Shown here piece after piece: positions 1 to 64,000 of a stretch of DNA of 64,000 bases. A program made the position numbers and the translations under genes. Origin of the DNA: Candidatus Poribacteria bacterium (GTDB taxonomy: Bacteria > Poribacteria > WGA-4E > JAJDTR01). Within the stretch, counting starts at the first letter, position 1. The number at the start of each line of letters is the position of its first letter. Under the pieces are notes generated by a model, which ran no database searches, had not been told where the DNA came from, and worked only from the letters and a program-made list of their open reading frames with translations. The DNA is taken from contig OZ242354.1 in assembly GCA_965208765.1 (NCBI GenBank), forward strand, positions 1,383,343 to 1,447,342, read 5' to 3'.

Positions 1-863
1 CCGGAACCGTGTTGGCAAGGCTCCCGGAAAAGAGCGCAACCAGCCAAGACATTGTCACTGGACTTCCCCGTGTGACGGAACTCCTTGAAGCCCGAAGACC
101 TAAAGATAGGGCAATTATTGCCGAAATCGAGGGATATGTGGAGTTTGACCACCGTATTTCTAGAGGGATGCGCCAACTTCGTATCAAACATGGCGATGAA
201 TCGAGCGCACTGTACAGAATCCCCGTTGGTAAGCACCTCGTGGTTCATGAAAATGATTGGGTGGACGCGGGCGACCGTCTGACGGACGGTTTTCTTGACC
301 CGCACGACATTCTGAAGATTAAGGGTGAGGAGGAAGTCCAATCCTATCTGGTTAACGAAGTGCAAGATGTATATCGCAGCCAAGGCGAACACATTAACGA
401 CAAGCATATTGAGGTGATTGTCCGCCAGATGCTGAATAAGGTAAAAATCCTCTCGGCAGGAGACACGGAGTTCCTTGAGGAAGATGAGGTGGACAGGTCA
501 GTCTTCCATCGAGTCAACCGTCGGGTTGCAGACGATGGGGGACAGCCAGCCACCGCCGAACCAATACTGCAAGGCGTCACGAAGGCGGCGTTAAGCACGG
601 AAAGTTTCATCTCGGCTGCCTCATTCCAGCAGACAACAAATGTGTTGACGAAGGCCTCGGTCATTGGACAAAAGGACTACTTGAAAGGCTTAAAGGAAAA
701 CGTCATCATGGGCCGTCTGATTCCAGCGGGCAGCGGAGTGCCGAGTTTTCGCAAGATCGAAGTGTATCCTGAAACCGAAGAATTGCCAACCGCCGATGAT
801 GCGATACTACCTGAAGATGCGACATTGCCTGGGGCTAGCGAGGATGACCGTGCTGCAGATTAA
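1..863 (+). CDS. rpoC: DNA-directed RNA polymerase subunit beta' (C-terminal fragment, 5'-truncated at window edge)
   Basis: Translation contains the conserved RpoC C-terminal block (GLPRVTELLEAR...KHIEVIVRQM...VIMGRLIPAGSG). The ORF runs in from the window start and stops at 861-863. Confidence 0.9.
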   Translation, partial: GTVLARLPEKSATSQDIVTGLPRVTELLEARRPKDRAIIAEIEGYVEFDHRISRGMRQLRIKHGDESSALYRIPVGKHLVVHENDWVDAGDRLTDGFLDPHDILKIKGEEEVQSYLVNEVQDVYRSQGEHINDKHIEVIVRQMLNKVKILSAGDTEFLEEDEVDRSVFHRVNRRVADDGGQPATAEPILQGVTKAALSTESFISAASFQQTTNVLTKASVIGQKDYLKGLKENVIMGRLIPAGSGVPSFRKIEVYPETEELPTADDAILPEDATLPGASEDDRAAD

Positions 864-911
864 GATCTCGAATCGTCCCACCTTCCCCTAACCGTTTCCT
901 GACTTTTGCGT

Positions 912-1742
912 CTATGTTTGTTTTAGCAAATATTCGACGGTTTCCCAAGAATCTACGTGCAAAATCTGCTTAGCATTAGCTTGTGTTTCTCGACAACTGC
1001 TAACTTGGCGAGACGCTTGAGTAACGCGCTGTATTGGGATATTGAATCGATCTATTGCCCTTAAGCACGTCTGGTTTTCGCCTATGAGAATTCCTATGTC
1101 GGCATCAAGCATTGCACGTAGATCCGATAGTGAATCGCCGACGTAGCCCGTCAGCCCTGCCCTTGACCGACGAGATTTGAAGTGCCTCCACTTATCATCG
1201 GCGGAAAGGACTTGCAATTTTATCTCGCCGGTAGAGATTCCCCGCGGATCGAATAGCAAGCAGTTTGCCACCACCATATCGCAGAGTCCCTTTACCGCTC
1301 CCTCAACAAACGTTGTCGACCAATTCGCGGACAGTATCTCAACAGTAACCCCCGCGGAACGCATCGCCGATAGGCATGTTTTCGCACCTTCTTTTTTTTG
1401 AACCTGCCTACCCGCTTCTCGCAACGTCTCCTGTGTTAGCCCCGCCAAGAATCCTTTCTTCACTACCTTACGTATCGAGACCGTTTCCAAAGACCGAATG
1501 TCGCATAGGAAATCGAGAAGGGTTCCTTTACAGTGCTCTTGAGATCCATCTAGCCATTTTTCGCATCTACGGGCATAACGCCCTCTGTACCACTTAACCG
1601 TCTGTTGCCATTCTTCCATAGTCGGAGTTCCATTAACGTCGCGGCTTTGCGACGCAGCCGTGACCAACGACTGGATTGTGTCTTTCTGCGAGATTGTTTC
1701 ATCAAAGTCAGAGATGAGTTTATCAATACGGTAGATTGGCAT
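912..1742 (-). CDS. HAD-superfamily hydrolase (subfamily IB-like phosphatase)
   Basis: N-terminal HAD motif I DFDET(I) and a C-terminal motif VGDSLSDL...D. Length is 276 aa. Confidence 0.55.
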   Translation of the reverse strand: MPIYRIDKLISDFDETISQKDTIQSLVTAASQSRDVNGTPTMEEWQQTVKWYRGRYARRCEKWLDGSQEHCKGTLLDFLCDIRSLETVSIRKVVKKGFLAGLTQETLREAGRQVQKKEGAKTCLSAMRSAGVTVEILSANWSTTFVEGAVKGLCDMVVANCLLFDPRGISTGEIKLQVLSADDKWRHFKSRRSRAGLTGYVGDSLSDLRAMLDADIGILIGENQTCLRAIDRFNIPIQRVTQASRQVSSCRETQANAKQILHVDSWETVEYLLKQT

Positions 1743-1796
1743 AACAGATAGCTAGTTAGAAAAAAGTCTAGGGACAGTAAACGATCTATAATCCCT

Positions 1797-3191
1797 CTAA
1801 TCTACGTTCGGTCCAAGCATCTTTTCCGGAACTACAATCTGGTCGAATTCCGTTTCCGTAAGAAGCTTCAGTTCGAGAGCTGCTTGTCGCAACGTTTTAC
1901 CTTCACTATGCGCCTTTTTGGCAACTCGAGCCGCATTGTCATAACCAATGTGGGGATTTAGTGCCGTCACCAACATTAAGGATTCGCTCAGATACTGTTC
2001 AATCTGTTTTCGATTGGGTTCGATTCCGACAACACAGTTCTTGCGGAATGAACGACAAGCATCTCCAAGGAGACGCACGGACTGCAACGCGTTGAAGGCG
2101 ATGACCGGCATGAATACATTCAGTTCGAAGTTTCCCGATGCTCCAGACAACGCGATTGTTGTATCATTGCCCATTACTTGAGCGCATACCATCAACATTG
2201 CTTCACACTGCGTAGGATTGACTTTGCCCGGCATTATCGAACTTCCCGGCTCGTTTTCAGGCAAGAAGAGTTCGCCGAGTCCGCAACGAGGTCCGCTTCC
2301 CAACCAACGAATGTCATTGGCAATTTTGAAGAGCGAACTTGCCAACACCTTAAACGCCCCGCTAGCTTCAACAACCGCGTCGCGCGCACCCAAGGCTTCA
2401 AACTTACTTGGCGCGGACGCGAACCGAATTCCCGTGCGTTTACTGATTGCGGCAACTGCACGATCGGCGTATTCAGGATGTGTATTTAATCCTGTCCCAA
2501 CGGCTGTACCACCAACAGGTAGTTCGTGCAAGTGCGGCAGTACGTGATCGATCGCTCTTAAGGCGTTGGACAACTGCTGCGTATACCCGGCAAATTCTTG
2601 TCCCAAGGTCAGAGGCGTAGCATCCATTAGATGTGTACGTCCAGTCTTTACGATCTCAGAAAACGCTTCTGATTTGTCGGCAAAAGTATCCCGAAGCGCT
2701 GTCACCTCCGGGACCAAGTGGTTGCGAATGCGATCAACGATTGCCACGTGAATAGCCGTTGGAAATGCATCGTTCGTGGATTGAGATTTGTTAATGTGAT
2801 CATTGGGATGGATAGGTTCTTTGCTACCCAGAACTCCGCCAAGCATTTCGACCGCTCGGTTTGCAATTACCTCGTTTGTATTCATGTTGGTCTGGGTGCC
2901 GCTGCCGGTTTGCCAAACAACCAGTGGAAAGTGGTCGTCCAATTCACCGTTTACCACCTCTTGAGCGGCTTGCATGACTACCTCTGCTTTATCTCGGTCA
3001 AGTAGTCCAAGAACCGAATTTACTTCGGCTATCGACTGTTTCACGATTCCTAGAGCCCACAACATTTCGCGTGGGAAGCGCTCTCCGCCGATTTCAAAGT
3101 TCTGCAAGGACCTCTGTGTCTGTGCTCCCCAATATCGATCGGCAGGAACCTCAATGTCTCCCATACTGTCTTTTTCAATTCGTGTTTTCAT
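1797..3191 (-). CDS. fumC: fumarate hydratase class II
   Basis: Full-length 464-aa protein with the fumarase/aspartase signature [16 protein letters not shown] and a typical FumC N-terminus ([19 protein letters not shown]). Confidence 0.95.
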
Positions 3192-3312
3192 GATGATTCT
3201 GCTCCGGTTCGGCCTTCAATTATGATAATAACCACCGTGTAGTATAGCATTTCAGACTATAGCCACTCAACTGATTTTAAGGGGAATTTGTGTTGATAAA
3301 ACCTCGCCGAGC

Positions 3313-4410
3313 ATGATATATTCTCAGACCAAGAACCGTTACGCATCAAGGAGAACGGGAATGAGCGGTCTATCCTTATTCAACCCATATCTTACGAAAA
3401 CTCTTTCGCCTCCACCACCACGGAGTTATCGTGACCGTCAGTGGTGCACGCGAGGATATCAACCAAACCTGAAACCTATTTCACCGGACAGTGAGTTGGG
3501 TGTATTGATCGGGCAAATGGGTTGGGTGGGTAGCCATGCGCATGACCGCGGATACCTGTGGGGATCTGCGGGAAACATGGGCACTTTACTTAATGATTCC
3601 ATCGATCCCGACTGCCTGCTGCCATTCGCCGAATCACCACGTTATTCGTTGCCAACTGAAATTTCCGTGCCCGGCTTGGCCGGACGACGTGTGCTCTTAA
3701 CCAAGTCGGGGGCACGGCTAGACATGATCTCACTGGAACATCCAGCGCTGAATTTGACGATTGTCGAAGTTGAAGTCGACGGAGTCCATTACCGCATGCG
3801 CTTCGGTGCACAACCTATGTCCCAACAAAGCACAGATCAGAATAGTCCGAGCAAACCAACCAGTGAGATGTTCCATTATATGCTAATTTTCGACCAACTG
3901 GAGATACACGGATTCAAAGCTTTGGTTCACCTTCAGCCCAAGTTTCTGAATCTCATCTCCAGGACTGAGCACGGACATCCATCGCGCTTCTATGACTTCC
4001 TGAAAGGCTATGAACCGGAAACTCCGATAATGTATGATGATTGCGGTGGAATTGGATTCGTTCAGGAGCGGGCACCCGGAATACCGGACCTGTCCTACGA
4101 AAGCCTTCGTCTCTTTAAAATGGAGGATTTTCCTTCCCAACCGGCTAACGCAATGCGTCATATTCTATACTGGGTTGGACACGGGACCTTTTCCAGAGGT
4201 GTTGATTTGTTGGACGCCTACAAGCACGGCGAATATTTCGAGGCGGCGGCGCGCATGGCATGGGAGGCGAACCAAGGGAATATTAATGCACAGCCTTACG
4301 ACGACGAAATCGTGAATTGTATTTTACGTGAATTTCACGCCAATCAAGATCCGCCGGAATCGCTGATGCCGAAAGAACCGGAAAAACAAGGCGTTTTCAA
4401 CTATCCATGA
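3313..4410 (+). CDS. hypothetical protein (no recognisable domain)
   Basis: 365-aa ORF with no competing ORF in the region. There is no signal peptide and no motif I recognise. Confidence 0.4.
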   Translation: MIYSQTKNRYASRRTGMSGLSLFNPYLTKTLSPPPPRSYRDRQWCTRGYQPNLKPISPDSELGVLIGQMGWVGSHAHDRGYLWGSAGNMGTLLNDSIDPDCLLPFAESPRYSLPTEISVPGLAGRRVLLTKSGARLDMISLEHPALNLTIVEVEVDGVHYRMRFGAQPMSQQSTDQNSPSKPTSEMFHYMLIFDQLEIHGFKALVHLQPKFLNLISRTEHGHPSRFYDFLKGYEPETPIMYDDCGGIGFVQERAPGIPDLSYESLRLFKMEDFPSQPANAMRHILYWVGHGTFSRGVDLLDAYKHGEYFEAAARMAWEANQGNINAQPYDDEIVNCILREFHANQDPPESLMPKEPEKQGVFNYP

Positions 4411-4497
4411 TTCGGTTACGGGATAAACACCGAGCCAATCACTTTGGAATTGCATTCTTCTCACGTCTAGTATCTATAGCACTAAGCACAAGTTAAC

Positions 4498-5331
4498 ATG
4501 GATAAAACACACGATGACCCCTTCTTCTCACTTGCACAAAGCAACGATTCGGAGATTGACTTGGGCTTAGGTGCTTTGCTAATTGCCAAAGACATCTATC
4601 CGGAACTGGACACGGTTGCTTATATGGATTTACTGGATCGAATGGCGTTGGAAGTAAAGGATAGGATTGGCGAAACGAAAGAGTCGAGCCGACAAATCGC
4701 ACGCCTAAATCACTACCTGTTTGTAGAGAAGGCATTCCAAGGCAATCAAGAAGACTATTACAACCCGCGAAATAGCTATCTCAACGATGTTCTTGAACGC
4801 AAACTCGGTATTCCCATCACCCTTTCAGTCGTATACATCGAAACGAGCAAACGAATCGGACTACCAATCACCGGTGTGGATTTCCCGGGGCATTTTATCG
4901 TCAAACATAAAGGGGAGCACCTTGAAACCTACATTGATCCATTCCACGGCGGACGAATCCTGACTGACGATGCACTGCTCAGACAATTGGAAACCGTATT
5001 CCAACAGCCCACGCCACTACAACCCGAATTCTTGAGGCAAGTTAGCAATCGGGAGATCTTGGCGAGAATTCTGCGTAATCTAAAACAGATTTACTTCAAG
5101 AAAGAAGCGTATGCTCTAGCGACCTCCGCTAGTGAGCGTATTACATGGCTCCTACCTGATTTCGCAGAAGAACATCACGATCTCGGTTATCTCTTTTATA
5201 AAACCCAAGCGTACGGCAAGTCGCTTAAGTCTTTTCAAGAGTACCTCCGGATCTCACGCGATGCTCCTGATCGAGAGGACATTGAGGAAAACGTAAAATT
5301 ATTGCGAAAACAGGTGGCAACGTTGAATTAG
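4498..5331 (+). CDS. transglutaminase-like/TPR protein, SirB1/YchA (UPF0162) family
   Basis: N-terminal transglutaminase-like core (ITLSVVYIETSKRIGLPITGVDFPGHFIVKH) followed by a C-terminal helical repeat region. This is the typical YchA/SirB1 architecture. Confidence 0.6.
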   Translation: MDKTHDDPFFSLAQSNDSEIDLGLGALLIAKDIYPELDTVAYMDLLDRMALEVKDRIGETKESSRQIARLNHYLFVEKAFQGNQEDYYNPRNSYLNDVLERKLGIPITLSVVYIETSKRIGLPITGVDFPGHFIVKHKGEHLETYIDPFHGGRILTDDALLRQLETVFQQPTPLQPEFLRQVSNREILARILRNLKQIYFKKEAYALATSASERITWLLPDFAEEHHDLGYLFYKTQAYGKSLKSFQEYLRISRDAPDREDIEENVKLLRKQVATLN

Positions 5332-5523
5332 AATCTAACCGAAGAGCCGGTATCTTTGACTCGTTAGGTCAACGTAACGCACAGAATGTTGCCGCACATG
5401 GAAACAGAAAAAGAGTTGATTTCCAGTGCCCAATGTGTTACCTTAGGGCTTTCTGAAATCAGGCAAGAATTGACGTTTCGCTCCGTGGGATAAATTGAAC
5501 GTAGGACCTCGGGCTGATGTAGA

Positions 5524-5788
5524 CTAGGTTCTGTTGACATTTACGTGAAGTGAGTGTCCAATCGTAGGGGCGAGGTTCCCTCGCCCGTTAAATGACGGGT
5601 TGGGAAACCCAACCACCAACTGAGCGAATAACGAAGGATCAAGGGAGCGGTTAGCGACCGCGATAGAAATCCCGTAGCGATCCCCTACGAAGATTGACCC
5701 AGTGTAGAGAGATCCCTTGTGGTTGCCCAACATTCTGCCTCAAGTGAATCAATATTGGCTCAATTTTCAAATGTCAACAGAACCTAGT
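5524..5788. repeat. structured element of about 265 bp (copy 1) bounded by a perfect 19-bp inverted repeat ctaggttctgttgacattt
   Basis: Perfect inverted repeat at both ends. Nested stems inside: cgtagggg...cccctacg enclosing gggcgagg-ttcc-cctcgccc and gggttggg-aaa-cccaacc. It shares a conserved core with 19600-19860. Confidence 0.5.
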
Positions 5789-5959
5789 GAAGTCATAAAT
5801 TATGCGACTTGTTTACCAAGAAACAGAAAGCCTGAGTTTTTGGTTCACGTTCGCTAGGTTTTAGAAAAATTCGATTTTCGTGGAGTTCCGCGTCTCCGTG
5901 TCCGCTGCGAAAAATTCCTGATTCATGTCTGATTAGCCTCCCAACGCGAAGAAATCAGC

Positions 5960-6373
5960 ATGCGATTTCAACACAGAAACCTTGCCATTTCACTTTTATT
6001 GATCAGTTTAGGGGCAACTGTTGGTTGTGCGAAAATTCTCGAAGATCAAACAGAACTAGAACGCGTCGAGGCGACTTTCTTTTACGATCCTACGTCGGCA
6101 TCCGTCCTCGGTGCCTATTCAGTTAAGTTGCCTGAAGAACGTCTCATACGAAGAATCATTGTCCATTCGCTTGACCCAATTCGAAACACTGATATTTATG
6201 TTCGAACTGGGGAACACGGATGGATTCATACAAGACAAATTAAGGGCTGGCTCAAAGGTGCTTCGACCATTGATATTCGAGCTAAGGGCGATGCGGTTCG
6301 AGTTATTCCCAAGACTGTACTGATTCGTGTCATTAAAGACATTGAAGTCTTTGCCGTGCCCAAACCAAATTAA
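5960..6373 (+). CDS. putative lipoprotein (small secreted protein family; the interrupted gene at 32954-33405 is a paralog)
   Basis: Signal peptide with a Cys (LLLISLGATVGC). It is homologous to the two fragments of the interrupted gene at 32954-33405 (PEERLIRRIIVH.../...IDIRAKGDAVRVIPK). Confidence 0.5.
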   Translation: MRFQHRNLAISLLLISLGATVGCAKILEDQTELERVEATFFYDPTSASVLGAYSVKLPEERLIRRIIVHSLDPIRNTDIYVRTGEHGWIHTRQIKGWLKGASTIDIRAKGDAVRVIPKTVLIRVIKDIEVFAVPKPN

Positions 6374-6939
6374 CTCCACGATACATCGCTAGGGAAGGAA
6401 TTCGGTATTGGAAAGTAACTAACCCTCGAAGCACTAGAAATACCACGATGCCAATGCTATATAGCATAGTAAACATAACCTTCCCCCTATTTTTCTTTGC
6501 CGGAACAGTCGGTTGCGCTCAACTAAAGACCGTTGGTGAAGGAGGACTGGAGCGGGCAGAAGACAATACTTGAGTTGACGCAATAGGCAGTGTTTTGCAC
6601 TTCGATGTCCACGATTCGCTATGAAAACTACTCGAATCCGGCATGATTGTCCGTTTAACCGCCAATCGATTTTATCGTCGCCGGAGCAGTTAGACTGTCG
6701 CAATCCGGTTTGAATCGCTTGATATTCGGGGGTGACCCCATCGTCGATTTCACACATTCGGGTCCAGGCATTTCTAAAGGCGAAGTGAGGACAAGTGGCA
6801 GTTCGACTCCTGTTGTTCCCTCGCATTCGTCGTATTGATGGGTTGATTTCTTCGAACCAAGCAAGTGGACCCGATGCTGCGCATGTTTCGTCACTCTTAC
6901 AAACTGATCTAGGCAGTTACCATCGGAGGATAGCAGCGA

Positions 6940-7737
6940 ATGACACACCCCGAATTAACGTTGACAGAACGGCGGTTTGGCCAGACAACACGCCGAGATG
7001 CGTGGTGGCTACAGCCTTTGGCCGTGTTCATAGGACTGACTACGTTCGGCATTTATTCCCTTTGGGCAGCATTTCAGAACGCCCACTATACCTTTGGACC
7101 GTATTTATCTCCATTTTACTCGCCGGAGCTTCTTGGGAGTTCAGAACACAGCTGGTTCGGAGACAAACCGGGTTGGTGGCCGCTTTGGTTGCCGTTCTCA
7201 CCGGCGTTTCTTATCCTGTGGGCACCTCTCGGTTTCCGTCTGACGTGCTATTACTACCGTGGTGCATATTATAAGGCATTCTGGGCGGACCCGCCCTCAT
7301 GTACCATTGGCGAACCCAGGAAGGGCTATCGTGGCGAACATTCATTCCCGTTAATAGTCCAGAATGTACATCGCTATTTTCTTTATTTCGCCTTACTCTT
7401 CTTAATCTTTCTTTCCTATGATGCATGGAAGGGATTTTGGTTCAAAGATGAAAGTGGTACCGCATTCGGGGTTGGCATCGGTTCTCTCATACTCGTTGGG
7501 AACGTATTCTTTCTCGGCGGATATACGCTTGGCTGTCACTCGCTCCGCCACCTGGTAGGGGGCATTCTCGATCGACTTTCGAGTGCACCGGTGCGCCGAT
7601 CCACCTACAATGGCGTCAGTTGCCTAAATCGTCGTCACATGCTGTGGGCATGGATGAGCCTTTGCTGGGTGGGGTTTTCCGACATCTATGTTCGATTGTG
7701 CTCTATGGGAATCTTGGCCGACTGGAGAATATTGTAA
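6940..7737 (+). CDS. sdhC: succinate dehydrogenase/fumarate reductase cytochrome b subunit (b558 family)
   Basis: Polytopic membrane protein encoded immediately upstream of sdhA with an overlapping stop/start. A GGAGGA ribosome-binding site lies 11 nt upstream of the ATG. Conserved His-containing helices are present. Confidence 0.75.
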   Translation: MTHPELTLTERRFGQTTRRDAWWLQPLAVFIGLTTFGIYSLWAAFQNAHYTFGPYLSPFYSPELLGSSEHSWFGDKPGWWPLWLPFSPAFLILWAPLGFRLTCYYYRGAYYKAFWADPPSCTIGEPRKGYRGEHSFPLIVQNVHRYFLYFALLFLIFLSYDAWKGFWFKDESGTAFGVGIGSLILVGNVFFLGGYTLGCHSLRHLVGGILDRLSSAPVRRSTYNGVSCLNRRHMLWAWMSLCWVGFSDIYVRLCSMGILADWRIL

Positions 7738-9560
7738 TGAGCCAATTCGAAACTCACACCTATGATGTATTGGTAATTGGTGCCGGTGGCGCGGGGTTGC
7801 GTGCGGCAATTGAAGCCTCTGCGGCGGGGGTATCCGTGGGATTGGTGTGTAAGTCTCTATTGGGCAAAGCGCACACCGTGATGGCTGAAGGCGGCGTCGC
7901 AGCGGCGTTGGCCAATGTGGATGAGAGGGACAGTTGGAAAGTTCACTTTGCAGACACCATGCGGGGTGGACAGTATCTCAACAACTGGCGCATGGCTGAA
8001 ATTCACGCCAAGGAGGCACCTGATCGCGTGCGTGAATTGGAAGCGTGGGGAGCGCTCTTTGATCGGACTGCCGATGGGCGCATTCTTCAACGCAACTTCG
8101 GTGGACATCAATACCCGCGACTTGCTCATGTCGGGGACCGCACGGGATTGGAGATGATTCGGGTACTACAGGACCATGGTGTTCACGAAGGCGTTGATGT
8201 GCACATGGAATGTGCGGTTGTTTCTATTCTAAAGGACGGTGACCGCACTGCCGGGGCGTTTGGTTACGAGCGCGAGAAGGGTCGTTTCAAAGTGTTTCGC
8301 GCGAAAGCAATTGTACTTGCGACCGGCGGCGTGGGCAAAGCTTACAAGATCACGAGCAATAGTTGGGAATATACCGGCGACGGTCATTCTCTTGCCTATC
8401 ACGCAGGTGCGGAACTTATCGACATGGAGTTCGTTCAGTTTCACCCAACCGGTATGGTTTGGCCTCCGAGTGTACGTGGTATACTGGTGACGGAAGGAGT
8501 GCGTGGAGAAGGGGGCATACTGAAAAACAGCCTCGGAGAACGGTTTATGTTCAGCCATATACCCGATCTCTACGTCAATCAAACATCTGACGATCCCGAG
8601 GAAGGCTGGCGCTACACTCAAGGTGATCGAAACGCGCGAAGGCCTCCCGAACTCCTTACTCGCGATCACGTGGCGCGATGCATTGTAAGTGAGGTTCAGG
8701 AGGGACGCGGCAGCCCGCACGGCGGAGTTTTTCTTGATATTGCATGGATTAAAGAGAAACTGTCAAATTCGGAAGATCATATTAAACGGAAACTGCCGAG
8801 CATGTATCATCAATTCATGCAATTAGCCGATCTTGATATTACGAAAGAACCGATGGAAGTTGGACCAACAACCCATTACATTATGGGGGGCATACGGGTC
8901 GATGGCGATTCTCAGATGACATGTGTACCGGGGCTATTTGCAAGCGGCGAATGCGGTGCCGGTTTACACGGAGCCAATCGACTTGGAGGAAATTCGCTTT
9001 CGGATCTCCTCGTGTTAGGAAAACGCGCCGGCGAATATGCGGCGAAGTTCGCTAGAGAGAATGGTGAAAGCGCCATCAATGACGCGGAAATCGAATCAGC
9101 AGCAAGTTGGGCATTACGATTTTTCAATAATGACGCTGGTTCCAGTGGTAAAAACCCCTTCCAAATTCAGTACGGCCTCCAAGAACTGATGCAGGAACTA
9201 GTGGGAATCGCTCGGAGCGAGGACGGGCTCAATAATGCGCGAGTTCAGATCCATGAGTTGAATGAGCAGGCGGAGCAGACTAGCGTCGAAGGTAATCGAG
9301 AATACAATCCCGGCTGGCATACCGCACTTGACCTGCAAAGTTTGATAACCGTGTCCGAATCCATTGCGCTTGCAGCTCTGGAACGCAAAGCAAGCATTGG
9401 CGCACATTCACGCGACGACTATCCCGAAAAAGAGGAACCTGGCGCGGGTAGATACAACACGGTCGTGCGGAAAAGCGAGAACGGCACCATGGAGGTTAGA
9501 CGTGAACCCCTTTCACCGATCCGCGACGACCTTCAGGCGATTATAGAGGAGATGGGATAA
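7737..9560 (+). CDS. sdhA: succinate dehydrogenase flavoprotein subunit
   Basis: FAD-binding N-terminus (DVLVIGAGGAGLRAAIEA) and a covalent-FAD His region. The likely start is the ATG that overlaps the sdhC stop (taATGagc) by 1 nt. Confidence 0.93.
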   Translation: MSQFETHTYDVLVIGAGGAGLRAAIEASAAGVSVGLVCKSLLGKAHTVMAEGGVAAALANVDERDSWKVHFADTMRGGQYLNNWRMAEIHAKEAPDRVRELEAWGALFDRTADGRILQRNFGGHQYPRLAHVGDRTGLEMIRVLQDHGVHEGVDVHMECAVVSILKDGDRTAGAFGYEREKGRFKVFRAKAIVLATGGVGKAYKITSNSWEYTGDGHSLAYHAGAELIDMEFVQFHPTGMVWPPSVRGILVTEGVRGEGGILKNSLGERFMFSHIPDLYVNQTSDDPEEGWRYTQGDRNARRPPELLTRDHVARCIVSEVQEGRGSPHGGVFLDIAWIKEKLSNSEDHIKRKLPSMYHQFMQLADLDITKEPMEVGPTTHYIMGGIRVDGDSQMTCVPGLFASGECGAGLHGANRLGGNSLSDLLVLGKRAGEYAAKFARENGESAINDAEIESAASWALRFFNNDAGSSGKNPFQIQYGLQELMQELVGIARSEDGLNNARVQIHELNEQAEQTSVEGNREYNPGWHTALDLQSLITVSESIALAALERKASIGAHSRDDYPEKEEPGAGRYNTVVRKSENGTMEVRREPLSPIRDDLQAIIEEMG

Positions 9561-10306
9561 TGGCAACAGCAACTTTTAGGATTTGGCGCGGTGACGCCGA
9601 TCACGCGGAGTTCGTCGATTACGAAAGTGAAGTCTCCGAAGGGATGGTAGTACTTGACGTTGTGCACCAGATCCAAGCACAACAGGCAAACGATCTCGCC
9701 GTACGTTGGAACTGTAAGGCTGGAAAATGCGGATCTTGCTCTGCTGAGGTCAATGGTCATCCAAAACTGATGTGCATGACTCGGTTGAACGACTTACCTC
9801 TTGACCAGCCAATCACCATCGAACCGATGCACACTTTTCCATTGATAAAGGACTTGGTCACCGACGTTTCGTGGAACTTCGAAGTAAAGAAGAAAATAAA
9901 GAAATTCAACCCTCGCCCACCTGACGCTGATGACGGTACCTGGCGAATGGCGCAGGAGGATATTGACAGGGTACAAGAATTCCGTAAATGTATCGAGTGT
10001 TTTTTGTGTCAGGATGTTTGCCATGTGCTTCGCGATCATCACCTTCACCATGAGTTTATCGGACCTCGATATTTTGTGCATAACGCCGCCTTGGAAATGC
10101 ACCCGCTCGACACCGAAAATCGTCTAGAAGATCTAAAGGAAGCAGATGGAATTGGATATTGCAACATTACCAAATGCTGTACTAAAGTCTGCCCGGAACA
10201 CATCACAATTACGGATAACGCCATCATTCCTCTTAAGGAGCGTGTAGTGGATCAGTTTTACGACCCGCTAAAAAAGCTGTTCCGGATTTTTCGTCCTCGA
10301 ACCTGA
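9560..10306 (+). CDS. sdhB: succinate dehydrogenase iron-sulfur subunit
   Basis: 2Fe-2S, 4Fe-4S and 3Fe-4S cysteine clusters (CKAGKCGSCSAEVNG; CIECFLCQDVC; CNITKCCTKVCP). Its start overlaps the sdhA stop by 1 nt. Confidence 0.93.
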   Translation: MATATFRIWRGDADHAEFVDYESEVSEGMVVLDVVHQIQAQQANDLAVRWNCKAGKCGSCSAEVNGHPKLMCMTRLNDLPLDQPITIEPMHTFPLIKDLVTDVSWNFEVKKKIKKFNPRPPDADDGTWRMAQEDIDRVQEFRKCIECFLCQDVCHVLRDHHLHHEFIGPRYFVHNAALEMHPLDTENRLEDLKEADGIGYCNITKCCTKVCPEHITITDNAIIPLKERVVDQFYDPLKKLFRIFRPRT

Positions 10307-10575
10307 GTTTGTTGCTTACCGACCGTCGATGAATTCTGTTAGGCTGCGAATAGACTCCAAAAGAGATAAACACGTCGGATGCAGTTTTTCCCGATTTGTT
10401 TAACCTGCCGGTCTAGATTTCGTCCGAGAATATGGTCAATTCGTCCGGTATGTCTAACCCGCCGTCGTAGGACAAGCAATTTTTTTTTGAGAATTCTAAT
10501 ATGATGGCTCAGATGATATTTCAGATGAACATAAGTCAAGATAAAGTGTATTTATAGGGCAAGGAGGAGATTGAC

Positions 10576-12744
10576 ATGAAGTTTTCGTACCGCTGTAGTT
10601 TGATCTTATGCTGCTTAGTTATCGTATCGCTCGCCGCTTGCATTACAGGAGGCGTATCGAACAAAATCGAGAAATTGATCGAGGCGAAGGATTACCACGG
10701 AGCCATCGAAGTTTACCAAACCGTTGTCAACGCAAAACCTGGAACATCCGAAGCCCGCGAAGCCCAGCTTGAGATGGCTAAGCTGTATACAAAGAAGCTG
10801 AATAAGCCGGATCGCGGTGCGGAGTTGTATCAGGAGGTTATTGCGTCCGCGCCGGACAGCCAGGAAGCGGCAAACGCCCACTATGAGTTGGGGATGTATT
10901 ACTTCCGATCTAAGGAGTATGAATCTGCACAAGGACAGTTTGATACGGTTGTGAATAAATTCTCTGAATTGGAACTTAGCAACAACGCCCAACTTATGCT
11001 TGCCAAGAGTTTTGAAGAAGCCGAGGACTATAAGCAGGCTGCTGAAATCTATGATAATTTCGCTAACCGTCATCCCGCGAGCGAACGCGCCGCGTTGGCA
11101 CTTGTAAATAAAGCTAGAATTCAAAAGAACTACCTAAAGAACCAACAAGAAGCCAAGCGCACGTACCAATCAATTGTAAAAAAGTATGGCCGGCTTGAAG
11201 GGGTTGAGGATCAAATTAATGAAGCAAAACAAGAACTGACCGAAATTGGTGCGAGCATTCCCAAACCCGACGACCCGTTGGAAACACAAATGGGGCGCGC
11301 TCTGGAACGACAAAGGAAACGCCTAGAAAGGGACCGCCCGCGCGGAGGCGCAGAAAAGAGTCGTGCGATGGGTGTTACTTCCATCATCCCGGATTCTGGC
11401 TTTGGTATCAGCGCACAGGAAATAATGAAAAATTTTGGTGCTCCGCTCGGAATTCAAGCTGATCCGGATGGAACATACTACGACGCGCAATTCATGATTG
11501 CTGGTTTCCTTTTCGGAGATGAACACTATCGTGATGCGGGAGCAATCCTCTTTGACGCAATCCACCGGGCGAAAAACGATAATGCTAAAATTGATCCGTA
11601 TTACTATGTGCGACTGTCGATCTGCTATCGGAAGCTAGGCATGCATAAGCGTGCGCGAGAAATGCTCGAGCAAGCGGTAAAAGTAGACCGAAATGTTCTT
11701 GATGCCGTTATCACAGCGGGGCAAGATCGCTACGCCGATGCGAGGATTATGGATACCGAGGAAGACAAGCAAGAAGCCTATGAACAAGCGATCGCGATCT
11801 ATAACTCCGTCCTAGGTTTCAATAAAGGTAAGGATGCGGATGTCTATTTTCGGTTAGGCCTAGCCTATCAGAAGATGGGGAACCTAGACATGGAACGCGA
11901 ATCTTTTGAACGTGCTGTCGCTGTAGATACAGACCACATGGACGCGCTCCAATGGTTACCGGATGTCTACAAACGGATGAAGAACCGGTCACGGGCAACG
12001 ACCTTTCAGAACATCGTTGACGGCAAGGGCGAACTTTATGTGAATAAGATGGTCATTGGCGACCTTTGTTACAACTACGAAAATTACAGAAAGGCGAAAT
12101 CTCTCTATTCTGCAGCAGCGCGAAATGCCGAGCGCGGCGGTAAAGTAGACATCAACATGGATTCGGCAGAACGCCTTACACGCTTACCCGGGATTGGCTC
12201 TACATTGGCTAACGCAATTATTGCCGGACGGCCGTATGAAAGAGCCGACGATTTGCTTCGCGTAGAAGGAATCGATGAGCAAAGGTTAGACTCCCTTCGC
12301 GATAGAATTGCGGTGCAAAGGAGCGTGGCACGAGAAGAAAAGAGGCAGCGAGAAAATAGAATTGTTCATTCGACGATTCGCGCAGCGATGGCGGCTCAAA
12401 AACTGGGACAAGAAGATAACGTGAGCGAACTAATGGAGGGATTGGCAGAGAGATTTTCCGAGCATCCACTCCTTCCATACGGGCAGGGCGAAATCGCTCT
12501 GATTAAGGGCGAAACAGATGCCGCTATTGAATCTTTCAAAAAAGCAATTGAGATTGCTCCACACTCCGACTTCGCCCCGGTGGCTCTCGGCGAATATTAT
12601 CTCTCCAAGGGTTACGATGATGAGGCGCTGGCGGTTTGGGAGACATTTCTTGAAGGAAATAGATACAATAGAAACGTTATTGAGCGCCTTAAGAAGCTAA
12701 AATCCAAAATCAACAGCGCAAGCGCGGCCGCCGAGTTGGAATAA
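10576..12744 (+). CDS. TPR-repeat lipoprotein with C-terminal helix-hairpin-helix (ComEA-like) motif
   Basis: Lipobox LAAC in the signal peptide. Multiple TPR-like repeats. HhH motif RLTRLPGIGSTLANAIIAGRPY. The promoter-like AT-rich region and GGAGG ribosome-binding site lie upstream. Confidence 0.7.
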   Translation: MKFSYRCSLILCCLVIVSLAACITGGVSNKIEKLIEAKDYHGAIEVYQTVVNAKPGTSEAREAQLEMAKLYTKKLNKPDRGAELYQEVIASAPDSQEAANAHYELGMYYFRSKEYESAQGQFDTVVNKFSELELSNNAQLMLAKSFEEAEDYKQAAEIYDNFANRHPASERAALALVNKARIQKNYLKNQQEAKRTYQSIVKKYGRLEGVEDQINEAKQELTEIGASIPKPDDPLETQMGRALERQRKRLERDRPRGGAEKSRAMGVTSIIPDSGFGISAQEIMKNFGAPLGIQADPDGTYYDAQFMIAGFLFGDEHYRDAGAILFDAIHRAKNDNAKIDPYYYVRLSICYRKLGMHKRAREMLEQAVKVDRNVLDAVITAGQDRYADARIMDTEEDKQEAYEQAIAIYNSVLGFNKGKDADVYFRLGLAYQKMGNLDMERESFERAVAVDTDHMDALQWLPDVYKRMKNRSRATTFQNIVDGKGELYVNKMVIGDLCYNYENYRKAKSLYSAAARNAERGGKVDINMDSAERLTRLPGIGSTLANAIIAGRPYERADDLLRVEGIDEQRLDSLRDRIAVQRSVAREEKRQRENRIVHSTIRAAMAAQKLGQEDNVSELMEGLAERFSEHPLLPYGQGEIALIKGETDAAIESFKKAIEIAPHSDFAPVALGEYYLSKGYDDEALAVWETFLEGNRYNRNVIERLKKLKSKINSASAAAELE

Positions 12745-12805
12745 GTAGGCGAACTAATCGACGCTGCACGCATGAAATCTGTTCCTGTTGACATAACGAG
12801 CAAAT

Positions 12806-13642
12806 TTGCACCGGAATGAGGCTGGACTATTGGCAAATGATCCTGCGGAGATGCTATGCTCCGTTGAGAAGATAGCACGGGAGGCGGGCGTAATCTTGGT
12901 GGAGTATTTCGGTAGGATTGCCCAAGTCGAATACAAGGGAATTGGTGATATCGTAACGGAGGCGGACAAAGCTTCTGAAGAATTCATCAAAGCGAGTCTT
13001 GAGGCGCTGTTCCCCAATGACTCTATTCTCGGTGAGGAGTTCGGATTGTCGGACATGCAATCCGAAAATTGTTGGGTTACCGATCCCCTGGACGGAACTG
13101 CCAATTATGCGGCGGGATTGCCTATCTTTTCGATTGCAATTGGTCTGTTGTGCAACGGAAGTCCAATCCTCGGTGTTGTCTTTGACCCCAATATGGACCA
13201 AATGTTCAGTGCGATAAAGGGACAAACTGCAACTCTTAATGGTACTGCTATCCGTGCGAACAGGCGAGAAAAACTGGATCCGATAGGGCTATTTGGATTT
13301 TCCTCAGAGGTTATGAAAGCGCTAAATCCCTTTATGCAGAATCTTGCAAAGGGACGTTCGTTGGGCTCTGCTGCACTCCACATCTGCGGCGTTGGAACTG
13401 GATATTTCGATGGTAGTCTCGATTATACGACAAAACTCTGGGACGTAACTGCCGCGACAGCCATATTGGAGGCGGCAGGCGGCTCCGTGACGTACCCATC
13501 AGGCGAAGCTATTTTCCCTTTGCCGGCAGACTCCCCAGCGTATCACGGTGCTAACGTACCCTTTCTGGCAACCAATGGAAAACTTCATGAGGAATGCGTA
13601 AGCGAGCTCGCTAAAATCAGCCCAATCGGCGATGAGAATTAG
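12806..13642 (+). CDS. suhB: inositol monophosphatase family protein
   Basis: IMPase motifs (DPLDGTANYAAGLP; WDVTAATAILEAAGG). The start may be the internal Met at 12851. Confidence 0.85.
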   Translation: MHRNEAGLLANDPAEMLCSVEKIAREAGVILVEYFGRIAQVEYKGIGDIVTEADKASEEFIKASLEALFPNDSILGEEFGLSDMQSENCWVTDPLDGTANYAAGLPIFSIAIGLLCNGSPILGVVFDPNMDQMFSAIKGQTATLNGTAIRANRREKLDPIGLFGFSSEVMKALNPFMQNLAKGRSLGSAALHICGVGTGYFDGSLDYTTKLWDVTAATAILEAAGGSVTYPSGEAIFPLPADSPAYHGANVPFLATNGKLHEECVSELAKISPIGDEN

Positions 13643-13854
13643 GTCACGTAGAATATCGATACATAAACACTCGCATTATCTAGCGAACCATTTCGCTTCT
13701 CGCGGCCATCTCAAGGCACTCCCGGAATCGGGAAAACCTGCTTTTCTCATTTCGACCGGCCTTCATAATGGTGCCAGCGATGAGGGATACCATTCCTGCG
13801 GTAATATTTCCAATTCGTACGATTCAAACAACCTTAACCACTGAGGAGATTCTC

Positions 13855-14382
13855 ATGGGAAATGTCAACCTTCTCGATCCGCTCGATCATGGTAGTAAAT
13901 CTGCTAAGTATCCTGCTCCTCGCCTTGACACGCTAAATGGCAAAACGATGGGGCTGCTCAACATTGGGAAGAATGGTAGTGATGTCTTCCTCGAACGTGT
14001 CGAAGAGCTGATCTGCGGAGAGTTTGATGTCGCGGAAGTTGTCCACGTTAACAAACCGACATTTACACGCCCTGCGCCCGATGAACTCATAATCCAGCTT
14101 GCTAATCGGTGTGATTTTGTCATCGAAGGACTTGCTGACTGAGGCTCTTGCATATCGTGCAGTATGCACGACGGAGCAGCACTGGAGGAATGTGGGATTC
14201 CATCGGTTGCGATCTGTTCGGAGGTATTCTTCGCGGCTGGAAAGGTACAAGCAAAAGCACTCGGTTATGAAAACCTTGAACCCATAACCGTCGGGCATCC
14301 GATACAAAGTCTGACAACTGACCAAGTGCGGAGTCGCGCTGATGGAATCGTAGAGAAAATCACTTCCGCACTGACAAGATAG
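13855..14382 (+). CDS. UGSC-family (seleno)protein; in-frame UGA at 14140-14142 read as selenocysteine
   Basis: Track ORFs 13768..14142 and 14164..14382 are in the same frame and are separated only by a single TGA. Read-through gives ...IEGLAD-U-GSCISC..., which contains the U-G-S-C motif that names the family. The ATG at 13855 has a GGAG ribosome-binding site 7 nt upstream. Confidence 0.55.
14143..14175 (+). promoter_or_regulatory. candidate bacterial SECIS hairpin downstream of the UGA
   Basis: A 7-bp stem tcgtgca/tgcacga with a GUA apical loop begins about 11 nt after the UGA, and an overlapping tgcata...tatgca stem is also present. This placement is what a bacterial SECIS element requires. 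Confidence 0.35.
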
Positions 14383-14534
14383 TTTAATTCACAGCAGGGC
14401 AGAGAACAGACAAGCCACAAATGAAGAGTTAATTTTGGCTATTCATATCATTGAGAATAGCCCATTAATCGTGGAGATCTCGTAGCATAAACTGTATGAA
14501 GGTTAAATATTTAAATCGGTTATTCTAGTTTTCC

Positions 14535-14748
14535 CTAAACTCGGTAGGTGCGGTTTCCTAACCGCGCCGAGCATTGTTAGGATATTACCGAATTATTTTT
14601 TTTAACTTCATTTAGTGGTCTATTCGCTAAGAATTTAATGCTTACGAGACTGGCACAGAAAACTGTTCTACCACGCCGGTAGGTGCGGTTTCTAACCGCA
14701 CCGGCACCCAACTCTAACCATATTGTTTTGGAAAATAAACCATTTAGT
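14535..14748. repeat. 132-bp hairpin repeat family: degenerate half unit plus one full unit
   Basis: Contains ggtaggtgcggtttc(c)taaccgc and the full consensus gtggtctattcgctaagaatttaatgcttacgagactggcac...ccggtaggtgcggtttctaaccgcaccggcaccc...ggaaaataaacc. It matches the tandem array at 46496-47034. Confidence 0.85.
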
Positions 14749-14904
14749 TTGTGCATCACACGCATAATCTAACAGATCAAGTGAGCAATCAACCGAGTGG
14801 CTAGGGAGTGCCGTATAGATCCCATAGCGATAGGCAACCCTTGTGCTACAAAGGCAGTAACTTTGGTTAACTAACCCAAGTTGCCACCTCTGTTCAACCG
14901 AGGC

Positions 14905-15004
14905 ACAGAAACCGAGTTTTTCCGACATGGATACACGAGACTGCCGAAAATTAGTCCAATTTACCTGAAACTTGGCAAACGCGAACCAAAAACTCGGTTT
15001 CTTT
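14905..15004. repeat. second hairpin repeat family (gaaaccgagtttttcc...aacttggtttc), split copy
   Basis: Halves gaaaccgagtttttccg and cctgaaacttgg/aaaaactcggtttc are separated by about 40 bp of inserted sequence. They are related to the copies at 20485 and 37628. Confidence 0.4.
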
Positions 15005-15133
15005 GTTTAGGTAGCAACTTGCGTTAACTAACAACACAATTTACCACTGAAATGAGGATTGGAAGTATTTCGTAGGCGGTTCAGTTTCGAAGATGAAAAA
15101 GGTAATCGAAGGCGGAAGTGGATTAAATAGAAG

Positions 15134-16060
15134 ATGACCAGCCAAGACAAACCAACTCTCCTGGTCACCGGCGCTAGCGGTTTTGTGGGAAGGACGCTTT
15201 GTCGTTGCGCGGTTGAAAGTGAACACGGCGTCGTCGCATTGTCCCGTTCACCAGACACTGCTGCAGCATTGCTTCCTCATGAAACGAAGGTGGAGGCATG
15301 GCTACCCGATACCGAACTCCTCACGTCTTCAGCCTTGTCTGAAATCGGAGCCGTCGTTCATCTAGCCGGAGAAACTATTGGGGAAAGATGGAATCCCGAC
15401 AAGAAACAGCGAATTCGAGAAAGTCGCGTACATTCGACGAATCGGCTTGTAGAATCCCTAGCTAAAGCCGATACAAAGCCCGCGGTCTTGGTGTGCGCCT
15501 CCGCGATTGGATATTACGGTGAAGGTGGAGATCAGGAATTCACCGAGGATTCTCCACCGGGCAATGATTTCCTCGCCGGTGTCTGTCAGGATTGGGAGGC
15601 GGAAGCGCAAAAGGCGGAGGCGCTGGGAATCCGTGTGGTCCACATCCGGCTAGGACATGTGTTTGGAAGAAATGGCGGCTTGCTTGGAAAGATGCTTCCC
15701 CCGTTTTACATGGGCTTGGGAGGCAGGTTGGGAAGTGGATCCCAGTGGATGTCATGGATTCATATTGACGATGTGGCGCGAATAATACTGTATGCGATCG
15801 AAAATCAAAACGTAAACGGTGCACTTAACGCTACTGCGCCACTCCCCGTTAGAAACATTGAGTTCACCAAGACCCTCGGCCGTGTTATCCGTCGTCCGAC
15901 CCTTTTTCCTGTGCCTACTTTTGCCTTAAAGCTACGCTATGGCGAGTTCACCGATTTCATGCTCATGAGTCAGCGCGTTCTCCCTGAGCACACCTTGTCG
16001 ATGGGCTTTGAATTCCGCTATGCGGATATCGAATCGGCTTTGCGGGCATCTCTGGGGTGA
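15134..16060 (+). CDS. TIGR01777-family epimerase (YfcH/SDR39U1-like; NAD-binding Rossmann fold plus C-terminal DUF1731)
   Basis: Rossmann motif TGASGFVG, the conserved VHLAGE, and a DUF1731-like C-terminus. Confidence 0.8.
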   Translation: MTSQDKPTLLVTGASGFVGRTLCRCAVESEHGVVALSRSPDTAAALLPHETKVEAWLPDTELLTSSALSEIGAVVHLAGETIGERWNPDKKQRIRESRVHSTNRLVESLAKADTKPAVLVCASAIGYYGEGGDQEFTEDSPPGNDFLAGVCQDWEAEAQKAEALGIRVVHIRLGHVFGRNGGLLGKMLPPFYMGLGGRLGSGSQWMSWIHIDDVARIILYAIENQNVNGALNATAPLPVRNIEFTKTLGRVIRRPTLFPVPTFALKLRYGEFTDFMLMSQRVLPEHTLSMGFEFRYADIESALRASLG

Positions 16061-16120
16061 TATCCAGCTGGTGCAAGTATGTCGGTAGAATACCTACTCT
16101 GTACGATCGCTCCTCGAACG

Positions 16121-17077
16121 TTAATGAGGTGGCACGAGCATTCGTAGTCTTGTTTCCGCTTCTCTACCAATCTCCCCGCCAGTCGCAAGTTTAGCTGCCA
16201 TCTTAAAGTCTTCCCGCGCTTGTTCGATATCCCCCAAGCGCTGATGAGCAGCGCCTCTGCGCAGATGGACGGGTCCCAGAATTGGATGACCTTCCTCCCA
16301 CATCTGGATCTCGGTACTTGCGAGTTCAATGACTCTGAGATAGTCTGATCTTGCATCCTGTTTCCTATTCAAGCGTTCAAACGTTTCGCCACGGCTAAGG
16401 TACGCCTCCGCAAACTTCGGTTCTATCTCTATCCCCCTGTTGAAATCATCCAGAGCTAGTTCATTCTTTCGTAGCCGCTGGAAGGCTCGTCCCCGTTGGA
16501 AGTAACCGGCTGCGCCGTCCTTACGCTGAATAACAGCGGTATAATCCGCGAGACCGCGTGCCTCTTCACCGACTTGCAAATAGACTTCTGCCCTTTTCCA
16601 TATGACAAACGCCGCCCACCTTGCCCCTAGTGATGCTGTGTAATCCGCAATGGCTTGATGATAATCTCCTAGTTCCCGGTAAGCATCGCCACGGCTAAAG
16701 TACGCTTCAGCTTGGTAGCGTTTCAACTTGAGCACCCGATCGTAATCAGCAATTGCATTCCGGTATTCCCCAAGGCGGTAGTATGCAAGCCCTCTTCGGA
16801 TCATAGCAAGGGCATGTTTCGGATTCTTCTCAATTGCGCGTGTAAAAGCGTCGATCGATCCCTGATAATCAGGGTTGATTCCTTCCAGCAGGGAGGTCCC
16901 CTCGTTGACATATTCCACGACCACGGGATTCTCCCCTTTGAGGCGCTCCCAACTGACAAACCGTGAGGCGAGCAGCACACAGATTATCAACAAGGGCGCC
17001 ATAATCCAAATCAGCGCACGCATCTGTTCTCCGTTTGCATCATATAGCGTAAAAGGAACTAATGTGGGCAATCGCAA
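16121..17077 (-). CDS. membrane-anchored TPR-repeat protein
   Basis: N-terminal transmembrane helix, then about 7 TPR repeats (AEAYFSRGDAYRELGDYHQAIADY and similar). Confidence 0.65.
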   Translation of the reverse strand: MRLPTLVPFTLYDANGEQMRALIWIMAPLLIICVLLASRFVSWERLKGENPVVVEYVNEGTSLLEGINPDYQGSIDAFTRAIEKNPKHALAMIRRGLAYYRLGEYRNAIADYDRVLKLKRYQAEAYFSRGDAYRELGDYHQAIADYTASLGARWAAFVIWKRAEVYLQVGEEARGLADYTAVIQRKDGAAGYFQRGRAFQRLRKNELALDDFNRGIEIEPKFAEAYLSRGETFERLNRKQDARSDYLRVIELASTEIQMWEEGHPILGPVHLRRGAAHQRLGDIEQAREDFKMAAKLATGGEIGREAETRLRMLVPPH

Positions 17078-17421
17078 GAGTATTGGACTGTTGGGCCATC
17101 GGGCGGCTACATCCGTTCAACCGTACATGTCTATTGCTTGCCGCGTGGAAACTCAACTAATGATACTCCATTTACAGTAGAACAAACAATTCGAATCTGA
17201 TGGCTGTAAATCCTGATACGAATCAGCCCCGTAATGAGTGCAGAGTGTGAGAGATCCCACCTATCTACGCCGGGGATGTACCGCTTGTCCACCCACTAAT
17301 TCTGGTTCCTGATTTGCTCTACACGATAACATCTCAACCTGACTGTCGTCAAATTACCGATTTGACAACCCGTCGCGTTTGATGTATCATAGTTTCGCGA
17401 CACTCTCCCGGGAATTTAACC

Positions 17422-17958
17422 GTGACCGACCCAATTCTAGAAAACTCACATGCACAAGATGATGTTGGCCCCCGGTTTCGATTTTGCCCGAAATGCGCGG
17501 AACGGCTCGAAAATCGGCTCATTGAACGACATCGCCGCCAAGCCTGCACCGCATGTGACTTCATTTTCTATCAAGATCCCAAACCGGTAGCCGGCACATT
17601 AGCGCTGAAAGACGACAAAATTTTGCTAATTCAACGCGGAAACGAACCTAAACACGGTTTCTGGAGTTTTCCAACCGGTTTCATTGACATCGGCGACACA
17701 CCGGAAGAAACCGCAATTCGTGAAGTCAAAGAAGAAGCGGACGTTGAGGTAGAACTAGACCAGCTCCTGGGTGTTTACTCTGACATGGAGCGCACCGTAG
17801 TATTAATTGTATATGTGGGCAGGATAGTCTCCGGCGTACCAAGGGGAAGTGCAGAAGCGCTTGACGCACGTTTATTTGATTCCCAATCCCTGCCAGAACT
17901 TGCATTTGACCACGATTTTCAGATACTAGCTGACCTGTTCGACAAGATGGAGAGATGA
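17422..17958 (+). CDS. NUDIX hydrolase with N-terminal zinc-ribbon
   Basis: CPKC...CTAC zinc ribbon followed by a Nudix box (GFWSFPTGFIDIGDTPEETAIREVKEEADVEV). Confidence 0.8.
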   Translation: MTDPILENSHAQDDVGPRFRFCPKCAERLENRLIERHRRQACTACDFIFYQDPKPVAGTLALKDDKILLIQRGNEPKHGFWSFPTGFIDIGDTPEETAIREVKEEADVEVELDQLLGVYSDMERTVVLIVYVGRIVSGVPRGSAEALDARLFDSQSLPELAFDHDFQILADLFDKMER

Positions 17959-18046
17959 CGCAGGCTAAGGATTTCAATGACAGAACCGCCGGCTGCATGC
18001 CGGAAGAATGTCCGTAATAGATACCTTCTACGTAAGGAGACGGTGA

Positions 18047-19396
18047 ATGCCTACAATCCTAGAAAGATATGCGGAGGCGTTTCAGAAGCACGAAAAACTC
18101 GCGCGTCAAGCGGGATATATGTTCCCGGACGGCGTCACACATGATAGTCGACATGCGGATCCATTTCCTATCTATGTTGATCGAGCGGAGGGATCAAAGA
18201 AATGGGGCGTCGATGGAAAAGAATTCATCGATTACTGGGCTGGGCATGGCGCTTTACTGTTAGGGCATGGCCATCCCGCAATTGTCAAGGCGGTAAAGCG
18301 CCAGATGGAACACGGCACTCACTATGGTGCATGTCATCCGCTTGAGATTGAGTGGGCAAGCTTGGTGAAGGAACTCATCGCGTCGGCGGAACGCGTGCGA
18401 TTCGTGAGCTCCGGCACGGAAGCCACGTTGATGGGATTACGCCTATCGCGCACTTTTACCGGCAAAAACAAACTGCTCAAATTCGCAGGGCATTTTCACG
18501 GGTGGCACGACTTTGTCATTCAGGATGCGTATCCTCCCTTCGGAAAACCGGTTCCCGGAATCCCGGCAGAGGTAATAGATACCACCGTGATCTGCCCGCC
18601 AAACGACATCGCCGCGGTTGAAAGGTGTTTGCAGACGGATTCGGACATCGCATGTGTGATTTTGGAGCCGACAGGCGGATCTTCAGGAGCGATTCCGACT
18701 AAAGGTGAGTTCCTACTTCAACTGCGTGAAGTCACCCGCCACTACGGCGTCGTTTTGCTCTTTGACGAGGTGGTTACCGGTTTTCGCGTGGCACCCGGTG
18801 GCGCACAGGGATATTACGGTGTGACACCTGATCTGACGAGCCTCGCCAAGATCGTAGCAGGTGGTTTGCCCGGCGGCGCCCTTGTCGGCAAAAAGGATAT
18901 CTTGGACTTGATCTCGATTAAAGAGCAGGAGACCTCCGACGAACCTCAGAAAATGCCTCATCCTGGTACGTTCAATGCAAATCCCCTAACCGCAGCAGCC
19001 GCTATCGCAATGCTAAACATTGTCAAAACGGGCGAACCCCACCGGCATGTAAACCGCACGGCTGACGACCTACGAGACGGATTCAATGATGTCATAGACA
19101 GCCACGGTCTCGATTGGGCAACTTACGGTGAGTTTTCGTGCATCAAGATGATTCTTGGACACGGGGAGAAGGTTCGTGCCAAAGACTTCAATCCACATGA
19201 ATGGGACTATCGTCGATTGAAAACCGCGAGCCAGCCCGATCTGATGATGAATCTTCGTTGTAGCATGCTACTGAATGGAATCGATTTCCCCAGTAACGGT
19301 ATGACGACGGCGGCACACACAGATAAAGATATTCAACAAACAGTCGCCGCACTAGATCAAACCGTCAACTGGATGAAAGAAGACGGGTTGATATGA
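18047..19396 (+). CDS. class-III (GSA-aminomutase-like) pyridoxal-phosphate aminotransferase
   Basis: Aminotransferase class III fold motifs (SGTEATLMGLRLSR; DEVVTGFRV; the lysine region LAKIVAGGLPGGA). Confidence 0.85.
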   Translation: MPTILERYAEAFQKHEKLARQAGYMFPDGVTHDSRHADPFPIYVDRAEGSKKWGVDGKEFIDYWAGHGALLLGHGHPAIVKAVKRQMEHGTHYGACHPLEIEWASLVKELIASAERVRFVSSGTEATLMGLRLSRTFTGKNKLLKFAGHFHGWHDFVIQDAYPPFGKPVPGIPAEVIDTTVICPPNDIAAVERCLQTDSDIACVILEPTGGSSGAIPTKGEFLLQLREVTRHYGVVLLFDEVVTGFRVAPGGAQGYYGVTPDLTSLAKIVAGGLPGGALVGKKDILDLISIKEQETSDEPQKMPHPGTFNANPLTAAAAIAMLNIVKTGEPHRHVNRTADDLRDGFNDVIDSHGLDWATYGEFSCIKMILGHGEKVRAKDFNPHEWDYRRLKTASQPDLMMNLRCSMLLNGIDFPSNGMTTAAHTDKDIQQTVAALDQTVNWMKEDGLI

Positions 19397-19454
19397 GCGG
19401 AGGCTCCGCAAACAACAGGAATGATGGTTTTCTGCGGCAATCTCTATCGCACTC

Positions 19455-19490
19455 CATACGGTAGGTGCGGTTTCCAACCGCACCGAGGTC
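19455..19490. repeat. solo copy of the repeat-family hairpin (ggtaggtgcggtttccaaccgcaccg)
   Basis: Same hairpin as the core of the 132-bp repeat. It sits about 60 nt after the aminotransferase stop. Confidence 0.6.
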
Positions 19491-19599
19491 CGCTCCCACA
19501 GAAATCAGCACCAAGAGTCATCTTCTGTGGCGCACCCATCAATCAATGGGCTGGTATTCCCTCGCCCAAGTCTACATGGAATTTAATTGTTTAAGACAC

Positions 19600-19860
19600 T
19601 GATAACTGTTTAGTTCGGTCCAAAAAAGAAGAAAAATTAGTCTGGCATTTATTTGGGATTGACTGTCGCTAGGGTGAGCCTCCCTCTGCGAAAGTGGCAT
19701 CCCTCTGTGGGAAGGAATCAAGGGAGCGAACAGCGACCGCGATAGAGATCCCCCTGCCCCGATACTAACTACGGCGGACGTGCAATGAGTTGCTACTACA
19801 AACCGACATCGGCGGTATAGATTGATGAACTAAACAACTACAGACACTGAAACCACATGA
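19600..19860. repeat. structured element of about 260 bp (copy 2), sharing the gaaggatcaagggagcgNNNagcgaccgcgatagaRatccc core with 5524-5788
   Basis: Imperfect terminal inverted repeats (cactgataactgtttagttc / gaactaaacaactacagacactg) and internal stems (gtcgct...agcgac). A core of about 40 bp is about 88% identical to the element at 5524-5788. Confidence 0.45.
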
Positions 19861-19955
19861 TTAGTGCCCTAAAACGCTTAACTTAATCCCTACCCCTCGA
19901 CTAATGCGCACCCCTAACATAAATGTCAACAAAATTTCGTAATATAGGCTTCTAG

Positions 19956-20450
19956 ATGATGAATATGGATGAGAAACAGGCGAAAGAAGAAGCCTTACTG
20001 TATTGGCAGGAAGCACTGGAATACCAAATGCGCGGGGAATTTGCCGATGCAATTGAGTTGTACCTGAAATCTATACAACTTTATCCTACGGCTGAGGCAC
20101 ACACCTATCTCGGTTGGACGTATTCTATGATGGGACGAGTCTACGACGCGATTGATGAGTGCAAAACGGCTATAGCAATCGATCCCGATTTCGGTAACCC
20201 ATACAACGACATCGGCGCTTCTCTAATTCAGCTTGGCGAACACGATGCGGCAATACCTTGGCTTGAAAAAGCGATCGCCGCTCCCCGCTATGAAGCTCGA
20301 GCACACCCTTTCATGAACCTCGGACGTGTCTTTGAACACCGATTCGAGTGGTCGAAAGCCATCGCGAGCTACAAGCGGGCGTTGGAAGAAAGCCCCGACT
20401 ACAAGATTGCGTTCGTAGCGATGAGAAAACTTCAGGCAAAGCTGAATTGA
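19956..20450 (+). CDS. TPR-repeat protein
   Basis: 164 aa with 3-4 TPR motifs (AIELYLKSIQLYPTAEAHTYLGW...). Confidence 0.7.
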   Translation: MMNMDEKQAKEEALLYWQEALEYQMRGEFADAIELYLKSIQLYPTAEAHTYLGWTYSMMGRVYDAIDECKTAIAIDPDFGNPYNDIGASLIQLGEHDAAIPWLEKAIAAPRYEARAHPFMNLGRVFEHRFEWSKAIASYKRALEESPDYKIAFVAMRKLQAKLN

Positions 20451-20484
20451 CCCTTTCTTTAAACAGTCTTTTTTTACGTATGAA

Positions 20485-20545
20485 ATCCATTGAAACCGAG
20501 TTTTTTCCCGAAAACTTGGTTTCTTCCAACAATCCTATTTACCTC
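20485..20545. repeat. second hairpin repeat family copy (ttgaaaccgagttttttcccgaaaacttggtttcttcc...)
   Basis: About 85% identical over 55 bp to 37628-37685. It has a stem gaaaccgagtt/aacttggtttc. Confidence 0.5.
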
Positions 20546-20644
20546 AAGAATCCGTATGCGTATTTCCTATACGTTTGTTTTTAACAAACAAACCACTAAG
20601 ACCCCGCCACCGAAAAACACATTTCCCCATTAAGAGAAAACAGC

Positions 20645-22228
20645 ATGAACGCAAAAATAACGGGATGTGCTGATAGCCCCAACACTCGGAAATTTGCCGA
20701 CCGTATGCGAGAGCGAAATCCTTCGTTCGAACCGGAGGCTTTCCGCCAACTCAGCGGCACAGATTTAACCACGTCGAAGATTGGTTACGGTTCCTATCGC
20801 GTTGACTACCGACACGGTGAGCATACAGCAACCCTTCGTGAAGCTATTCAAGCCGGCTGCAATCTAATTGACACCTCTAGCAATTACACCGACGGTGGGA
20901 GTGAGACGTTGATTGGAAATGTCTTGAGCGAGCAGATTGCGGAAGGGAAGTTCGAGCGAAGCGAGATAATCGTAGTCTCGAAGGTCGGTTACATTCAAGG
21001 TCAAAATCTAGACGAAGCCATGCGGCGTGAACGAGAGGGGGAACCTTGGGAGGAAGTCGTCAAATATATGGATGGGTGTTGGCATTGCATCCACCACGAT
21101 TTCCTCGTGGATCAATGGAAACGCAGTTCGGACCGGCTGCAACTCGAGACTATTGACGTTTATCTACTGCACAACCCGGAGTATTTTCTCTCAGATCTTC
21201 ACAAGCGAAGCACCCAGGCAAATGTTGAGGATATCCGGGATACCTTTTATGACCGTATTTACCGTGCCTTCGTGCAGATGGAGCATTTCGTAGAGGAAGG
21301 CAAAATTCGCTGCTACGGGATATCATCCAACACGTTTCCCTCTCCTAAGACGGACTTTGAACACGTCTCCCTCCACCGCTGTTTCTCCGCAGCTTGCGAC
21401 GCGGCGAGAACGGTGCACGGTAATCAAGACGCGAACCACTTCAGAATAATCCAGCTCCCATACAATCTCTTTGAACATTCCGCGCTGTTAGAGGTCAACA
21501 ACACAATCAACGGGCAAGATATGACGGTGCTCGAGGGAGCAGAAACACTTGGGATTGGCGTGTTGGTGAACCGCCCGCTCAATGCCGTACAGGGCAATCA
21601 GATGGTGCGCCTAGCGCAGTACCCTTACAATCCTGAAATCGACTATCAAGATGCGATTGACAAGGAAGTCGAAACGCTTGATGAGACAGAGAATCGGCTG
21701 CGAACGACGCTGACGGATTGGGGAATCTTGGTTCAACTGAGCAAGTCGGCTAACACGACGCTGTTTTATGATCTTGCTCAAAAGCTGCCCCGATTCATGC
21801 CTCAAATCCAAAACCGCGACCACTGGGAGCAAATCTCTCAACAATACCTCATCCCCCTGATTCACACCTATTTGGGGCAAACGATTGAAGCATGCCCAAA
21901 TGCCCATCAGGCCGAGTGGAAGGTCATGCAAACGGAATATGTCGAAGCGATCAACCGGTTGCTTGCACTCGTCTCGGGACGATTCAACCGCATGGCATCA
22001 CTACAGGCGGAACCGATTTCAAAGGCATTGGATCAGATGTTGGAGGGAGAAGAAAGAAAGTTGACATTGTCACAAAAAGCTCTGAACTTTGCTACTTCGT
22101 CGCCGGGAGTGTCGGTGGTGTTAAACGGAATGAAACGGGGCGAATACGTCGCCGATGCCATGGGGACGATGAGCATTCCCGCCTATTCGCAGCCTGTTCT
22201 AGAGCTAACAAAAGCCATGGAAGGCTGA
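20645..22228 (+). CDS. aldo/keto reductase family protein with C-terminal extension
   Basis: Aldo-keto reductase N-terminal half (YGSYRV...LIDTSSNYTDGGSE...IDVYLLHNPE) followed by about 200 aa of unknown function. Confidence 0.7.
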   Translation: MNAKITGCADSPNTRKFADRMRERNPSFEPEAFRQLSGTDLTTSKIGYGSYRVDYRHGEHTATLREAIQAGCNLIDTSSNYTDGGSETLIGNVLSEQIAEGKFERSEIIVVSKVGYIQGQNLDEAMRREREGEPWEEVVKYMDGCWHCIHHDFLVDQWKRSSDRLQLETIDVYLLHNPEYFLSDLHKRSTQANVEDIRDTFYDRIYRAFVQMEHFVEEGKIRCYGISSNTFPSPKTDFEHVSLHRCFSAACDAARTVHGNQDANHFRIIQLPYNLFEHSALLEVNNTINGQDMTVLEGAETLGIGVLVNRPLNAVQGNQMVRLAQYPYNPEIDYQDAIDKEVETLDETENRLRTTLTDWGILVQLSKSANTTLFYDLAQKLPRFMPQIQNRDHWEQISQQYLIPLIHTYLGQTIEACPNAHQAEWKVMQTEYVEAINRLLALVSGRFNRMASLQAEPISKALDQMLEGEERKLTLSQKALNFATSSPGVSVVLNGMKRGEYVADAMGTMSIPAYSQPVLELTKAMEG

Positions 22229-22288
22229 GACCAATCCGTAGTTTCATCAACCTGCTGTCCCTGATGCTTCAATGGAGGCCTACGAGAT

Positions 22289-24571
22289 CTATTTCAAAAT
22301 CACCATCCGGCGCGTAACGGAATAAGCGTCAGTCTCTAGCCGATAGAAATAAAGTCCCGACGCAACCGGTTCGCCAAGTCCATCTCGCCCATCCCAGTAC
22401 GCTGCACGGTTCCGACTCGTATACACGCCCGCAGGTTTGTGCCCGATCATCAGCGTTCGTACTCTCCGCCAGTTCATATCATAAATCGTCAACACTACCT
22501 CGGAGGGCTCCCCCAACTGATACGGTATCCATGTGTCCGGATTAAACGGATTGGGGTAATTCGGTAGCAATGCCGTCTGATTGGAAGTTAAAGAAGTGAC
22601 TGAGCGTGATAGTTCTAACAGTAGCCCGGTCTTATTGACGACTTCTATTCGTTTAACGCCGCCCCATGTCGTAGGAAGTCTGAGATCCCACAGCAGAACC
22701 GTGCTATCCCAACTCCCGCTGGCAAGCGTGTTCCCATCGGGAGAGAACGCTACAGAGTTGACTCTCCACCTATGTCCTGATAAGGTTCGTACCTGTTTCC
22801 CGGTGCGAACCTCCCACAGACGAACCGTTCTGCCGTAATTCCCGCTACCACTCGCAAGCATTCTTCCATCAGGCGAGAAGACGACACAAGTCACATCGTC
22901 CATATGGCAAGAGAGAGATTGCAAGTGTTCGCCGGTGATAGAATTCCACAAACGAATTGTACCGTCATCGCTTCCGCTAGCAATCGTGGTGCCGTCGGGT
23001 GAATATGCAACTGAATTTATCGTCCACTTGTGCCCGGCAAGAATCTTCGAGGTCTTTCCAACGCGGAGATCCCACACACGAATCGTTCCATCCCTGCTGC
23101 CACTGGCAAGCGTATATCCGTCGGGCGAGAATACTACGGAAGTGACTCCCTCCGTATGGCCGGAAAGAGTCCGCAAGTGCTCGCCGGTGAGAGAATCCCA
23201 CAAACGAATGGTGTTGTCGTGGCTGCCGCTCGCAAGCGTGAACCCTTCGGGCGAAAACGCAACCGTGTTAACTCCTTTCTGATGACCTTGAAGGCTGTGC
23301 AGGAGGTCCCCTGTACCCGAATCCCACAGACGAATCGTCTTGTCGTATTCCGCGCTCCCACTGGCAAGCATCATCCCATTGGGTGAGAAGGTTACCGAGG
23401 TGACCCAACCTGTATGCCCGGAAAAAATTCGCACAACTTTCCCGGTGCGCATGTCCCACAGACGGACGGTCCGGTCCCAACTTCCACTAGCCATTGTGTT
23501 CCCATCGGGAGAGAAGACAGCGGAGTTTATTCTGCCCGTTTGGCCCGCAAGAGCCCGAAAGCGTTTCCCTGTGCGAACATCCCAAATACGAACCGAGTTG
23601 TCGTAACTCCCACTGGCTAATGCGGACCCGTCAGCCGAATATGCTAAGCTGTGGACTCCCTCGGTGTGCTCCTCGAAGGTCATCAGGGCTTCCCCGGTGC
23701 GTGCATCCCACAACCAAATCGCCCCGTCATATCCTCCGCTGGCAAGCTCGTCTCCACCGGGTGAGAAGACTACGGAAGCAACTCTAGCTTTATGTTTTAT
23801 AAGCGTCTGAAGGTGTACTCCAGTGCGTGTATCCCACAACCGAATAGTGTTGTCGTGACTGCCACTGGCAAGTGTGAACCCATCAGGAGAGAAAGCTACG
23901 CTCCAAACTCCACCTGCGTGCCCTTCAAGGATCATCAGGGCTTTTCCAGTCCGAGCCTCCCACAGCCGAATTGTCTCGTCGGTACTCCCACTGGCTACCG
24001 CGCTTCCGTCGGGGGAAAACGCCACGGAAGTGATCATTTGCCTATGACCTTTAAGGGTGAGCAACTCTTCCCCTGACCGCACATCCCACAAACCAACCGT
24101 GTTGTTCCAACCGCCGCTCGCAAGTGTCAATCCGTCTGGGGAAAACGCAATGGAAGTGGCTCTGCCCGGATGTTTGAATGTCTGAAGGCGACGACCCGTA
24201 CGTGTTTCCCAGATTTGAATCGTATCAACATAAGATCTAAGGGAGAGTCTGGAATTAGAAAAACTGGCATTGGCAAACGTGTGCCCACTGGGCGAAAATG
24301 CCACGGCAGTGGTCCATCCCGTTTCTGCCGCATGTAGCGCGACTTCGACATCGGTGTTCGCATCGTAGAGCCAAACGCCGATGCTACCCCCGACCGCCAG
24401 CCACGCCCCATCAGGCGAATGCGCGATGTGGGATACAGAACCTTTGCCGAAACGTGCTGCGGCGCCGTCGGGCAGATACCAGCGGGTAACGTCGTGAGCG
24501 AAGCTGCTCCCGAACAACAAAGCAGAAACCAAAATAAGACCAAGCTTAACCAAGGAGTTTTTTCTCATCAA
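22289..24571 (-). CDS. WD40-repeat (beta-propeller) protein with C-terminal T9SS-type sorting domain
   Basis: Signal peptide. About 14 WD40 repeats (GH...SVAFSPDG...LASGSxDxTIRLWD). The C-terminal about 90 aa match the Por-secretion-tail/FlgD-Ig-like pattern (NYPNPFNP...GVYTS..WDGRD..GEPVASGLYFYRL). Confidence 0.85.
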   Translation of the reverse strand: MMRKNSLVKLGLILVSALLFGSSFAHDVTRWYLPDGAAARFGKGSVSHIAHSPDGAWLAVGGSIGVWLYDANTDVEVALHAAETGWTTAVAFSPSGHTFANASFSNSRLSLRSYVDTIQIWETRTGRRLQTFKHPGRATSIAFSPDGLTLASGGWNNTVGLWDVRSGEELLTLKGHRQMITSVAFSPDGSAVASGSTDETIRLWEARTGKALMILEGHAGGVWSVAFSPDGFTLASGSHDNTIRLWDTRTGVHLQTLIKHKARVASVVFSPGGDELASGGYDGAIWLWDARTGEALMTFEEHTEGVHSLAYSADGSALASGSYDNSVRIWDVRTGKRFRALAGQTGRINSAVFSPDGNTMASGSWDRTVRLWDMRTGKVVRIFSGHTGWVTSVTFSPNGMMLASGSAEYDKTIRLWDSGTGDLLHSLQGHQKGVNTVAFSPEGFTLASGSHDNTIRLWDSLTGEHLRTLSGHTEGVTSVVFSPDGYTLASGSRDGTIRVWDLRVGKTSKILAGHKWTINSVAYSPDGTTIASGSDDGTIRLWNSITGEHLQSLSCHMDDVTCVVFSPDGRMLASGSGNYGRTVRLWEVRTGKQVRTLSGHRWRVNSVAFSPDGNTLASGSWDSTVLLWDLRLPTTWGGVKRIEVVNKTGLLLELSRSVTSLTSNQTALLPNYPNPFNPDTWIPYQLGEPSEVVLTIYDMNWRRVRTLMIGHKPAGVYTSRNRAAYWDGRDGLGEPVASGLYFYRLETDAYSVTRRMVILK

Positions 24572-24602
24572 GCGATTCTCAGCGTTCAGCTGAAATGCTT
24601 TT

Positions 24603-24956
24603 CTACTTTGAGCGTCGTTTGGTCGGACGATTGATTTTCTCGTATCGCATCTGCTTTTCGTGTTTCAGATAAAGTGGAAGCGTATCCCCTACCAGGCAGA
24701 GATGTCGATAGTCCTTGTAGTTTGGGTTGTGAAGTTGAAGCCGCTTGTGAAACTTTTTCGACCACTCTGTTCGCCAACTCAGCCGCTGGCTTGCGTTGCT
24801 CTCGACAATAGGCTCTGATTTTGTGTAGTTCTCTCGCATCTGTCGTACCTTCTCATCGAAACTGGTCGGTTCTTCAAGCCAACTCACTACCTTCCCGGAA
24901 CAGCCAGCAAGTGATAATAAACCGACTATGAATATCGTACTCAGCCATCGCGTCAT
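24603..24956 (-). CDS. small lipoprotein, hypothetical
   Basis: Lipobox LLSLAGCSG. It is encoded immediately upstream of, and on the same strand as, the WD40 gene. Confidence 0.45.
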   Translation of the reverse strand: MTRWLSTIFIVGLLSLAGCSGKVVSWLEEPTSFDEKVRQMRENYTKSEPIVESNASQRLSWRTEWSKKFHKRLQLHNPNYKDYRHLCLVGDTLPLYLKHEKQMRYEKINRPTKRRSK

Positions 24957-25093
24957 TCTTCCGCCCTTCCTTTCCAGCGCGGAAACTCCCGCATTATTCG
25001 AATAATCGATCGCCTACCATGCGGTTACCGAAGCAGGTAGTTGGGCCGATATGAGAATCGTATAACTCAAAGACCCGATAACAACACTATGAC

Positions 25094-25253
25094 ACTAAGT
25101 GGTCTATTCGCTAAGAATTTAGTGCTTCCGAGACTGGCACAAGAAACGGTTATACCGTTCCGGTAGGTGAGGTTTTTAACCGCACCGGCACCCAACAATA
25201 ACCATATTTTTTTGGAAAATAAATCACTAAGTAGCCTATTCGTTAAGAGCATG
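25094..25253. repeat. 132-bp hairpin repeat family: one full unit plus a partial unit abutting the IS left end
   Basis: gtggtctattcgctaagaatttagtgcttccgagactggcac...ccggtaggtgaggtttttaaccgcaccggcaccc...ggaaaataaatcactaagtagcctattcgttaagagcatg. Confidence 0.8.
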
Positions 25254-25263
25254 TTTGAAAAGT

Positions 25264-27092
25264 ACATTTGTAGGGTGCGCACGGCGCACCAGCCTTTAAA
25301 GCCCCAGTGGGGCGGAAGGTGTGTAGAAATACCGAAACCCTGTACGCCAAAGCCCCAGCGGGGCGACAGGTACATAGCGGTAAATTACAAAAACGCGTCT
25401 TCAAATGACTAAAAATGGCTTTGCTACCGAATTTTCAAACAGGTTCTAAGCTCGACTTTGTACAAAACTAGAAGGGGAATAAGGTAAAATTAGTCGAAAA
25501 AGCAACACCATTCGACTAAGGAGGTACACCTTGATTCCCCCATCGCTGATAACATTGTTAACTCCGTTTCAATCATTGTTTCGACGTCCTAGCTGGATTA
25601 AAATCCAAATCTTACTCGTTGGAACAATCCTTTTAACCGGTAGGCGAACAGTAACTCAAGCCCTGAGAGTGACCGGTCGGTCAGCCGACAATCGGTTTGC
25701 TCTGTATCACCACGTGCTTAGCCGTGCGGTTTGGTCCCCTCTGCAAGCCGCCCAAAAACTGTTGTTTACGTTATTGAAGTTCCTCGACGACGGTAAGCAA
25801 CCGTTAGTATTTGGCATTGATGAAACGATTGAGCGCCGCTGGGGAGCCAAAATCAAAGCACGAGGTATCTATCGTGATGCCGTGCGTTCTTCATCAAGCC
25901 ACTTTGTCAAAACCAGCGGATTACGTTGGATAGCGCTGATGTGGCTAACACAGATTCCCTGGGCATCATGTATCTGGGCGCTGCCGTTTTTGACGGCACT
26001 TGCACCCTCCAAACGTTACTATGAGTCTGAAAAACGTTGCCACAAGAAACTCACTGACTGGGCAAGACAAATTGTATTTCAACTTCGCCGGTGGTTGCCC
26101 AATCGTTACTTGGTTGTGGTCGCTGATTATAGTTATGCGGTGTTAGAATTCCTTGCAGCTTGCCAAGAATTGTCAAATCCGGTAACCATTATCACTCGTT
26201 TGCGACTTGATGCAGCACTCTACCAACCTGCTCCACCTTATAGCGGTACAGGACGTCCTTGTAAGAAAGGAGAGCGGTTACCTACCTTGGCTGACATTCT
26301 GCATGACCCAAACACCCAATGGCAGAACCTTGATTGGTATAACGGTCAACAAAGAGAAATGCAAATCATCTCACAGCCAACCGTTTGGTATCACACGGGC
26401 AAACCCCCGGTGTCAATCCGCTGGGTTTTGATACGAGACCCTCTTGGCAGTTATGAACCGATAGCCCTTTTATCAACTGACACAACACTTTGTCCCAACC
26501 AGATAGCCAACTGGTATGTTCGTCGCTGGCGAATGGAAGTCACTTTTGAAGAAGTGCGTGCCCATCTAGGCGTGGAAACACAAAGACAATGGTCGGATAA
26601 AGCGATTGCTCGCACGACTCCAATGCTATTTGGACTGTTCTCTTGGATTACCTTAGCTGCTCATCTACTGGTTCAACAGAATCAAGTAGAAGTGCGACAG
26701 GCTGCATGGTATCAGAAATCGTTAGCCACCTTTTCTGATGCAATAGGGTGGGTGAGACACCATTTTTGGTCTGCAGAAGCGGACATGACTTTTTCACAGG
26801 TCAACCAAAATGACCAGATGGTTAAAATCTCAACCGCTTTTCTCGAACGCTTGATTGACACCGTCTGTTATTCCGCTTAAATGTACAAAGTCGAGCTGAG
26901 AACCTGTTTGAATAATCGGTAGCGAAACCATTTTGGGGCATTTGTAGAAGTTTTTTCACGATTTTATTGTCTCCTGCTACGTACCTGTCGCCCCGCTGGG
27001 GCTTAGGTGCACGGGGTTTTGGCATTTCTATACACCTTCCGCCCCTCTGGGGCTTTTAGAGGCTGGTGCGCAGTGCGCACTCTACAAACGTA
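25264..27092 (+). mobile_element. IS4/IS701-like insertion sequence with about 210-bp terminal inverted repeats
   Basis: The left region (25264 to about 25470) and the reverse complement of the right region (26882 to about 27092) align along their whole length (tacatttgtagggtgcgcacggcgcaccagcc...gctcgactttgtaca). They flank a single DDE transposase ORF. Confidence 0.8.
25531..26880 (+). CDS. DDE transposase, IS4 superfamily (IS701-like)
   Basis: 449 aa. Candidate catalytic D (GIDETIERRWG), D (VVVADYSY) and E within a Y-x2-R-x3-E-x6-(K/R) motif (YVRRWRMEVTFEEVR). Confidence 0.85.
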   Translation: MIPPSLITLLTPFQSLFRRPSWIKIQILLVGTILLTGRRTVTQALRVTGRSADNRFALYHHVLSRAVWSPLQAAQKLLFTLLKFLDDGKQPLVFGIDETIERRWGAKIKARGIYRDAVRSSSSHFVKTSGLRWIALMWLTQIPWASCIWALPFLTALAPSKRYYESEKRCHKKLTDWARQIVFQLRRWLPNRYLVVVADYSYAVLEFLAACQELSNPVTIITRLRLDAALYQPAPPYSGTGRPCKKGERLPTLADILHDPNTQWQNLDWYNGQQREMQIISQPTVWYHTGKPPVSIRWVLIRDPLGSYEPIALLSTDTTLCPNQIANWYVRRWRMEVTFEEVRAHLGVETQRQWSDKAIARTTPMLFGLFSWITLAAHLLVQQNQVEVRQAAWYQKSLATFSDAIGWVRHHFWSAEADMTFSQVNQNDQMVKISTAFLERLIDTVCYSA

Positions 27093-27264
27093 CTATTCAA
27101 ACAGGTTCTAAACATTTACAATGAAAGAAACCTGGATTTCAAGGGAAAAGAGGAGGATTGAGGGAAAATCGAAGTGGGGAATGGATTACCAAAAAAGGAA
27201 TCCTCATTTTTCGAGGGAGGGGACGAACTTGGAGTATTTTAAGCGTCTCTGCGCTCCACAACTG

Positions 27265-29508
27265 TTATAACTCAACGGCTATGCCCAAGTAAGGGATAAT
27301 CGGGAATTGATAGATATCTTCTTTTTCGGTGTAATCGTCGTTGTAGCTGAAGTCGAGTAGGTTCTTGCGGTTATAGGCGTTCAACAGTTCGAGAAAGACG
27401 CGCATCTGCCAATTAGAAAAGCGAAAGGCCTTGCTAATCTTCACGTCCAGCCGATGATAGGCCGGCAAACGTGCTGAATTGGTCTCCGCGTAGATTGGGA
27501 CGTAGATGAATTCGTCGTTGCGCGGGTCGGATTTTAAGTCAGCCCCGAGCACCGGCGTGTAGGGATTGCCGGTCCGGTATTGCCATTTCGTGCCAATTTC
27601 CCAGGTTGGAGTCGGACTGTAGGTCGCCGCAAGCGTCGCCACGTGCGTTTGGTCGAACGAATAGAAGCGGTACGGTTCGCCGGGGCTATCCCGCCGTTTG
27701 GAGAGTCCATAGGCATAAGAACCCCAACCGAGGAATCGCTCCCCGGTTTGATGTCGTAGGAACACCTCGGTGCCCTGCGCGAACCCGACGCCCTGATTGA
27801 GATAATTTGCTTCGTCATCGTTGGTCACCAAGTCGACGAGGTTCTTGTAGTAACCGGCGAGCTTGATCTCGGTCGTCTCAGAGATTTCACGCGTATACTC
27901 CAGTACGTAGTGACTGGCTCGGCTGGTGCTCAACTCCGGGTTGCCGACGCTCCGCGTAAGCCTCGGCGGTGTCGGCACTTGCTGATAGTTGCCGTAGGAA
28001 AACTGGACCTGAGAACCCGGCGAGATTTCAAACAGGAGACTTCCGCGCGGTTGGATGGAGAGTCCGTCAATCTGATTCAAGTAATCCGTTCGCAAGCCGA
28101 GTACGACTGACAAAAATGGCAATACCCTGTATCGGTCTTGCAGATAGATTTCAAGTCGTTTTCCAAGTGAGGATTCGTCGATCGATTGCTTCTCGATAAA
28201 CCGGGGATCGTAATCGACTTCGCCCTCATCAGGCGGACGCAGAAAATTGCCGGTAGCCCTACCCGGTTCGAGTCCGAGTATCAAACCGGATTCAATCTGA
28301 TGTTTCGGCGTCAGCGTGTAGGTGAGGTCCTCGCGAATCACGTACTGCGGCGCATCAACTTTGAGCGATAGATCAGCGCCGATATTGACATCAAACGCGA
28401 AAAAGGAACGGGTCAAGGATAGATAGGAGGTCAAGCGGTCAGTGAGAAGGGAACGGAGGTGAATACCGGCTCCCTCGAAACCGCTGTCAAAGTCTATATT
28501 CCCTCTTAGATCCTCGTCCACATCTTCGCCATCCAGCTTGAGCGCGAAGCTGTCACCGGAGGCAAATAAATTGAGCGAGAGTTGATGCTTTTCAGAGAGG
28601 TTATAACCTCCCTTTATCTGATAATCCCAAAATCGGGGGAAGGCGGTGATTTGTCCGCTATCAAATGACAATGACCTGAGAAACAGGTCGATGTAGCTTC
28701 TTCGTCCGGCTGCATACCAAAATCCCTTGTCGCCAATCTTGCCTTCTAATAGCCCTTCGGAGTAGAGCAAATTGAGGTTGAATTTTGCATCGAAACCGTC
28801 CGTGTTTTTGTTCCTTGAATAGATGTCGATCACGGCCTGGGAGTCGACGCCAAATTCGGCGCCGTAACCGCCGGCGTAGACGTCAATCCGTTCAATGACT
28901 TCGGAACTGAGGGAGGAAACAATTCCGCCGAAATGGTAAGGGTAACCGATCGGCACCCGGTCAAAGTAATAGAGGTTGTCTGTATCGGCGCCGCCGCGGA
29001 TATACAGGGCGCCGCTAAAGTCGTTTGCCACACCGACAGCGGGCAAGGATTGTAGGGCGCGGAGAGCGTCTCCCGCCGTGCCGGGGACGCGCTGAATCTC
29101 TGCGCCGCCCAAACTCTGTCTGCCAACCGACGGCAAAGGACGATCGGTTGTAACCTCTACTTCGTCAAGGGGCACAACAACCGGCTCAAGTAAGATTTCA
29201 ACACGCGTGATTTCCGCCGGCGCTACGGTAGCCGGGGTATCCGTAGAAGGTAGGTATCGTGAAGCGTATGCGGCAAGGGTATAATGCCCGGGTGGCAGGT
29301 TGCGAATCTGAAACTCGCCGTTCGCATCGGTGAGAACGCGCTGACCGGTCTCGACGATGCGCACTTGTGCGGATTCGATGGGCTGTTTAAGATTCTGTTG
29401 AAGGACTGTGCCGTAGATTTCGCCGGATTGGCTTGAAGCCTGCTGTCCATATGCGATACAGGGACATAGGCACAATACGAATAGTATTTTAGTGCAAATC
29501 TGTTTCAC
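27265..29508 (-). CDS. TonB-dependent outer-membrane receptor with N-terminal carboxypeptidase-regulatory-like domain
   Basis: Signal peptide. CarbopepD_reg-like start (GEIYGTVL...ANGEFQIRNLPPGHYTL). Plug domain and a long barrel ending in a C-terminal aromatic residue (…IPYLGIAVEL). Confidence 0.85.
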   Translation of the reverse strand: MKQICTKILFVLCLCPCIAYGQQASSQSGEIYGTVLQQNLKQPIESAQVRIVETGQRVLTDANGEFQIRNLPPGHYTLAAYASRYLPSTDTPATVAPAEITRVEILLEPVVVPLDEVEVTTDRPLPSVGRQSLGGAEIQRVPGTAGDALRALQSLPAVGVANDFSGALYIRGGADTDNLYYFDRVPIGYPYHFGGIVSSLSSEVIERIDVYAGGYGAEFGVDSQAVIDIYSRNKNTDGFDAKFNLNLLYSEGLLEGKIGDKGFWYAAGRRSYIDLFLRSLSFDSGQITAFPRFWDYQIKGGYNLSEKHQLSLNLFASGDSFALKLDGEDVDEDLRGNIDFDSGFEGAGIHLRSLLTDRLTSYLSLTRSFFAFDVNIGADLSLKVDAPQYVIREDLTYTLTPKHQIESGLILGLEPGRATGNFLRPPDEGEVDYDPRFIEKQSIDESSLGKRLEIYLQDRYRVLPFLSVVLGLRTDYLNQIDGLSIQPRGSLLFEISPGSQVQFSYGNYQQVPTPPRLTRSVGNPELSTSRASHYVLEYTREISETTEIKLAGYYKNLVDLVTNDDEANYLNQGVGFAQGTEVFLRHQTGERFLGWGSYAYGLSKRRDSPGEPYRFYSFDQTHVATLAATYSPTPTWEIGTKWQYRTGNPYTPVLGADLKSDPRNDEFIYVPIYAETNSARLPAYHRLDVKISKAFRFSNWQMRVFLELLNAYNRKNLLDFSYNDDYTEKEDIYQFPIIPYLGIAVEL

Positions 29509-29734
29509 GTAGTGCTATTTTCCTCGCGTCCTTTTCAAGTCGACATTAATGACGTCAAATGGTCCGACCGTGTTTACACCTTGACGCCAAAAAAGATGCG
29601 AAAATAGAAGAAGCGTTGCATCGGCTGAAATTCCCTTGGATTTCTCGTATAGGTTTGGGTCAATCAGCAAAAAAGCCATAAGAGGCGCGATTATTGCACC
29701 TCGGCAATAACTCGGTTCTCGACACAAGTCTGTA

Positions 29735-29800
29735 GGGTGCGCACTGCGCACCAGTCTCTAAAAGCTCAGCTTTGGCGGAAGGTGTGTAGTAACACCTGAA
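29735..29800. repeat. solo fragment of the IS terminal inverted repeat outer end
   Basis: gtctgtagggtgcgcactgcgcaccagtctctaaaagc...ggcggaaggtgtgtag matches the outer about 70 bp of the IS terminal repeat. Confidence 0.6.
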
Positions 29801-29982
29801 TTTCGCCTACCTAAGCCATGACGGGATCAGGCCAGTCTATAGCGAGCGCGATAGCTGTCCGACAGGCATTTTGACGCGTAGCTACACCACGATGAAAAAG
29901 CTTGTCTTCAAAGGACTGAAAATTGCTTTGCTGCAACTAATAATACAGGATCTGACGATCGGTATAAAAAATTTCCTCCACT

Positions 29983-30605
29983 GTACATCTGTAGGGTGGG
30001 CACTGCCCACCATTTCCTTTACGGTGCGATCAATCGACTGGATAAGGGTCAACCGAGCGGACAATGAGGGCGGCAGAAAATACCGTGCGATTGAGCACCT
30101 ACCAGCCTTTGAAAGCAACAACGGCGCGACAGGTGCATAGCACCGGGGAGTTTACCACATTCAAACCTAAGTTGGTGGATAAATGCCCCATCCTCGGATG
30201 TTATGTCGCTCAAATTATAAGCTCGACTTTGTACATTTGAGCAGTATAACAGACGGTGTCAATCAAGCGCTGGAGAAAAACGGGTGAGATTTTACCCATC
30301 TGGTCTTATGGGTTGACGTGTGAAAAAGTCTTCGCTATAGACTAGAACTGGTGTTTCACGCAACCCGATGCATCGGGGCAAATCGCTGGCGATTTCTAAA
30401 AGCCTCTAACCTTTAGATCTCTATCGTCTTCGCTATTTGCTCAGTTGATCCCACGCCGGGGCTTTGGTTTAGTGTGGCTTGGCTTGCTATACACCTTTCG
30501 CGCCGCTGGCGCTCTCAAAGGCTGGAAGATCTCCATCGCGCTCATTATTCATTCACTTGATTGCAGTACGCACCTTACAAGAAATGGTGGGCAGTGCCCA
30601 CCCTA
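29983..30605 (-). mobile_element. internally deleted (non-autonomous) copy of the IS at 25264-27092, in reverse orientation
   Basis: A full terminal repeat (29983 to about 30245) is followed by the last about 60 nt of the transposase gene in reverse complement (encoding ...QRLIDTVCYTAQ). About 200 bp of unrelated sequence follows, then a terminal repeat outer end in the opposite orientation (30455-30605). Confidence 0.6.
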
Positions 30606-30622
30606 CAAATGTACAAAGTCGA

Positions 30623-30745
30623 GCTAAGAATTTAATGCTTACGAGACTGGCATAAGAAACGGTTCTACCACGCCGGTAGGTGCGGTTTCTAACCGCACCG
30701 GCACCCAACAATAACCATATTTTTTTGGAAAATAAACCACTAAGT
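30623..30745. repeat. 132-bp hairpin repeat family copy directly abutting the IS-derived terminal repeat
   Basis: gctaagaatttaatgcttacgagactggcataagaaacggttctaccacgccggtaggtgcggtttctaaccgcaccggcacccaacaataacc...ggaaaataaaccactaagt. Confidence 0.85.
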
Positions 30746-30955
30746 CGCCAAATGTTGAATGGTTCCATATTCAATACGTGAATAGATTCAAAATAGTCAA
30801 AGTCCGACTACGACGCGTAGGTAAGGCACGGCTTTTCGGTGTAGAATCGGCACGACAATCAAGTAAAGCAGTGTGACATTCAATCCGCAGAAAACGAAGA
30901 ATTTGGACGGAACTAGATTCCGTGCGAAACTTCGGAATGATGAGAGTTTTGATGC

Positions 30956-32614
30956 CTAGTGCCAAATGCGGGGGCTGTTATCGGCGACCGCCGACACGTG
31001 TTTCTGGGAAGAGGAAAAGATGAGGGCACTATCGGGCAAAGGTTGGGCAGCCAATAGCAGACAAGTTGACGGGGAACTTCCCCTTTGCCAAGCCTCGATG
31101 AACGGTGTTTCGCTTAGCCGCTTCGTGTGTCGTTCAAGCGGATTTGTTAGGCTGATCTGACCAGCTTCTGTGTCCCATGCAGTCATCACCCACGGGTGTG
31201 TACCGCCTACAAGTGATCGCAACATCACAATCGGCGTCCAGTTTTCCGCCAGCAATTCGCGCAGATCGGTTGGGTCACAGTGAGAGATTAAGAGCGGATG
31301 TTGGCCTGCGCTTCGAGCGACTCGTCGCAATTGGGCAAGAGAGTATGCGTCAAACTCTTGAGCGCTTCGGACGGCGCGAAGACGGCGGAAGGCATTGCTG
31401 ATTGAGTGGCTAGATGCCTGCATGTGGAAGCGTTTTTCTCCAGCGATCACGCGAGGATTTCCAATCTTCTCGTCAGGAATACTCAACTGAGAGACAAATG
31501 ATCCTATCTCTCTGTCGGGATTTATCCGTGGATTGAGGCGAGCGATGACGGCTCTGTCGAGACAGTGGTTCATACGTATACCAAGCCGTGTTGCGGCAAA
31601 GACCTCGTCTGGCGTGATAGATATAATCGCCGAAATTAATTCAGGGACGACTATATCCATTTTCTTTGGCGTGAGTATAAGGGAACTTGAATCCAATACA
31701 TTAGATGCTTGAGCCGGACAAACCGCTTCCAGCGTACGAGGTTCCAGTATCGGCGTTTTCCTGTGCACGCTTCTTCGTGAGAAAGGTAAATCCTGCCGGG
31801 CTGGAGATTCACGAGAATTCCCCTCGCTGGTCGGCAATGGAGAGCGAACATGCGCCGGATTTGTGAGGGTGACAATATTCGTTTCCTGAGATTCATTCGT
31901 ATGGTTTTCGCCGGTCACATCCATCGAACCGTAGATTAGGACCGTTACAACTGCTAGATGTGCAGCTATCGAGATAAACCCTGAGATCGGTGTCGCCGTG
32001 GATGCAGAAACACCTGATCCATCTACACGGTGTCGGAAACCTCTCCACGGCAAAACGAAGCAACTTAGATAGAATCGCAGTTTCACCTGCAAGGATTTTC
32101 GTGCCACGCTGAACAAAGACTTAACCGCTTGTACACTGCCCCCGATCTGTTTGGCAATTTCCCGATACCCAAGCCCTTCAAGCAGACGTAGTTTTGCGAC
32201 TGATCGCTGACGCTTTGGAAGCGCGTCAATCGCTTTCTGGATTTCTCCTTGTAGTTCCCTGTCAGTTGCCTCATCTAACGGATCACGTCCGCTGCCAGGT
32301 ACCGCTGCGAGAACATCGTCATTGCGGTCTACCTCAACATGATAATTGCGTCGATAATTGTCAATGCACTGATTTTTCGCGACCCGATGTAGCCAGGCGT
32401 GATAGCTGCGGCGATGATCAAAGGAATCAATGTGTGACACGACCTTGAGAATCGCTTCTTGATAGATGTCCTCCGCTTCCTCGTAGGATCTGGCCATCTG
32501 TGCAATCAGTCGAATCATGCGCACGCGGTAACGCTGATCAAGCGCGGCAAGAGCCGTAAGGTCACCCCTCTTGAGACGTATCACAAGCTCCTGATCAGTT
32601 GGTTCGCATGACAT
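30956..32614 (-). CDS. ECF-type RNA polymerase sigma-70 factor fused to a transmembrane/periplasmic C-terminal extension of about 350 aa
   Basis: N-terminal sigma-70 region 2 and region 4 (DIYQEAILKV...; ALPKRQRSVAKLRLLEGLGYREIAKQIGGSVQAVKSLFSVARKSL). Then a hydrophobic segment (ISGFISIAAHLAVVTVLIYG) and a long domain I cannot assign. Confidence 0.7.
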   Translation of the reverse strand: MSCEPTDQELVIRLKRGDLTALAALDQRYRVRMIRLIAQMARSYEEAEDIYQEAILKVVSHIDSFDHRRSYHAWLHRVAKNQCIDNYRRNYHVEVDRNDDVLAAVPGSGRDPLDEATDRELQGEIQKAIDALPKRQRSVAKLRLLEGLGYREIAKQIGGSVQAVKSLFSVARKSLQVKLRFYLSCFVLPWRGFRHRVDGSGVSASTATPISGFISIAAHLAVVTVLIYGSMDVTGENHTNESQETNIVTLTNPAHVRSPLPTSEGNSRESPARQDLPFSRRSVHRKTPILEPRTLEAVCPAQASNVLDSSSLILTPKKMDIVVPELISAIISITPDEVFAATRLGIRMNHCLDRAVIARLNPRINPDREIGSFVSQLSIPDEKIGNPRVIAGEKRFHMQASSHSISNAFRRLRAVRSAQEFDAYSLAQLRRVARSAGQHPLLISHCDPTDLRELLAENWTPIVMLRSLVGGTHPWVMTAWDTEAGQISLTNPLERHTKRLSETPFIEAWQRGSSPSTCLLLAAQPLPDSALIFSSSQKHVSAVADNSPRIWH

Positions 32615-32953
32615 AGCACACCTCTAATCCGTACAGCTAACGATATATACGCGAAAATGCTCCAAAGGGTCAAAAAAAACAGCATCTTATTCGGTGTTTC
32701 CCGACTAACGTCCCCTCACTCGTCTCAGACATCCTCGGTTCTCCTCCGCCCAAAGCCAATTGGAGGAGCATTTTTGGCGTTGGCCTCTCGTGTAAGCATT
32801 CGCTCTCGCAGCAGTCCGCACCCCATCTGCAATTCTCGATTTTGACCTTTCCCAATCATTCTGCGTACATCAAAGCAAGTGACATTCTCGTTTACGATAT
32901 GTTTTGGTTCATCATGGACGGCAAATCAATTGGCATACCTGGGAGGTAACACT

Positions 32954-33405
32954 ATGAGAAGATTTCACCCGCACCTGTTCATCAGTTGTTTGTTAGTCAC
33001 TAGCTGTGCGACCTTGCTCTCGGAACAGCAATATATCCAAGTTGATGAGAAAGTCACAGAAACCGTTCTACCACGCCGGTAGGTGCGGTTTCTAACCGCA
33101 CCGGCACCCAACATAACCATATTTTCTTGGAAAATAAACCACTAATGTACTCAATTCCCGAGAAAAGAGAAATCCGGAGAATCATTATTTTGGGCGAAGG
33201 AACAGTGACTAATGTTGATATTTATGCTCGCAACTCGGAGAATAATTGGAAGCGAATTAAGAAAATCAAGAAGACTGTAGGATTTCCGATTGAAATTAAT
33301 GTAGTTCTAAAGGCCGACGCTGTTCGGATTAACCAGAAAAGAATACGAGGCAGGGGCAGCATCAATTCGGTCCGATTTTTCGCGCTTTCGAAAGAACAGC
33401 AGTAG
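32954..33405 (+). pseudogene. lipoprotein-family gene (paralog of 5960-6373) interrupted by insertion of a repeat-family copy
   Basis: The N-terminal fragment (MRRFHPHLFISCLLVTSCATLL...QVDEKVTE) and the out-of-frame C-terminal fragment (YSIPEKREIRRIIILGEG...INVVLKADAVRI) are both homologous to the 5960-6373 product. They are separated by a repeat copy of about 91 bp (33055-33146). Confidence 0.55.
33055..33146. repeat. 132-bp hairpin repeat family: hairpin-containing half unit inserted into a coding sequence
   Basis: cacagaaaccgttctaccacgccggtaggtgcggtttctaaccgcaccggcacccaacataaccatattttcttggaaaataaaccactaa. Confidence 0.8.
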
Positions 33406-33430
33406 TTCAGGCCCGATTTTCCGGGCGTCA

Positions 33431-34708
33431 TTACTTTGGTATCTCCGCCGTAATTACACGCGGTCCGTTCGCAGTAATCAGAACATTATCCTCAATCCGA
33501 ACTCCTCCAACCGATCTCCAGTCGCCAAGCGACTCCCAATCTACACTGTCCCGGAAACGCTCACGCTTCTCCGGGTCATCAAGGATGGCAGGAACAAAGT
33601 AGATTCCAGGCTCCACCGTCATTAGGAAGTGTTCTTCCAATGGGAAATTTATCCTCACGCGCACCCCGCAGCACGATTCAACCTTGTCGCGCCCTGGGGC
33701 ATGTCCGCCAACATCGCGCACTCCAAGTCCCGTCATGTGACCGATGCCGTGCGGGAAGAACAGGGCAATCGCCCCCGAATCGAGTAGACCGTCCACTTCG
33801 CCTTTGAGAATTCCGAGATCCCGCAATCCACGCGCGAGGACACTCGCCGACGCACGGTGTACATGGTGCCACTCTATACCGATGCAGCATTTCGAAATTC
33901 CCTCGGACTCTGCAGCAAGTACCAGGTCATAGATGGCTTGCTGCCTCGATGTGAACCCATTCTCGGCGGGATACGTGCGTGTCACATCCGCCGTGTAACC
34001 GGAAATCGCCCCGCCTGCGTCTATCAGCACCAGATCGTCAGCGTTCACAATCCGTTCACCGGGTTCGAAGTGGAGCACGGCCGCATGCGAACCGACTCCC
34101 ACAATCGTACCGTAACCCACGCTATCCGCCCCTTGTCGAAACATTTCCGCTTCCAATTCAACCTGGATTCGACGCTCGCTTATTCCGGGTCGAATGACCT
34201 CGCGCGCCTTAGCGTGCCCCGCCGCCGTGGCTTTGACTGCGCGTTCAAGGAGCCCTACCTCCGCGGAATCCTTGCGTCGCCGTACCGTATCGAGCCGCGC
34301 CCTCATCTCCACAGCGAATTCTTCATCACCCTCGACGCCTTGGATAGGCGAGCCAAGCACTGCTATTTCCGTGCTGGAGTTGCGCTCCAACCAGTCGGAG
34401 AGTCCGGCGATATCCTTGCCTTCAGGTGCGTCTGGGTTCCCTTCCCATAACCGTTCCGTTGGCGTAACCGGGCGAACAAAATGGGTCCAGCCCTCCTGTT
34501 GGCTATATGCAAGAACTCCGCCTGAGCGTTGAGAACCGGTCAGCCAGTAGTATTCGGGATGCGCCGTAAAGGGATAGGTTTGGTCAAGCCCCCCGGGGAT
34601 GGAAATCGGCTCGCCCGCACCAATCAGAACAGTCGGCGACTGATTTCCTAACGCTTCGGCAGCGTGTCGCCTCCTTTTTTCCAAGACGTCTTTTTCAAAT
34701 ATCGCCAT
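33431..34708 (-). CDS. pepP: Xaa-Pro aminopeptidase (M24B family)
   Basis: M24 metal-ligand motifs (DAGG...GYTADVTRT; HGIGHMTGLGVRD; VEPGIY...EDNVLI). Confidence 0.85.
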   Translation of the reverse strand: MAIFEKDVLEKRRRHAAEALGNQSPTVLIGAGEPISIPGGLDQTYPFTAHPEYYWLTGSQRSGGVLAYSQQEGWTHFVRPVTPTERLWEGNPDAPEGKDIAGLSDWLERNSSTEIAVLGSPIQGVEGDEEFAVEMRARLDTVRRRKDSAEVGLLERAVKATAAGHAKAREVIRPGISERRIQVELEAEMFRQGADSVGYGTIVGVGSHAAVLHFEPGERIVNADDLVLIDAGGAISGYTADVTRTYPAENGFTSRQQAIYDLVLAAESEGISKCCIGIEWHHVHRASASVLARGLRDLGILKGEVDGLLDSGAIALFFPHGIGHMTGLGVRDVGGHAPGRDKVESCCGVRVRINFPLEEHFLMTVEPGIYFVPAILDDPEKRERFRDSVDWESLGDWRSVGGVRIEDNVLITANGPRVITAEIPK

Positions 34709-34948
34709 TTTCTATCTCTTTATTCAATGGATTTTAACTGTCTAGTGCATCGTTTGGTTCGTAGCAGTACAATTCATTGCATGCCCGCTTTGGGCATGTA
34801 AGCCCCGATTCGCCTGAATCAGCATTGTACTTCTATACTCGGCGCGTTCTCTGCCCGCTCGGTCTGGATTGGCAAATCCAGACCGGTGGACTAAACAGTT
34901 ACATGGTCTAATTCGTTTACATATCCAAGACTGGTTGATTCATACCGC

Positions 34949-37501
34949 CTATTCACCCAGCAAACCGTTAAACAACAACTTGAACGTTCCGTGGGTTGTA
35001 GCGCGGAATTGAACGCGGAATCCGTACAATATCACGTGTCCCACCCCGTATTTGACCGACACCACAGCCGCGCGATTGGAAAGATGCTCCTCACCAACAA
35101 GCCAACCACTCTGAAGGAGGTCACGTTCCGGATAGGAGGCAACCACATCATATCGGTCATTGAAGTGGGAACCGCCGATCGAAAACACGGGGCTATCCCA
35201 AAACAGGGCCAGCGCACCGGATGGCATACCGTAACCGAGCGGATGGGACGTGTCCACGTCAACGCGAAGAGTAGAACCCGGACAGAAGAACTCTTTGTCC
35301 GGTTTGCCCTTCACATCGTTCTGCACCTGCAATCCCAGCTTTTCTATAGCGAATTCACACGCGCGGTTTATCGTTATTAGTGTACCGCCATTCTCGACAA
35401 AAGCCTTGATGTTTTCTACTCCAACGTCACCTAGTCCACTCCTGTAATCTTCAGGTACGGGGATAGTTCGGAGCAGCTTCTCAGTCTCTTCGCCTCCGCC
35501 GACAATCATCTCCGTCGAATCATCGGGAAAGACAATCACTTCGTACGTCTCGTTTAGATCTCCCGCTACAATCCTATCATCCCGCAAAGTCTGATACGAG
35601 AATCCAAATTGCTCCAGTGTGAGACGTGTCCACCCCTCGTCCATGTTGCCTCCCCAGTACCGGTTGTACAAACCGATGCGCCGGGAGATAAGCGATCCCA
35701 TTTCGCTCACGAGAGAGTGATTCACACCGTAGAATGAAACTCCCGATGTCCGCGCCAATGCGTTCAATTCTCGCCTTTCTATACCGTTAATCAGAAAACT
35801 GCCAACGGGCAAAGTTTCACCGCCAACTTCGACCTCCGTTGTTAGCCGACAGATTTCCGCGCCGTTCCCAAGAAGTTGATTTACAACACGATATGCTTCG
35901 TTGAGACGCGGATCGATGACGTAGCCATAGTTGCCGGAACCGATGACGTCTCCGGCAGGCGCTGTCGACTCGGATACCTTGACAAACGCCCGCTTCTTCG
36001 AAGCAAGCGCAGTGCAATCCGCTTGCACCGGTTCGGCGATTACTCCCATCATTTCTGCCATCGTGTCTGTTACGGTATCGTATGGTCGATTCGGAGTGCC
36101 ATCCTGAAAACGCGTCCATGCGTCGTCCGGGAAAAAGGTGCGATCCAGCAATGATTTGATCGCGCCGCGTTTCGGTTGATTAATCGGGAGGAAGAATGTA
36201 CCTGACGGATAAGTTACATCTCCTAACCTCACTTGATGGCGCGTTTTCTGTATCTCAATGCCTTGGAGCAGCAACCTGCTGATTAGCGTGTTTACCGTCA
36301 ACGGGTCATGTTGGTCGGCTCTAACGAAGTATCCGGCTGAAGCCTCTCTTTCGCCTCGCTCCGTTTGTCGGAGCGCTTTCTGCACCGCATTGCCCAGTAC
36401 GGTCTCACGATATTTCGCAGCTAGATGCAACACTGCCTTTGATGCGACAAGTTGCTGTTCTACCATATCGCGAAGCCGCCACCAACCTCCTCCCCAAGGA
36501 CTAGGAAAATTGGTCTGTGCTTTGTAGTGCGGCATTCCGCGGAGCGTACCCCCATCGCCTGAAAGTTGGTGAGGATGGATATAGATCGGTGTTGCCAGTC
36601 TAGCCTGCGCCGTTTCTGTCAGCATACTGGCAACATTGTGGTAATTGCCCATCCAATGAAATCCAAGATGTGCCCAGCCGCCGAAAAGCGCGCCGTTGAC
36701 CACCCCCTGAATTCCGGCTTCTTCAAGTTTGTACGCCATGTGACTCCCGTACCAACCGAGTTCGCGCCATACGAGCGGGTCGGCGTGCGGATGAATGGGT
36801 TCGCAATATGGAGCGACAAATAACCTTGCGCCATAGGCGCCCATCTCATGATGATCTTGGAACACGTGTGGATGCCACTCTTGAAACATGATACGCGCCA
36901 TGTATTGCGATTCGACCAGATTAAGCATGAATGCGTCTCGGTTATTATCGTGCCCGCAATATTTGTGATATAACCACGGCAACGGCGCGCCTTCGTATTC
37001 CGTACCAACGTGTTCGTTGTACCAGTCTGTAACCATTATTTGGCCGTCGGGATTAAAACAGGGAATCATCAGAAAAATCGTGTTCTCTAAAATCTCCGTC
37101 GTTTCCTTGTCCATACCGCAGACCAAGTCGTAGGCTAGTTCTGCCGACATCTGCGTCGCTGCAATCTCGCTCGCGTGTAGACTCATGCTCTGGCACACCA
37201 CGGCACGACCATTATTGACTAAGCGGCTGATCCTTGCCTGTGAAAGTCCCCTCGGATCGGCAATCTGTGCATTGATTTTCTTCAGTTCTTCCAGGCGCGC
37301 AAGATTGCTTGCTGACGAAATAATAGCCAGTAAGAAAGGATTCCCTTCCGTCGTTGCGCCCAAATTTACGACCTGAATATTTCCGCTTTCTTCCGCCATC
37401 AAATTGAAGTAATCGACTATCTTGTCCCAGCGCGCAATCTTACGGTCGCTCCCGATCCGGAATCCGAAAAACGATTCTGGCTTCGGTATAGTGTTGGACA
37501 T
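34949..37501 (-). CDS. M14-family zinc carboxypeptidase-like protein (850 aa, with large C-terminal extension)
   Basis: M14 motifs H-A-S-E (SMSLHASE), NPDG, and GHDNNRDAF (similar to DxNRN[FW]). Confidence 0.7.
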   Translation of the reverse strand: MSNTIPKPESFFGFRIGSDRKIARWDKIVDYFNLMAEESGNIQVVNLGATTEGNPFLLAIISSASNLARLEELKKINAQIADPRGLSQARISRLVNNGRAVVCQSMSLHASEIAATQMSAELAYDLVCGMDKETTEILENTIFLMIPCFNPDGQIMVTDWYNEHVGTEYEGAPLPWLYHKYCGHDNNRDAFMLNLVESQYMARIMFQEWHPHVFQDHHEMGAYGARLFVAPYCEPIHPHADPLVWRELGWYGSHMAYKLEEAGIQGVVNGALFGGWAHLGFHWMGNYHNVASMLTETAQARLATPIYIHPHQLSGDGGTLRGMPHYKAQTNFPSPWGGGWWRLRDMVEQQLVASKAVLHLAAKYRETVLGNAVQKALRQTERGEREASAGYFVRADQHDPLTVNTLISRLLLQGIEIQKTRHQVRLGDVTYPSGTFFLPINQPKRGAIKSLLDRTFFPDDAWTRFQDGTPNRPYDTVTDTMAEMMGVIAEPVQADCTALASKKRAFVKVSESTAPAGDVIGSGNYGYVIDPRLNEAYRVVNQLLGNGAEICRLTTEVEVGGETLPVGSFLINGIERRELNALARTSGVSFYGVNHSLVSEMGSLISRRIGLYNRYWGGNMDEGWTRLTLEQFGFSYQTLRDDRIVAGDLNETYEVIVFPDDSTEMIVGGGEETEKLLRTIPVPEDYRSGLGDVGVENIKAFVENGGTLITINRACEFAIEKLGLQVQNDVKGKPDKEFFCPGSTLRVDVDTSHPLGYGMPSGALALFWDSPVFSIGGSHFNDRYDVVASYPERDLLQSGWLVGEEHLSNRAAVVSVKYGVGHVILYGFRVQFRATTHGTFKLLFNGLLGE

Positions 37502-37627
37502 AGTACGGCTCCTTGTTTCCTAATATGATGATTGAATACGATTCATCGTGCGATTTCAGCCTATTTGCCCAGACTGAATTATTCCACAATTCGCCGCTTA
37601 GTGGTTAATTTTCTAAGTATTAACGCA

Positions 37628-37685
37628 CCTTGAAACCAAGTTTTTCCTGAAAACTTGGTTTCTTCCTAAATCCTAGTGGGCTTCA
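37628..37685. repeat. second hairpin repeat family copy in the 5' region of the M14 peptidase gene
   Basis: ccttgaaaccaagtttttcctgaaaacttggtttcttcctaaatcc: an 11-bp stem with a 9-nt loop. It is paralogous to 20485-20545. Confidence 0.5.
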
Positions 37686-38085
37686 AGGGAACGGTTTAAT
37701 TAACTCACCACTGGACAACTAGACACTAGCAATCAAGGTAATCCCGTAATCTCATAAATCACAGTTCAGACAATCATCCAAACGCCCCATAAGCACTATC
37801 TATTTAGAAAATAAACCGCTTGGACACGTCTCGTTTGCACCAGAGAGATGATACCCGAATCTAAGAAAATGACACGACGCCGCTTGTCAATGGCAGGACG
37901 AGGACTACGAAGTTGGCGCGGACTCAGCATTACGGTGAGGATTTTTGGCGAGAAGTTTCTCGAACTGATGGAGAGCTAAGCCTGTTGAACTATGGCAATG
38001 TAGATATTTCCTGCGATCTGGAATGATGCTAAGGTCGTCTAAATTCCGTTGACGGTAAGGACTACGAACTCGTAGGACAGACAGG

Positions 38086-39360
38086 TTACCGCAGATCTGC
38101 CAAAACATCGAAAAAGTTTGGGAAGGTTTTACTGACACAGCCTGGATTCCTAATTCGTATCCCCGGTACTTTCAGGCCAACCAAGGAGAAACTCATCGCC
38201 ACCCGATGATCATCATAGGTATCAATCTCTGCCGGCTTGACGTCTGACGGATGGATTTCGACGCCGTCCTGATGCTCAACGACATCTACGCCCAGTTTCT
38301 GCAGCTCCGCGACCATGGCATAGATCCGATCTGTTTCTTGCCACCGCGTGTGCTGAATATTCCGAATAACTACGCGCTCCCGAGCGAACGGAGCGATTGC
38401 AGCCAGCGTAAGTGCCGTATCGGATATCGCGTTCATGTCTACGTCAATTCCTGCAAGTTGCTCCGGTCCCATGACTTCGATTCCGCTAGAATATCGATTC
38501 ACACGGCAACCCATCTTTTCAAGTATATCGACGAATCTAATGTCACCCTGAGTGGAATCCGCAGTCAGATTATTGACGCGCACTCGGCCACCTGTCAAGG
38601 CGGCGGCCGCAAAAAAGTACGATGCGCTGGAAGCATCCGGTTCAATGGCATATTCGCGCGGTGAATATTGTTGTCCGGGAGCAATCTGAAAATAACGGTA
38701 GTCTTTGTTGACTACATGAACTCCGAATGCCTCCATCACCGACATGGTGATGTCGATGTACGGTTTCTTAAGTTTATCTATAATTTCAATCTCTAGCCCA
38801 TTGACCGCATACGGGGCAACTAGCATCAGCGAGGTCAAGAATTGGCTGCTTTTGCTGGCGTTCAAACGTGTATGCCCGCCCTGAAGTCCGTTTGCACACA
38901 CGACTACGGGGAGGCAGCCGTTGTCGAATTGTGAACGTGCATCCACGCCAACCTGCCTCAGACTGTCCAGCAAATCGGAAATTGGACGACTGCGGCGCAT
39001 AGGTTCGTCGCCATCGATAACGTACTCTCCCTTCCCCAGTCCGACATAACTGATTAGCGATCTCGTAGTTGTCCCGGAATTTCCTACATAGAGACTCGCA
39101 CGATTCACCGGAATTTTGCCGCCGCTGCCGACCACGTCGAACGAGCATCGATCTTCGTTAGCGGCGATAGCTATGCCCAACTGTCTGAGTGCCTCATACA
39201 TGTAGCGGGTATCATCGCTAAACAACGCGCCCGTCAGCCTGGAATGTCCTTTGGCAAGTGAAGCAATCAGTAATGCGCGGTTCGTATAACTCTTCGATCC
39301 CGGAACAGTTACAATGGCATCGACTGGATTCTGAATCGGTTCAATTTCAAGCATTGACAT
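38086..39360 (-). CDS. aroA: 3-phosphoshikimate 1-carboxyvinyltransferase (EPSP synthase)
   Basis: N-terminal substrate-binding motif (TVPGSKSYTNRALLIASLA) and full-length homology (424 aa). Confidence 0.93.
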   Translation of the reverse strand: MSMLEIEPIQNPVDAIVTVPGSKSYTNRALLIASLAKGHSRLTGALFSDDTRYMYEALRQLGIAIAANEDRCSFDVVGSGGKIPVNRASLYVGNSGTTTRSLISYVGLGKGEYVIDGDEPMRRSRPISDLLDSLRQVGVDARSQFDNGCLPVVVCANGLQGGHTRLNASKSSQFLTSLMLVAPYAVNGLEIEIIDKLKKPYIDITMSVMEAFGVHVVNKDYRYFQIAPGQQYSPREYAIEPDASSASYFFAAAALTGGRVRVNNLTADSTQGDIRFVDILEKMGCRVNRYSSGIEVMGPEQLAGIDVDMNAISDTALTLAAIAPFARERVVIRNIQHTRWQETDRIYAMVAELQKLGVDVVEHQDGVEIHPSDVKPAEIDTYDDHRVAMSFSLVGLKVPGIRIRNPGCVSKTFPNFFDVLADLR

Positions 39361-39592
39361 TGCGGATCTGGAATGAGATTTGGCAACCTACCAGGTGTCT
39401 CTCCTTTACTGCCGCAGATTGCTTTTCGCCTCAGCTTGGGAGGAGTTCCTAGTTTAGCAAAGTCGAATATGCGTGTCAATACCTAGTTTTTTGCCCTCCC
39501 GTCTCCTATCGGGCAAAAAAAATAGCCCTGCGCTTCGTGCGCAGGGCTTTGACCGTGGCATATTTTATACATGAAAAAACTGTCGGGTAAGT

Positions 39593-40414
39593 TTAGAAGG
39601 TCGCGCGTAGAACGAGTTGGCTTTCAACGCCATCCGGCAACACTGTTGTCCGTAAATCCAAATCTATCGGTTTGAACGAGGTCAATCGAGAATCCTTCTT
39701 CTTGTTATGTCTCTTGGCAACGATACGGGCTTCGACCGCACTGATCGCATGATTCAAGATGACACCACCCAATAGAGTTCGCGCGAACTCGAATTTGTCG
39801 TTAGCTTCGTATCTCAAACGCAAAGCTTCTTCGCGGTTGGGCGAGTCATCGTCCCCCTTCCTGTCTTCATCCTTAAACGCGCGGCGGTCGTCCCAATACC
39901 ATTTTCCTGTCCGATCAAGCGGTTCTCCGTTATTTTCGGTATAAACGTTATGCCAGTTGTCAAAGAGTGTAGCGTGTTCGAAATCCTCAATTGGGTCCCA
40001 GGTTTCAAACGTGCCAGGACCGTCAAAGATAACATGCTCCCTGACTAGATCTCGGTATTCATCACGTAAGTTTTCGGCGTCGCTACGCGTGATAAAATAA
40101 CCCACCAGAAGCGCAACATCCGCGGCAAGGAACAAATAGCCCCGTTTTGCGCCAACATATAGCTGACCCGATCCCGGTACAACGAGTGAAGACAGGAACG
40201 CGCGATTAGGCGACTTCATCGGTTCCCTCGGAAGCAAACCTTCCGCTTGCGCTCCCAATGTCCTCGTGCCAAGCGCAGACTTCATGAGCAAAACGGCAAA
40301 TTCGGAATTATGATTCTCAGTCTCCACGCTTGATGCTATACTCAAACAAGTGCATGAGAACAACACGCAACCCATCAATGCTGCTGCGGCCCCTCGCCCA
40401 ACTCTCCAACTCAT
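39593..40414 (-). CDS. hypothetical secreted/membrane protein
   Basis: N-terminal signal/anchor sequence. Conserved block LVVPGSGQLYVG...YLFLAADVALLVGYF suggesting a DUF5683-like family. The assignment is weak. Confidence 0.45.
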   Translation of the reverse strand: MSWRVGRGAAAALMGCVLFSCTCLSIASSVETENHNSEFAVLLMKSALGTRTLGAQAEGLLPREPMKSPNRAFLSSLVVPGSGQLYVGAKRGYLFLAADVALLVGYFITRSDAENLRDEYRDLVREHVIFDGPGTFETWDPIEDFEHATLFDNWHNVYTENNGEPLDRTGKWYWDDRRAFKDEDRKGDDDSPNREEALRLRYEANDKFEFARTLLGGVILNHAISAVEARIVAKRHNKKKDSRLTSFKPIDLDLRTTVLPDGVESQLVLRATF

Positions 40415-40512
40415 TACCGTGCGGTCTCCATTCGATTAAATTCGTACCTTAAACGCCTAAAGTTTCTGCCTAGCATGGATGCGAGAAGGTGGATCTTGTT
40501 CTGCCATTCATC

Positions 40513-41601
40513 CTAGAACCGAAGCATGAGTTCGAAAACGTTTAATCTTTTTCCATTGGGCCCGCGCGGCACTTCCACTGCGTAGTCAAACTGATAGTCA
40601 AGCAATTTCACGCCCAAGCCATATGTCAGATGATCCGAAAAATTCAACAATTCTATCCCCGGTTCCGTTTTGTAACCAACGCGCAACGCAAGAAGCTTTC
40701 CGAGCCAATATTCGACGCCGATGCTTTTCCGTAAATGCCTCCATTCAAAGGCACGTATGCCAACGCCTCGATCTGAAAGTACGTCGCTACGCGTTTGGTC
40801 GGGATGTTCTTTCAAGTGTCGTTCTATCTCTTCTTCATCCTCAATTAACTTATGGATAGATGCCGTTATATCTCCAATAAGACTGACCCGATGATTTGTT
40901 TCTTCGTAGAGCACCACAGCCGTCCCCAACCTGAACTTGCGGGGGAGCGGATCGCTTTGATTCTCGTCTATGAAGTGCAGGCGTGTGCCCCAGTTCTGGA
41001 GGGCGGCTCCGATTTTTACCGGCAAAAATGCATTCAACAAATCGTACTGCGCACCAAAATCAACGGCATAAGCACCGCCGCTCTCCTGCCCTAACTTGAG
41101 CCTGATAATCTTGCCGTTCAATCCGGCGGATAGCCGCTCGGTTAATTGGTCGGCGTATGAAAATGTCAATATCCAATTCGTCCCCAGGTTTTCCTCCCTG
41201 ATGGGATTGGGAGAATCCGTTGTGACCAAGATAGTGCCTTGTCCCTCAAGCTGGAGCGTCGCTCCGAGAATGCCGGCATCGCCAATCGGCATGGCTCCGG
41301 CAAAGAACGCATAATACAGTCCTTCCCCCGCCTCGCCGAAGATGTCTCCTTGATTCTTGTACGAAAGTGCCACCTGCCTGTCTTGGATGATTCCCAATCC
41401 GCCGGGATTCCACAGGGCGCTAGTCACGTCCCCATCAACAGCCGTGAACGCATCCCCCAATGCCGTCGCACGCGTTCCGCCGCCAAGGTCTAAAATTTGA
41501 GCGCCTTGTGTGCCAGGACCCGCCAATCCTGAAGTGGGAGGCAGAATTGTCGTCGCTATCAACACGACCGTGGCTACCAAAGATAGGTTTACTCGCTGCA
41601 T
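40513..41601 (-). CDS. PorV/PorQ-family outer-membrane beta-barrel protein (T9SS-associated family)
   Basis: Signal peptide, the characteristic N-terminal motif GGGTRATALGDAFTAVDGDVTSALWNPGGLG, and a C-terminal aromatic residue (LMLRF). Confidence 0.6.
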   Translation of the reverse strand: MQRVNLSLVATVVLIATTILPPTSGLAGPGTQGAQILDLGGGTRATALGDAFTAVDGDVTSALWNPGGLGIIQDRQVALSYKNQGDIFGEAGEGLYYAFFAGAMPIGDAGILGATLQLEGQGTILVTTDSPNPIREENLGTNWILTFSYADQLTERLSAGLNGKIIRLKLGQESGGAYAVDFGAQYDLLNAFLPVKIGAALQNWGTRLHFIDENQSDPLPRKFRLGTAVVLYEETNHRVSLIGDITASIHKLIEDEEEIERHLKEHPDQTRSDVLSDRGVGIRAFEWRHLRKSIGVEYWLGKLLALRVGYKTEPGIELLNFSDHLTYGLGVKLLDYQFDYAVEVPRGPNGKRLNVFELMLRF

Positions 41602-41941
41602 TGATTAATCTCCTAACACTAGTTCGTTGGAGTGATCTGTTTCTGCTACTCGCTCAAAAACGTATGAGGTGTTGAACAGGTTTACAAACCGATGAGGTCG
41701 CGCTATACTACGAAGGTTTATTTCTACTGATTCTCGCGCTATCGTCGCTCTTTTCCGGAATACAATAGTGTTGCACTTAAAAGGGCGTAATGGATTGGAT
41801 TTTGAAATGATAGCCTACTACAAGAAAATCTGCAATGGAAAAGGGTATTATTTGAACGCATCTTAACGTCACATCTTTTCTTCAGCGTATGAAATCAACC
41901 CTACAGTTGACCGTCAAATTTTAGCAGATTTTGAACATGGT

Positions 41942-44095
41942 GTGGATAATATAATGTCTCTGCCACCATTTGTCAAACAGGCTCTCACTCACATGCATAG
42001 ACCTCCACATCGCATAGCGTTGGGGGTTTTTCTAGCTCTTTGGATCTGCAGCGAATGCTATCCCGCTGCCCCGATCCTCAGAACCATTGAAGCAGTGGTG
42101 ACCGATTCCCCACCGAAGATTGATGGCACGCTCAATGACCTCTGCTGGCAAAAAGCGGCACGGACCGGAGATTTCATTCAATACGGTCCGGCGCCGGGCG
42201 AACCTGCTACCCAGACAACCAAAGTATTCGTTACCTTTGATCGAAATCGACTCTATGTCGGTTTTGAATGTTTCAAGGATGATATGAATCGACTCGCCGC
42301 AAATTCGACGCGGCGGGATTCTCGGTTCTTTTCTGATGATTATGTCGAGGTGTTCCTTGACACATTCCTCGACAGACGTAACTGCTACGCATTCGCATTG
42401 AATCCTCTTGGGACGCAGCGAGATCGCCGAATCATCAATGAAGGCTCAAATGTGAGACGCGGCGGATCCGAGTTAGGTTCCGCGCTTCCGTGGGACTGTG
42501 ATTGGGACGGTCGCGCCGCGGTTCATGCGGACAAGTGGACCGCCGAATTTTCTATTCCCTTTTCCGAGCTCCGTTTTCCCAAATCTCAGAATCCGTCCGT
42601 AGCCTGGGGCGTCAATTTTTGGCGGCACGATGAATCGCGCGAAGAGGAACAATCTTGGGCAAACGTTGGCAACCGCGAATACGCCGTATCGCGTTTTGGC
42701 CGTCTGACGAATCTACCCGTGGACAAACTTGTAACGAAACGATCACTGGAGATTAAACCTTTTGGCGTTGCCAAACCTCAGCAGCTAAACGGCCAAGATC
42801 CGGAAATGAAGGCCGACCTGGGGCTCGATCTGCGTTACCCGTTCTCCAGCATGTCTGTAGATTTCACGATTAACCCCGACTTCGCCCAAATTGAGGCGGA
42901 TCCGGACCGCGTCAATCTGTCGGACATACCGCTGCGTTTTCCGGAAAAGCGACCCTTCTTCTTGGAAGGAAACGAGATTTTTCAGATGCCGGTCGAACTA
43001 TTTTACAGCCGGCGTGTCGGTGATTTGTCTGGGGGCGCGAAGATGGCTGGAAAGCTTGGTGGATACAACCTTGCCGTGCTTAGCGCGCAAGCCGGCCCCG
43101 AGGATCCGGACGAAGAGATTGAGGAGAGGCGCCTACCCTTGGGTGAATACAACTATTCCGTCTTTCGTTTGCAGCGAGAGTTGGGCAGAACCTCGTCAAT
43201 TGGGTTTCTGGGAGTGAACAAACAGCGTGGGAGTTTATACGATCGGGCTTCCGGAGCGGATGCCCGATTCACGTTGCCGGGCAACGTAGACCTTAATCTC
43301 GAATACGCGAGAGAATGGAAATCCGGCGTCAAGAGCGACGACTTGATTTTTGCCCAATTATTGCGTCGCACGAACCGCTTCTCATTTGATATACGTTACA
43401 CCGACATCGGCGAACATTTCGATCTGGAGACGGGGTTTATTCCACGCATCAACCGCCGCGGGCTTTTTCTTTCTACTCGGTATACCAAGCATTATGAGGG
43501 GCTGTTGAAACGCCTGCGGGGCGGCGTAAGATATGAGCGTTTGGAAAACCATGCCGGATATCGCACCAACGAGCAACGAGGAATTAACGGATCAATCAGA
43601 ATCCAAGACTTTTTCCTCTGGCTTGGTCCCCAGTGGTACTTCCATGTAACCGAGGAGCGCATCGCTTATACAGATAAAGTCGTCAGGTTTTACGTGGGCT
43701 GGTCACCGCCCAAGTGGGTCTCAATTCGGAACTTTGGGTCGGTGGGGGTGCGTGATGATAAGGATACCTTTTTCATTAGACCCGAGATCACCCTGCGTCC
43801 CACCTCCAAGCTAAGTTTTGAAATCATAATGCAGCGTCTGATTGAAGACCGCGAACTTACGGAATGGACACGGCGTTTCACGGTCAACTACCAATTCGCG
43901 CAACGCATGTACGCTAGAACCACCTCGGAATTCACCATAGAAAACGAACGGCGCATCTTCCTCCTATTTGCATATGAATATCGTCCTGAATGCACCTTCT
44001 TTATTGTCTATAACGACAATCGAGACGAAGAGGACGATACCGAGCGCATCCTATTTATCAAGATTTCACATCTGTTTAAGTTGGGGGTGTGGTAG
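41942..44095 (+). CDS. CBM9-like carbohydrate-binding domain plus DUF5916 beta-barrel protein
   Basis: N-terminal CBM9-like region (IDGTLNDLCWQKAA...FVTFDRNRLYVGFEC...VEVFLD...AFALNPLG) followed by a domain of about 450 aa rich in beta-strand sequence. Confidence 0.6.
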   Translation: MDNIMSLPPFVKQALTHMHRPPHRIALGVFLALWICSECYPAAPILRTIEAVVTDSPPKIDGTLNDLCWQKAARTGDFIQYGPAPGEPATQTTKVFVTFDRNRLYVGFECFKDDMNRLAANSTRRDSRFFSDDYVEVFLDTFLDRRNCYAFALNPLGTQRDRRIINEGSNVRRGGSELGSALPWDCDWDGRAAVHADKWTAEFSIPFSELRFPKSQNPSVAWGVNFWRHDESREEEQSWANVGNREYAVSRFGRLTNLPVDKLVTKRSLEIKPFGVAKPQQLNGQDPEMKADLGLDLRYPFSSMSVDFTINPDFAQIEADPDRVNLSDIPLRFPEKRPFFLEGNEIFQMPVELFYSRRVGDLSGGAKMAGKLGGYNLAVLSAQAGPEDPDEEIEERRLPLGEYNYSVFRLQRELGRTSSIGFLGVNKQRGSLYDRASGADARFTLPGNVDLNLEYAREWKSGVKSDDLIFAQLLRRTNRFSFDIRYTDIGEHFDLETGFIPRINRRGLFLSTRYTKHYEGLLKRLRGGVRYERLENHAGYRTNEQRGINGSIRIQDFFLWLGPQWYFHVTEERIAYTDKVVRFYVGWSPPKWVSIRNFGSVGVRDDKDTFFIRPEITLRPTSKLSFEIIMQRLIEDRELTEWTRRFTVNYQFAQRMYARTTSEFTIENERRIFLLFAYEYRPECTFFIVYNDNRDEEDDTERILFIKISHLFKLGVW

Positions 44096-44329
44096 AGCTA
44101 TTTTGGCTGTCGTCGTGATTTGGCGGTTTTATCCTGCACGAACCAATCTGTTCAACCCGTAGCTTGGGGTAAGTGTACCTCTTTCACGTTGACACACCTC
44201 CGTCCCGTTGGTTAGAATCTCCCGACGATAAGATCCTTGGCACAATCAACCTTCCGACCAAAACATCCTAGCTCCATGCACCGAACGTCAGGCTTACCTG
44301 CGAGAATCTCGAATCGCGCGAACAGATCT

Positions 44330-45871
44330 ATGAAACATCATCGAAATACCATTCTCGCCATTCTTTCCGGCATTCTTCTTGTCCTGAGCCACCCCAGTTT
44401 TAACCTGTTCCCGCTCGCATGGATAGGACTTGTACCACTTTTGATAGCCGTAAAGTCCGTCCCAAACGTAAAATCCGCCTTCCGGATCGGTTATATTTCT
44501 GGATTGACGTTCTTCGGGGGGCTAATCTACTGGATTGTGCTGCTCTACCCGTTTGCAAACATTTTTGTCACTGTGCTGGGATATGCGGCTCTGGTCGCCT
44601 ACGCGGCTCTGTACTTCGCCGTCTTTTCACTCGCGGTGCATCAGTTGCCGCGAAAATCGGGGATGTCGTTCATTTTTCCGGCAGCGCTGTTTTGGACAGG
44701 GTTGGAGTGGATTAGGAGTTGGTTACTGACAGGTTTTCCGTGGGGTAGCATGGGCTACTCCCAGTGGAGCAATCACGCCGCCATCCAAATCTCCTCCATC
44801 ACCGGGGTCTACGGCGTTAGCTTCGTTATCGTGCTTTTCAACGCGGCAATCGCGTACTTAGTCATCTCGTCTTCCAACTGGCGAAGTGCAATCAAGGGAG
44901 TTGTATTCCCGGTCGCCATTGCGGCACTCACGTTCGCCTACGGCGCGTTCTGCTTATCCAATTCAGGAAGTGCGGCAGCGCGCGTTAAACTCGGGCTTGT
45001 TCCCGGTCATATACCGCAAGCCGAGAAGTGGAAATCGAAACACGCCCCCCGGATCTTCAAGCGATACCTTCGTTTAACCGAAAAAGCGAATGCCGCTAAC
45101 CCGGATATGGTCGTGTGGCCCGAAACTTCTATTCACCCCCAAATAACCTCCGGGCAGGCGAAATCGTATAAAAAACAGCTATCCGAAACGCTGCAAAACG
45201 GCCAAATCTATCTCCTTGCCGGCACGGCAGTCAGAGGGGTTGACAAGAAGGTATACAACAGTGTCTTGCTGCTCTCTCCATCGAACGAGAAACTCGGCAA
45301 CTATTCCAAGATGCATTTGGTGCCTTTCGGGGAATATGTGCCGTTCTCCAGCGCCCTTCCGAACTTCATCCAATTCGAGACATTCGCACCCGGAAAGTCG
45401 ATCAACCTTTTGCCGCTCGCCGATATAGAAGATGCCGAAATGGGAATTGCCATCTGTTTTGAGTCGGTGTTCCCCAATCTCTTTCGCAAGTTCGTGGCGA
45501 AGGGGGCAGACATTATGGGTATCTTGACCAACGATTCTTGGTTTGTAGGCACGACTGCACCCGCCCAACATCTATCCGCCGCGCCGTTCCGAGCCGTCGA
45601 AAACCGCATCTCCGTTTTCCGCTGTGCCAACGGAGGAATCTCCTGCATAATCGATCCGTTCGGGAGGATAACCAGTCGCACTATCACCCCAGCCCAACCC
45701 GATGGCGTTCTGGTAGAAGAAGTGCCTCTGAAAAATCATCAGAGCACAGGGGCGACGCTTTACACGCGCTACGGCGATTGGTTTCCCATTCTCTGTTTGT
45801 TGGCGAGCCTCGTACTAATTGGTCATCGAAACCGGACTTGGCTTCACTCCAAACTTCGGCGCGCCACCTGA
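44330..45871 (+). CDS. lnt: apolipoprotein N-acyltransferase
   Basis: N-terminal multi-transmembrane region followed by a CN-hydrolase domain (MVVWPETS...; catalytic Cys region AICFESVFP). The start was chosen at the Met immediately preceding the first transmembrane helix. The track ORF begins at 44237. Confidence 0.8.
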   Translation: MKHHRNTILAILSGILLVLSHPSFNLFPLAWIGLVPLLIAVKSVPNVKSAFRIGYISGLTFFGGLIYWIVLLYPFANIFVTVLGYAALVAYAALYFAVFSLAVHQLPRKSGMSFIFPAALFWTGLEWIRSWLLTGFPWGSMGYSQWSNHAAIQISSITGVYGVSFVIVLFNAAIAYLVISSSNWRSAIKGVVFPVAIAALTFAYGAFCLSNSGSAAARVKLGLVPGHIPQAEKWKSKHAPRIFKRYLRLTEKANAANPDMVVWPETSIHPQITSGQAKSYKKQLSETLQNGQIYLLAGTAVRGVDKKVYNSVLLLSPSNEKLGNYSKMHLVPFGEYVPFSSALPNFIQFETFAPGKSINLLPLADIEDAEMGIAICFESVFPNLFRKFVAKGADIMGILTNDSWFVGTTAPAQHLSAAPFRAVENRISVFRCANGGISCIIDPFGRITSRTITPAQPDGVLVEEVPLKNHQSTGATLYTRYGDWFPILCLLASLVLIGHRNRTWLHSKLRRAT

Positions 45872-46495
45872 ACAACACCGGATTCCTCAAACCCTGTAGG
45901 AGCGAGCAAGCGAACGGCCAGTGAGTGCAATGGAGTTTCGCTCCTGGTCGCGACCAAACCAATCCTCGATCGCCAACTACGCGATTTCCGCTTCCCTTCT
46001 AGTCATTGTTCCGCTCTCCAATCGTCCGCGTACAACCGATCCCTGCACCAAGTCGCCACAGCCCACTGCTTTTAGCCCTACTGTGCGATATTGTCGGCAT
46101 CTGATCAAAGATTCGTTTTGTCCCAATACTGAGGGTATCGAGATCGGGGTATCAGACACGGGATTTGCACCTCGAAAAACCTTACCTGAACATATCCAAA
46201 TTTCTTTTGGTGCCAGGTGCAAATTTCAGATGCTGTTTCCGCGGGCGACATCCGAGAAATGGTTGCCAAAATGCGGCGGCAATGTTAACATTCTACCGGA
46301 AAAAGTCGCGGTCTATGCCGCGAGCCGCATCAACTGGAGGACAGCGCGGAGATGCAGTTAGCCTTTATTGAGGGGGATTGTGAGAATTACACCAATTCTC
46401 ATGCATCGAATGCCGGAAAGTTGTCCGAGGCCTCTTTTCAGGAGTATGAAGCGGTTTCGGATGATGATATTGACGCACTCATTGATGAGATGAAG

Positions 46496-47034
46496 CCACT
46501 AAGTGGTTCATTCGCTAAGAATTTAATGCTTACGAGACTGGCACAAAAAACTGTTCTACCACGCCGGTAGGTGCGGTTTCTAACCGCACCGGCTCCCAAC
46601 ACTAACCATATTTTTTTGGAAAATAAACCACTTAGTGGTCTATTCTCTAAGTATTTAATGCTTACGAGACTGGCACGAGAAACCGTTCTACCACGCCGGT
46701 AGGTGCGGTTTCTAACCGCACCGGCTCCCAACACTAACCATATTTTTTTAGAAAATAAACCACTAAGTGGTCTATTCGCTAAGAATTTAATGCTTACGAG
46801 ACTGGCACAAAAAACTGTTCTACCACGCCGGTAGGTGCGGTTTCTAACCGCACCGGCTCCCAACACTAACCATATTTTTTTGGAAAATAAACCACTAAGT
46901 GGTCTATTCGCTAAGAATTTAACGCTTGCGAGACTGGCACAAGAAACTGTTCTACCACGCCGGTAGGTGCGGTTTCTAACCGCACCGGCTCCCAACACTA
47001 ACCATATTTTTTTGGAAAATAAACCACTAAGTGA
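46496..47034. repeat. tandem array of 4.1 units of the 132-bp hairpin repeat
   Basis: Unit starts at 46496, 46628, 46760, 46892 and 47024, an exact 132-bp period. The units are over 90% identical and each contains the hairpin ccgg-ta-ggtgcggtt-tct-aaccgcacc-gg. Confidence 0.9.
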
Positions 47035-47059
47035 AAAATAATGAGGGTAGGAGATAGTA

Positions 47060-47404
47060 ATGGAAGAATGGATTAAGTTTATCGCCCTACTGGTCGGGAT
47101 TGTGGGGTTGTGGTGGAAGCTCACCACCTCGATGGCGACCAAAGCGGAAGTAACGGCAGTAAAGACCGAACTCAGGGTTGAAATAGCTGAGGTTAAGGCG
47201 GACCTCAAAGAAGATATAGCCGAGGTAAAATCCGACATGGCAGCCATGAAAGGGGAGCTAAAATCTGAAATTGCCGAGTTGAAATCCGACATGGCGGGCA
47301 TGAAGGCAGATATCAAAGCGGAGAATGCAGAGCTAAGGGCGGACATCAGGGAGATTCGGCAACTGCTATACAAAAACGTTGTCGAGACCGAGAAGCATGA
47401 ATAA
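47060..47404 (+). CDS. small membrane-anchored protein with 11-residue amphipathic (apolipoprotein/LEA-like) repeats
   Basis: N-terminal transmembrane helix (FIALLVGIVGLWW), then 11-mer repeats EIAEVKADLKE/DIAEVKSDMAA/MKGELKSEIAE/LKSDMAGMKAD/IKAENAELRAD. A GGAG ribosome-binding site lies 7 nt upstream. Confidence 0.5.
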   Translation: MEEWIKFIALLVGIVGLWWKLTTSMATKAEVTAVKTELRVEIAEVKADLKEDIAEVKSDMAAMKGELKSEIAELKSDMAGMKADIKAENAELRADIREIRQLLYKNVVETEKHE

Positions 47405-47863
47405 TCGAGATGCGGTGTCGCGCGACGGTAACAGGTATTCGCAAATTGATGTTTTGCGGAACCCTCTCCGTCTATCTGCAAGAGAATCTCTTGAAAACGA
47501 CAGTGAATAAGGTATAGTCATGATAGATTTATTTCTACTATGGCGGTGGATGAAAAAAGAACGCGACGGTGAGACTCGATTGGCAAAACAAAGGGGTAGA
47601 ATAGAAGGGGCAAATGCGAGGGATAAAGTATGGATTTCGTGGTACGAGCGCAAGATGCAAGCGGAGCAGAATGGTGTTGAGTTTGATGAACCTCCGCCTC
47701 ATTTAGTGCCGCGCAAGCGTGCTAAAATAGTTAGGAGGTAAAGAGAGATTGTGACGCCGACAATGCGAAGCGAATTGGTAGGTATTGGGAGACTGGGCAG
47801 GGGATTTCTATCGCACTCCCTGATCGGTCGTTTGATTGCTCCCACTGCCCATATCCGCCGAGA

Positions 47864-50182
<2,319 letters not shown>

Positions 50183-50185
50183 TCA

Positions 50186-50204
50186 CCTACCTCTAAAGGG
50201 TAGG
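50186..50204. promoter_or_regulatory. perfect inverted repeat cctacc-N7-ggtagg about 135 bp upstream of katG (candidate operator)
   Basis: cctacctctaaagggtagg lies in the katG 5' region. Confidence 0.25.
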
Positions 50205-50707
50205 GTTCTTAAACGCTTGCTAGGCTCTGCCTAACAATCCCTCCAACAAATATCCCCAAAATGGAATGTCATTCCTATTGTGCCTGTAAACCTCTAGATA
50301 CCTGATTAACACCAATCTAAAGGTTGCTTATTTGTGGTATAGATTTGCGTTGGCACTTCAGCCCTCATATTCTCATAGAACCCAATCATTGTCAAGCATA
50401 AGTGTCGGATTGTCGAGGCGAATGGTGCCAAGGTGCGGACAGCCGAATAAACTATCTCTCGGACTCGAAAATTCGGCTTCACCCGAGCTATACTACTGCG
50501 CCGGGAAGTTTCTTGAACGGTTCAGATTCGCCAGATTGGCTCACCTGAATCGCTCTCCTTTCCGTCTAAAGACCAGAGAGACGCGTTCCGTAAAGATTCC
50601 GCTAGGGGCATCAAATGGAAGATGGCACACCATACGCCATGGAACGTGCTATCCCACAGCCGTGTGACTGACCACTAACCACCAGCCACTGGTCATTGCG
50701 TTTCGAT

Positions 50708-50745
50708 TGACAACTTTACATAACTCAAGTATAATTTGGAGGAAA
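50708..50745 (+). promoter_or_regulatory. consensus sigma-70 promoter (TTGACA, 17-bp spacer, TATAAT) with no clear gene downstream
   Basis: ttgacaactttacataactcaagtataat in the 1.27-kb katG/prfB divergent intergenic region. Confidence 0.5.
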
Positions 50746-51319
50746 TGGAGGCGTAGTGCCAAAGAAAGTACGAACCCCTGAAATCCTGACGACCAATATT
50801 TTGCTCGTGGCAAAGGTTTTTTCTCACAACCAAATACCGTCACAAAACACAAACTTTTTCTTCTGTACCTATTCTGTACCTATTTTATTCACATCCATAA
50901 TGCCGGGAACCCGCGCCGTTAAAGGAAACGTATATCTCGAAACATGTGAACACCCCCTTAAAATTGGCTTGCTGTTCACATTCTTGTACCTATCTTCTGT
51001 CCCTATTTTTCAAAAAAAATGTGAACAAAGCATACCTAAACTCTTAAAAAAGTGCGATGAGTATACATTATTTCACGTGAGCCGCACCTTCATATTAATC
51101 CGCTTTTTTCTTTAGAATGAGATCTTCAAAGCGATTCGAGGGGACAGACAGTCCCCAAATCGAGTGAACATCCAGCACGATAGAGCACCCGTAGCAATCC
51201 CACTCATTTCGCCTCTTACGGCTCTAGGGCACTTTCTTCGCTGACCACCAAGTGAGTGAATAGCGAGTGCGGTAGAGATCCACTAATCACTAACCACTGA
51301 CTTTGAAAGGAAACAACCT

Positions 51320-52427
51320 ATGATAGCAGATCTAAAGTCCGATGTTGATAGCATGAACACACGACTCGCCGAACTCCGGAGGTATCTTTGACCTGGAGAA
51401 CAAAGAGAATGAACTGGCGGATCTAGACGTAGAGTTTTCAAAACCCGACTTTTGGAACAACCCGCAGCAAGCCCAGAAAACCAGCCAGCGAATGGCGCAA
51501 CTCCGCAACGAGGTAACACAGTACAACGAGATTGAATCCGAATTACAGAATCTCCAAGTGTTGGTTGACCTCGCTATTGAAGAAGACGATGAGAGTTTCA
51601 ACGATGAGATTGATGCCGGGCTGAAGGAAATCTCCAAGCAGGTTGAAGACATCGAACTCAAGCTGATGCTTGACGGGGAACATGACATCAACAACGCACT
51701 ACTGTATATCCATCCCGGCGCAGGAGGTACCGAATCGCAAGATTGGGCATCCATGCTGATGCGTATGTACATTCGTTGGTGCGAACGCAGCGGCTATAAA
51801 ACGGAAACCCTCGACCTGACTCCGGGCGATGAAGCCGGCATCAAGACTGCCACAATACTCGTAACGGGAGAATTTGCGTTTGGATATCTGCATGCGGAAG
51901 CAGGAATACATCGGCTAGTCCGCCTGTCACCGTTTGACTTCAACCACCGTCGTCATACCTCCTTTGCCGCTGTCGCCGTCAGCCCCGAAATCGATGATAC
52001 CATCGAAGTCGAAATCGACCCCGCCGACTTGAGAATTGACTACTATCGTTCAAGCGGAGCAGGCGGACAACACGTGAACGTTACCGATTCTGCAGTCCGC
52101 ATGACTCATCTCCCTACCGGAATTGTTGTGCAGTGCCAAAATGAACGCTCACAGCACAAGAACCGTGAAGTCGCGATGAAAATCCTACGTTCCCGGCTGT
52201 ACGAGTTTTATGAGGCACAGCGGCGTGAGGAGATTTCCAAGATGCAGGGGGAACGGCTCGATATCAACTTTGGAAGTCAAATTCGCTCTTATGTGTTGCA
52301 TCCCTACCGACTCGTCAAGGACCTGCGCACCAACGTTGAAACCGGTAACGTGGATTCGGTCATGGACGGAGATTTGAACGCCTTCATCGAGGGCTATCTG
52401 AAACACAAGCAAGGACACAAGTCATGA
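51320..52427 (+). CDS. prfB: peptide chain release factor 2, with programmed +1 ribosomal frameshift
   Basis: Frame 0: MIADLKSDVDSMNTRLAELRRYL then TGA at 51389-51391. Immediately upstream is the canonical shift cassette GGAGG-TAT-CTT-TGA-C. Frame +1 from 51390 reads DLENKENELADLD...MAQLRNE... through the SPF and GGQ motifs to the stop at 52427. Confidence 0.9.
51371..51392 (+). other. prfB +1 frameshift site (internal SD-like GGAGG, slippery CUU, UGA-C stop context)
   Basis: ccggaggtatctttgacc. Confidence 0.85.
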
Positions 52428-52516
52428 CATGATTCGCCCGCGGAGGCGCCATGTCCATAACCCCTGATTTTGGTTGCCTAAATCGGCGTCGCGTGCTATA
52501 CTAAGAGCGTTATAGC

Positions 52517-54016
52517 TTGACGGACATTGAAGGGACAGGAAAATTGGAAGCGCCCAGTGATCTGATTGCACAGCGCCGAGAAAAGTTGGAAGAAATCCGA
52601 AATCTCGGCGCAAATCCATATCCGTACCGATACTCGCCAACACACACCACTTCTGAAATCCATCGACAGTTCGCCGAAGTCCAAGAAACTCCTGACGAAA
52701 GTAAACCAATCTGCATTGCCGGGCGTATCATGACCAAGCGGGATCACGGCAAGAGTAGCTTTGCCAATGTGCAGGATTCCGAAGGACAGATTCAAATTTA
52801 CGTCCGCCAGAATGTCGTCGGTGCAGATGTTTACGATATCTACAAGATGCTTGACGTTGGCGACATCGTCGGCGTAAAAGGGGTTGTTTTCCGCACTCGA
52901 ACGGGTGAACTCACGGTCCTGGCAAGTGACATCCAACTCCTGTCCAAATCGCTTCGTCCACTACCGGAAAAATGGCACGGTCTGCAGGACAAGGAAACTC
53001 GCTATCGTCAGCGTTACGCCGATCTGATCATGAATCGCGAGGTAAAGGAGGTATTTGCCAAGCGAACCTTAATCGTTCAGGCTATCCGTGATTATCTGAA
53101 TGCCGTAGATTTTATTGAAGTTGAAACGCCGGTACTTCAACCAATTTATGGCGGAGCGAATGCGCGGCCATTTGTCACCCACCACAATACGCTGGACCAG
53201 ACGCTCTACTTGCGCATTGCGAATGAGCTCTATCTGAAGCGCTTGATTGTCGGGGGATTTGATCGAGTGTACGAGTTCTCAAAGGATTTTCGGAATGAAG
53301 GCATGGACCGCGATCACAATCCCGAATTTACGATGCTTGAGTTGTATCAGGCTTATGCGGACTACGAAGATATCATGTGCCTCACGGAACAACTGATCGC
53401 TCACACCGCGAAAGAGGTGGTCGGAAGCACCGGGATAACCTTTCAGGGCGAAGAAATATCGCTGGAACCGCCGTGGCAGCGGCTCACCATGACCGAGTCA
53501 ATCGGTGCGGAGACCGGGATTGATGTAGAATCCCTCAATGACAGCGCACTGCAGGATGCCGCGTTAGATGCAAACGTCGACTTGGATGGAATTGAATCGA
53601 GAGGGGAAACCATAGCGGCGATGTTTGATTCACTTGTCGAACCCAATCTGATTCAACCTACGTTCATCTGCGACTACCCGATCGAGGTGTCGCCGTTTGC
53701 CAAAAAGAAGCGGGGCGACGAACGATTTGTGGAGCGGTTCGAGTACTTCATGGTGGGCATGGAAATGGGCAACGCCTTCAGCGAACTGAACGATCCGATT
53801 GACCAACGTGAGCGATTTATAGAGCAGGGAAAGAAACTCGAAGCCGGGGACGAGGAAGCATTCATGGTCGACGAGGATTATCTCCGGGCGATGGAATACG
53901 GTATGCCTCCAACAGGCGGTCTCGGATTTGGCGTCGATCGACTTACCATGTTGCTAACGGATCAACGATCTATTCGGGATGTCATCTTTTTCCCGCAGAT
54001 GCGCCCCGAAGACTAA
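52517..54016 (+). CDS. lysS: lysine--tRNA ligase (class II)
   Basis: Class II motifs (FRNEGMDRDHNPEFTMLELY; ...GGLGFGVDRLTMLLT). Probable TTG start. It sits in the classic prfB-lysS arrangement. Confidence 0.92.
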   Translation: MTDIEGTGKLEAPSDLIAQRREKLEEIRNLGANPYPYRYSPTHTTSEIHRQFAEVQETPDESKPICIAGRIMTKRDHGKSSFANVQDSEGQIQIYVRQNVVGADVYDIYKMLDVGDIVGVKGVVFRTRTGELTVLASDIQLLSKSLRPLPEKWHGLQDKETRYRQRYADLIMNREVKEVFAKRTLIVQAIRDYLNAVDFIEVETPVLQPIYGGANARPFVTHHNTLDQTLYLRIANELYLKRLIVGGFDRVYEFSKDFRNEGMDRDHNPEFTMLELYQAYADYEDIMCLTEQLIAHTAKEVVGSTGITFQGEEISLEPPWQRLTMTESIGAETGIDVESLNDSALQDAALDANVDLDGIESRGETIAAMFDSLVEPNLIQPTFICDYPIEVSPFAKKKRGDERFVERFEYFMVGMEMGNAFSELNDPIDQRERFIEQGKKLEAGDEEAFMVDEDYLRAMEYGMPPTGGLGFGVDRLTMLLTDQRSIRDVIFFPQMRPED

Positions 54017-54029
54017 CTCCAATACCGAT

Positions 54030-55484
54030 ATGAAATTTGAGTGGTTTGTTGCTTCTCGATACCTGAAGTCTCGAAGAGAGCAGTCGTTTATCTCGATTAT
54101 TGGCGTCATATCCGTCGTCAGTGTAGCACTTGGAATTGCGGTCGTTATTCTTGTAATTTCCGTCATGAATGGATTTGAACATGGGCTTAGAGAAAAATTC
54201 CTTGCCAACGAAGCCCACGTGACCGTTCGCTCATCCGCCGGAAATTACTTCTCGAACTATCAGGATACCATCAAGCAGATCGAAGCTATCGACGGGGTCG
54301 AAGCCGCCTCTCCCGTCATCTACACTCAGATTGCGGCTTGGCCCACACATGAGGACTCGCCTCGGAGGATTATCTTCGTTAAAGGCATTGATCCGGCAAA
54401 GGAAAATCGGGTAACAGGCTTTTCGAAGTTTTTTGATGGACCTGTGGACTTCAAGAACTCGCCACTGATTGAGAGCGCTCGCTTGCAAGCGGATGAAACG
54501 ATCTTCGGTGGAATCGTTTTGGGAGACGCTGGCGCAATTAACATGGGCGTTGTCAAGGGCGACGTGTTGCGTCTAGTTTCCAGAATGCAACGAAATCCTG
54601 CGAATCCAACCACCTTCTTGGCCCATACACGTAACTTCGTTGTGGTTGGCATCTACAAGTCGGGAATGCACACCTACGACAATGTGCTCGGATTTGTCCA
54701 CTTGGACACGGCACAGGAACTCTATAACAAGCAGCCAGACCAGATCAATATGATTGAGGTTCGCACATCAAGTGCGGATATCGCATCTGAAGTACGAGGA
54801 CGTATAGCGTCAACAATCCGTCTTGATGGAGGAATTCGGGGAATACCGGTCACGAATACGTGGGTGGATTCGCATGCTCCCCTGTTTGAAGCCATAAAAC
54901 TGGAGAAGATTGTCACCGTGATTATCGAAGCGTTGATTATCCTAGTGGCGGCATTTAATATCGCTAGCACGCTGATCATGACGGTTATGGAGAAAACGCG
55001 AGACATCGGGGTTCTTCGTGCGATGGGATCTTCCAAGCGTAACATTTTGAAAATATTCATGGTTCAAGGTTGCACCATCGGCGTGTTGGGGGGCATCGTG
55101 GGTACAGTCCTTGGCGTGAGCATCTCTTGGCTGCTTGATCTGCAGAATATTCGCCCCTCACGTTGGTTTGCGCTACTCATTCTGATTCCGTTCAGTATAC
55201 AGCTCTTTATCGCATTTAGACGCTCGTTATCACTGCATTTCAGTTTCAAGGGATTTCTTGGCTTGTTGTGGACGGGAGCTATCGGGTTACTTCTCTACTG
55301 CCTCGCCCAGCCGATCTACATAGATGGCCAAGTTTATCAATTGAGTCGCCTTCCCGTGAAAATTAACTGGCTATTTGTCGGATTCATGAATGTACTTTCA
55401 TTTGCCATCTGCTGGCTTGCAACGGTGTATCCGGCGTGGCAAGCTTCCAATCTCAAACCCGTTGAGGCATTGCGGTATGAATAA
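54030..55484 (+). CDS. LolC/LolE-family (FtsX-like) ABC transporter permease
   Basis: N-terminal MKFEWFVASRYLKS...FISIIGVISV, a MacB-like periplasmic domain, and C-terminal FtsX helices (GVLRAMG...). Confidence 0.8.
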   Translation: MKFEWFVASRYLKSRREQSFISIIGVISVVSVALGIAVVILVISVMNGFEHGLREKFLANEAHVTVRSSAGNYFSNYQDTIKQIEAIDGVEAASPVIYTQIAAWPTHEDSPRRIIFVKGIDPAKENRVTGFSKFFDGPVDFKNSPLIESARLQADETIFGGIVLGDAGAINMGVVKGDVLRLVSRMQRNPANPTTFLAHTRNFVVVGIYKSGMHTYDNVLGFVHLDTAQELYNKQPDQINMIEVRTSSADIASEVRGRIASTIRLDGGIRGIPVTNTWVDSHAPLFEAIKLEKIVTVIIEALIILVAAFNIASTLIMTVMEKTRDIGVLRAMGSSKRNILKIFMVQGCTIGVLGGIVGTVLGVSISWLLDLQNIRPSRWFALLILIPFSIQLFIAFRRSLSLHFSFKGFLGLLWTGAIGLLLYCLAQPIYIDGQVYQLSRLPVKINWLFVGFMNVLSFAICWLATVYPAWQASNLKPVEALRYE

Positions 55485-56172
55485 TCTCATTCGCACTGTT
55501 GATTTACACAAATCATATTTCGACGGGGCAAAGGAACTTCCCGTTCTTAAGGGCATCGATATAGAGATCCAGAAAGGCGAGATTCTCGCGATCATCGGTG
55601 CGTCAGGCGTCGGTAAGAGTACATTGCTGCATCTAATTGGCGGGCTGGATCGCCCGACACAAGGCAAAGTCTTCTACGAAAATCAAGATATTTTTGAGTA
55701 TAATGACCGAGATCTCGATCGATTTCGGAATCTTGGCGTTGGGTTCGTCTTCCAATTCCATCACCTGTTGCCGGAGTTTACGGCAATTGAGAACGTAGCA
55801 CTCGGTGCGTTGATTGCCGGCAAAAATGCTCATGATGCGCGGGCCGACGCCCAAGACTTGCTCGATTACGTAGGACTATCCGAACGCCTTGAGCATCATC
55901 CGAGCGAACTCTCGGGTGGCGAGCGACAGCGGGTAGCCATCGCTCGCGCCCTGATTAATCAGCCGAGGGTCGTCCTAGCCGATGAACCGACGGGAAACCT
56001 CGACCGAAAAACCAGTGCGGCGGTGCTCGATCTATTATGGGATTTGAACGATCGTTTCGACCAAACCTTCATTATTGTCACTCACAATCAAGCCCTGGCG
56101 CAACGTGCGGATCGGCTAATTCAACTCGTTGATGGCAAAGTTTCCGATCAAATCCAAGTGGTCGAATTATGA
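55477..56172 (+). CDS. LolD/MacB-type ABC transporter ATP-binding protein
   Basis: Walker A GASGVGKST, signature LSGGERQR, Walker B VVLADEPTGNLD. The start overlaps the permease stop (ATGAATAA). Confidence 0.85.
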   Translation: MNNLIRTVDLHKSYFDGAKELPVLKGIDIEIQKGEILAIIGASGVGKSTLLHLIGGLDRPTQGKVFYENQDIFEYNDRDLDRFRNLGVGFVFQFHHLLPEFTAIENVALGALIAGKNAHDARADAQDLLDYVGLSERLEHHPSELSGGERQRVAIARALINQPRVVLADEPTGNLDRKTSAAVLDLLWDLNDRFDQTFIIVTHNQALAQRADRLIQLVDGKVSDQIQVVEL

Positions 56173-56228
56173 AGCAAATGCCGAATGAGACACACGAAGC
56201 AACGGATAATTAAAAGACACTAAGATGG

Positions 56229-57302
56229 ATGGGCATGGAAATTAAGGTAACGAAATCAACAAATCCCCAGCAGGAGCGTCCAAAGGATTCTGAGTTAGGT
56301 TTCGGCAAGTACACTACCGACCATATGTTTCTGATGGACTATGTCCTAGGGAAGGGATGGCATGATGCCCGTATTGTTCCGTACCAACACCTGCGTTTGG
56401 ATCCGGCGGCAATGGTGTTACACTACAATCAGGAGGTCTTCGAAGGCTTAAAGGCGTATGCCCTTGCGGGCGGCGGTATCGGCTTGTTTCGGCCGGAGAA
56501 AAACATACAGCGGATGAACGCCTCTGCCCAAAGGTTAGTCATGCCCGAAGTGGACAGTCAACTGTTTCTACAAGCGATGAAGCAGTTAGTTCTAATCGAT
56601 CGGGAGTGGCTCCCGAAATCGGAGGGAACATCCCTTTATATCCGCCCCACGATGATAGCAACCGAACCGATGATTGGAATCCGAGCGTCGGAACGTTATC
56701 TGTTTTACATCATTTTATCTCCGGTAGGTGCCTACTATCCCGAAGGCTTTAATCCAACGCGCATTTACGTTTCTGACACGCATGTTCGCGCCGCGAAACA
56801 CGGCGTCGGTAACGTGAAAACCTCGGGAAATTACGGATCAACGCTTTTTGTCTCACAGGAAGCGGCGGTAAAAGGATACACTCAGGTCTTATGGCTAGAC
56901 GCAAACGAACTTAAGTACATTGAAGAGGTCGGTACAAGCAATGTGTTTTTCTTGATCGATGACGAGTTGGTCACCCCTCCCCTCAAAGGTACCATTCTGC
57001 CTGGGATCACTCGAGATTCGGCGCTCCAGCTTGCCAGGAGTTGGCAACTCCGCGTTTCCGAGCGGTTGATTTCCATTGACGAAGTCATTGATGCATGCCG
57101 AAGTGGAGCGCTCAAGGAGATGTTCGCTACCGGGACGGCGGCGGTCATTTCTCCGGTCGGCGAAATATCCTATAAAGGGGAGCAATTCCAGATAGCGAAC
57201 GGCAAGACGGGTGAACTTGCTCAGACGCTTTATGACGAACTGACCGGAATCCAATATGGACGTAGAGAAGACCCGTTTGGATGGCGAATTCGCGTTGCTT
57301 GA
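56229..57302 (+). CDS. ilvE: branched-chain amino acid aminotransferase
   Basis: Fold-type IV PLP enzyme motifs (EVFEGLKAY...; lysine region ...TSGNYGSTLF...; EVGTSNVFF). Confidence 0.9.
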   Translation: MGMEIKVTKSTNPQQERPKDSELGFGKYTTDHMFLMDYVLGKGWHDARIVPYQHLRLDPAAMVLHYNQEVFEGLKAYALAGGGIGLFRPEKNIQRMNASAQRLVMPEVDSQLFLQAMKQLVLIDREWLPKSEGTSLYIRPTMIATEPMIGIRASERYLFYIILSPVGAYYPEGFNPTRIYVSDTHVRAAKHGVGNVKTSGNYGSTLFVSQEAAVKGYTQVLWLDANELKYIEEVGTSNVFFLIDDELVTPPLKGTILPGITRDSALQLARSWQLRVSERLISIDEVIDACRSGALKEMFATGTAAVISPVGEISYKGEQFQIANGKTGELAQTLYDELTGIQYGRREDPFGWRIRVA

Positions 57303-57611
57303 GAGCCGCTTTACTGTTCTCATGAAAGAGATGCAGTTGCATTACATTTATCTCATACGAACTCGTATTCCGTAAGTTACAAGACCCGGTGTTCGAAATA
57401 GCCCGATTCATAGTGCGTCATGGAGTCCGGGAGACATTTAGATCGGAAAATGCTATCGATTCCGTTTCGTGGAGTTCAAACAGCGAGCTTTATGACCGCG
57501 AAGATTTACCAGTCTTTTTTACGAAGTTTTCTAGAACGACATGCAGCATCCGGGAAACCATGATGAAGTCTGTCTATTCCTCAATAACGACCTGTTAGGA
57601 GGTATTTTGCC

Positions 57612-60248
57612 ATGTTTAGAATTGCATTCGGAACGTTGATCCTGCTACTTGCATTGGCAAATGGTCTTATATTAGCTAGCGCAGAAGAAGCAACCGACAC
57701 AGAAACTGCCGTGTCGGACACTGCCGACCAGGCTCTAATTGTAAAAAAGATTAGATTTGAGGGAGTGAAGGACACGCCGGAAGAGTTCTTTGAGATACAT
57801 ATACAAACGAAGGTTGGAGAGGAAATCTCTCCCGATCGCCTCTCCCAAGACATAAAGAACCTCTACAAAAATACGGGGTTTTTCTCTGACTTTAGCGATG
57901 CGGGAGAATCCCCTATTAGAGTTGAAGTTGAATCTGCCGAAGGCGGCGGTCTGGAGGTAATTTACAAACTCAAAGAGAGTCCAAAAATTGAGAGTGTCAA
58001 GATCATAGGAAACGAGAAGCTAAAGACTGGCAAGATTAAGGAAGCCATTACTCTAAAACCTAGCGAGATATACAGCGATCAGCGCCGTTGGGAAAGCGAA
58101 CGAGCTATTCTTCGAGTCTACAAGGAGAAGGGGTATTATCTCGCAACGTTAGAGTCTGATTCCAATGTTGATCGGGATACAAATACGATCGAGGTCACTT
58201 TCGAAATTAGTGAAGGTGAACGGATCAAGATCCAAGAGATTAATTTTCTCGGTAGCAGCAGCATTCCTGCGAAAACGCTTGCCAAAAAGATTAAAACTCG
58301 TGTCGGAAAACATTTCGATGAAAACCTGTTGGATGAGGACATGACCCTCCTGCGCCACTATTATCAAGATCAAGGATATGCGCAGATTGAAGTTGATGGA
58401 CACGAACATCGTCTTACTGCTGATAACACTGGGCTGATAATTGACATCTCCGTCGACGAAGGCCCCGAATACGTTATAGGCGCCTATGACATTAAAATCC
58501 TGCATGCGAAGAAACCCGCCTTTTCCGAAGGGAAGATTCGCGATATGCTAGATCCGGTTGAAGGCGAAATCTTTGACCGAGGAGTGTTTCAGGAATCGAT
58601 TGAAAAAATCCAGAAAGCCTATCATGATAAGGGTTACCTCCTGTCAGAGTTGTCACCCGTCCCGCGCTTTAACGAAACAGAGGGGATTGTTGACATCGCA
58701 TTAGACATTAATGAAGGCGATGTTATCGTCATTGAGAAGGTTGAGATTGACGGGTTGGAGAAAACCAAAAAGAGTGTCGTCAAGCGAGAACTCGATCGCG
58801 TGAATCTCAAAAGCGGAGAGTTTCTTGACGTAAAATCCTTACGCAAGGCTCGCCAGAAACTCTTTCAAATGGGACCATTTATCCGAAACATCGACTTTAT
58901 ACCCACGCCAAACTCCCTCGGAGAGAATAGCCGCGATCTCAAGGTCGAAATCGCCGAAACATCAAGAACCGGCATGTTTAGCCTAGGGGGCGGATATGGC
59001 ACTGAAGGCGGAATCTTCGGCGTGGCGGAGATCGGGGAAAACAACCTCTTTGGACGCGCTTACCGTGTGCACTTGAAAGGAGAATTAGGTACACGCGATC
59101 GGCACACCGCTGAACTTCGCTTCAACACCCCGTGGATTTTCGGCACACCGACACGCTTGAATGTAAGCCTCTACAACACACGACGCCTGCGCCGATATTA
59201 TCAGTCAATTATTTACCGAGACCGCGGGTTGGATCGCTCCATCTATTCGCGAAAAGGGGGAGCGGTAACCGTAGGACGATCGATTGCGCAAGACATTGAT
59301 GTGTCCGTACGCTTCAGAAACGAATATACGAATAGTTTTAACCCGGACGTTAATACTTTCAATCTAGATTTGAGCCATAGAGCCAGTCTTAATAACGAAG
59401 GGGACGTTTCGAATGAGTTGAGAGCGGCATTTGAAACACAAGAGAATGCGCTTTCTGAAAATGCAATCAGTTCCATCCGAATACCGGACCGCGAATGGCT
59501 CGTTCAAGACCTTCCAAGCGAAGACGATGAAGAAAGCGCACAGACCGTGAAGAAATTCGTGGTTAGGCACGAGGAGGGGGCACCGACATTTGATGTTTAT
59601 GACTACGGAGAACACCCATATGATCGCTCTGTCAGGAGCCTGACATTCTTCCTATCCAGGGATACGCGTGATTATCTGACAAGCATTTACGACCCGGTTT
59701 CAGGCTCCTTGAACACGCTTTCCTATGAACACGCTGGAGGACTTTTGAGAGCCGACAGTGAATTTCAGCGGTATACGTTTGACACAAGTTGGTTCCGCGG
59801 TACATGGCGTAATCACGTATTTGCAGCCCACGCAAGAGCTGGTTATCTGAACAGTAGAACCAGCGATGACTACTTCCTTCGCTGGGAACGGTTTTACTTG
59901 GGCGGTATTGACACCGTTCGCGGTTACGAGGATTATTCCATTTATCCGCCCTTAAGGCCTGGTGTAAATCTCAGCTACGGAGGTAACAAGGTTTTCTTCG
60001 CGAACTTTGAATACCGTATTCCGATCGGCTCACAGTTAACGGGTTCGGCGTTCTTTGACATCGGTCAAGTTTGGGATGAATATCAGCCAAATATCTTCAA
60101 GAATATCAACCTGAGGAAGGGCGCCGGTGTAGGGATTCGATTCAACCTGCTAGGCATGTTGGCTCGTGCCGAATGGGGATATGGATTTGACCGCCCCGGA
60201 GGAGAAAAAGGAGGTAAACTCCATTTCACAATCGGTCCGGGATTCTAA
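57612..60248 (+). CDS. bamA: outer membrane protein assembly factor BamA (Omp85)
   Basis: Signal peptide, multiple POTRA repeats (FEGVKDTPEEFFEIHIQTKVGEEISP...), and a C-terminal 16-strand barrel ending ...FTIGPGF. Confidence 0.9.
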   Translation: MFRIAFGTLILLLALANGLILASAEEATDTETAVSDTADQALIVKKIRFEGVKDTPEEFFEIHIQTKVGEEISPDRLSQDIKNLYKNTGFFSDFSDAGESPIRVEVESAEGGGLEVIYKLKESPKIESVKIIGNEKLKTGKIKEAITLKPSEIYSDQRRWESERAILRVYKEKGYYLATLESDSNVDRDTNTIEVTFEISEGERIKIQEINFLGSSSIPAKTLAKKIKTRVGKHFDENLLDEDMTLLRHYYQDQGYAQIEVDGHEHRLTADNTGLIIDISVDEGPEYVIGAYDIKILHAKKPAFSEGKIRDMLDPVEGEIFDRGVFQESIEKIQKAYHDKGYLLSELSPVPRFNETEGIVDIALDINEGDVIVIEKVEIDGLEKTKKSVVKRELDRVNLKSGEFLDVKSLRKARQKLFQMGPFIRNIDFIPTPNSLGENSRDLKVEIAETSRTGMFSLGGGYGTEGGIFGVAEIGENNLFGRAYRVHLKGELGTRDRHTAELRFNTPWIFGTPTRLNVSLYNTRRLRRYYQSIIYRDRGLDRSIYSRKGGAVTVGRSIAQDIDVSVRFRNEYTNSFNPDVNTFNLDLSHRASLNNEGDVSNELRAAFETQENALSENAISSIRIPDREWLVQDLPSEDDEESAQTVKKFVVRHEEGAPTFDVYDYGEHPYDRSVRSLTFFLSRDTRDYLTSIYDPVSGSLNTLSYEHAGGLLRADSEFQRYTFDTSWFRGTWRNHVFAAHARAGYLNSRTSDDYFLRWERFYLGGIDTVRGYEDYSIYPPLRPGVNLSYGGNKVFFANFEYRIPIGSQLTGSAFFDIGQVWDEYQPNIFKNINLRKGAGVGIRFNLLGMLARAEWGYGFDRPGGEKGGKLHFTIGPGF

Positions 60249-60302
60249 ACGATTGCTGTTCACACGCTAACTTTTAATCTCAAACATTCGAAGGATTGAC
60301 TT

Positions 60303-60881
60303 ATGAGACGAATTTCGATATTATACGCCGCTGTTGTGATCGGGATTTTTGTGATTGCCATTGGCGCGGTGGCACAGACTCAGTTTAAACTCGGAGTTGT
60401 TGACACGCAGAAGGTCTTTGAAGGATATAAGGCCTCACAATCAGCAAACGAAACCTTGAAAAGTGCTACAGACAGGCTTCGAGCTCAGTTGGAGAAACTC
60501 AGGGAAGAGATTCGAACAATGGAGGAACGACTTACCAAACAGAAACTGTTTCTCGATAACCCCCAAACTGAGAGTATTCAAAATGATATCCGTTTGAAAC
60601 AACAGGAATATCAACGTGAGTTGGAGATTGGCCAAGAATCGATCTCGGCCAAAGAGAAAGAACTGGTTGAACCAATCCTGAAGGAGATTGAGACACTCAT
60701 CAAGGAAATTGGCAAGGACGGAGGGTATAACCTGATTCTTGAAAAACGCCTTGTAACGCTTTATGTCGATCCAAGTTACGATCTGACGGAGTCGGTTATC
60801 CAAACGCTGAATGAGCGATTTGAGGAAAAGAATCCGTCTGAATCAAGTGAAAAGGATTCCGAGGAATCAGAATCTCCTTAA
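60303..60881 (+). CDS. skp: periplasmic chaperone OmpH/Skp
   Basis: Signal/anchor sequence, then the coiled-coil Skp-like motif (KLGVVDTQKVFEGYKA...). It sits in the bamA-skp-lpxD order. Confidence 0.8.
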   Translation: MRRISILYAAVVIGIFVIAIGAVAQTQFKLGVVDTQKVFEGYKASQSANETLKSATDRLRAQLEKLREEIRTMEERLTKQKLFLDNPQTESIQNDIRLKQQEYQRELEIGQESISAKEKELVEPILKEIETLIKEIGKDGGYNLILEKRLVTLYVDPSYDLTESVIQTLNERFEEKNPSESSEKDSEESESP

Positions 60882-60968
60882 TGGAAATGGAGGGATGGGA
60901 CGGGGTGATAACCGTTCATTGCGCACGAATCACTATCAAACTGTTCTGTTGTCCCGGATGGGGGCAGT

Positions 60969-62024
60969 ATGGTAAAAACACTTAAGGAAATAGCTGAGCT
61001 AATCAACGGAGATTTGTGCGGCGACGGCAATCTGGAGATTACCGGTGTATCGGGAATAAAGGAGGCGCAGCCGAATGATATTACATTTGTTGCCAATGCC
61101 AAATACCGCAGCGAGATGGAGCACACAAATGCCTCAGCGATAATCATTGGTCCAGACATCCAGGGCAATGGGAAAACCACAATTCGAGTGGCGGATCCCT
61201 ACCTCTCCTTCGTTAAAGTGCTTGAAATGTTCTCTTGGCGCAAGAAGCGTCCGACTGAGCTTGGAGTCCATGAAACCGCCATCATCGGCGAAAACGTGCA
61301 GTTGGGAGAACGGATTTCAATCCAAGCCTACGCTTACATAGGAGATAACGTCGAGATTGGGGACGATACGATAATCAGTCCCTCAGTATATATCGGTCAT
61401 GATACCAAGATTGGTAGCGGGACGTTGATTTATCCCCGTGTTACGATCCGGGAAGAAATCAAAATTGGCGACAGCGTGATTATTCACTGCGGTGCGGTAA
61501 TTGGAAGTGACGGATTCGGGTTCGCGACCGTTAGTGACCGGCATCATAAAATCCCGCAAATCGGCACCGTCATCATTGAGGACGATGTTGAGATTGGTGC
61601 CAATACTACGGTGGACCGGGCGACGATGACAAATGGGGCTACTGTTATCAAGCGAGGCACCAAGATTGATAACCTTGTTCAAATCGCTCACAATGTCGTG
61701 ATTGGCGAGGATTGTCGACTTGCTGCCCAAGTGGGAATCGCCGGAAGTACGGTGCTCCAAGACCGAGTAACCGTGGCGGGACAAGCTGGCGTTGTTGGAC
61801 ACCTGACAATTGGAGAGGATACGGTTATATTTGCAAAATCCGGCGTCACCAAGAATACACCGGCCGGAAGTTCTGTTTCCGGATTCCCCGCACGACCTCA
61901 CGCGCAAGAGATGCGAGTCCAAGGCGCTTGGCACAGGCTACCATCAGAGTTCTCTCGGCTTCAGAAACGAGTAGCGGATCTTGAATCCCAACTTCGCCAG
62001 CGCGACGATGAGTCATCCGAATAG
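60969..62024 (+). CDS. lpxD: UDP-3-O-(3-hydroxyacyl)glucosamine N-acyltransferase
   Basis: LpxD N-terminal domain ([12 protein letters not shown]...) followed by left-handed beta-helix hexapeptide repeats. Confidence 0.92.
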
Positions 62025-62979
62025 GTCGCAACCCCCTAACGATGGGAGTTCCCTCGGACCGTATGTTCCGGTCTTGGCATATCACAGAATCGATGGTGGG
62101 TTTGAACTCGGGGTTAATTCAATCTCTCCCGAACTCTTTGACCGCCAGATGCGCTTTCTCGCCGAACAAGGTTATACTGCTATCACTCTTGACCGTTTCA
62201 TCCAGGCGATTGACCCGTCGTCCCGCCAGAAGAAGAACCCAGTGGGGAACTCTCTCCCATCAAGTTTGCAGCCCCGAGACTCTCGAGTTCCAGTGCAACA
62301 GCAGAAAAATGACGGTGCTCCCTGCTCTCGTTCTCGCGAAAGGTCGACAAGTGAACCGCAGGAAGAACTCAATATACCTCGCAAATCCATCCTGATAACC
62401 TTTGACGATGGATATGAGGATTTTTATACGTCGGCTCGCCCCATTTTGACGAAGTACGGCATGACCGCTACCGTCTTCGTCCTCGCAGGATTCATTGGGA
62501 AATTCAATACGTGGGATGCCCGATTAAGATTGAGACGGTCGCGGCATTTGAATGACAAGCAGATTCAATCCCTTTATTACGAGGGATATGATATTGCATC
62601 TCATGGAATGCAGCATCGATTTCTAACGCGATGTAACGAGGCGAGTACAAAGTTCGAACTTTGTGAATCAAAAGCAACGCTTGAGAAGTTGCTGCATCAT
62701 CCTGTACACGGCTTTGCTTACCCTTATGGATGTTCGAATCCTGAAGTTGCCGAGCAAGTAAAATCTGCGGATTATCGCGTTGCCTTTGGTTTGAAGCCAA
62801 CCAAAGCAACTGCATCAGAATCTATCTATCGTTATCCGCGCATAGCAGTGTATCGATGTGACACGCTTTCGAACTTTAAGGCGAAGCTGGGCTTGAGCGG
62901 ACGATACCGTTTCAAGTTAGAGTGTATGAAAAACAGTGTCATTAACCGCTTTGCCTATTTGAACAGGCTCCGGCGCTGA
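62008..62979 (+). CDS. polysaccharide deacetylase (NodB-homology domain) protein
   Basis: NodB motif [20 protein letters not shown]...GMTATVFV. The start is uncertain (61981 or 62008); it overlaps the lpxD 3' end. Confidence 0.7.
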
Positions 62980-63005
62980 CAAGAGGACAACGGAAAAATG
63001 CGGAC

Positions 63006-64000
63006 ATGGAAAAACAAAATCTTGCTCGGTCCAGGATGCGGAATCGATTCTCGCGTTCCCTCCTCCCGTTTTGTGATTATCTGATTGTTCTCCGTCCTAC
63101 CCTTCTATTTCCTGTCTGGACACTGGTGCTTCTGGGGCATTATCATGGCACTGCGCACATTTCTCAATCACTAAAACTTGAAATCCTAGCCGCGGAAATA
63201 CCGGTCCACTTCAATTTAGACGTTCGTGTCTGGGTTACGCTTGGTTTGTACTCAATGTTGGCTGGTGCGGGTTATATCATAAACCAAATAGCAGATAAAG
63301 AAACGGATTTAGCAAATAACAAGCTATACCTAGTCGCCGAAGGATACGTAAAACTAACGCTGATTAAGGTGCAAGCAGCCGTACTATTTCTTGCGTCGAT
63401 TATGTGGGCGGTGGTTTGGTTTCACCATAGCTGGTCATATCTCATGCTTATTGCAGTGTCCACAGTTCTCGGAGTGATCTACTCTGTTCGACCATTCCGA
63501 TTGAAAGGAAGACCGATACTTGATCTTCTGGCAAACGCTATTGGGTATGGAGGTGTAGCATTCCTCCTCGGATGGACAGCTACTGCTGCGTTGAATATAG
63601 AAGCGCTGCAGCGAGCTATTCCTTATGTATTCTGCGTCGCTGCCGCATTTGTTAACACAACGCTCCCGGATCTGCAAGGAGACTCGGCACATGGCTATCA
63701 CACAACCGGCGTTTTATTGGGCGTGCAGCGAGCATGTCAACTGAGTCTATTCCTATTGGCGATCGCAATACTCTCAGCGTGGATTGTTAGTGATGGAATA
63801 GCTCTCATTTCCGGTTTGGTCTCCGTTCCGTTCTTCATTTTCATGAACGTCGCGCCGAAACGTCAAGCTATCATATTGGCGACCCGTATCGGCATCCTGA
63901 CACTCTCGTTTGTCGCTTGCGTTCTCATCCCGCCCTATTTCCTTTTGTTCGGGGGCACTCTCCTATTTGTTCGTTGGTACTACGGTGCTCGGTTTGGCAT
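63006..64000 (+). CDS. UbiA-family prenyltransferase (3'-truncated at window edge; absent from ORF track because no stop lies in the window)
   Basis: Open frame from the ATG at about 63006 to the window end with no stop. Multi-transmembrane protein with a UbiA-type Asp-rich motif NQIADKETDLANN. Confidence 0.55.
   Translation, partial: MEKQNLARSRMRNRFSRSLLPFCDYLIVLRPTLLFPVWTLVLLGHYHGTAHISQSLKLEILAAEIPVHFNLDVRVWVTLGLYSMLAGAGYIINQIADKETDLANNKLYLVAEGYVKLTLIKVQAAVLFLASIMWAVVWFHHSWSYLMLIAVSTVLGVIYSVRPFRLKGRPILDLLANAIGYGGVAFLLGWTATAALNIEALQRAIPYVFCVAAAFVNTTLPDLQGDSAHGYHTTGVLLGVQRACQLSLFLLAIAILSAWIVSDGIALISGLVSVPFFIFMNVAPKRQAIILATRIGILTLSFVACVLIPPYFLLFGGTLLFVRWYYGARFG

Follow-up and report, generated by a model that had tools for sequence, protein, structure and literature searches.

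A 127-bp MITE-like element with a GTAG-type REP hairpin and pentamer-sharing tandem stacks in Candidatus Poribacteria

Bacterial MITEs have been described under several names, among them Nezha in cyanobacteria, NEMIS/Correia in Neisseria and RUP in Streptococcus (PMC3733652). The repeat family characterised here, termed family A, resembles these elements (PMC3733652) in its size class (70–300 bp), its imperfect TIRs, the lack of coding capacity and the duplication of its target, as well as in inserting beside or into genes and in folding into a long hairpin. It differs from them in that its sequence is unrelated and displays no Rfam match, in its host phylum, which is new, and in combining a central REP and a strict YTWAR pentamer with head-to-tail stacks of elements that share one duplication.

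A second group of related systems are the GTAG REPs, which are defined by a GTAG tetranucleotide at the base of a 20–40-bp palindrome, whether perfect or not (PMC3733652), and the REPtrons formed with RAYT genes (Nunvar 2010; Bertels & Rainey 2011; Di Nocera 2013). The hairpin within family A shares with these the GTAG 5′ of a 9-bp GC-rich palindrome, the presence of many copies, the inverted flanking of RAYT genes and a palindrome that differs by RAYT clade. On the other hand, the Poribacterial 26-mer is identical in at least 32 assemblies, and most Poribacterial copies lie inside larger recurrent families instead of having unique flanks. The 2013 survey of REPs (Di Nocera 2013; PMC3733652) makes no mention of Poribacteria. 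The GTAG-15 REP dimers of Anabaena variabilis (PMC3733652) are similar to the present case in that REPs are embedded centrally in longer inverted-repeat elements; REP-less host palindromes were not found there, whereas the present material includes a REP-less element with family-A ends (L097), and one and the same REP recurs in at least six distinct host families. BIMEs of E. coli, finally, are comparable as REP mosaics with alternating orientation, conserved linker motifs and tandem reiteration, but they lack TIRs and target duplications, and their REP sequence differs.

The window analysed here is a stretch of 64,000 nucleotides (64 kb) of Candidatus Poribacteria DNA, which was studied together with a set of comparison loci (designated by L-numbers such as L032 or L125). 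A first-pass annotation had drawn attention to a 132-bp repeat unit in this window, after which family A is defined. The period of 132 bp is correct, yet the element proper comprises 127 bp, to which a duplicated 5-bp pentamer has to be added. We put the probability at roughly 0.8 that the repeat is a 127-bp MITE with a 5-bp target duplication, that it forms stacks by re-insertion into its pentamer, and that it carries the REP as a passenger.

Alignment of copies from the window and from other assemblies displays a family-A body of 127 bp with imperfect TIRs (TGGTCTATTC…/…AATAAACCA). The ends TGGTCTATT.../...AATAAACCA extend imperfectly to about 25 nt, and the TIR arms pair in the predicted fold. 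The target-site duplication measures 5 bp and follows the consensus YTWAR, mostly as CTAAG or TTTAG. Inspection of the flanks, which had been proposed for the single copies in the first-pass annotation, found perfect 5-bp direct repeats at 9 of 11 independent full-length copies (window and other Poribacteria assemblies), with five different pentamers among them (TTTAG and CTAAG three times each, CTTAG, CTTAA and CTAAA). Since the pentamers match within a copy and vary between copies, they represent the duplicated target and lie outside the element. An element with family-A ends and a CTAAA duplication, but with a different interior devoid of the REP, is present in L097 (224 bp in total); hence it is the ends that make up the mobile unit, with the REP carried along as a passenger. 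The earlier term "REP-like" is thus appropriate for the hairpin, a GTAG REP tied to RAYT genes, but not for the unit as a whole.

Full-length family-A copies, including tandem copies, occur in several other Poribacteria assemblies at 77–93% identity. The element has no coding capacity, as the ORFs that cross the 127 bp display no family match and no conserved position. In TIRs, in a target duplication of fixed length and variable sequence, in presence/absence polymorphism between related genomes and in being small and non-coding, family A shows the traits by which MITEs are recognised. The proposal of a miniature mobile element that also amplifies in tandem is borne out by these TIRs and 5-bp duplications together with the empty sites in related genomes described below. 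The family-A MITE is specific to Candidatus Poribacteria; two scans of JGI metagenomes with family-A patterns gave 0 matches. A search for an autonomous element with family-A ends (left and right ends 0.4–3.5 kb apart, and tblastn with an IS701-family transposase) found none in the window or in about 1 Mb of Poribacteria DNA. All family-A copies of the window lie on one strand, which with four independent events only corresponds to a two-sided p of about 1/8.

The element was folded, as had been suggested, and its fold is more stable than those of shuffled sequences on both strands (z = −3.9 for the RNA of the plus strand, z = −2.8 for the minus strand). This stability, together with a weak sigma-70-like match across the last element of the array and its flank, may be taken to suggest tandem genes of a small structured RNA or a cis-regulatory RNA. 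We consider this very unlikely: the stability is explained by the pairing of the TIRs plus the REP, an intrinsic terminator after the hairpin is lacking (a T-run follows 20 nt downstream), and the copies carry target duplications, are inserted into a gene and into each other and are absent at orthologous sites. A match to a known Rfam family had been named as an observation that would speak against a new element. No match was obtained in the whole window at gathering thresholds, and with E up to 1 the array and the 19.4-kb hairpin region yielded only a chance match of 13.6 bits (E 0.81). A tRNA/tmRNA scan found none. A sigma-54 promoter had also been considered for the motif CTGGCAC-N and was ruled out by eye, as the −12 GC element is missing. 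The positions of all elements and of neighbouring features are listed in Table 1.

Table 1. Coordinates in the window of family-A elements, REP hairpins, other mobile elements and one neighbouring gene.
Feature	Position	Strand	Remarks
Family-C MITE	14496..14611	+	adjoins the family-A copy; TIR ATGAAGGTTAAAT.../...TTTAACTTCAT; variant REP hairpin
Single full-length family-A element	14616-14742; with flanks 14611..14747	+	TTTAG/TTTAG duplication
REP hairpin only, family-F context	19459..19485	+	flanks recur in L004, L037, L096, L097, L115, L116
Family-A unit 1	25100-25226 (within 25095..25247)	+	CTAAG on both sides
Family-A unit 2, first 11 nt	25232-25242	+	up to the unit-2 internal pentamer TTAAG, 25243-25247
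Nested insertion splitting unit 2	25248..30623	.	5.4 kb
H1 MITE	25248-25445		then CTAAG
IS701-family IS, 1445 bp	25451-26895		flanks CTAAG/CTGAG; between two inverted H1 copies
Inverted H1	26901-27107		then CTAAA
TonB-dependent-receptor-like gene	27265-29508	-	
402-bp IS-derived MITE	30222-30623		derivative of the resident IS701-family IS
Family-A unit 2, 3′ part	30624..30744	+	internal CTAAG 30624-30628; element end 30739; outer CTAAG 30740-30744
Partial family-A copy, REP and right arm	33073..33146	+	ends ...AAACCA at 33141, then CTAAT
Array of four 127-bp family-A elements	46499..47031	+	period 132 = 127 + 5
Array unit E1	46504-46630	+	
Array unit E2	46636-46762	+	
Array unit E3	46768-46894	+	
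Array unit E4	46900-47026	+	
Reference REP within an array unit	46828..46856	+	GTAG, 9-bp stem GGTGCGGTT, loop TCT, AACCGCACC

Searching the 64-kb window for the 29-nt hairpin core CCGGTAGGTGCGGTTTCTAACCGCACCGG with up to 3 mismatches returned nine matches, all on the plus strand (14676, 19458, 25160, 30673, 33076, 46564, 46696, 46828 and 46960), while none of 100 shuffled sequences contained a match (0 expected). With the complete unit as query, blastn located dispersed copies at 14614-14748, 25093-25248, 30623-30745 and 33060-33145 (90–96% identity) and hairpin-only matches at 14542 and 19459. The first-pass annotation had counted nine copies, each with a perfect stem and with ccgg on both sides. 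Nine hairpin cores do exist; they correspond to four independent family-A insertion loci plus two REPs that belong to other families. The stem is imperfect at 25160, where it reads GGTGAGGTT with the loop TTT, and at 14542, where the copy reads ...AACCGCGCC, and 14542 and 19458 have no CCGG flanks, so that neither generalisation holds. Of the stretch 14535-14748, formerly regarded as one copy, only the second part is family A, while 14535-14613 belongs to family C and has the hairpin alone in common with it; the related empty site in L033 reads AACTTCATTTAGTTTGCGCA, with one TTTAG. Likewise, the hairpin-only copy reported at 19455-19490 is indeed a REP hairpin, but its context is that of family F and not of family A.

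L125 is a locus syntenic with the window (91–95% identical), which was reached through the contigs of homologs of a 129-aa protein discussed below. The whole range 25092-30743 of the window is absent from L125, which has one CTGGG at this point and reads …ACTGTGGC-CTGGG-TCGCCAAAGG…, where the window reads …ATGACA-CTAAG-[…]-CTAAG-TCGCCAAATG…. Because L125 lacks the complete range and has a single pentamer, the copies at 25093 and 30623 mark the opposite ends of a single locus. This locus is a tandem dimer of family A, the second unit of which has been split at its own internal CTAAG by a nested insertion of 5.4 kb. The annotated copies 25094-25253 and 30623-30745 therefore consist of family-A sequence as supposed, but represent two halves of one insertion locus.

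The copy at 33.1 kb lies inside the gene of the 129-aa lipoprotein-like protein, where it replaces about 15 nt of native sequence. The gene is uninterrupted at this site in L125, in L126 and in eight protein homologs, and intact homologs read ...DEKVTETFLPSGLMYSIPEK.... L125 reads ACAGAAACTTTTCTTCCCTCAGGACTAATG at the site and L126 differs at four positions, while the window reads ACAGAAACCGTTCTACCACGCC-REP-right arm-ACCA-CTAATG. The left junction falls into a near-repeat, CACAGAAAC in the gene and CACAAGAAAC in the element, and the first ~20 nt of the copy formerly placed at 33055-33146 are native gene and not element; the remainder is family-A REP and right arm, in a deletion derivative and not a truncated insertion. 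As read from the sequence, the simplest history would be that the element first inserted normally at CTAAT and that microhomology between the near-repeats CACAGAAAC and CACAAGAAAC then led to a deletion. The lipoprotein-like gene is now disrupted. It had been considered that seemingly 5′-truncated copies could point to rolling-circle or retro-type insertion; this was rejected, as one of them is the split unit and the other the deletion derivative.

The nested insertion at 25–30 kb contains a resident insertion sequence, the transposase of which matches Pfam DDE_5 and the IS701 family of NCBIfam (NF049999, 325 bits). Its length of 1445 bp falls into the family range of 1400–1550 bp, and it inserts at a CTAAG-type pentamer, as family A does; published IS701 elements make 4-bp duplications and related families duplications of about 5 bp, compared with 5 bp here (De Palmenaer 2008; PMC2266710). 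The TIRs of the IS (CTCGACTTTGTACA) are unrelated to those of family A, and the target pentamer alone is common to both. A label of family A as an IS701-derived MITE was rejected for these unrelated ends, the true derivative of the resident IS being the 402-bp MITE. The resident IS is thus at most a conceivable mobiliser of family A. The pentamer target of family A also serves this IS and two further MITEs of the window. The elements at this locus follow each other in the order A-CTAAG-A'-TTAAG-H1-CTAAG-IS-CTGAG-H1'-CTAAA, and each pair of neighbours shares one pentamer. Since different elements are stacked with shared pentamers, unequal crossing-over cannot yield such an order, and the mixed stacks support re-insertion into the duplicated target.

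At 46.5 kb, TRF reports an array at 46496-47033 with a period of 132, 4.1 copies, 95% matches, 0% indels and a score of 992, in agreement with the exact tandem period noted earlier from 46496 onward. The layout is CTAAG-E1-CTTAG-E2-CTAAG-E3-CTAAG-E4-CTAAG, i.e. five pentamers separate and flank the units. As 127 and 5 add up to 132, the array consists of four elements with one pentamer common to each pair of neighbours. A derived T (GGCTCCCAAC; GGCTCCC) is found in all four units and is absent from the dispersed copies, which argues that the units were generated locally. The insertion point lies three codons ahead of the stop codon of the ORF starting at 46352, the end of which would have read ...KPLSEK* before insertion. 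In the collinear relative L128, another MITE of 197 bp (H1) occupies exactly the orthologous pentamer, flanked by CTAAG on both sides. Taking out the array from the window, or H1 from L128, restores …IDEMKPLSEK*, an end that lies 17 nt ahead of the following gene's RBS and ATG.

Two routes are conceivable for the growth of this array, namely local re-insertion into the adjacent pentamer and unequal exchange; the sharing of the derived T and of the orientation fits both equally and cannot separate them. Growth of the array solely through unequal homologous exchange or replication slippage following one insertion, with no re-insertion at all, is compatible with the GGCTCCC variant and the common orientation of the four units, and the flanking 5-bp direct repeats could have seed​ed a first duplication. 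We regard this restricted version as possible but doubtful, because different elements in the same genome share single pentamers, which exchange does not explain, and because another MITE independently entered this pentamer in L128, which indicates a preferred target. Exchange and re-insertion are not exclusive.

Repeats are the places where assemblies fail, and a chimeric contig or a mis-resolved repeat has to be considered for any such array. In the present case an artefact is very unlikely: several defined positions distinguish the units from each other, the junctions are exact transitions from element to pentamer to element, the flanks are collinear with L128, and the family including its tandem copies is present in independent assemblies. 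The number 132 is divisible by 3, one minus-strand frame through the array is fully open (a 347-aa ORF on the minus strand, 46438-47481, spans it), and in the +0 frame each unit contains just one TAG. A protein-coding repeat in either of these frames is hardly credible as an explanation of the array, given that the 347-aa ORF matches nothing meaningful in Pfam and lies antisense across a real coiled-coil gene, and that the unit is intergenic elsewhere, disrupts the conserved gene at 33.1 kb and is absent at orthologous loci. Recoding of the in-frame TAG by the hairpin (PYLIS- or SECIS-like) was likewise rejected, the copies being insertions that are absent from the orthologous genes.

The hairpin within family A is composed of GTAG directly 5′ of a perfect 9-bp palindrome (GGTGCGGTT/AACCGCACC), and the full motif G-GTAG-GTGCGGTT-TCT-AACCGCAC-C has the tag at the foot of a palindrome of 20–40 bp, as in the definition of GTAG REPs. 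A degenerate inverted half-REP (GGCACAAAAAACTGTTCTACC) lies just upstream of the reference REP, and the GTAG ends of both face each other across CTACCACGCCGGTAG. An exact scan with the 26-mer GGTAGGTGCGGTTTCYAACCGCACCG, in one genome per species, returned at least 117 stretches in at least 32 assemblies, and all matches listed are from Candidatus Poribacteria MAGs. Those homologs of window proteins for which a name is given are Poribacterial as well. Among the matches listed, copy number is high and mostly extragenic (12 of 136 occurrences lie inside long ORFs), and no bias in orientation relative to flanking genes or local GC skew was found in these 136 occurrences. By their flanks, the 26-mers sort into several recurrent families that are unrelated to each other, A to F, so that at least six unrelated repeat families carry the REP. 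Family B is a TIR element of roughly 100 bp (TATGGTGAATTCTAAAAATAAATAGACAC…GTGTCTCATTAATTCTAAGATCCACTATA), family C has the ends ATGAAGTTTAAT…ATTAAACTTCAT, and families D, E and F are also recognised. Singleton flanks amount to between 26 (right) and 48 (left) of the 122 occurrences with usable flanks among the matches listed; the hairpin is thus a module common to many composite repeats.

A tblastn search of the comparison loci with E. coli RayT identified two ORFs of 157 aa, in L032 and L053, which both match Pfam Y1_Tnp. With the RAYT profile NF047646 of NCBIfam (cutoff 80), the proteins of L032 and L123 score 121 and 106 bits, respectively, and both remain under the IS200 cutoff. The hairpin is located 40–66 bp upstream of RAYT genes and inverted downstream of them (L032, L120, L123 and L119). 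In L032 an exact hairpin lies 40 bp upstream of the RAYT ATG and REP doublets are reiterated downstream, and in L053 a cluster of hairpin variants lies upstream of the RAYT gene. Further RAYT homologs were fetched independently of the hairpin in order to guard against ascertainment bias. Three homologs with 70–84% identity to the L032 protein all have the hairpin upstream (3 of 3); in L123 it is also found inverted 49 bp downstream, and in L119 hairpin clusters lie on both sides. Three RAYTs with 52–54% identity, in turn, lack this hairpin, and each has another tagged palindrome on its flanks (with the tag GTAG in L121 and L124, and GTTG in L122). RAYT genes of one group are therefore accompanied by their own REP (L032, L053, L119, L120 and L123), as opposed to other REPs in L121, L122 and L124. 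Judged by sequence, this arrangement corresponds to the classical REPtron pattern, with the hairpin as a putative REP of the GTAG type.

The link to RAYT genes raises the question whether the whole unit might be of REPIN/BIME type, such that a RAYT would copy the REP doublet and its arms via single-stranded DNA and the array would be a reiterated REP cluster. The degenerate second half-REP in inverted orientation would fit this idea, as would the location of all window copies on one strand. Tandem-reiterated REP clusters with flanking DNA have been described (PMC3733652), and reiterated REP clusters adjoin the Poribacterial RAYT genes in L032, L119 and L124. In all, we nevertheless consider such an origin of the unit quite unlikely. 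Transposition of the Y1/HUH type is not known to make a target duplication, while the two pentamers flanking a family-A copy vary together and only one pentamer is present at orthologous empty sites; such an origin is contradicted by the duplications and TIRs, and also by the REP-less variant in L097, which has family-A ends and a duplication of its own. Moreover, the phase of the array coincides exactly with the element ends, the orientation of the REP is unbiased relative to genes and GC skew (136 cases among the matches listed), and the unit has only one intact REP next to a degenerate one, in copies with TIRs and 5-bp duplications, which is not the organisation of a REPIN.

Based on this dataset, we favour the MITE reading and propose the following scenario. 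A putative DDE-type transposase with this pentamer specificity, supplied in trans, would recognise the imperfect TIRs (TGGTCTATTCGCTAAG…/…GGAAAATAAACCA) and insert the element at YTWAR pentamers, mostly CTAAG or TTTAG, each of which would be duplicated. Every insertion would leave an intact target on both sides of the element, and later insertions could enter these flanking pentamers, resulting in head-to-tail stacks with a single pentamer between neighbours. We read the array at 46.5 kb as such a stack. Its units are the closest relatives of each other and thus of local origin, whether through unequal exchange or through hops into the pentamer next to them. The hairpin forms a separate and older layer, the Poribacterial GTAG REP that flanks one clade of RAYT genes, and in family A it is a passenger, which may have been present in the founder MITE or may have been inserted into it.

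A search of titles and abstracts on Poribacteria in combination with MITEs or palindromic repeats yielded only CRISPR or unrelated mentions. To the extent of these titles and abstracts and of Rfam, the statement of the first-pass annotation that this is not a described family is upheld. What is new is the host phylum, together with the specific sequences and a clear case of stacks that share pentamers; the kinds of repeats themselves are known, and the element as such is ordinary.

One RAYT-type REP occupies the centre of at least six unrelated repeat families with TIRs across the phylum. We may speculate about a two-tier hitchhiking system composed of REPs and MITEs, in one of two versions, though in either version we hold this to be rather unlikely at present. 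In the first, REPs would prefer the single-stranded or cruciform centres of MITEs and would then be spread by DDE transposases, which would provide a second route of dispersal for the vertically inherited RAYT/REP system. In the second, MITEs that bear a REP would be favoured since RAYT or a host factor acts on them. If such a system exists, insertion that regenerates its pentamer would organise the intergenic mosaics of Poribacteria in general.

This is a first description of small mobile DNA in Candidatus Poribacteria, an uncultivated phylum of sponge symbionts, and it covers a GTAG-REP/RAYT system, several clade-specific types of REP, several MITE families and a target-regenerating pentamer specificity, because of which head-to-tail stacks arise. 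The elements are expected to confuse short-read assembly and binning. They mark recent structural differences among close symbionts, namely an insertion complex of 5.6 kb, the disruption of a lipoprotein gene and a change at the end of another gene, and may possibly serve as strain markers.

A segment of 5.65 kb in the window is missing from a syntenic genome of 91-95% identity (L125 783-790). It includes a TonB-dependent-receptor-like gene, flanked by an insertion sequence (IS) of the IS701 family and a derivative MITE of that IS, a layout which resembles a composite transposon or an IS-mediated acquisition. The transposase ORF of the complete IS is assigned to the IS701 family (NF049999, 325 bits), and the insertion point of the element falls exactly between two copies, in inverted orientation, of another MITE, termed H1. 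The non-autonomous derivative displays TIRs identical to those of the IS, its left end corresponding to the inverted right end of the IS, and its insertion site is the internal pentamer of a unit of family A, the 127-bp MITE with pentamer target duplication. A partial copy of family A elsewhere in the window brings a premature TAG into a lipoprotein-like gene that is conserved in Poribacteria, and this gene is disrupted in the window genome.

Positions of the mobile elements and associated features.
Feature	Position	Length	Details
Context of REP 19459	window 19421-19570	~150 nt	
Segment missing from L125	window 25092-30743	5.65 kb	
H1 copy	window 25248-25445	about 200 bp	
Complete IS	window 25451-26895	1445 bp	TIR CTCGACTTTGTACA; flanks CTAAG/CTGAG
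Transposase ORF of the IS	window 25531-26880		
H1 copy	window 26901-27107	about 200 bp	inverted
TonB-dependent-receptor-like gene	window 27265-29508		minus strand
Non-autonomous IS derivative	window 30222-30623	402 bp	flanks ATAAG/CTAAG
Lipoprotein-like gene	window 32954-33405	129 aa	signal peptide, lipobox-like LVTSC
lnt-katG interval	window 45905-47857		
Sigma-70-like match	window 47013-47042		TGGAAA, 18-nt spacer, AATAAT
H1 copy	L128 6644-6840	about 200 bp	

H1 is bounded by the TIR AGCMTGTTTGAA…TTCAAACAGGYT, shows 5-bp target duplications of the CTAAG type, and contains a second type of GTAG-tagged REP hairpin (GTAGGGTGCGCACNGCGCAC). The pentamer associated with the family-A array in the window is the one taken by H1 in the collinear relative L128. 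The lnt-katG interval, compared with the loci L127 and L129, differs among close relatives: lnt and katG are adjacent in L129, six unrelated small ORFs lie between them in L127, and both the window and L128 carry a coiled-coil gene and two small ORFs. Where the final array element meets flanking DNA, its right arm and that DNA together form a sigma-70-like sequence; the gene at 47060 follows 18 nt downstream, and the sequence, a consensus match only, is a possible hybrid outward promoter.

The surroundings of the REP at 19459 recur in six loci of other Poribacteria (L004, L037, L096, L097, L115, L116) and are present twice on one contig. They hold more conserved stems (CCACAGAA…TTCTGTGG and CCCAT…ATGGG), nothing in Rfam matches them, and they may represent either a further repeat family or a structured RNA. 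A short module with GCGATAGAGATCCC is inserted in the REP loop of two family-A copies of other genomes (L045, minus strand, and L054) and occurs three times in the window (5660, 19739, 47801) against 0.03 expected. This data suggests an additional tier of very small nested repeats.

Downstream of the REP-associated tyrosine transposase (RAYT) gene of L032, a unit of ~122 bp, containing the final ~30 nt of the RAYT ORF and a REP doublet, is found in about four tandem copies (L032 5686-6090). At L119 1711-2829, a TnpB-like gene (OrfB_IS605 / Cas12f1-like_TNB) lies directly upstream of the RAYT gene and separates it from its upstream REP cluster.

The RAYT genes of L121, L122 and L124 belong to a more distant clade, with 52-54% identity to the RAYT of L032, and each is flanked by its own palindrome arrays (GTAGGCGGGGCATCTTGCCCCGCTC, GTTGGAGGGGTTTTCAACCCCGAT and GTAGGAGCGAGTTGTGCTCGCGAT). 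Hence, Poribacteria host several REP/RAYT pairs.

Follow-up and report, generated by a model that had tools for sequence, protein, structure and literature searches.

The gene analysed here lies in a 64,000-nt stretch of a Candidatus Poribacteria genome (GCA_965208765.1 OZ242354.1:1383343-1447342), hereafter called the window, and encodes a protein of 114 amino acids. It is preceded by a tandem array of 132-nt units and followed by an ORF for a basic protein of 73 amino acids (47520-47741, +), which is conserved in L029, a marine metagenome scaffold carrying the orthologous locus, with 4 amino-acid changes, and which gave no match in Pfam, NCBIfam, PHROG or PADLOC. Upstream of the array, a small acidic ORF (46352-46570, +; MQLA...SDDDIDALIDEM...) now runs at its C-terminus into the first repeat unit. 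Comparable MQLA ORFs with the motif SDDxIDxLI stand directly upstream of family genes in the loci L013 and L015. An operon partnership of this 'MQLA...SDDDIDALI' ORF with the gene was rejected, because only the window, L013 and L015 have the ORF whole, its frame being disrupted in L008 and L019. Features of the locus are listed in Table 1.

Table 1. Features of the locus, with positions in the window (residue numbers refer to the 114-aa protein)
Feature	Residues	Position	Strand	Basis
Native upstream sequence, encodes ...SDDDIDALIDEM		46457..46495	+	blastn/alignment to L008, L015, L019, L013
Tandem array, 4.1 x 132 nt, 95% identity		46496..47033	.	Tandem Repeats Finder
Weak promoter-like site TGGAAA-18-AATAAT		47013..47042	+	9/12 matches
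Shine-Dalgarno AGGAG		47049..47053	+	6 nt 5' of ATG
Gene for 114-aa protein, stop codon included		47060..47404	+	ATG ORF, homologues, dN/dS
Hydrophobic segment, putatively membrane-inserted, WIKFIALLVGIVGLWWKL	4-21	47069..47122	+	hydropathy, alignment A2
Candidate beta-layer (coiled-coil N-cap) motif M-A-T-K-A-E	25-30	47132..47149	+	A2, hhalign, PMC4786415 consensus
Predicted coiled-coil stalk, 7/11/18-residue periodicity	31-104	47150..47371	+	self-match, Fourier, AlphaFold2
18-codon unit KSDMAAMKGELKSEIAEL		47228..47281	+	present in window, absent from L029
Conserved C-terminal stalk end KADIKAENAELRADIREIRQLLYKN	82-106	47303..47377	+	alignment A2

The ORF is a real, conserved gene under purifying selection. 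Over the two conserved ends of the protein, comparison with nine homologues gave dN/dS values of 0.05-0.15 with synonymous sites near saturation (pS 0.42-0.72). Constraint was most evident over codons 1-31, with pN of 0.055-0.083 against pS of 0.58-0.72 in eight of the nine comparisons; the exception, L012 (pN 0.40), carries an insertion in the hydrophobic segment. The good ribosome-binding site that a sequence-only reading of this DNA had attributed to the gene was also found, its AGGAG being the same in L029 and left without a pairing partner when the last array unit plus leader is folded as RNA. An antisense ORF of 347 aa (46438..47481, -), which could mislead gene callers, was rejected as spurious: it crosses the array and runs antisense to a gene whose plus-strand frame is under strong constraint.

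A protein search (E<=1e-3) retrieved at least 59 homologues, most of them 60-80% identical, 62-198 aa long and carrying either no name or only the label 'hypothetical protein'. The assembly index gave no entry when queried for an exact match to the window protein. Scanning one genome per species located 22 loci; every one belongs to a Candidatus Poribacteria MAG, and each genome has 3-5 of them. The family is unnamed, has so far been found in Poribacteria alone and is expanded there into several paralogues; its definition is of use for genome annotation. The paralogues occupy different settings, each conserved between species (e.g. the interval between dxs and tlyA, a TlyA-type methyltransferase gene, the vicinity of DUF5662 genes, and that of a BaxI-like gene), and neighbours include the housekeeping genes Lnt, KatG, dxs and tlyA. 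Family members are stable chromosomal genes and not the cargo of mobile elements. No universal gene neighbour was found across about 25 loci; synteny is clade-specific only and gives no pointer to a partner or pathway.

The array adjoins the gene, as previously read, with a gap of 26 nt before the ATG instead of 25. Single copies of its unit were found elsewhere in the window (14609-14748, 25093-25232, 30624-30745 and 33058-33145), together with hairpin-only fragments (14542-14569 and 19459-19485), all of them intergenic and on the plus strand, and a second Poribacteria genome (L027) has a portion of the unit as well. Minus-strand genes flank two of these four single copies on both sides, so that the unit shows no consistent promoter-like placement. 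The unit was absent upstream of the gene in all 28 homologous loci tested. The equivalent of the native upstream sequence directly adjoins the gene in L008, L015, L019 and L013 and is displaced by 538 nt in the window, which identifies the array as an insertion. In L029, homology to the window ends at about 47029 and a different repeat-like sequence lies beyond; as this contig ends 92 nt upstream, a farther array is possible there. On this comparative evidence, the array is best read as a dispersed intergenic MITE/REP-like element that was inserted and tandemly amplified, and that is unrelated to the gene.

The ends of the dispersed copies bear on the nature of this element. Both ends of the copy at 14609 show the variant CATTTAGT in place of the CACTAAGT of the other copies. 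This pairing suggests a target-site duplication, and thereby a MITE- or REP-like element with CCACTAAGTGG as its preferred target; such a preference would account for its tandem arrangement too. That all copies share the plus orientation could reflect strand-specific transposition. An Rfam scan of 45800-47900 gave no match at E<=1.

A promoter or structured 5' UTR supplied by the array, whose copy number would tune expression of the gene, had been suggested from the adjacency in the simpler form of promoter or 5' UTR, and several features favour it. The weak promoter-like site straddles the point where the last unit gives way to native sequence, the native upstream sequence has been displaced, and each unit forms a stable hairpin, the last unit plus leader folding at -45 kcal/mol (z = -2.4). 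Yet promoter-like sites are not above expectation in the region (4 found vs 2.5 +/- 1.6 in shuffles), and the last repeat unit contributes only the -35-like TGGAAA, the -10-like AATAAT being native and kept by L029 with a different upstream element. The dispersal of the unit and its absence from the homologous loci count against functional coupling as well, which we consider quite unlikely. The array may affect transcription incidentally, but it is not a conserved part of the gene's biology. Because it is missing upstream of every homologue examined, its adjacency to the gene is coincidental, and so is the eye-catching pairing of a DNA repeat with a protein repeat that had been regarded as unusual for one locus.

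Several other repeats were observed around the gene and across the window. Different intergenic repeats seem to meet at a point about 30 nt before the start codon: in L029 (1-61), the 60 nt immediately 5' of the gene belong to another repeat, found twice in the window (25389-25450 and 26905-26948). A dispersed motif of about 60 nt lies just downstream of the gene (47433-47496) and recurs in related genomes (L002/L003, ~6675-6737; L007, 5678-5739 and 1859-1916; L004, 2551-2608); it is found beside family genes in L008 and L029, and elsewhere kilobases away from them. The best promoter-like site of the region, TTGAAA-16-TATAGT (47491-47518, 10/12), ends 2 nt before the ATG of the 73-aa ORF, a placement unfit for that start codon. 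Further short dispersed intergenic repeat families were detected at 5638-5673, 19717-19752, 25269-25384, 29731-29796, 20470-20527 and 37609-37666, the genome being unusually rich in such repeats. Finally, eight diverged repeats of about 126 nt (42 codons; 22686-24118) lie inside a 760-aa ORF (22289..24571, -), which looks like a protein of tandem domains.

Turning to the protein, a near-invariant N-terminus (MEEWIKFIAPLIGIAGLWWKLTTSMATK) and a conserved C-terminal block (KADLKAENAELRADIREIRQLLYKNVV) enclose, in alignment A2, a middle whose variation is in entire repeat units. The N-terminal hydrophobic segment reaches a maximal Kyte-Doolittle 19-mer mean of 1.6 (residues 7-25), and L11, G13, I14, L17, W18 and W19 are invariant in A2; Glu, Ala and Lys abound in the remainder of the protein, whose C-terminus is hydrophilic. 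The uncharged stretch of the hydrophobic segment, between K6 and K20, has 13 residues only, which is short for a transmembrane helix and applies to the subfamily of the window protein; the corresponding stretch has 16-21 residues in 21 of the 51 members counted. Among these 51 members, the N-terminal flank carries on average 1.14 K/R and 1.98 D/E, and the 15 residues after the WW pair carry 2.41 K/R and 1.31 D/E. By the positive-inside rule, these flank charges weakly favour an N-out/C-in orientation, which would place the rod described below in the cytoplasm.

Four residues past the hydrophobic segment begins the sequence M-A-T-K-A-E. The form [MV]-A-T-K-x-[ED] was found in 49 of the 51 family members (exact MATKDD in three), and M25, T27 and K28 are invariant in A2. 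MATKDD-type sequences form beta-layers that N-cap coiled coils, with the consensus [aliphatic]-A-T-K-[polar]-[DE]; all crystallised constructs with the motif are trimeric, and the DUF1640 stalk was found to begin with it (Hartmann et al. 2016, PMC4786415). The window protein has Ala at the fifth position, where the consensus is polar. In the Tcar0761/DUF3782 coiled coils of the same study (PMC4786415), the six-residue motif likewise N-caps a coiled coil; the window protein differs by having a single copy, at the junction of membrane and stalk, and no repeated nonads, and its beta-layer is predicted from the motif. DUF3782 was absent from the 25 best Pfam matches.

The best Pfam match was CCDC90-like/DUF1640 (PF07798), a family including MCUR1, CCDC90B, yeast Fmp32 and many prokaryotic membrane proteins. 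The window protein scored 22.5 bits, below the gathering threshold of 33.5, which a longer relative (L014) passed with 35.0 bits. When A2 was aligned with DUF1640 proteins using hhalign, a probability of 98.8% was obtained (E=1e-16), with MATK placed on ATK and the coil downstream; the match spans residues 24-103 only, leaving the anchor unaligned. An exhaustive profile search returned 1680 proteins at E<=1e-3, most of them 150-200 aa long and matching profile positions ~21-30 to ~80-95 (i.e. motif plus coil). Profile matches among coiled coils are inflated by composition, and the window protein also gave weak matches to apolipoproteins, spanins, DivIC and many others. Among solved structures, the best match was 6h9l_A (MATK on MATKED, E=0.008); as the DUF1640 profile A4 did not retrieve 6h9l, we do not claim it as a DUF1640 member.

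Window family and DUF1640 proteins have in common [aliphatic]-A-T-K-x-[DE] at the stalk start, a membrane anchor, and an acidic/basic coiled coil with xIAEVKxDL-type repeats. They differ in that the window protein has no N-terminal head domain, the mere 24 residues before its motif being the hydrophobic anchor. The anchor is N-terminal and directly before the motif, whereas the transmembrane helix of DUF1640 proteins is C-terminal: the most hydrophobic segment was C-terminal in 50 of 59 DUF1640-type matches. The family moreover has a conserved C-terminal block of its own, ADIREIRQLL, and its located copies are restricted to Poribacteria. Because motif and coil align and the anchor does not, and because the DUF1640 hydrophobic segment lies C-terminally, the family looks like a DUF1640 stalk without its head domain and with the anchor at the opposite end. 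We know of no assigned function for the DUF1640-type stalk proteins of prokaryotes.

An alternative for the same N-terminal region is a cleavable Sec signal peptide with FIALLVGIVGLWW as its h-region and cleavage after S-M-A26, which would leave the mature coil periplasmic or secreted. The 13-residue hydrophobic stretch has the length of an h-region, and Ser at -3 and Ala at -1 satisfy the -3/-1 rule for signal-peptidase sites. The n-region is, however, net acidic (MEEWIK), as in the family as a whole, and the stretch is longer than 13 residues in the 21 members mentioned above. Signal peptides usually evolve fast, whereas nothing in this protein is better conserved than the segment in question. 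Furthermore, ATKx[DE] also opens the stalk deep inside DUF1640 proteins, where no cleavage site is possible. We therefore hold a signal peptide to be improbable, and give just as little credence to the conserved SMA-TK being a signal-peptidase site. A retained membrane segment is preferred, in agreement with the earlier prediction of an N-terminal transmembrane helix.

Beyond the motif, the sequence is strongly periodic. Self-identity was maximal at offsets of 7 (29%), 11 (33%) and 18 residues (39%), with further maxima at 25, 29 and 36, and Fourier analysis of I/L/V/M/F/W/Y positions peaked at 3.61 residues with a power of 3.46, compared with a maximum of 2.65 among 3000 shuffles. The sequence-only reading had described five or six consecutive 11-mers; periodicity as such was upheld, but the correct parse consists of one 11-mer (EIAEVKADLKE) followed by three 18-mers (DIAEVKSDMAAMKGELKS, EIAELKSDMAGMKADIKA and ENAELRADIREIRQLLYK). 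Core residues follow a spacing of 3-4-4 / 3-4, so that units of 11 and 7 add up to 18 residues per 5 turns; family-wide, spacings of 3 (173/465) and 4 (199/465) dominate. Drawn as a helical wheel at 100 degrees per residue, the repeat region fell into four clean stripes: a hydrophobic one of I/L/V/M is bordered by K/R on one side and by D/E on the other, and faces Ala or small residues across the helix. Only about 4-5 of the 18 wheel positions are solidly hydrophobic, Eisenberg hydrophobic moments stay at 0.09-0.2 across most repeats, and the repeats contain neither proline nor aromatic residues. AlphaFold2, run as a monomer with the family alignment, returned a single continuous helix from residue 2 to 113 (mean pLDDT 89.6), a model of a kind that cannot reveal a beta-layer or an oligomeric state. 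Hydropathy and this model bear out the general description of a small protein in which an N-terminal membrane segment is followed by a long periodic helix.

Resemblance to apolipoprotein, LEA or perilipin-like helices had also been proposed, which would have the helix lie flat on a membrane or lipid droplet, tethered by its N-terminal helix. Apolipoproteins A-I, A-IV and E, apolipophorin-III, LEA proteins and perilipins are likewise long, highly charged helices with a periodicity of about 11 residues, and a 3.6-residue period gives a straight hydrophobic stripe that suits a surface-lying helix too. Weak Pfam matches to ApoLp-III (PF07464, E=1.9e-4) and Apolipoprotein (PF01442, E=6e-3) were obtained, and apolipoprotein A-IV structures are also cross-matched by DUF1640 profiles. 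These matches nonetheless reached 22.0 bits against a cut-off of 36.3 and 16.7 bits against 90, respectively, and no LEA or perilipin family occurred among the 25 best Pfam matches (E<=0.07). The layout of the helix differs as well. In class A helices, basic residues line both edges of a wide hydrophobic face, the middle of the polar face is acidic, and the 11/22-mers are punctuated by proline. Here the stripe is narrow and of low moment, basic and acidic residues occupy opposite flanks, Pro punctuation and aromatic residues are lacking, and the strongest repeat offset is 18 (11+7) and not the 11 of LEA and perilipin repeats. The invariant MATK motif and the homology to DUF1640 stalks also indicate a coiled coil. 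The proposed resemblance thus lacks support, and a lipid-surface helix appears improbable. As judged from sequence, the repeat region bears the signature of a parallel coiled coil rather than that of a class A lipid-surface helix: a hydrophobic seam this narrow, bordered by basic residues on one side and acidic ones on the other, points to a parallel coiled coil with salt bridges between helices.

The number of strands is suggested by the core and the motif. Core residues are V, I, I, M, I, M, N, I and L at a positions and V, V, V, M, L, M, L and I at d positions. According to the Harbury rules, beta-branched residues at both a and d favour trimers, so the core leans towards a trimer. A conserved Asn89 at a core a position counts against it, Asn at this position favouring dimers in GCN4.

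Taken together, we favour, as more likely than not, a small membrane-anchored coiled-coil rod, probably trimeric, derived from an offshoot of the DUF1640 stalk and serving as a spacer or scaffold. The N-terminal hydrophobic helix (about residues 4-21) would anchor this single-pass protein in the cytoplasmic membrane, and its conserved residues may mediate trimer packing or the binding of a membrane partner. Four residues further on, M-A-T-K-x-E would form a beta-layer, i.e. a short three-residue crossing that caps and nucleates the parallel coiled coil. Residues 31-104 are predicted to be one continuous self-associating helix, most likely a trimer, forming a straight rod of an estimated 11 nm; the I/L/V/M core, recurring every 3.6 residues (18 residues per 5 turns), would hold it together, reinforced by salt bridges linking the K/R stripe of one helix with the D/E stripe of the next. 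As both ends are fixed (anchor plus MATK, and ADIREIRQLL) and the number of 7/11/18-residue units varies between them, the rod is expected to act as a spacer or scaffold that fixes how far from the membrane the conserved tip sits. Such a protein would have arisen from a DUF1640/CCDC90-like stalk by loss of the head domain, relocation of the anchor from the C- to the N-terminus and expansion of paralogues in Poribacteria. Selection on the coding sequence, the motif, the periodicity with its stripes, the variation in length, the homology with the DUF1640 stalk and the inserted state of the array are computed results, and membrane insertion with its orientation, trimerisation, the beta-layer and the spacer or scaffold role are inferences. 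By stripping the architecture down to anchor, beta-layer motif, rod and short conserved tip, the family offers a compact model for how a beta-layer may couple a transmembrane bundle to a coiled coil, how an 18/5 periodicity may give straight rods, and how a stalk may function alone.

An architecture of N-terminal membrane helix and long oligomerising helix, in about 100-150 aa, is known from ATP synthase subunit b, FtsB/DivIC, YhcB/ZapG and i-spanins, and subunit b also has a non-heptad (hendecad) periodicity. These proteins are analogues of the window protein, whose family differs by being multi-copy, variable in length and located outside atp, division and lysis clusters. Matches to them were below threshold: DivIC (PF04977) scored 19.2 bits against 28.9, with 3-5 paralogues per genome in unrelated contexts here; subunit B' of ATP synthase gave E=0.47; and Rz-like spanins in PHROGs gave only E=0.002-0.02, the neighbours of the window gene being Lnt and KatG. 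Matches to TraP, TatB-like proteins, GrpE, MreC, LeoA and ZorA (NCBIfam, PHROGs, PADLOC) were set aside as weak and driven by coiled-coil composition. A phage-derived lysis or structural protein in a prophage remnant (i-spanin, holin-like or Mu-type small membrane protein) is hardly credible, for in spite of matches to phrog_9415 (E=1.7e-11) and, over nearly the full length, phrog_736 (E=9e-8), both of unknown function, to DUF2730 in Pfam (E=3.5e-4) and, weakly, to the spanins, 2.9 million viral contigs yielded no relative, the surrounding genes have housekeeping roles, the vicinity contains no endolysin, holin or o-spanin, and the paralogues are syntenic across species.

Returning to the coiled-coil rod, variation in its length was examined between the two fixed ends. 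An IREIRQLL-like motif was identified in 30 of the 51 family members. Distances from MATK to REIRQLL were 18, 43, 50, 54, 61, 65, 68, 72, 79 and 86 residues. The differences between these distances are all within 0.11 of whole 3.6-residue turns, so that anchor and tip stay in phase along the hydrophobic seam. Length also differs between near-identical strains: the L029 gene, which shares the downstream ORF and the same KatG end, is 97.9% identical to that of the window, and the sole indel is an exact 54 nt (18 codons), i.e. 18 residues or 5 turns. As a more speculative extension, which we rate as unlikely, Poribacteria might possess membrane-anchored coiled-coil 'rulers' of the alpha/beta type, probably trimeric, that share one anchor and one tip. 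On this view the rods would range from an estimated 3 to 13 nm, as set by phase-preserving indels of 7, 11 and 18 residues. Were this true, the rulers could set or sense the distance from the cytoplasmic membrane to another cellular layer or compartment, and theirs would be the first beta-layer in nature to sit right where a transmembrane segment meets a coiled coil.

Some divergent or minimal members from outside the window (P0044, P0071, P0191 and P0184), down to 62 aa in length, have a His-rich end, LFxHVSDHEKH, where the window protein has YKNVVETEKHE. Binding of a metal or of a partner by the ancestral tip is conceivable.
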